26,063 nt of DNA, from the NCBI GenBank assembly GCA_039208735.1, contig JBCCQY010000128.1, forward strand, positions 1 through 26,063, in the 5' to 3' direction. This document shows positions 1-26,063 of the stretch, piece after piece. Origin of the DNA: Myxococcota bacterium. GTDB taxonomy: Bacteria; Myxococcota_A; UBA796; GCA-2862545. A program made the position numbers and the translations under genes. Position 1 is the first letter of the stretch, and each line of letters starts with the position of its first letter. Under the pieces are notes generated by a model. It was given only the letters and a program-made list of their open reading frames with translations. It was not told the origin of the DNA and did no database searches.

Positions 1-140
1 CGATGCAGCGGGTACGAAGACGGACTGGCGACGAGTTCCGGGGCAGCTTGGCGAGCGCCTCGCGTGCGGCCTGCCGCTCTTCGGCCGACAGCTTCATGTC
101 GCGAGCCTTGCGCTTGAGGGTCTCGCGCTTCGCGGCGTAC
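1..140 (-). other. rpsN: Inverted middle segment of rpsN (ribosomal protein S14), probable chimeric fold-back at the contig end
   Basis: The minus strand reads [46 protein letters not shown], the central part of long-form S14 (LPRNSSPVR motif), in the opposite orientation to the S14 3' end at 136-261. Confidence 0.88.
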
Positions 141-261
141 CCGCTGCATCGTCACGGGTCGTCCCCGGGCCGTCTACAAGAAGCTGATGCTCTCGCGAAT
201 CGCCTTCCGCGAACTCGCGCTCGAAGGCAAGCTTCCGGGAATCAAGAAGGCCTCCTGGTAG
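136..261 (+). CDS. rpsN: 30S ribosomal protein S14, C-terminal fragment (long, non-zinc form)
   Basis: Frame +1 reads [41 protein letters not shown], the S14 C-terminal signature. It is not in the ORF track. Confidence 0.93.
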
Positions 262-268
262 CCCTCAG

Positions 269-294
269 CGGCTTCGTCGAGACTCGCGAGGCCG
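269..294 (+). terminator. Possible stem-loop just downstream of the rpsN stop
   Basis: cggcttcg(t)cga-gac-tcg-cgaggccg forms a GC-rich hairpin with one G-U pair. There is no U-tract. Confidence 0.3.
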
Positions 295-351
295 AGTGAC
301 AGCAGCCTGGGAATGTGGTGTCCGAGCGATGACCCGCTTGGAGGAGAAACC

Positions 352-816
352 ATGTTCCGACCCTTCGCTTTTGCCTGTCTCGCGTTGACTGCGTGCGCAG
401 TCTCCGGAACGTTCGAGGGCCCGGGCTACGAGGACGGCACTTTGGTCACGGAGGCCGAAGGGCCGTTCGTGGCCGTCGCCACCTATGCCCGTCGCGCCGC
501 CGGAGAACGCGGCCGCTTCAATGGCTACGTCTCAGACATTAGCACCCAGCTCGACGGCACGGTCGGCTTGGTCGGCTACGCACTGCGCGGTGAATTGCCA
601 GGTCGCGAGGTGTGGACCATCACGGTGTGGGAAGACGAAGCTGCAATGATGGACTTCGTGACCTCGGGTGCCCACCTGACGGCCATGGGCTCGGCCAACG
701 AGGTCGTCGCAGAGTTCGATTCGGCAATGTTTGAAGTCGATGCCGACGATCTGCCTCTCGACTGGTCGACCATCCTCGAGCGGCTTGACGAAGCGCCCGA
801 GCCGCGGAGCTACTGA
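352..816 (+). CDS. Lipoprotein with an ABM/DUF3291-like (dimeric alpha-beta barrel) domain
   Basis: GGAGGA RBS before ATG352. Signal peptide with lipobox LTAC. The motif WTITVWEDEAAMMDFVTSGAHLTAM is typical of DUF3291/CrtA-like ABM folds. Confidence 0.7.
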   Translation: MFRPFAFACLALTACAVSGTFEGPGYEDGTLVTEAEGPFVAVATYARRAAGERGRFNGYVSDISTQLDGTVGLVGYALRGELPGREVWTITVWEDEAAMMDFVTSGAHLTAMGSANEVVAEFDSAMFEVDADDLPLDWSTILERLDEAPEPRSY

Positions 817-851
817 CCGAGCTTTCGTTTTCGTAGTGAATCTGGGCGCAC

Positions 852-1742
852 TCAGAGCCGCGGCTCCACGGCGTCGAGCGCTTGGAGGAGGGCGTTCACC
901 GCCGCCGTGCGGACCGCCCAAGCAAGCACGTACCGCGCCTCGATCTCGGGCTCGTGGCGGCGAACCACTACACCATCCCAGCGAAGCTCGACGGGGATGG
1001 GCGCGTGCCCGATGCCCGCCCCCGATGCGACCATGAGAAGGAGATCGGTTGTGGTTGCCACATCCATCGCGATGCGTGGCACGACCTCCGCTCGACTCGC
1101 CAAGGTGCGGTAGAGATCGTAGACCACGGGTTGGCGCTCCCGGGCCGGGATGAGCACCTCTTCGTCGGCGAGATCGGCCCAGCGAACCACCTTTCGGGAC
1201 GCCAGCGGATGTCCTTCCGGCAGCAGCACCACGAGCGGCACAGAGGCGAGCGGCCGGCTGTAAAGCCCAGCGGGGACCGAGGGCTGCCACGCGGCCACGG
1301 CGTCGACCTCACCTGAGGTGAGCGCTGTCGCGAGTCCCCGCTCGTCAACCGTGACCAAGGTGACCAGCGCAGCTGGCTCCCGGAGACGGAGTTCGGCGAC
1401 GAGCCGCCCGACCGGAGGCTGCGCCGCTCCGATCATCATGCCGAGGCGAATCGATGAAAGTCCGCCCTCCACACCAGCCCGAGCTGCTCGCGTCGCCCGG
1501 GCGAGCGCCGAGGTGGTCTCACGGGCTCCCCGCTCGAAGGCCACGCCCGCGGGCGTGAGCGCGACCTGCCGCGACGTGCGATCGAGAAGCTGCGTTCCGA
1601 GCGAGGCTTCCAGCGCGGCCACAGCACGACTGACCGCCGGCTGCGACATGCCGAGGCGGTCCGCGGTACGTCCGAAGTGCAGCTCGTCGGCCACCGTAAG
1701 AAACACCTCGAGCCAGTCCAGACGCACGTCGTCTCCATTCAT
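852..1742 (-). CDS. LysR-family transcriptional regulator
   Basis: N-terminal HTH FLTVADELHFGRTADRLGMSQPAVSRAVAALEASLGTQLLDRTSRQVALTPAG, followed by a substrate-binding domain. Divergent from the Rieske gene. Confidence 0.96.
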   Translation of the reverse strand: MNGDDVRLDWLEVFLTVADELHFGRTADRLGMSQPAVSRAVAALEASLGTQLLDRTSRQVALTPAGVAFERGARETTSALARATRAARAGVEGGLSSIRLGMMIGAAQPPVGRLVAELRLREPAALVTLVTVDERGLATALTSGEVDAVAAWQPSVPAGLYSRPLASVPLVVLLPEGHPLASRKVVRWADLADEEVLIPARERQPVVYDLYRTLASRAEVVPRIAMDVATTTDLLLMVASGAGIGHAPIPVELRWDGVVVRRHEPEIEARYVLAWAVRTAAVNALLQALDAVEPRL

Positions 1743-1755
1743 GCACAAATCGTAT
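1741..1755. promoter_or_regulatory. Putative LysR recognition site (T-N11-A; ATGC-N7-GTAT)
   Basis: ATGCACAAATCGTAT is one mismatch from the ATAC-N7-GTAT dyad of CatR/BenM/CbnR-type regulators. It overlaps the lysR start and lies about 57 bp before the divergent gene. Confidence 0.6.
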
Positions 1756-1811
1756 CGATCGATGCCGGATACATCCGCTTCCTAGCCATACCCAGGCGAC
1801 AGGAGGCAGAG

Positions 1812-2777
1812 ATGGTCGAATTTCAAAGCATGCCCAATCACTGGACACCCCTTGTACTCTCACGAGAGGTCGGCCGGCGCCCGGTGGCCCGAGTCCTCGA
1901 CGGGGTACCCGTCGTGTGTTTCCGCGATGCCAAAGGAGGGGCCGCGGTCCTCGTCGATCGGTGTCCACACCGTGGAGCGCCCCTATCGCGGGGTCGCTGC
2001 AGCGAAGAGGGTGAGCTGATCTGCCCGTTTCACGCCTGGCGGTTCGACGGGGCGGGACGCTGCGTGGGCACGCCGTTCGACGGCAGAGCGCGCTCCTCGA
2101 AGATGCACGCCGCTGCCCTGCCGAACTTCGAAGCGGGCGGACTCGTTTGGGCCTACACCGGCATAGCGGAGGAGGTGCCCGAGCGGCCCCCGCTGCCCGT
2201 CGCGCTGGTCGATGGGCGCTACCGAGGCCGAGCTCTCTACCGGGACTGGGATGCACACTGGAGCCGAGCCATCCAGACGATGCTCGACGTCTCGCACATC
2301 CCCTTCGTGCATCCCTTTACGATCGGGTTCGCGCTGGGTCGCGGCATCGGGCGCGGCGAGGGCTTCGAACTCAACGTCGACCTTCAGCCCCGCGATGGTG
2401 ATGCCTTCCACGTCGAGTGGGCGATTCGGTCGGAACAAGGTGCAGGTGACGCAGGCTGGCTCACCTTTCTGCCTCCGAACGGCGTGATCATCCCCATCCC
2501 CCAGTCGGGAGCCCGGGAGTGGCTCCTGTTCATCTTCTGCGTGCCGACCGAGGCTGGATGCTCGCGGCAGTTCGTGGTCCCGCGACGCAACTTCGGCGCC
2601 CGCAATCCCCTGCTGCCCCTCGCCGACCAGCTCAACGCGACCGTGCTCGCCGAGGATCGTCCCAACGTCGAGGGTGCGGAGCCCGTCGAAGTCCCGCCGC
2701 CAGGAGAGGAGATCTCGGTGCCCAGCGATGCTCCGACCATCGCGTTCCAGCAGTATTACCACCGCACGTTTCGCTGA
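1812..2777 (+). CDS. Rieske non-heme iron oxygenase alpha subunit (vanillate O-demethylase/KshA-like)
   Basis: AGGAGG RBS before ATG1812. Rieske motif CPHRG...CPFH, mononuclear iron motif DVSHIPFVH, and a distal ED. Confidence 0.92.
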   Translation: MVEFQSMPNHWTPLVLSREVGRRPVARVLDGVPVVCFRDAKGGAAVLVDRCPHRGAPLSRGRCSEEGELICPFHAWRFDGAGRCVGTPFDGRARSSKMHAAALPNFEAGGLVWAYTGIAEEVPERPPLPVALVDGRYRGRALYRDWDAHWSRAIQTMLDVSHIPFVHPFTIGFALGRGIGRGEGFELNVDLQPRDGDAFHVEWAIRSEQGAGDAGWLTFLPPNGVIIPIPQSGAREWLLFIFCVPTEAGCSRQFVVPRRNFGARNPLLPLADQLNATVLAEDRPNVEGAEPVEVPPPGEEISVPSDAPTIAFQQYYHRTFR

Positions 2778-2852
2778 TCCCGCTGACTCCTCCGCGAACC
2801 CATCGGGCCGGAGCCCTCTCATTTGGTCACCACCGAGGTCATCGGGCCATCT

Positions 2853-3827
2853 TCAGCTCCCGTCCGGTCCCTGCTTCCGCTTGGGGGGGCCGAGCTTCAG
2901 GGCGGCTCGAAAGGCTCGTCGTTCGCGCAGGCTTAGCGAGCTGTTGGGCAAGACCTCATCGGGGTCGCCGCCGGCCAGCAGGGACCGCAGCAGCTCCATC
3001 TCCTCGCGCGAAAACGTGTGCGCGTGCTGGCGGTAGTCGACGAAGGCTTCCCAGGTGTGCGGCACCCATGCGGCGATGAGATCGGCCATCACCTCGGCGT
3101 AGACCCGAATCTCGTACTGGGCATGCGGGTCGGCTCGCAGACCGACGAAGTGCAGCAGGTTGTGGAGATCGATCTTCCAGTACCACTGCGTGTAGGTGCC
3201 CAATGTCAGGTTGGCCCGTGCGAGTTCGCGGGCCACCTGGGGGGCCGACGCGTCGACCGCCTGGCCATCACCCTGGTCGTTGAGCAGGGTGGTGTAGGTT
3301 TCGAAGGTCTGCACGGCGTCGCGACGCAACACCTCGCGAACGTGCGCCGCCTGCTCCGCGGTCAGCGCCTCCCCCCGACCCTGCCGGTTGGTCGAGGACT
3401 GAGCCTTCACCTGATCGGGATCCGGAAGGTAGAACTCTCGGTCAAGAATCGAGTAACGCGCGCTGATCTCGTTCACATTGGCCGTCCGATGACGGATCCA
3501 CTGACGGGCGACGAAAATGGGCAGCTTGACGTGGAGCTTGATCTCGCACATCTCGAGCGGCGTGGTGTGGCGATGACGGACGAGGTAGCGAATCAATCCC
3601 CGATCATCGCGCGCGGTCTTCGTGCCTTTGCCGTAGGACACGCGCGCCGCCTGCACCACCGCTCCATCGTCCCCCATGTAGTCGACGACCCGCACAAACC
3701 CGTGGTCGAGCACCGGATGCAACGTGAAGAGCCGGTCTTCGAGGGCGGGGACCGTGGGACGCCGGGTGGGCGTCGGAGCGGCCGCTCGGGCTTCCGCGAC
3801 GGCTCGCTGCTGCTCCTCGGATGCCAT
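2853..3827 (-). CDS. thyX: FAD-dependent thymidylate synthase ThyX
   Basis: [29 protein letters not shown], the ThyX motif [18 protein letters not shown] and AQYEIR. It has its own AGGAGG RBS before ATG3827. Confidence 0.96.
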
Positions 3828-4208
3828 GGCATCGCCTCCTCGTGGTCCCCGACCTGTAACGGGCCTGACGGCCTCGTCGCGGTCGCAAGCTTCGTACACG
3901 GTGTAGTGGACCGTGCGGTCGACGGTCTCACCGTACCGAAACACCCGAAAGTGCAACCACCGACCCGGCGCGATGTCGAGAGGCGCCTGGGTTCCTCGCC
4001 CCTGCGTGCCGTCGAAATTCACGCAATGGATGAGGATTCGACCGTCCTCGTCGGTGTCGATCCGGGCGTATGGCTCGGTCACATCAGGGTCTTCGTGGAA
4101 TTGGAACTCCACGGTGCATCCCACGCCGTCGAGCACGAGCGGATGACCGCGAAACGTCGTGATCTGTCCGGATGCAAGCACACGAACCGGCCCACTACGG
4201 GCTTCCAC
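3828..4208 (-). CDS. DUF6864-like small beta-rich domain, in frame with thyX and lacking a stop codon
   Basis: GGGAGG RBS before GTG4208. The pattern SGQITTF..P....VEFQF...CVNFD...GRGT..P...LHFRVF...TVHYTVY matches my recollection of DUF6864 proteins. Confidence 0.6.
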
Positions 4209-4303
4209 GAACGCCTCCCAACCTAGGGACAGGGTTTCCTTGACCCTGCTCCGAAGACCATCTAATGGACGGCGGCATCAAGGAATTTCGACCGGAGGTG
4301 GCC

Positions 4304-5059
4304 GTGTCCCTGCTTTCCGACTCCGTGGGCCGCACCTTTGCGGCCTCCGTCCATTCGTTGGCCATCGGCATCGTCACCGACAACAAAGATCCGAAGAACC
4401 TTGGGCGCGTCCGGGTGAAGTTCCCGGGCTTGGCCATCGCGAGTGGCGCGGGCCCCGATGGTAACGATGAGCAGCGAACATCTGGGTGGTACCGGATGAT
4501 CCGGCCCCTCGCGGGCAAGTCCGGTGACTTCTTCAACGTGCCTGACGAGGATGACGAAGTAGTGGTGGGCTTCCTTGACGGCGACCCCGACTTTGGCGTC
4601 ATTCTCGGGCAGCTTTCGAGCGGCATTGCCGAGCCCCGCGACGTCTACGAGCCTATCAAGGTCAAAGGCAAGGGAGAGGCCATGTTCTCGGAGGGCAACT
4701 CGGAGACGGGAGAGGAGTTCGTGAACGCCCGCAGGGTGTGGCGCTCCCGCCTCGGCCACGCCATCATCTTCGACGACACCGAAGATGCCCCGATGGTTCA
4801 GGTGTTCAACCACGACCACAGCATCGGCATCGTGTTCGACGAAAAGAAAAACCAGCTGCTCGTCTACAACAACACGTCCGACATCGTGGTCTCGGCCAAG
4901 GGCGACATCAAGATGACGTGCAAAAACCTCCTCATCGAGACGGAAGCCAACGCTACGATCACGGCCACCGGCGACTTCGAAGTGAGCGGAAAGCAGGGCA
5001 CGATCACGGCGTCGGCCCCCCTCAACGTCACGGGCAAGCCCATCAACCTCAATTCGTGA
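4304..5059 (+). CDS. Phage baseplate assembly protein V / Gp5-OB central spike (eCIS-type split VgrG C-half)
   Basis: GIVTDNKDPKNLGRVRVKFP, W.R...P.AG...FF.VP..DDEVVVGFLDGDP, SRLGHAIIFDD, then a beta-helix-like tail ending GKPINLN. GGAGG precedes GTG4304; ATG4265 is an alternative start. Confidence 0.88.
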   Translation: MSLLSDSVGRTFAASVHSLAIGIVTDNKDPKNLGRVRVKFPGLAIASGAGPDGNDEQRTSGWYRMIRPLAGKSGDFFNVPDEDDEVVVGFLDGDPDFGVILGQLSSGIAEPRDVYEPIKVKGKGEAMFSEGNSETGEEFVNARRVWRSRLGHAIIFDDTEDAPMVQVFNHDHSIGIVFDEKKNQLLVYNNTSDIVVSAKGDIKMTCKNLLIETEANATITATGDFEVSGKQGTITASAPLNVTGKPINLNS

Positions 5060-5549
5060 CATCACCCTCGAAGCGGGTCGCAAAGGCCGGGCCATCCGCA
5101 GAAGCCTTGGCAAACCGTTGCAACGCTTGAGCGACGTCCCCCGCTTGGGGGATGGCAAGTTCGATCCGAAACTGCCCGGCCGGCCCCGACGCACCTAAGG
5201 CCTCGCCTTCGATCACCAGCTTGCCCGGGCCCGTTGAGCGCACCGAATGAAGCGTTCGCCCCCCGTCAGACCGCAGATCGAGCAGGACCCCCCGGTTGGA
5301 CGTGAGCATCAGACGCTGCTCGTCGTAGCCCAGGTCGCCGGTCGTGCGATGGGTTCGACCCGCGGCGATCCCAGGCAATCCGTGCCGCCCGCGGGCCATC
5401 ACGCGCATCGTGAAGCTGCGCAGGAGGGTCGCCCCATCCGACAAGCCTGCGAGGGCGCGACGACGGGTGAGCGCTCCATAGGCACGCAATGCCCCGCCGG
5501 CCGCAATGAGCCCAGCCAACACCGCGAGTCCAACCCACAACTCCGTCAT
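5049..5549 (-). CDS. Hypothetical membrane-anchored protein (N-terminal TM; possible PH-like beta domain)
   Basis: Starts MTELWVGLAVLAGLIAAGG with a GGAGAG RBS, followed by a beta-rich region and a terminal helix. Confidence 0.65.
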   Translation of the reverse strand: MTELWVGLAVLAGLIAAGGALRAYGALTRRRALAGLSDGATLLRSFTMRVMARGRHGLPGIAAGRTHRTTGDLGYDEQRLMLTSNRGVLLDLRSDGGRTLHSVRSTGPGKLVIEGEALGASGPAGQFRIELAIPQAGDVAQALQRFAKASADGPAFATRFEGDVTN

Positions 5550-5610
5550 CGCTGGCTCTCCCCGCCGGTCCAGGCGACAAGTTACGTCCGGATGTCCTCG
5601 GGAGCCCGCC

Positions 5611-6291
5611 GTGACTCGCCCAACCGACAATGTTTTGACCTGGCTTCGGCAGCTCATGAAGGCCCGACGCGTGAATACGGCCGAGCTGGCCGAGCGGTGC
5701 GGCCTGTCCAGAAGCCGGCTGCGGAAGGTGATCTCTGGCGACGAGCCGATGCTCGTCGACGAACTGATGGCCATGTCACAAGCGCTCGAGATCTCGCCTT
5801 CGGATCTCGGGTGGCCCGGCGAATCCGACACGAACGCTGAGGATCCCCAAGACGAGGCTGACGCCGACACCGAAGAGGTCGAGGAGGATGACGGCGGGCG
5901 GCTAGTGGCCTTTCAGGCCACGCGGGTTCCTCTGATCGACGCAGATCCGTTTGGAAACCATGTCGAACAGCTCGTGCGCATGGGCTTCGAACTCGGATGC
6001 ACGTTTCTGTTTTGGGTGCGCGTCGACCAGCTCGGAGATTCCGGTGTGCCCGAGCACGTGCTCGACAGCCACCGTGAACGAGGTGACCTGCTCATCCGAC
6101 TCGAAGACAAGTTCCACCGCTACAACAACCCGGTGTTCGGCGAATCGGGAATCACGCTCACCCTGTCGTTCGACCAGCTCTACGACTGCACCTTTCCGTG
6201 GTCCGCGATTCACAAGGTCATCTTCGATGTGGGCGACGATGAAGATCCCGATGACCCACCCCAGCGACCCCACCTCCGGTTGGTCACGTGA
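5611..6291 (+). CDS. XRE-family HTH fused to an SspB-like (ClpXP adaptor) domain
   Basis: N-terminal LRQLMKARRVNTAELAERCGLSRSRLRKVISG (XRE HTH), an acidic linker, an SspB-like core GVPEHV...GITLTLSF...CTFPWSAI, and a C-terminal RPHLRLVT resembling the ClpX-binding tail. GGAG RBS before GTG5611. Confidence 0.8.
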   Translation: MTRPTDNVLTWLRQLMKARRVNTAELAERCGLSRSRLRKVISGDEPMLVDELMAMSQALEISPSDLGWPGESDTNAEDPQDEADADTEEVEEDDGGRLVAFQATRVPLIDADPFGNHVEQLVRMGFELGCTFLFWVRVDQLGDSGVPEHVLDSHRERGDLLIRLEDKFHRYNNPVFGESGITLTLSFDQLYDCTFPWSAIHKVIFDVGDDEDPDDPPQRPHLRLVT

Positions 6292-7196
6292 CGCCCTACG
6301 GGGTGCCGGTGCTCGACGTTTCCGCGTTTGCCGCGACGCGAAGCGACCCGACCTTTGTGACGGACCTCGAGCAAGCCCTGACCGCCTATGGCTTCGTGGG
6401 ATTGGTTGGCCATAACGTCACAGAAGCCCTGGTTCAATCCTGCGAAGACGCGGCTCGAGACCTCTTTGCGCTGCCCGATGAGGTGAAGGCGCAGTTCGAG
6501 ACTCCTAAGGACGGCCGTCAGCGTGGCTACACCGGCATGGGCGTCGAGCGCGCCAAAGACGCGTCCGTGGCTGACCTCAAGGAGTTCTGGCACGTCGGCC
6601 GCGATGGGGTGCCGACGTTGCCCGAGAATCGGTTTCCCGATGCCGTTCCCGCCCTTGCTCCGGCCGCGCGCGCACTGTTCGACAGGCTCGACGCGCTGTC
6701 CCTGCTCGTGCTGCAAGCCATCGCGTTGGGCCTCGATCTGCCATCCGCGTACTTCACCGACCGCGTGCAAGGTGGGAACAACGTCCTGCGACTCATCCAC
6801 TACCCACCGGTGGGCTCAAAGGCACCTCCCGGCGCCGTGCGAGCCGCCGCCCACGAAGACATCAACCTCATCACGCTGCTGCCCGTCGCCGCGGAACCAG
6901 GCCTTGAGCTGCGCACGCGAGACGGCACCTGGGTGCCCATCCGTCCGCCACCGGGGGCCATCGTGCTCGACACGGGCGACATGATGCAGCTTGTAACGAA
7001 CGGTCGACTTCCCGCGACTACCCACCGTGTGGTGAATCCGCCCTCGGCTACCGCGGACCGGCCTCGCTACTCCATGCCATTCTTTGTGCACCCCAAACCC
7101 CAGGTGCGACTCGATCGCATCGACGGGAGCGCCACCGGTCCCACCGCGGAGGCGTTCTTGACGAAACGCCTGCGGGAGACCGGAGTCGCTTCTTGA
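6288..7196 (+). CDS. 2OG-Fe(II) oxygenase, isopenicillin N synthase family
   Basis: DIOX_N features (GFVGLVGHNV, RGY, DLKEFW), the HxD motif HEDINL, distal His in TTHRVVNP, and the 2OG-binding RYS. The start overlaps the upstream stop (GTGA). Confidence 0.93.
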   Translation: MTPYGVPVLDVSAFAATRSDPTFVTDLEQALTAYGFVGLVGHNVTEALVQSCEDAARDLFALPDEVKAQFETPKDGRQRGYTGMGVERAKDASVADLKEFWHVGRDGVPTLPENRFPDAVPALAPAARALFDRLDALSLLVLQAIALGLDLPSAYFTDRVQGGNNVLRLIHYPPVGSKAPPGAVRAAAHEDINLITLLPVAAEPGLELRTRDGTWVPIRPPPGAIVLDTGDMMQLVTNGRLPATTHRVVNPPSATADRPRYSMPFFVHPKPQVRLDRIDGSATGPTAEAFLTKRLRETGVAS

Positions 7197-8692
7197 CCCT
7201 GACGAACAACGCTCACGACCAGGCCATGACGGCGCTCGTCCGCCCCCCTGACTGGCCCGTGGCCCCGTATCCGAAGACCTACGATCTGGTGGCCATCGGA
7301 GGCGGCACGGGGGGCCTGGTCGCCGCAAGTGGGGCCGGATTGCTTGGCGCAACCACCGCGCTCATTGAACGCGACCGCCTTGGCGGAGATTGCCTCATCC
7401 ACGGCTGCGTGCCATCAAAGGCCTTGCTCCATATGGCTCGACTGGCCCATGACATGCGCCACGCCGACACGTTTGGCATTCACGCCCGCGACGTTCGGGT
7501 CGACTTTGCGGCCGTGATGGACAAGCTCCGGGCCATTCGCGCCGACATTGCGCACGATGACGCGGCCGAAGCGTTGGCGGAGCGCGGGGTGGACGTGCGC
7601 TTCGGAACCGCGGTCTTCACGGGCCGACGCACCCTCGAACTCGACGGACACCCCATCCGGTTCAAGCGGGCGGTCATCGCGACGGGCGGTCGGCCCCGCA
7701 TGCCCGACGTGCCAGGTCTCGCCGAAGTCGCGATGACCAACGAGCGCATTTTCGATCTCACCGAACAACCTGCCAAGCTGCTGGTGTTGGGCGGAGGTCC
7801 CATCGGCTGTGAACTCGCCCAGGCCTTCGCCCGGTTCGGTTCGGAGGTCCTGCTCGTTCAACGCGGAACTCGCCTCGTTCCTGCAGACGATCCGGAAGCA
7901 AGCGCCGTTCTCACCGATGCGCTGCGATCCGAAGGACTCGATGTGCGGTTCGAGACCACGACCACCGCGGTCCGATCGGCGAACGACGGTCGACACGCGG
8001 TGGACCTGCAGGGGCCCGACGGTCCGCTTACCATCGAGGTCGATGCCATCCTCGTGGCCACCGGACGGCAACCCAACGTGGAGTCCCTCGGGCTCGACCG
8101 CGCCGGGGTGGCCTACTCGGAACGCGGCATTCGCGTAGGCGTGGGCCAACGCACCACCAATTCACGCATCTATGCGGTGGGCGATGTGGCCGAGGGTCCC
8201 AACTTCACGCATGCCGCCTACGCCCACGGGGCTCGGGCCACGCTCTCAGCTCTCTTTCCGTTCCGTAGCCGCGAGCCAAGCCCCATGAGCTGGGTCACGT
8301 TCACCGATCCCGAAATCGCGCACGTGGGACTCCGCCACGACGAACTTCAGGCGCTGGGCGCCCGCGTGACCACCGTGCGGCTCGGCTGGGACCACAACGA
8401 TCGAGCTCGGACCGACGGTGACGCTCGCGGCTTTGGCAAGATCCACCTCAAGCGAGGCACTGACCGCATCCTGGCCGCCACGTTCGTAGGTCGAGATGTG
8501 GGCGACCTGATCGGTGAAGTCGCAGTGGCCATGACCACGGGCAAAGGGCTGTCCGCTATCCGCGACACCATCCACCCCTACCCGACCCGCAGTTGGCTCA
8601 CCCGAGACCTCGCGGTCGAGCACAACGTGGCCCGCATCACGCCAGTCCTCCGCCGGGTGTTGCGGACCTGGTTCGATTGGGGATTGTGGTAG
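7193..8692 (+). CDS. FAD-dependent pyridine nucleotide-disulfide oxidoreductase (MerA/LpdA-like, without the MerA C-terminal Cys pair)
   Basis: GGGTGG FAD loop, redox-active GGDCLIHGCVPSK, NAD(P) loop GGGPIGCE, ATGRQPN, YAVGD, and IHPYPT. Confidence 0.92.
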   Translation: MTLTNNAHDQAMTALVRPPDWPVAPYPKTYDLVAIGGGTGGLVAASGAGLLGATTALIERDRLGGDCLIHGCVPSKALLHMARLAHDMRHADTFGIHARDVRVDFAAVMDKLRAIRADIAHDDAAEALAERGVDVRFGTAVFTGRRTLELDGHPIRFKRAVIATGGRPRMPDVPGLAEVAMTNERIFDLTEQPAKLLVLGGGPIGCELAQAFARFGSEVLLVQRGTRLVPADDPEASAVLTDALRSEGLDVRFETTTTAVRSANDGRHAVDLQGPDGPLTIEVDAILVATGRQPNVESLGLDRAGVAYSERGIRVGVGQRTTNSRIYAVGDVAEGPNFTHAAYAHGARATLSALFPFRSREPSPMSWVTFTDPEIAHVGLRHDELQALGARVTTVRLGWDHNDRARTDGDARGFGKIHLKRGTDRILAATFVGRDVGDLIGEVAVAMTTGKGLSAIRDTIHPYPTRSWLTRDLAVEHNVARITPVLRRVLRTWFDWGLW

Positions 8693-8693
8693 G

Positions 8694-10169
8694 TCACGGC
8701 ACCGCGCCGGTCCGCGCGGCGTCTCGGCCCCAAGTGGTCCATCCGACGTAGCGCGCATGTCCGAGGTCCAAGCCAATAAGCCGGCCGTCCGTGGTTCCTG
8801 CGTACAACCAGCCGCCGTCAATGACGGGCTGAGCACGGATGGCGGCGCCCAACGAAAGCTTCCGCTTCACCGTTCCATCTTTGGGCGACAGCTCGAGCAC
8901 CTCTCCCTGAAGCGTCGCCACGAAGATGGAGCCTCCTGCGGCAATGGGTGCGGTGCCCAAGCTTCCGCCTGCCGAAAGGTCGCCGGGCAGTGGGGTAGAC
9001 CACTGACGTTTCCCCGTCTTGGCATCGGTACTTACGACCTCGTTGCCCATCGTCGCGATGTTGCGACCGGCCAGGGCAAGCACTCGCGACCCTTGGAAGC
9101 TCTGCATCGTCGCGACCGTGCCCGCACCAACGACCTTCATGGCCTCGTTGGACTTCGCGGTCGACGGCGCACCGCCCACAAAGCCGTTGCCCGCGTCGAG
9201 GGAAGTGCCTTGCTGGTGAAGCCCGGTCGAGGCTTGGGTTTGCTCGTCGATGTACCGAGCCCGCTTTCGGGCCGCCATCCAGACCTTTTTCTGGTCGGTC
9301 CTGCTCTCTCGAATCACCCCCTCGGCCGCCGCTCCCCCCGCGCTCTCGATCCGTTGGCTGTAGTAGAGGTCGTCCCCTCGCACGACCGGCGCCGACGTGG
9401 CCTTCGCTTGTCGCGCCTGAACGACATCCCCATCCTTGGCCCCAAAGCGGTAAATCGTGCCTGAGAACGTGGTCACGAGAACCTCAACGCCCGCCACGAC
9501 CGGCGCTGAAAGCACATCGCCGTCGATCCAGCGCCGCCACTTCAGCTCGCCCGTCTTCAGATCGAAAGCGCCGAGCGCATGAGAGTGTCCGGGAGGTTGC
9601 CCTTGGACTTGCGACGGCCATGCGACGAACACGAGCCCGTGACCGATCGTGGGGGCGCTCGTCAACGGGTCCCCGAGCCAGTGCGACCATCGGTGCGCTC
9701 CCGTCTTGGCATCGACGGCGAACACCGTGCACGACTCGGTGTTGAATACACACAACCCGCCCTCACATGCGGCGTTCGAAGGGCCATCGTCGTCGAGCGT
9801 GGCCCCCCAAGCGGGTTTTCCGGTGCGTTGATGAACCGCGAAGACCTCATGGCTCGAAAAGCCCCCGCTCACGAACACCAACCCCGCATGGAGCGCCGGC
9901 GTGACGATGGGCGCGCCTGATGGAAAACGAACTTCGAACCTACCGGAGGTCCGCGTGACGGCCAGCGAATCGACGGAGCGTGGGCTCACGTGACCCGGAC
10001 GAAACGCTTTGGGGGCCGCCTGGTAGCGACGGACATCGTTGTAGAGGATCGTCGACTTCGTCACGATCTCTGCGGCATCGCCCGTCGTAGACACCGCTTC
10101 GGAAGACGCGCGTTCGGTCAGGGGATCTCCCCCCATCGCGACGCTGAACAGGATCACCCACGGCACCAT
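8694..10169 (-). CDS. Secreted PQQ-binding-like beta-propeller repeat protein
   Basis: Hydrophobic N-terminus and repeated propeller motifs AVDAKTGAHRW, AFDLKTGELKW, STDAKTGKRQW, with SAP/TAP/AQP blade starts. Confidence 0.85.
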   Translation of the reverse strand: MVPWVILFSVAMGGDPLTERASSEAVSTTGDAAEIVTKSTILYNDVRRYQAAPKAFRPGHVSPRSVDSLAVTRTSGRFEVRFPSGAPIVTPALHAGLVFVSGGFSSHEVFAVHQRTGKPAWGATLDDDGPSNAACEGGLCVFNTESCTVFAVDAKTGAHRWSHWLGDPLTSAPTIGHGLVFVAWPSQVQGQPPGHSHALGAFDLKTGELKWRRWIDGDVLSAPVVAGVEVLVTTFSGTIYRFGAKDGDVVQARQAKATSAPVVRGDDLYYSQRIESAGGAAAEGVIRESRTDQKKVWMAARKRARYIDEQTQASTGLHQQGTSLDAGNGFVGGAPSTAKSNEAMKVVGAGTVATMQSFQGSRVLALAGRNIATMGNEVVSTDAKTGKRQWSTPLPGDLSAGGSLGTAPIAAGGSIFVATLQGEVLELSPKDGTVKRKLSLGAAIRAQPVIDGGWLYAGTTDGRLIGLDLGHARYVGWTTWGRDAARTGAVP

Positions 10170-10268
10170 CGAACCTCCCGGTCATCGCTACGTCGGAGCT
10201 ACATTCCGGGCTCGCGGTTCGTCACGAGATGTCGGTCGGATACAGGGCGTCCCCGTGGAGGGAATCGG

Positions 10269-11192
10269 ATGTCCGAGTCGACCGGGTCCGGGCCGCAAGC
10301 GGTCCTTGAGGCTCTGGAGGCGGCCCGTCGAGCACGCTCCGACGATGAGGCGCGTCACGCGTCTGAAATTGTGGATGTCGACCAAGAAATCGGCAAACTC
10401 GGGCGCGCGATCGACAACCTCGTCGAACAACGCGACGCCCTGGTGGACTATCGAGCCCGCCTGGCGGAGCGCGGGGAGGGCATTCGGCAGGCACGACGGA
10501 CCGACACTCACAACGCGCTGTATGCTTCACTCGAAGCCCAGGCCGAGGCCGTTCATGAGCGGGGAACCGCGATGGAGCAAGCCCAGCCGGATCGGTTGGC
10601 GCTCGTACCGCCTCTCGATGCAACCTTGCAGGCTTTGCTGGCCGAGATCACGACCCACCATGAGGCGCTCGGCCAGGCCCCCGAATCCACCCGCGGTGAA
10701 CTCAAAGGGCAACTCGAAGAAGCCCAGAGGCGGTTCACCGCCCTTCTTCGAGAGCGCACGGAGCCCGAAGCCTTCGAGGGCGCTGCGTTGCCCATCGACA
10801 TCGTCTACTGCGTCGATGCACCCGAAGGAACGCCTGAGTTGCTCGTCGTGCTGTTGCCCGTGCGCGCCTCCATCGACAACCCCCAACAGCTCGCCGATGG
10901 GCTTCCCGCCTGGCTGGCCGCGCGGGTGGGACAGGCGCTGTTTGCGGCGGCGCGAAGCGTCGACTTCGGAGATGCCGATGTGCGCACGGGTCCCGCCCTC
11001 GATCGAGACCTGCTGGACATCGAAGTGGACCTCGCCACCGCGCCTGCGGGCTTTGTGACCGCATTCAAGGACGACTTGGCCCGCCATCTCGGCGCCGCAC
11101 CAGAACTCCAGGCCGCCAAGGTCGAGGTGCGTGTATCGGAAGTCGAAGCCGACATCGTCTTTCCTCCCGACCCGGAGCCCAAGGATGGCTGA
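10269..11192 (+). CDS. Hypothetical protein with an N-terminal coiled coil and a C-terminal alpha/beta domain
   Basis: GGAGGG RBS before ATG10269. Heptad-like helices rich in E/R/A/L. The stop overlaps the next gene. Confidence 0.75.
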   Translation: MSESTGSGPQAVLEALEAARRARSDDEARHASEIVDVDQEIGKLGRAIDNLVEQRDALVDYRARLAERGEGIRQARRTDTHNALYASLEAQAEAVHERGTAMEQAQPDRLALVPPLDATLQALLAEITTHHEALGQAPESTRGELKGQLEEAQRRFTALLRERTEPEAFEGAALPIDIVYCVDAPEGTPELLVVLLPVRASIDNPQQLADGLPAWLAARVGQALFAAARSVDFGDADVRTGPALDRDLLDIEVDLATAPAGFVTAFKDDLARHLGAAPELQAAKVEVRVSEVEADIVFPPDPEPKDG

Positions 11193-11688
11193 TCTCCTTG
11201 CGGACCTTCGCCTGCGCTCGCTCGCAGAGGTGTGCCGCCAGCTCGACCTAGGGCCCATCGAGGTGGCTCGGTTGTGCGGCCTCGCCGAGGTCGATCCTCC
11301 GTCGGGCTGGGCGTTCGACAAACCAACACTGGCCCGCATCACCGAGGTTGGTGGGGTCGACGCTCCTTGGCCTCACGATCCGACCCCAGGGGCAATGAGC
11401 CGGGTGCGCGCGATCTTGCTCGAACTTGTCGTTCGAGGATTCAGCGGGGATCGACCTACCCGAATCGACAATACGTGGCGAGGCCTTCCCCGCTCGGAAC
11501 AGCACATGCTCGCCGTTGCATTCGCCACCCTGGCGGAACTCGGTTGGGTGATTCTTGCGTCGCGCCCGGAAGGCGAAGTGGTTGCAGTCGCGGCCGACCC
11601 TCCTGAACCGTTACAAGCCTTCCTCGACGGCAGGGAGCCACCGGAGGCGCTCGCCGAAACGCTCGCCACTTTGGTGGAAGATCGATGA
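11185..11688 (+). CDS. Hypothetical protein, possible HTH plus winged-helix
   Basis: ATG11185 overlaps the upstream gene. SLAEVCRQLDLGPIEVARL is HTH-like, and RVRAILLELV...TRIDNTWRGLP...L.ELGWV...EVVAV is wHTH-like. Confidence 0.7.
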   Translation: MADLLADLRLRSLAEVCRQLDLGPIEVARLCGLAEVDPPSGWAFDKPTLARITEVGGVDAPWPHDPTPGAMSRVRAILLELVVRGFSGDRPTRIDNTWRGLPRSEQHMLAVAFATLAELGWVILASRPEGEVVAVAADPPEPLQAFLDGREPPEALAETLATLVEDR

Positions 11689-12959
11689 CGCGCAAGCGCC
11701 GTAGCCTCATCCGACCCCGCACCGCAGCCCCAAAGGTGCCACTCGAAGACTCGGATGCCCCGACCGAAGTCGAAGACCCTCCTGCGGAACCCGAGACTCC
11801 CGCGCTGGAGGCCCTCTCCGAAAAGCCGGTTCCGGTCCCCGAGGACGAGGAGGCCACCCTGAAGGTCCAGGTGGACGAGGCGTTGGAACCGCCGAGCCTG
11901 GACGCTCCGGTCGATCCGACCGATGCGCCTCCGCCGCCGGTGATCCCCGAATCCGCCGAAGCGCCTCCTCCCCCAACGCCAGCGCGGAACGCCTTTCCGT
12001 CGATGCCTCCGGTGGTGCTAAGCCCCATTCCCGAACCCTCCGAGGTCATCTCGGCGCCCGAGGACGGACTCGCCGCCGTGGCGATCCCGCTGGCGGACGC
12101 CCCCTACAAAGACGAGGTGGGCGAGGGCGATGACTACGCGGACATGGAACGAGATGCCCCCCCGACGGAGGACCATCCCCTCTCGATCGCGCGCGCGGTC
12201 CACGGCGCCCACTACGACGCGGCCTACACGGTGCCTCAGGTTCCCGAGACGCTCCGTCGCTTCGACGCAGTGAGCGGCAGCGGTTCGTTCGCCGGCTCCG
12301 TCGAACCGGCGATTCGCATGCCGGATCCTCCTCCGTTGTCCGCGCCCGGACCGGATCGCAGTGAGCCCTCGCTTCCCGACGTGCGATTCGACCCCTCGGT
12401 GGCTCCCCCTCCGGCGGGCGGGGTGCCCTGGATCGCCCTGGGCCTGATCGTCTTGTTCGGCATCGGCGTCGCGGCGGTAGCGCTCACCGTGGTTGAACCA
12501 GAACCTCGCGGGGTGCCCGACCTCGGCCTGGGCGCGGCTCCGACCGAGGCACCGGCCGACGCAGCGCCTCCCACGCCCATCGAGGAATCCCCGGTGGAGG
12601 CCTCGCCCGAACCCGCGTCTCGACCCGCCGTAGATCCGGAGCCTCCGGTGCCCGAGGCCCCCGCTCCCTTGCCCACCCCCGAAGCGGCCCCAGAGGAGGC
12701 GGCGGTGGTGGCGGCCCCCGTAGAGGGGGAAGCCGAGGCCGATCCGGCTCCCGAGCCAGGCTCCCTTCGCATCCGCAGCAACAAGAAGGCGTGGGTGTCG
12801 ATCGACGGCAAGCCGGTAGGCCTGACCCCCAAGACGGTTGAGGTCCCCCCGGGCCCTCACACGATCACCGTGGTTCAACCCGGTCAGCCCGACACTCGCC
12901 AGACGCGCACCGTCGAAGCCCGGTCGGGCAAGACCGATTCGGTGCGGTTCGCGTTCTAA
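11685..12959 (+). CDS. Single-pass membrane protein with Pro/Glu-rich disordered regions and a C-terminal PEGA domain
   Basis: TM WIALGLIVLFGIGVAAVAL and PEGA motif GSLRIRSN..AWVSIDGKPVGLTP..VEVPPGPHTITV. ATGA overlap with the upstream gene. Confidence 0.88.
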   Translation: MTRKRRSLIRPRTAAPKVPLEDSDAPTEVEDPPAEPETPALEALSEKPVPVPEDEEATLKVQVDEALEPPSLDAPVDPTDAPPPPVIPESAEAPPPPTPARNAFPSMPPVVLSPIPEPSEVISAPEDGLAAVAIPLADAPYKDEVGEGDDYADMERDAPPTEDHPLSIARAVHGAHYDAAYTVPQVPETLRRFDAVSGSGSFAGSVEPAIRMPDPPPLSAPGPDRSEPSLPDVRFDPSVAPPPAGGVPWIALGLIVLFGIGVAAVALTVVEPEPRGVPDLGLGAAPTEAPADAAPPTPIEESPVEASPEPASRPAVDPEPPVPEAPAPLPTPEAAPEEAAVVAAPVEGEAEADPAPEPGSLRIRSNKKAWVSIDGKPVGLTPKTVEVPPGPHTITVVQPGQPDTRQTRTVEARSGKTDSVRFAF

Positions 12960-13627
12960 ACCGGCCGCGGGCCGAAGATCGCGGTGCCGATGCGCACGTG
13001 CGTTGCACCGTAGCGCACGGCGACCTCGAAGTCGCCGCTCATCCCCATCGACAACTCCTCCAACGCGAACCCCGCCCGACGCCCGGCCAGCGCCAGATCG
13101 GCGAGCTGCTCGAAGTACGGTGCCGCCTCGTCCGGATGGTCGACGCGCGGTGGAAGCGTCATCAGCCCCGTGAGTTCAAATCCCTCGACTGCAGCAAGTT
13201 CAGCGCAGGCCGTAGGGACGTGTTCGGGCGGAACACCACTCTTGGAATCTTCGTCGCCCAGATTCACCGCCAGCATGCCCCTCACCAGCCCCGGCGCTCG
13301 GCGTACCAAGGCCTCGACCTGACGATGAGAAGTCAGCGCATGAACGCGATGGGCGACTGGCGCGATGTACTTGGCCTTGTTGGTCTGCAGACGACCGATG
13401 AAGTGCCATCGCACACCGTCGTCTAGGACTGCGGCCTTGTCGCGAAGTTCCTGGGCGTAGCTCTCTCCAAAGTCGACCTGCCCCGCGTGCAGCGCCTCGG
13501 CAAGACGATCCGCCGGGTGGACCTTCGACACCGCGACCAAGGTGACCTCACTCGGATCGCGCCCTGCGGCCGCACATGCATCGCCCAACCGCCGGCGAAC
13601 ATCAGCGAGGCGTTCGGCGGTCGTCAC
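12956..13627 (-). CDS. yggS: YggS-family pyridoxal phosphate homeostasis protein
   Basis: LVAVSK (PLP lysine), FGESYAQE, WHFIGRLQTNK, GLMT, LSMGMSGD, VRIGTAIFG. Confidence 0.97.
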   Translation of the reverse strand: MTTAERLADVRRRLGDACAAAGRDPSEVTLVAVSKVHPADRLAEALHAGQVDFGESYAQELRDKAAVLDDGVRWHFIGRLQTNKAKYIAPVAHRVHALTSHRQVEALVRRAPGLVRGMLAVNLGDEDSKSGVPPEHVPTACAELAAVEGFELTGLMTLPPRVDHPDEAAPYFEQLADLALAGRRAGFALEELSMGMSGDFEVAVRYGATHVRIGTAIFGPRPV

Positions 13628-14193
13628 GCGCGCTCCACACCAGCCCGAGCCAGGGCCTCCACGGTGGGCTCGAGCGGCAGCCCCACCACGTTCGTCCAGG
13701 ACCCCTGAAGCTCCGCCACAAACACCCCGCCCCCGCTCTGGATGCCGTAGGCGCCTGCCTTGTCATCGGCATCACCCGTGGCGAGGTACCGATCGATCTC
13801 GCTGTCGAGCAGGGTCCTCAACCGCACGCGCGTGCTTACGGTAAACGCGTCGTGCGACGTCCCGTGGCGCACACACACGCCGGTGGTGACGGCATGCCAG
13901 CCACCGGACATGGCCCTTAGGTGGGCACGTGCTTCGTCCCGCGACGTGGGCTTGTCGTAGATCGCATCGCCCGCGTGGACCACCGTATCGGCGGCAAGGA
14001 CCACCCAACCCGCATCGGCATCGGCGGCATGGGCCTTGTCGACGGCCAGCCGACGCGCATGGGCCACCGGGTCATCGCCCGGACGACGCGTCTCATCGAT
14101 GCCCGTAGGCCGAGCCTCAAACACGTAGCCAAGGGCGGTCAGCAGCTCACGGCGTCGAGGAGACCCGCTAGCGAGCCAGAGCTCCGGCGTCAT
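13624..14193 (-). CDS. maf: Maf-family nucleoside triphosphate pyrophosphatase (YhdE-like)
   Basis: LASGSPRRRELL, IDE, AADTVV, KP, H.V.TGV, DKAGAYGIQ, NVVGLP. Confidence 0.96.
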   Translation of the reverse strand: MTPELWLASGSPRRRELLTALGYVFEARPTGIDETRRPGDDPVAHARRLAVDKAHAADADAGWVVLAADTVVHAGDAIYDKPTSRDEARAHLRAMSGGWHAVTTGVCVRHGTSHDAFTVSTRVRLRTLLDSEIDRYLATGDADDKAGAYGIQSGGGVFVAELQGSWTNVVGLPLEPTVEALARAGVERA

Positions 14194-14681
14194 GATCGGC
14201 GCCCCGCCTCGATGTGCTGCCGATGGGCAAGGCGATCGGCACGCCGCCGCTCCGCCTCGTGGTAGCGCCGAATCTCGACGTCGCTCTGGGGAACGAGTTG
14301 GGGCACTTCCGTGGGCCGCAAGGCTTCATCAACCGCCACAAACGTGAGGTACGCCGCCGACGTATGGTTGCGAACCCCATCCTCGGGGCACTCTTCTTCA
14401 ACCCGAACCCCGACTTCCATCGAGGTTCGCCCTGACCAATTCACCGTCGCCTGCAGAACCGCGATGTTGCCTCGTCGAATGGGTGCTTTGAAGACGATTT
14501 GGTCCATCGCAGCGGTGACCACTTGCCCCCCAACGAATCGACGGGCCGCGACCGCGGCGCAAATGTCGACCCAGCTGCACACCTTGCCGCCAAATGCGGT
14601 GCCGAGCGCATTGCAGTCGCCCGGCATGACGATCCACGTCATCTCACAACGTGTGGCCGAGGGGTGAACGATTCGCCTCAT
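14190..14681 (-). CDS. Acyl-CoA thioesterase (hotdog fold, YciA family)
   Basis: VMPGDCNALGTAFGG...D, VVTA, and GRTSMEVGVRV...AYLTFVAVD. The exact start is uncertain, and the long upstream extension in the ORF track is a shadow of the LRR gene. Confidence 0.92.
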   Translation of the reverse strand: MRRIVHPSATRCEMTWIVMPGDCNALGTAFGGKVCSWVDICAAVAARRFVGGQVVTAAMDQIVFKAPIRRGNIAVLQATVNWSGRTSMEVGVRVEEECPEDGVRNHTSAAYLTFVAVDEALRPTEVPQLVPQSDVEIRRYHEAERRRADRLAHRQHIEAGRRS

Positions 14682-14781
14682 GGGTCCGATCCTCGAAGGG
14701 GTGGCGGACGTCCGTATCCCGCCGCGACGAGGGCTCGAGGCTTTCGTTACGATGAACGCTTGCGAGCCGCGGAGGACCCGC

Positions 14782-16302
14782 TTGGAGCCCATCCACGTCA
14801 TCGCTCGGCGGCTGTACCAGACGCCTGACGACGAAGCCACGTGGCTGGTGTTTGCGGATGCGTTGCTCGATCGAGGGGACGCACGAGGCGAGTGGCTCAC
14901 GCTGCAGCATCGGTGGACCGACCCTTCGCTCACCGGCCGCCAACGGCTCGCCATCGAGCGGCGCATGCGCGAAACCGCACCGCCCAGCGAGGAAGAACTG
15001 CTCGAAGAACTCGACATGCACGCCATGTGGTGGGTCATCAACGTCCACCTCGCGCGGGGCTTCATCCTCGGCCTGACCCTCGCCTGGCGGCCCATGCTTA
15101 CGCTGGAATGCCTCGATCGAGTCGCCGCCCATCCCGCCGGGCAGCTCTGGACGGCGCTGTCGATCAGTGGCCTCGATGCGCAAGCCACGGCACGCTTAGC
15201 CACGAGCCCCACCCTACGCGACCGTGCGATGCTCGACGTCGCGCAACCGAAGTCGTTCTTGGCACGAATGGGCCCCCCCGGTGCGCGCACGCTGGCCACC
15301 ACCTCCCGCCTCGCCCGTCTCGACACCCTTCACATCGGGGGCAACGACATCGGAGCCACCGGTGCGCTTTCGTTGGTCGGATCGGACCAGCTCCAAGCGT
15401 TGCGCACCCTCGACCTTGCGGCAAACGCCCTCGATGATCCGGGGATGATCGAGCTTGCGGGCTGCTCGGGGCTACAACGCCTGGTCACGCTGGGGCTCGC
15501 TGACAATCCGATCGGACCCCGGGGACTTCAAGCGCTTCTTGCCTCACCGTGGACCACCGCCCTTGAGCGCCTCGATCTGCGCGGCACCTCGCTAACCGCG
15601 CGGAGCGCCGAGGCCTGGGCCCATCTTCAAGCCACGGGCCTGCGTACGTTGCTGTTGGATGAGACCCAGCTCAAAGCCAAGGGTGTGGCTGGACTTGCCG
15701 CCGCACCGGCCCTGTCCCATGTCCAGCACCTGTCGCTGGCGGGCAATGAACTTGAAGACGCCGGAGCCACCGCGATTAGCGAGGCCCGTGACCCGATGGC
15801 CCTGCGGCACCTCGACCTGTCCCACAACCACATTGGGCCCCGGGGCATGACCTCGTTGCTCCGCGCGGGCCGTGCCCAACAGCTGCGAACGCTGGTGTTG
15901 GACCACAATCGCATCGGTCCTCGGGGGCTTCGAGCCCGCCCTTCGACCGCCTTCATCGGCATCGAGGACCTTCGTTTGGCCAGCAATGGACTCGGCGATA
16001 GCGGCGTTCAATCCTTGGCTCGCTGGCCCTTCACTCGCCTACGCTCGCTGAAGCTCCACCGCAATCACATCGGCGATGCAGCCGCCATCGCCTTGGCGCG
16101 CTCGACGCATCTGGGCTCGCTCACCCACCTCGACCTGCGAGACAACGACATCACCGACAAGGGGGCCGTCGCGCTGGCGAATGCCCAATCCCTGGGCAAC
16201 CTCGTCCAACTCGATCTCCGCCAGAACCGGGTCGGGCCTCGGGGGGTGCGTGCCATCGAGCGCTCGGGGCGCCTCACCGCGTTGAGCCGGTTTCGCCGTT
16301 AG
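14782..16302 (+). CDS. TIGR02996-like domain plus about 12 leucine-rich repeats (26-27 aa)
   Basis: N-terminal PDDEATWLVFADALLDRGDARGEWLTLQ, RGFI, then repeats of LxxLxLxxNxIGxxGxxxL. The start is TTG14782 after GGAGG, or ATG14752. Confidence 0.88.
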   Translation: MEPIHVIARRLYQTPDDEATWLVFADALLDRGDARGEWLTLQHRWTDPSLTGRQRLAIERRMRETAPPSEEELLEELDMHAMWWVINVHLARGFILGLTLAWRPMLTLECLDRVAAHPAGQLWTALSISGLDAQATARLATSPTLRDRAMLDVAQPKSFLARMGPPGARTLATTSRLARLDTLHIGGNDIGATGALSLVGSDQLQALRTLDLAANALDDPGMIELAGCSGLQRLVTLGLADNPIGPRGLQALLASPWTTALERLDLRGTSLTARSAEAWAHLQATGLRTLLLDETQLKAKGVAGLAAAPALSHVQHLSLAGNELEDAGATAISEARDPMALRHLDLSHNHIGPRGMTSLLRAGRAQQLRTLVLDHNRIGPRGLRARPSTAFIGIEDLRLASNGLGDSGVQSLARWPFTRLRSLKLHRNHIGDAAAIALARSTHLGSLTHLDLRDNDITDKGAVALANAQSLGNLVQLDLRQNRVGPRGVRAIERSGRLTALSRFRR

Positions 16303-17081
16303 GTCCCCAACCGTTCGCGGGTCACGAGCAAGCGCTGCTGCGTGGTTCCCGTATCCGTCGTGTACTGCAGGGTGAACTCGACATCCGTGCCCTCAGGGCC
16401 CGTGATTCGTTCCACAAACTCTTCGATGCCCATCGCCGTCACCGACTCGCCTTCGACTTCAACGATGAGATCGCCAGGCTCAAGGCCCGCTCGGTCGGCG
16501 GGCGTGTCGGGCAGCACCGAGTCGACCCGCATGCCCTCGGTGGTCCCTCGAAACTGAACCCCCACGCCGCCGCGCGGCGGCTCGTCCATGGGCACGTCAA
16601 ACGACACGTCCGTGCCGGGGCGAATGTCGAGCGTGACGGGAACGCCACGGGCCACGAGCAGGCCATCCTTGCGCGCCGCCCGAACGATGCAGGGCCCAGG
16701 AGGCGCAAAGAACCCTTGCGGGGCCAATCCCGACATCCCGGGGCAGTCCACGGGCTCCACCCAGGCATCCGCGACACGCCGCCCTCGTGCATCACGGACC
16801 TCCACGCCAACCTCGACGGGGGGCTCCGGGTCGGGCTCCGGCGCTTCGTCGGCCTCAGGAGCGTCAGGAGCTGCGGGCGGCTCGGCCCGACGACGTACCC
16901 GACGAACCGGCCGTTCACGCGCGGGCGGCGCCTCAACGGCGGGATTCGTAACGGGATTCACCCGCTCCACGGGACGCACGCGGTTCGCACCTGGTCGCAT
17001 CAACGAAAGCAGCCCAATGCCGATCATGAGCCCGCCAAACATTGCGAACGAACGCAACTGAGCGCGCGAAGGGGTTGCCAT
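16299..17081 (-). CDS. Membrane-anchored PDZ domain protein
   Basis: N-terminal TM, Pro-rich linker, small beta-sandwich, then PDZ GGVGVQF...VLPDTPADRAGLEPGDLIVEVEG...ITGPEGTDV. Confidence 0.88.
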   Translation of the reverse strand: MATPSRAQLRSFAMFGGLMIGIGLLSLMRPGANRVRPVERVNPVTNPAVEAPPARERPVRRVRRRAEPPAAPDAPEADEAPEPDPEPPVEVGVEVRDARGRRVADAWVEPVDCPGMSGLAPQGFFAPPGPCIVRAARKDGLLVARGVPVTLDIRPGTDVSFDVPMDEPPRGGVGVQFRGTTEGMRVDSVLPDTPADRAGLEPGDLIVEVEGESVTAMGIEEFVERITGPEGTDVEFTLQYTTDTGTTQQRLLVTRERLGT

Positions 17082-17118
17082 CGGTCACCTCTCCGAGAGC
17101 CCAGCGTATCGTAGAGGA

Positions 17119-18780
17119 TCAGTAAGCGTCCTCGTGAACCGCTCGCACCGCCCGACCGCTCGGATCCGGAGTGTCGCGGAAGCTCTCGTCCCAGGCAAGT
17201 GCTGCCGCGGTGCTGCACGCGATGCCGTCCTCGTTGGGAACCGTCGCAGCGGCCGAGGGCAAGGGGAAGTGCTCTTCGAACCGCGACCGGTACACGTACG
17301 CTTCCTTTGTTTTCGGCGTACCGACAGGAAAACGCGAAGCGGCATCCCGGAGCTGCGCGTCGGTGACTTGAACGTCGGCCCACTCGCGAATGGCATCGAT
17401 CCAGCCGTACCCGACGCCGTCAGAGAACTGCTCTTTCTGCCGCCACAGGATGCGGTCGGGAATCCAACCTTGGAAGGCTTCGCGAAGGATCTCCTTTTCG
17501 ATTCCGCGCTTGCCGACCATCTTGTGCTTCGCCGGAATCGCCATGGCGTGATCGACGAATGCAGTGTCGAGAAAGGGCACTCGAGCCTCAACCCCCCACG
17601 CGGCCATCGCTTTATTGGCCCGCAGGCAGTCGTAGCGATGCAACCCGGCCAGCTTGTCGACCGTTTCATCGTGGAACGCCCGAGCGTTGGGGGCCTTGTG
17701 GAAGTAGAGGTAGCCCCCGAAGATCTCGTCGCTACCCTCACCGGAAAGCACCATCTTGATGCCCATCGCCCGGATGCGCCGGGCCATCAGATACATCGGC
17801 GTGCCGGCCCGAATCGTCGTCACATCGAAGGTTTCAAGGTGGTAGATCACATCCGCAATCGCGTCGAGGCCTTCCTGGATCGAGTAGGTGAAGCCATGGT
17901 GAACGGTGCCCAGGCCAGCGGCGACTTCGGCCGCCGCCGCGAGGTCGGGAGAGTCCGGCAAGCCGATCGAAAAGCTGTGCAAACGCGGCCACCACGCTTC
18001 ATCCTGGCCCCCCGACTCCACGCGACGACGCGCATACCGGGCCGCAATGGCGCTCACGACCGAGCTGTCGAGCCCTCCTGACAGCAGCACTCCGTAGGGC
18101 ACGTCGCTCATGAGGTGGCTGCGCACGCTGTCGACAAGCGCAGTACGGAGCGCGGCAGGGTTGCGGTCAGCGTCCGTGACCGCCTCGAAGTCCGTCCAGG
18201 ACCGCTCGAACCACGCCACGGGGGCTTCATCGCCACGCGCAAGCGCATGCCCAGGCGGAAACACCACCACAGACCGCGCCATGCCCACCAAGGCCTTCAG
18301 CTCCGAGGCCACGAGCAGGCCCCCTTGGTCGTCGCGCCCGAGGTAGAGCGGACAGATGCCGTAGGGGTCGCGCGCCACGAGGTACTCACCCGTCACCGTG
18401 TCGACGAGCACAAACGCGAACATGCCACGCAGGTGCTTGACCATCTCCCGCCCGTGCGCGGCGTAGAGCGGCAAAATCACCTCGGCGTCGCTCTCGGTCT
18501 GGTAGGGCCAGGCCGGGTGGGCCGCGCGCAGCTCCTGGTGGTTGTAGATTTCCCCGTTGACGGCAAGTACATACCGCCCGTCGGGGCTCACCAGGGGCTG
18601 TTCACCGCTCTTCGGATCCACGATGGCGAGTCGTTCGTGCGCCAACGCAAACCGGTCATCATCGAACGCGCCAGACCAATCTGGACCCCGGTGACGCTGG
18701 AGGCGACCACGCTGGACCACGGTGGCTCTTGCCTCGGCGGGCGGGCGCTGGTGGTCAATCCAGGCAAAGATGGCGCACAT
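17119..18780 (-). CDS. asnB: Asparagine synthase B (glutamine-hydrolysing)
   Basis: MC N-terminal nucleophile, HRGPDWSG, HERLAIVD, NGEIYN, LLSGGLDSS, SGEGSDEIFGGYLYF, RVPFLD, WRQKEQFSDGVGY. AGGAGG RBS. Confidence 0.98.
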   Translation of the reverse strand: MCAIFAWIDHQRPPAEARATVVQRGRLQRHRGPDWSGAFDDDRFALAHERLAIVDPKSGEQPLVSPDGRYVLAVNGEIYNHQELRAAHPAWPYQTESDAEVILPLYAAHGREMVKHLRGMFAFVLVDTVTGEYLVARDPYGICPLYLGRDDQGGLLVASELKALVGMARSVVVFPPGHALARGDEAPVAWFERSWTDFEAVTDADRNPAALRTALVDSVRSHLMSDVPYGVLLSGGLDSSVVSAIAARYARRRVESGGQDEAWWPRLHSFSIGLPDSPDLAAAAEVAAGLGTVHHGFTYSIQEGLDAIADVIYHLETFDVTTIRAGTPMYLMARRIRAMGIKMVLSGEGSDEIFGGYLYFHKAPNARAFHDETVDKLAGLHRYDCLRANKAMAAWGVEARVPFLDTAFVDHAMAIPAKHKMVGKRGIEKEILREAFQGWIPDRILWRQKEQFSDGVGYGWIDAIREWADVQVTDAQLRDAASRFPVGTPKTKEAYVYRSRFEEHFPLPSAAATVPNEDGIACSTAAALAWDESFRDTPDPSGRAVRAVHEDAY

Positions 18781-18840
18781 GAAACCTCCTGTCGTGCGAC
18801 AACGGCCCATCGGCCAACAAGTTGAACCCTGGACTGGCCA

Positions 18841-20085
18841 TTGACGACCCTTGCATCAACCTATGAACAGATTGCCCTTGGGCTCGCGTGCGTCATCACG
18901 GTTTTGGTCTGCATCGTTGCCGTACTGTCGATGATCGTCAGGCGAGTTGACCCACCGGCCCTTGCACTCCCCATGTTGATGGGGCTCTGCGTCCTCCCCT
19001 TTCTATTCCCTTTCAACGACCTACATAACGAGCCCGACAGACTGATTGAGACCGCAGCACTCGCGACGGCGGCGCTCACGGTGTTGGGAGGTTCGATCTG
19101 GGCGTCGCTCGCGCTGGTGACCCGCGGACCCCCTGGTCTGTCGCCAGACGCGCCCCCCACGCCGAAGGGCTTCAGCAGCTTTGGCGCCCAGCTCGGGGGC
19201 ATCCTCATCGCCACCCTATTTGTGATGGGGTTCTTCTTTCAAAACGACCCAGAGAGCATGTGTCTCGCGACGGTGTGGTTCATCCAAGTGCCGTATGCCT
19301 TGCTGGCCACGCGGCCCGGCGCACGCACTGCCCGCATGCGTTTCCGCCTCGGAGTTCTGCTGATGGGGGCCGCCCTGGTGGTGGGAGCGCTTAGCCTCGC
19401 CGTCAACATCGTGCCGGTCATCTTCTTTGGGCAGGGCGCCCTCTTGGCCTTTGCATCTCCAGCAGACGACTGGGTGCGAGCCCGCCGCCGCTCTCATGCA
19501 GTGGGCATCGTAGTCATCGCCCTCGTCGTAGGCGGGGCATACCAGGTCACCAAAGCGCTGGTTGACCAACGTCTGATCCGCTACACGGCGCACATCGACG
19601 CTCCCGTGCCGATCGCAAACCCTGATCTCCCGATGATGAACAAGAGAATCAACCGTCTCACCCCCGCCGAATACGCAGAGATGGACCTGCAGGTGTTGGC
19701 ACCCGACGACCCCATTCCGTGGGACCCAACCATCGGCTCGGTCGCGTGGTTTGGTCGTACCCCGGCCGGACAACCCCGAGTCGCCGCCCTCCACCGCGGA
19801 GATACCGCCCAACGCTGGTTCACCTGGTTCCAGTTCGGCCAGGCGGTGCTCCTGGAGCACGCCCCCAACAAGCCAGGACATTACGTGCTTAACGGTACAG
19901 ATGGCCTCCTGCGGATGGAAGAGGTCATCGACACCCTTGACAACGCGGACAACTGGCGCAATCCGGCCATCAACATGGATAACAGCTGGACCGCTGGCGA
20001 GTTGTTTGACCTTTGCGCGACGTTTGGCTGCCGCGCCGACACGCAGTTCGCCTCTTCTTGGGACGAGGCGGCGGATTTGCATTGA
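18841..20085 (+). CDS. Hypothetical multi-pass membrane protein with a soluble C-terminal domain (paralog 1)
   Basis: About 7-8 hydrophobic segments followed by a soluble domain ending WTAGELFDLC. Shares motifs with the next gene. The start is uncertain (TTG). Confidence 0.75.
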   Translation: MTTLASTYEQIALGLACVITVLVCIVAVLSMIVRRVDPPALALPMLMGLCVLPFLFPFNDLHNEPDRLIETAALATAALTVLGGSIWASLALVTRGPPGLSPDAPPTPKGFSSFGAQLGGILIATLFVMGFFFQNDPESMCLATVWFIQVPYALLATRPGARTARMRFRLGVLLMGAALVVGALSLAVNIVPVIFFGQGALLAFASPADDWVRARRRSHAVGIVVIALVVGGAYQVTKALVDQRLIRYTAHIDAPVPIANPDLPMMNKRINRLTPAEYAEMDLQVLAPDDPIPWDPTIGSVAWFGRTPAGQPRVAALHRGDTAQRWFTWFQFGQAVLLEHAPNKPGHYVLNGTDGLLRMEEVIDTLDNADNWRNPAINMDNSWTAGELFDLCATFGCRADTQFASSWDEAADLH

Positions 20086-21398
20086 ATCCCCAAGTGGCCC
20101 AACTGCTGTTTGACCCCGTCGTTTGGCTCGGCGGGAGTTTCTTGCTCACGCTTCTCGTCGCGCCATTCTGGATTGTCGTGCGACGGCGCCATCCCGAACT
20201 GCAGACCGTGCTGGGCACCTTGGCCGCGTTTGCAGGAATGCTCGGGTTCTTGTTCTGGGGCGCGGGGCCCGATGTCGCACTGCTCCGCGCGACCCAGCTC
20301 TGGTGCATCGGCTCAATCACCATGGGGTTTGGTTGGGCGTTCTTGGCCACGGTGACACGCCCGCCCTCCGAGGAGTTGCCGAACCATCCTCCTCGCCCTC
20401 GCGGATTGGCGAGTGGCCCCGCACTTCTTTTGGCCATCGCGATCGTGTGCCTTGTGAAGCCAATCTTCGACGATCGAGCGTGGCGATTGAGTCCGCAAAC
20501 GGGCTTCCCTTGTCTGGCACTTGTCCAGGTGCCGTTGGCCTTGCTCGCCTTCCGATCCGGAGCCCGTGCGGCACGCGTCCGCTTTGGGTCAGGCCTCCTG
20601 TCGACGTCCGGTGGCCTCGCAGGAATCCTGCTGTTGATTTGGGAACGGAGTGTTCACGTGCCAGGCTACTTCTATGAAGCTGGCTTTTGCGTCATTCACG
20701 GCTGGCTTGGAGGGCTGGCTGGCTCCCGTACCCTTCCCGCTCTGAATCGCGCGCGATGGCCCCTTACCATCGGCATCGCCCTCATCGCGACGGTGGCTGG
20801 CAAGGCGTACCCTGAATTGCATCGAGCCACCGAGCGGCGTTTGCGGCGGCAAGTCGATCGGTTGGGCCCAGACGCCCTTCCTACCGCAGAGGGGTATCTC
20901 TACGAGACTTGGCCGATGAGACGGGCTCGACTCGGCAAGGGATCCGGAGATCGGGACCCGTCGGGCCGAAAGGGCATCGTCGTGCGCGCGTTGGCCCCCA
21001 ATGACCGGTTAACCAAACCGCCTCGGCACCCCGGATTCTTCAACTGGGCGGGTCGGCTTTCGACCGGAGAAGCACGAGTGGCCACCTTGAGCAGGTCCGT
21101 CCAAACGTCCCCACGTTGGGTGGTGGTCACCGAAACGGTGGGGCTGCGTCGGGTGTCCCAAGCCAAGGGTCCGACCCTGTACCAGCTTCACGGTCTTGAG
21201 CCGCCACTCACGCTCGAGGCGACCCTGGATTTTCTACAGGCGAACCGACCGACCAATCTTTTGTTCCTCGGCTTGGGGCTCGAGGCCGACGACCCCTGGA
21301 CGGCCCAGGAACTCTTTGCGTTGTGCGCCCAGTATCGCTGCACTTACGATCGCCACCGTTCCCATTCGTGGGACACCGAAGTGGCGCGGCGGCCTTAA
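20082..21398 (+). CDS. Hypothetical multi-pass membrane protein with a soluble C-terminal domain (paralog 2)
   Basis: TTG20082 overlaps the upstream TGA (TTGA). Same architecture, ending WTAQELFALC. Confidence 0.75.
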   Translation: MNPQVAQLLFDPVVWLGGSFLLTLLVAPFWIVVRRRHPELQTVLGTLAAFAGMLGFLFWGAGPDVALLRATQLWCIGSITMGFGWAFLATVTRPPSEELPNHPPRPRGLASGPALLLAIAIVCLVKPIFDDRAWRLSPQTGFPCLALVQVPLALLAFRSGARAARVRFGSGLLSTSGGLAGILLLIWERSVHVPGYFYEAGFCVIHGWLGGLAGSRTLPALNRARWPLTIGIALIATVAGKAYPELHRATERRLRRQVDRLGPDALPTAEGYLYETWPMRRARLGKGSGDRDPSGRKGIVVRALAPNDRLTKPPRHPGFFNWAGRLSTGEARVATLSRSVQTSPRWVVVTETVGLRRVSQAKGPTLYQLHGLEPPLTLEATLDFLQANRPTNLLFLGLGLEADDPWTAQELFALCAQYRCTYDRHRSHSWDTEVARRP

Positions 21399-22171
21399 CC
21401 GTGCTTGCGGGCGTGCCCCGCGAGCGTCGACTCCACTCCGTTCAGTGCGTTGAGCACACGCTCCTCGAACGCACCCTCGGCAGGAGCCTGCCAAATCCCA
21501 AGGTGCGCCGTGGCCATGGTGGTGGTGTCTCGCCAACGCGTGGCGATGTCCTGTGCCCAGGTTCGAAAGGCCGCTGCCGCCCCAGCTTTTCGCAGCAGTG
21601 CCGTTCCGAGCGTCGGGTGGAAGGCAAACACATCGTTCCAGCCAAACATCCGGACGACGCCGGGCAACTGGGCGTAGCTTAGCGTGTCGTCGACGTGCAC
21701 CGTCCGCGATGCGCGGTGTCGCGCGAGGACCGACGAAAAGTGGATGTTTTCATTGTCCGAAATGAAGTCGACCCCCGCCGGCACGGAAAACTCGAAATCC
21801 TCGGCGAACGACGCGTGAAGCGCAGGATCATCGGTCGTAAGCGTCTGCCAGGGGAGGTCGGGGGCTTTCTTCGCGTGCCGGACGGTGCCGTACAACTTTG
21901 CATTTGGAAACTGGGCATGCACCCGCTTGCAGTGGACGGTGTGAAACGGATGCAGGTTCAGGATGGCGTCGAGCAGCGCACCGTCTTCCGTCAACGCGGC
22001 CACCTGGGCTTCGACGTCATCCTTCAGGGTGTAGGAATCGAGCATGACGAAGCGCCCGTCTGCCTTACGGACAAGGGCGGCGTGCGTCCCGATATCGAGC
22101 AGCCCGCCGATCTTGAACGACCCCCGAATGCTGTAGAAGTCGTCAGAAATCTGTTCGATGCGGTCGGCCAT
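21395..22171 (-). CDS. Metallo-beta-lactamase-fold-like hypothetical protein (DUF4336-related)
   Basis: GAGGA RBS before ATG22171. His-rich NLHPFHTVH, HVDDTL and a terminal AH match MBL-like ligand spacing, but the canonical HxHxDH is absent. Confidence 0.65.
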   Translation of the reverse strand: MADRIEQISDDFYSIRGSFKIGGLLDIGTHAALVRKADGRFVMLDSYTLKDDVEAQVAALTEDGALLDAILNLHPFHTVHCKRVHAQFPNAKLYGTVRHAKKAPDLPWQTLTTDDPALHASFAEDFEFSVPAGVDFISDNENIHFSSVLARHRASRTVHVDDTLSYAQLPGVVRMFGWNDVFAFHPTLGTALLRKAGAAAAFRTWAQDIATRWRDTTTMATAHLGIWQAPAEGAFEERVLNALNGVESTLAGHARKHG

Positions 22172-22197
22172 CGCTTCCTCCGACCGCCTCGTAGCAA

Positions 22198-25100
22198 TCA
22201 GGGATTGCAGTGGTCGAGGCCGAGGTCGGACCCGTCGTTCGACGTCGCGGTAGCCGTCCACTCGAGCGAGGGATCGAAGGCATCGGAGCCGTCGTCATCG
22301 CCCATGGTGACCGAGCAGTTTCGGCGAAGCACCGAGTTCTGGGTGCTAACTCCACCGTTACTCCAGGCTGAACCCGGATCTTCGCCGATACGACCGATGA
22401 CGTCTTCGGTCACTCCGTTGCACAGCAACTCGATCGCATCGTCGCCGTTGAACGAAAGGTCGACCGACTGGTCACAGACCCCGCCCAGCGTCACCGTGAT
22501 GGGGTTCTGATTGGCCGGACAAACGAGGAACACCTCGCCTGGGGCAAGCATCACGGAACTCAGCGTGAAGGTCTGCCCCCCGTTCGGCGTGCTGTTGCCG
22601 TTGGTGTAGGGCTGAACCTCACAGTTGCCAAGATCGACGTCGGCGCCCGAGAGGTTTTTGATTTCGAGGAACTTGTGGTTTCCGAGCGAGTCCGCCTCGA
22701 AGTACTCCCAAAACGCAATTCCGCTGCCCACTGGCGCATTGGAGACGTCCACCGTGGCACTCAGGCCATCCACGGTCACCAGGAAGGTGCCCACGTCGAT
22801 TGAGGTCACATCGATGTCGACGATCGTATCTCCGGCCGGAACGGTGACCTGACCGGGCACCGTGATGCCCGGGTCGCCCGTCACGACGAGGTCCAACCCG
22901 CCGGCCGGGGCAGGAAGGTCGATCGTGGCCGTCAAGATGCCACTGTTGCCTGGTTGCAAGTTGAGCACCGCGGGCATCAGCTCGATGACCTGACGTGGCG
23001 TGGTGTCGTCGTACACGCTCACATCGGCGATGGCTTGTGTTGTGCCGAGGCTTGCGGTGACCGTCGCCATGCCGTTGGCCAGTCCGTCGATGACAAAATC
23101 AGCTGAGGACTGCCCCGCAAGCACATCTACGCTGGCGGGACATCCGATGGTGCCAGCCGGCGCGCAGGTCAGCTGCACCGTCTCGACCTGGGCCGCGGGG
23201 AAGCGAAGGTTCACCGTGAGCGTGGCCATCGCACCCACTTCGACCGTGACGTCTCCGGGGGTCAGCCCATCAATCTCGTTGAACCCAAAGAGCAAATCAA
23301 ACTCGCCCCTCGGCTCGAGCTTCGATGCGTTGTTGGCAAACCGCAAGACCCCGGTGACGGCATCGAAGGTATCGCCCACGGCGGGGTTCAAGTCGTAGAA
23401 GAAGTCACCGACGCGAAGCAGACCGTTGAGTTCGCTTTCGCCGGAGGGATCGCTGTCGCCGGGACCGGCCGGCAGATCGAGGGCCGTGACTTCAACATTC
23501 TGCACGGTGACCAGTGCGGCCTCGAGCTCGTCAGCACGGCCGCCCTGGGTGCGGACCTCATCCGGGGTGGCGACGGTCGAATCGGGGAGGGCGACGCCCA
23601 TTGCGACGACCTGCACATCCACGAGGTTCGACAGCTGGATCTGGCCAAAGAAGTCCTGCACGGGAGCGGTGATGGTCACCACATCGCCCACGGCGACCTG
23701 GTCGGCGAAATCTGGACTAAAGGTGTAGATCCCTGAATAATCGACGCCGTTGTAGGTGGGCGACGTGGGGTCAAGCTGCGCAAACCAGCTCGTTCCGGGA
23801 CGAACCGCGGTCACGATGAGGTCTTCGACAACCACCAAATCACCCGTCCATAGGCCTTGTTTGACGTCGTACACCGTGGCGAGACAGGCCCCTTCGGGTG
23901 ACGCAAAGTCGTCGCAGGGGTCGCAAGCGGCTCCGATGCCGTCATTGTCGGCGTCTTCCTGGGTCGGATTCTTGTCACGGGGGCAGTTGTCGTCAAGGTC
24001 GAGAATGCCGTCGCCATCCACATCACCCACCGGACAGTCCGTGCCTTCCTCCAACGGGCAGACGTCACACGCGTCGCCCTCACCATCCCCATCCACGTCG
24101 GGCTGAATCCAGCCGTCAAGAGGACGCCGGGGATTGAAGACGGTGGGGCAATTGTCGACATCGTCATCCTCGCCGTCCAGATCCTGATCCATCATGGACG
24201 AGGTGGGGTAGATCACCCCGTCCCCGTCTTCGTTGTCGCGGAACGGTTCGCAGCTCGGCTCGTCAGCTGGCGCCTCGCAGATTTCTACCGGGTAGGCCTG
24301 TGACGGCGCGGCGGCGTTGATCTGGGCCAGGCTGAAGCGGTCGAGGCAAGCCACGTGGTCGCTTAGGCAGTCCGACAGGTCGTCGCAGGCATCGAAGCTC
24401 GCACTGTCGAGCAGGCCCGCGATGGTGGTGCGTTCTCCGGTCATTGGACGGCCCCCCCGGAACACCAGTGCCACGTCATCGATGCCCGCCCCCACGACTG
24501 CGTGATGCAACGCGCGCCCGTCGTTCGCAAACACCGCCACGTCGGCCACCGTTCCGACGGCCAGACGCCCGAGCTGGTCTTCGACGCCCATCGCAATCGC
24601 CCCGTTGCGGGTGACCATCCGCCACAGATCAAAGTCGGAGAAGTAGGCGCCGAGGTGTTCGCGATTGAAGTCATCGGCGCACTGCAGCTCGCGCAGGACC
24701 GTGGTCGAGCCACTCGGCACCCAGTCCGTGCCCAGCGCGATGGGCACCCCAAAGCGGTCGTAGGTCACGACAGCGGCCGTGTCGCCGTACAGCGAGAGGT
24801 TCGACCGGGGCGACCACACCAAGTGCGCTCCCCGCGACGCCGCAAAGGCGATGTCTTCGGCGGTCAGCGCAATGCCGTGGACGATCGATGTGTTGTCCTG
24901 GATGTAGTCGACAGACTGGGCGCCTTCGCCGGAAAGGCACGCAAACTCGTTGCGGGCTTCCGGGTCGATGCCTTCCGCGATGTGAGGCAGGTAGATCTCG
25001 CGGTTCAGGACGTTCGAGCTTTCAGGGTTGTACGAACCGCATCCCGAGTCTTCAAGCACGGGAAAACCAGCATCGCCGAGAGGGAACGTCGAATAGTCGA

Positions 25101-25800
25101 CGTTACCGGGATTCAGCCCCTCGTTGTAGTTGGCATTGTCGAGGTTTCGCATGAGCCCCGAAGCGTTCACACTCGAGATCGAGCCCGCGATGGAGGTCGC
25201 ACCACCCAACATCATGCGCAGTTCGCCAAGGAGCGTGATCTCAGGCTGGTTCGACGAACTGGTGTTGAGTTCGTCGTGCCCCCGGGTTCCGCGACGCCAA
25301 TCGTGCCGGTGATCGAACCGCTCGTCACCGTGTGACTTCACCGTCTCGCCCGCATAGCGAATGTGGTCGTGGGCATTGATGAGCCCAGGCGAAAGTACCG
25401 CATCGGGGCAGCTCACCACCAGCGCATCAGCTTCAGAACAGTCACAGCCCACGCACTCGATCGTCGCATTCGTCTGATTCAACGCAAACCGAATCTCCCC
25501 GGAAACGAAGACGTCGGGATCCCCAAGCACATCCCCTTGCAGGACGACCGAGGTGGCGGTCGCGGGATCACCGGTCACGGTGCAGGTTTCGCCCGCCGGC
25601 GGCTCCGCCAGGGTGCGCGCGCAATCCGTAATCTCGAACGGATCGGGTTGTTGCGTGGGTGGAGGCGGAGGAGTGGGCGGCATGCCCGTGTCTAAAGGGT
25701 CACCGGTTTCTTCTGGCGGTACGGGGACTTCGTCGCCTCCATCACCACCACAACCAACGCCCGCTAAGAGCAGCAGGCAAGGGAACAATCGCACAGCCAC
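22198..25800 (-). CDS. Lipoprotein: amidohydrolase/deaminase + thrombospondin type 3 repeats + OB-folds + Ig-like + lamin-tail domain
   Basis: Lipobox-like GVGC; PGLINAHDH, HIAEG, IVHG, LGTDW; DNCP/DxDGDG/GDACD repeats; YSGIYTF...VGDVVT and VTGVLRF....KLEPR OB-folds; EYFE...KFLEIKN...FNGDDAIEL...DVIG LTD. Confidence 0.9.
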   Translation of the reverse strand: MAVRLFPCLLLLAGVGCGGDGGDEVPVPPEETGDPLDTGMPPTPPPPPTQQPDPFEITDCARTLAEPPAGETCTVTGDPATATSVVLQGDVLGDPDVFVSGEIRFALNQTNATIECVGCDCSEADALVVSCPDAVLSPGLINAHDHIRYAGETVKSHGDERFDHRHDWRRGTRGHDELNTSSSNQPEITLLGELRMMLGGATSIAGSISSVNASGLMRNLDNANYNEGLNPGNVDYSTFPLGDAGFPVLEDSGCGSYNPESSNVLNREIYLPHIAEGIDPEARNEFACLSGEGAQSVDYIQDNTSIVHGIALTAEDIAFAASRGAHLVWSPRSNLSLYGDTAAVVTYDRFGVPIALGTDWVPSGSTTVLRELQCADDFNREHLGAYFSDFDLWRMVTRNGAIAMGVEDQLGRLAVGTVADVAVFANDGRALHHAVVGAGIDDVALVFRGGRPMTGERTTIAGLLDSASFDACDDLSDCLSDHVACLDRFSLAQINAAAPSQAYPVEICEAPADEPSCEPFRDNEDGDGVIYPTSSMMDQDLDGEDDDVDNCPTVFNPRRPLDGWIQPDVDGDGEGDACDVCPLEEGTDCPVGDVDGDGILDLDDNCPRDKNPTQEDADNDGIGAACDPCDDFASPEGACLATVYDVKQGLWTGDLVVVEDLIVTAVRPGTSWFAQLDPTSPTYNGVDYSGIYTFSPDFADQVAVGDVVTITAPVQDFFGQIQLSNLVDVQVVAMGVALPDSTVATPDEVRTQGGRADELEAALVTVQNVEVTALDLPAGPGDSDPSGESELNGLLRVGDFFYDLNPAVGDTFDAVTGVLRFANNASKLEPRGEFDLLFGFNEIDGLTPGDVTVEVGAMATLTVNLRFPAAQVETVQLTCAPAGTIGCPASVDVLAGQSSADFVIDGLANGMATVTASLGTTQAIADVSVYDDTTPRQVIELMPAVLNLQPGNSGILTATIDLPAPAGGLDLVVTGDPGITVPGQVTVPAGDTIVDIDVTSIDVGTFLVTVDGLSATVDVSNAPVGSGIAFWEYFEADSLGNHKFLEIKNLSGADVDLGNCEVQPYTNGNSTPNGGQTFTLSSVMLAPGEVFLVCPANQNPITVTLGGVCDQSVDLSFNGDDAIELLCNGVTEDVIGRIGEDPGSAWSNGGVSTQNSVLRRNCSVTMGDDDGSDAFDPSLEWTATATSNDGSDLGLDHCNP
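23930..24200 (-). repeat. Thrombospondin type 3 Ca-binding repeats within the large lipoprotein
   Basis: DQDLDGEDDDVDNCP, DVDGDGEGDACDVCP, DVDGDGILDLDDNCP, DADNDGIGAACDPC. Boundaries are approximate. Confidence 0.85.
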
Positions 25801-25885
25801 CTCACAAAGGGCCGCAATCTAACGGCGAGATCGTGAGACGTCGGATGCGATTCACCTGGGTGTCACAGACGGGGCTCGCCGCGCC

Positions 25886-26062
25886 TCAGGGCCGCGTGGC
25901 CAACCAATACAGCGTGTTCGTCCGGGAATTACCGTTGTCGTAGCCCGTCAGCGTCTGGGCTGCGTCCCAGGCCGCCGCCGGCTCGTTGATGCCCTGCGCC
26001 ATGATCAGGAAGCCTCGCCAGCCCTCGGCAAGCCCTGGGTCTCCCAACCCTGACGATGCGAC
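25886..26062 (-). CDS. C-terminal end of a GH81 endo-1,3-beta-glucanase (partial, runs off the window)
   Basis: The minus strand reads ...EGWRGFLIMAQGINEPAAAWDAAQTLTGYDNGNSRTNTLYWLATRP*, matching the GH81 C-terminal pattern GW.G...D.GNS.TN.L.W. It is not in the ORF track. Confidence 0.8.
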   Translation of the reverse strand, partial: VASSGLGDPGLAEGWRGFLIMAQGINEPAAAWDAAQTLTGYDNGNSRTNTLYWLATRP

Positions 26063-26063
26063 G

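Follow-up and report, generated by a model that had tools for sequence, protein, structure and literature searches.

The window, a 26,063-nucleotide stretch of DNA from a Myxococcota bacterium, carries at 5611..6291 on the forward strand a gene for a 226-residue protein in which an XRE/Cro helix-turn-helix (HTH) domain is joined to an SspB-like domain. The gene starts with GTG and follows a likely ribosome-binding site, GGGAG, at 5600..5604; alternative starts at 5506 or Met16 are ruled out by conservation. From its N-terminus, the protein comprises the HTH domain (5626..5808, about residues 6-66, with a putative recognition helix at 34-42), a low-confidence linker (5812..5943, residues 68-111), an SspB-fold domain (5944..6228, residues 112-206), an acidic and proline-rich tether (6229..6264), and a C-terminal tail of the ClpX-binding type, RPHLRLVT (6265..6288), all on the forward strand. 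Within the SspB-fold domain, the N-terminal helix (residues 117-128) is the predicted dimer helix, and conserved D-A-A-Y-H and L-S-F-D segments make up the predicted tag groove.

A homologue search yielded 89 proteins among 338 candidates, one of them the window's own. Our alignment, A1, holds 85 sequences (the query and 84 homologues); left out of it are the window's own copy, a sequence identical to the query, as well as P0007, P0030 and P0090, which match only in part. The AlphaFold2 model obtained with this alignment (mean pLDDT 83.8, pTM 0.53) shows two confident domains on either side of the low-confidence linker, with a pLDDT of about 50 in the tail.

Conserved neighbours lie upstream of the fused gene: a short VgrG/gp5-like OB-fold protein (PF04717; 4265..5059, forward strand) and a divergently oriented gene (5049..5549, reverse strand) for a 166-residue protein with a hydrophobic N-terminus and no Pfam or NCBIfam family. 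Downstream, a 2OG-Fe(II) oxygenase gene (6288..7196, forward strand) overlaps the stop codon of the fusion. Of 35 loci examined in the host order, 21 have a PF04717 gene, sometimes in two copies, on the upstream side of the fused gene, and other secretion-system families were absent from the window ORFs scanned. In 16 loci, L008:2134-3516 included, the oxygenase is replaced by a conserved protein of about 460 residues without a Pfam or NCBIfam family. Elsewhere in the window, an open frame at 2853-4208 on the reverse strand contains DUF6864 and then ThyX, either as a fusion or as two genes in one frame; the two are joined in some homologous loci and apart in others. A 1200-residue protein encoded at 22198-25800 on the same strand has amidohydrolase, TSP3-repeat and lamin-tail domain matches.

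An SspB fold with a ClpX-binding-type tail

Profile and structure comparisons show that the C-terminal half has the SspB fold, an N-terminal helix and a small beta-barrel. It resembles the stand-alone SspB of Myxococcota, with a profile match of 98.1%, and an Atlas cluster of Myxococcota SspB proteins matches it in structure at TM 0.65. Direct sequence searches of this half against Pfam, NCBIfam and the PDB gave nothing significant, the best match being Caulobacter SspB at an E-value of 0.036; the Pfam SspB family (PF04386) returned no match for the query and matches 7 of the 85 family members weakly (best E 0.0024). The Pfam score stays under its cut-off; homology to SspB rests on the profile and fold matches. 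Set against the known structures from E. coli (8ET3, 1OX9), the H. influenzae type (1OU8/1OU9) and alphaproteobacteria (2NYS, 2QAS, 2QAZ), the fusion is alike in fold at 11-20% identity and differs in its extra N-terminal XRE domain.

Conserved columns in the family concentrate in the first helix, with N116, Q120, F126, L128 and G129 conserved at 96-98%, and in two segments that match the groove region of E. coli SspB. This is the pattern described for SspB in PMC9963277, according to which only the dimer interface and the groove are conserved and the tag's initial seven residues are bound. The groove itself has diverged. By chained alignment, E. coli R75 corresponds to S186 and G77 to D188, and where SspB has A-R-F-G the fusion has L-S-F-D, a motif that the alphaproteobacterial-type SspB L044 also carries; A166, H169, N172 and D188 are invariant and family-specific. 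D188 may face position 4 of the tag. Passages of PMC13251409, 10.1101/2020.09.05.268508 and PMC12304284 give no groove residue contacts, which their supplements may hold.

The tail is conserved as well. LRLV occurs in 88 of 89 homologues; among 35 genome-derived rows its L is invariant and RLV is kept in at least 90%, and across the family 20-53 residues follow F205. The E. coli SspB chain 8et3_Y ends in RPALRVVK, and the stand-alone Myxococcota proteins end mostly in HLRxVK-type tails. In sister families the SspB domain exists as a stand-alone protein, and two of these proteins (L031:2627-3097 and L032:2430-2852) end in NVRLFRPR/NVRPFRPR-type sequences rather than LRLV, much as the alphaproteobacterial-type L043 does; tail type has therefore changed within the class. 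The sequence-only reading of this gene had described a fused XRE-HTH, an SspB-like core and a retained ClpX-binding tail. As an interpretation it is partly supported, and the architecture is confirmed on each point: both halves match the expected folds, the tail is conserved, and homologues occur as fusions rather than as two separate genes.

Distribution of the fusion across one order

Textbooks present SspB as a protease adaptor that stands alone, its canonical form being a single-domain protein. By contrast, the HTH and SspB domains share a single frame in 34 of the 35 order loci that we translated. Our survey of the phylum covered 401 genomes, 60 of the host order and 341 outside it. Within the order, 55 of the 60 genomes have A1 profile matches with E below 1e-42; 54 of these span both halves, and one, in G202, covers the SspB half only. 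Outside the order, A1 matches cover one half only. A wider search with a second profile, A2, found matches in 108 of 123 order genomes, a single one in every genome but G406 and G420; it counts matches rather than fusions. In one locus, L147 (G420:C80), the SspB half is broken across two frames by a frameshift or an assembly error. Among 1.84 billion representative proteins, the best 150 of 190 matches included 91 strong ones; an HTH is present in 72 of these, and the remaining 19 are short or partial or lack the domain. Two Myxococcota clusters of the Atlas, both without a name, share the architecture, and no relative was found in viral contigs and plasmids.

The Pfam SspB family is matched in 0 of the 60 order genomes and in 0 of 18 genomes from the rest of the class, compared with 146 of 323 genomes of other classes. 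Since Pfam misses the fused subfamily, the zero in the order excludes a canonical second copy only. A separate canonical sspB, which the first reading had proposed checking for in the genome, is absent from the window's assembly (92.7% complete), and the SspB domain of the fusion is the sole SspB-like match in that genome.

Judged from its sequence, the HTH-SspB fusion is an SspB that carries a conserved DNA-binding-type domain across one whole uncultured order of Myxococcota. The literature we searched, consisting of listings and the beginnings of abstracts (PMC8512704 among the sources) and with most subscription journals outside its range, showed no natural HTH-SspB fusion. A passage of a 2021 review (PMC8138137) lists SspB only for certain proteobacteria; in our survey SspB is present across Myxococcota.

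The HTH is missing from one member of the order. At the same locus in G202, an ATG start stands just before the SspB domain; because its congener G446 is fused, this absence is likely a secondary loss, and the HTH is, as far as this genome indicates, dispensable there. A quick tree (112 columns, 82 rows) is poorly resolved, gives the fused group an SH-aLRT of 83 and places five short or HTH-less rows inside it, so that the tree alone does not establish a single origin.

Links to the ssrA tag and ClpXP

The genome of the window contains tig-clpP-clpX, a second clpX with a zinc domain, and a tmRNA with the tag ANNNNFFAAQAVA. The ClpX zinc domain occurs in 46 of 46 order genomes, at least two matches being present in all but one; many of the 46 also encode a protein of about 700 residues with two tandem weak matches to this domain. 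A stand-alone sspB could be placed together with an A-N-D tmRNA in 76 genomes of the phylum; the two genes lie within 10 kb of each other in 16 of these genomes (one at locus L146, G220:C38), which come from several families, and fewer than 500 bases apart in three. The fused gene differs in this respect, lying within 10 kb of ssrA in 0 of 38 cases.

The tag also differs between the two groups. In the order, tmRNA tags begin with A-N-N in all 30 loci read, as well as in G202 (25 by ARAGORN, 5 by hand). Searched by pattern, 40 of the 60 order genomes showed A-N-N and not one showed A-N-D; of the 341 genomes outside the order, 113 showed A-N-D and 7 showed A-N-N. The remainder of each set matched neither pattern. 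Two genomes with a stand-alone SspB, G044 and G292, already combine L-S-F-D with A-N-N tags, and three genomes of family f7 combine L-S-F-R/G/Q-G with A-N-D tags. The change at tag position 4 thus tracks the SspB subfamily and predates the fusion. On these comparisons, the shift from A-N-D to A-N-N coincides with this SspB subfamily; it is a single inherited event, and seven genomes outside the order have A-N-N as well, which counts against the explanation preferred below. The coincident change of tag and groove is a natural example of adaptor and degron being re-tuned that can be put to the test, and degron and optogenetic tools could gain an orthogonal SspB/tag pair from it.

We consider it likely that the protein still delivers tmRNA-tagged proteins to ClpXP. 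Its SspB fold and profile matches, its position as the only SspB-like match in the genome and its conserved LRLV tail argue for this role, as do the ubiquitous ClpX zinc domain, the presence of tig-clpP-clpX and tmRNA in the genome, and the conserved groove and helix columns; the proximity of stand-alone sspB to ssrA in some Myxococcota, the coincident tag shift and a promoter element common with clpP (below) point the same way. By analogy with SspB biology, the protein would dimerise through helix 117-128, bind the Asn-rich ssrA tag in its groove and dock its LRLV tail on ClpX's zinc-binding domain.

The groove might instead now serve to bind something different from the ssrA tag, such as an anti-sigma fragment or another degron, in a peptide-sensing transcription factor whose tail turns over the regulator or a partner. 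Such a change would fit the invariant family-specific residues of the groove region and the lost linkage to ssrA, and SspB is described as delivering RseA 1-108 in a passage of PMC8138137. The diverged groove is already found, however, in the HTH-less G044 and G292, both with A-N-N tags, and the genome would be left without another SspB for the ssrA task, which makes this reading rather improbable. The sequence-only reading had raised a factor that senses ssrA-tagged or degron peptides; allosteric sensing in particular is disfavoured, given a linker that is unconserved and varies from 20 to 49 residues.

The HTH domain and its possible roles

Pfam places the XRE/Cro HTH at residues 12-66 (HTH_26, E 9.7e-9; HTH_3, E 1.5e-5; both over cut-off), HTH_26 matches all 85 aligned family members, and the model contains the five-helix XRE fold (helices 5-18, 23-30, 34-42, 49-58 and 63-66). 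Three arginines of the recognition helix recur in the 85 rows (R34 in 96%, R36 in 85%, R38 in 96%). Column conservation is 0.66 in the HTH, 0.68 in the SspB core and 0.13 in the linker; uncorrected pN/pS values, taken from nine pairs of which three are not independent, are 0-0.35, 0-0.45 and 0.16-0.85, respectively. By these measures, conservation of the HTH equals that of the SspB core, and the domain is under purifying selection. This result largely refutes the view that the protein is an ordinary SspB with a non-functional HTH passenger, a view to which the loss in G202 and the several short stand-alone sequences inside the fused group of the tree would lend themselves; with the fusion in 54 of 60 order genomes as well, we regard it as very improbable. 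Neither the HTH as a separate protein (30-123 residues) nor longer or split forms (397-2000 residues) were found among the proteins of those lengths, both being weak negatives. A type II antitoxin of the HigA/HipB kind was considered and rejected: the HigA model scores 14 bits against a cut-off of 47.7, and the neighbours checked (the VgrG-like protein, a small unnamed protein and the oxygenase) include no adjacent toxin.

Across the family, the HTH has a median net charge of +1, and the linker is net negative in 84 of 85 members. A weakly basic domain with an acidic linker would be unlike a strongly basic, non-specific DNA binder. Together with the conservation of the domain, its low pN/pS and the three arginines, this modest charge suggests that the HTH binds specific DNA sites.

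Fold matches of the HTH include ClgR (3F51), a generic match, and the SinR/SinI entry 1b0n. ClgR, the XRE-family clp regulator of Actinobacteria, is not known to have an adaptor domain, and no ClgR-like palindrome was found upstream of clpP in the order. XRE domains can form heteromers in the manner of SinR and SinI, and the HTH could likewise be a second substrate-capture domain that binds protein rather than DNA, pairing with other XRE-type regulators or repressors and delivering them to ClpXP. The hydrophobic M47-L52 segment, which is highly conserved, would suit this role, but the three conserved arginines belong to the helix by which XRE proteins read DNA, and we give it a slim chance. 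Slimmer still is the chance of a ribosome or RNA anchor, in which the HTH would, like MBF1/EDF1, attach to stalled ribosomes through their rRNA or through tmRNA and place SspB at emerging tagged chains; the MBF1/EDF1-type match ranks 29th among generic XRE matches, and Pfam and NCBIfam scans show no MBF1-type family.

Inspection of upstream regions revealed one shared element, GTTA (5581..5584, forward strand, in the window), likely part of a -10 box of the sigma-70 family. It occurs 50 to 8 bases upstream of the fused gene in 20 of 45 loci, after removal of 7 near-duplicates, against 1.6 in shuffled sequences and a background of 6.6% of 2,168 crudely called gene starts. Counting only loci with a placeable start, GTTA lies within 92 bases upstream of clpP in 12 of 23 order loci and 0 of 14 outside, and at that distance it precedes rplM in 0 of 30 loci and groES in 1 of 25; a fixed-anchor count at clpP gives 14 of 23 in the order and 2 of 19 outside. 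The element is strand-oriented, is accompanied by a weak T-x-G-x-C with sigma-70 spacing, and is retained in the HTH-less G202. For these reasons we judged it unlikely to be an operator of the HTH; it probably marks a promoter class shared by the fused gene and clpP. No palindrome is conserved upstream of the fused gene, where the best spaced dyad recurs in 4 of 45 regions, and dyad tests upstream of ssrA and of clpP gave nothing conserved. Autorepression, implied in the earlier suggestion of a self-delivering repressor, therefore finds no support at the gene's own promoter.

The absence of an operator near the fused gene, ssrA or clpP would also suit a DNA-tethered adaptor, whose HTH would anchor SspB and tail-bound ClpXP to chromosomal DNA; proteins bound to that DNA or tagged during transcription would be degraded there, without control of transcription. 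The long flexible linker and tether region suit anchoring, and PMC12373786 reports that fusing an XB peptide to a binder is enough to recruit a target to ClpXP. The weakly basic HTH and acidic linker speak against such a tether, and the near-invariant residues of the recognition helix would be more in keeping with a specific site than with DNA binding in general; we rate it as unlikely.

We lean instead, at somewhat less than an even chance, towards a sequence-specific DNA binder that is dimerised by its SspB domain and that responds to tagged-protein load through its partition between ClpX and DNA. Sequence and fold establish its starting point, a single-copy protein of HTH, linker, SspB fold and tail, fused across the order. 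The SspB dimer would then provide the pairing with which XRE domains read an operator. Most speculatively, a substrate-loaded dimer would be held on ClpX and be less available for DNA, a partition rather than an allosteric mechanism, since the linker is unconserved. Ribosome-rescue stress would in that event alter how far the HTH's DNA sites are occupied, and tagged-protein load would thereby influence transcription; if correct, this mechanism would link trans-translation, ClpXP and the chromosome directly and physically. The missing operator and the loss of the HTH in G202 weigh against a DNA-binding regulator, and the diverged groove and the unlinked position of the fused gene relative to ssrA count against this explanation as well.

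A broader version of the adaptor-regulator, which we regard as a tentative possibility, would have the groove read the flux of tmRNA-tagged proteins, the tail dock ClpXP and the dimeric HTH bind promoters, either feeding back on transcription or stationing ClpXP at chosen DNA sites; groove and tag would have been re-tuned together (Asp to Asn at position 4) into a lineage-private, possibly orthogonal pair that phages infecting these bacteria also copy. The arrangement resembles the engineered XB-tail degraders (CLIPPERs, PMC12373786, and split SspB), in which a binder connected with the SspB tail through a linker brings in ClpXP. These are synthetic peptides, whereas the extra module of the fusion is natural and N-terminal, and the SspB core is kept.

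Relatives with other architectures were also seen. P0177, a distant relative of the SspB domain, has a helical N-terminal domain that is invisible to the HTH profile and is possibly a second or much diverged fusion. HTH-less relatives of this SspB subfamily carry other N-terminal extensions (L145:6012-7172 in G406:C285, P0199, P0185, P0193, P0197, P0202, P0211 and P0227), one of which is a second copy inside a phage-like stretch. Atlas clusters rich in Uroviricota, of 122-143 residues, match residues 112-208 of the fusion; these and the HTH-less relatives may be phage-encoded ClpX adaptors.
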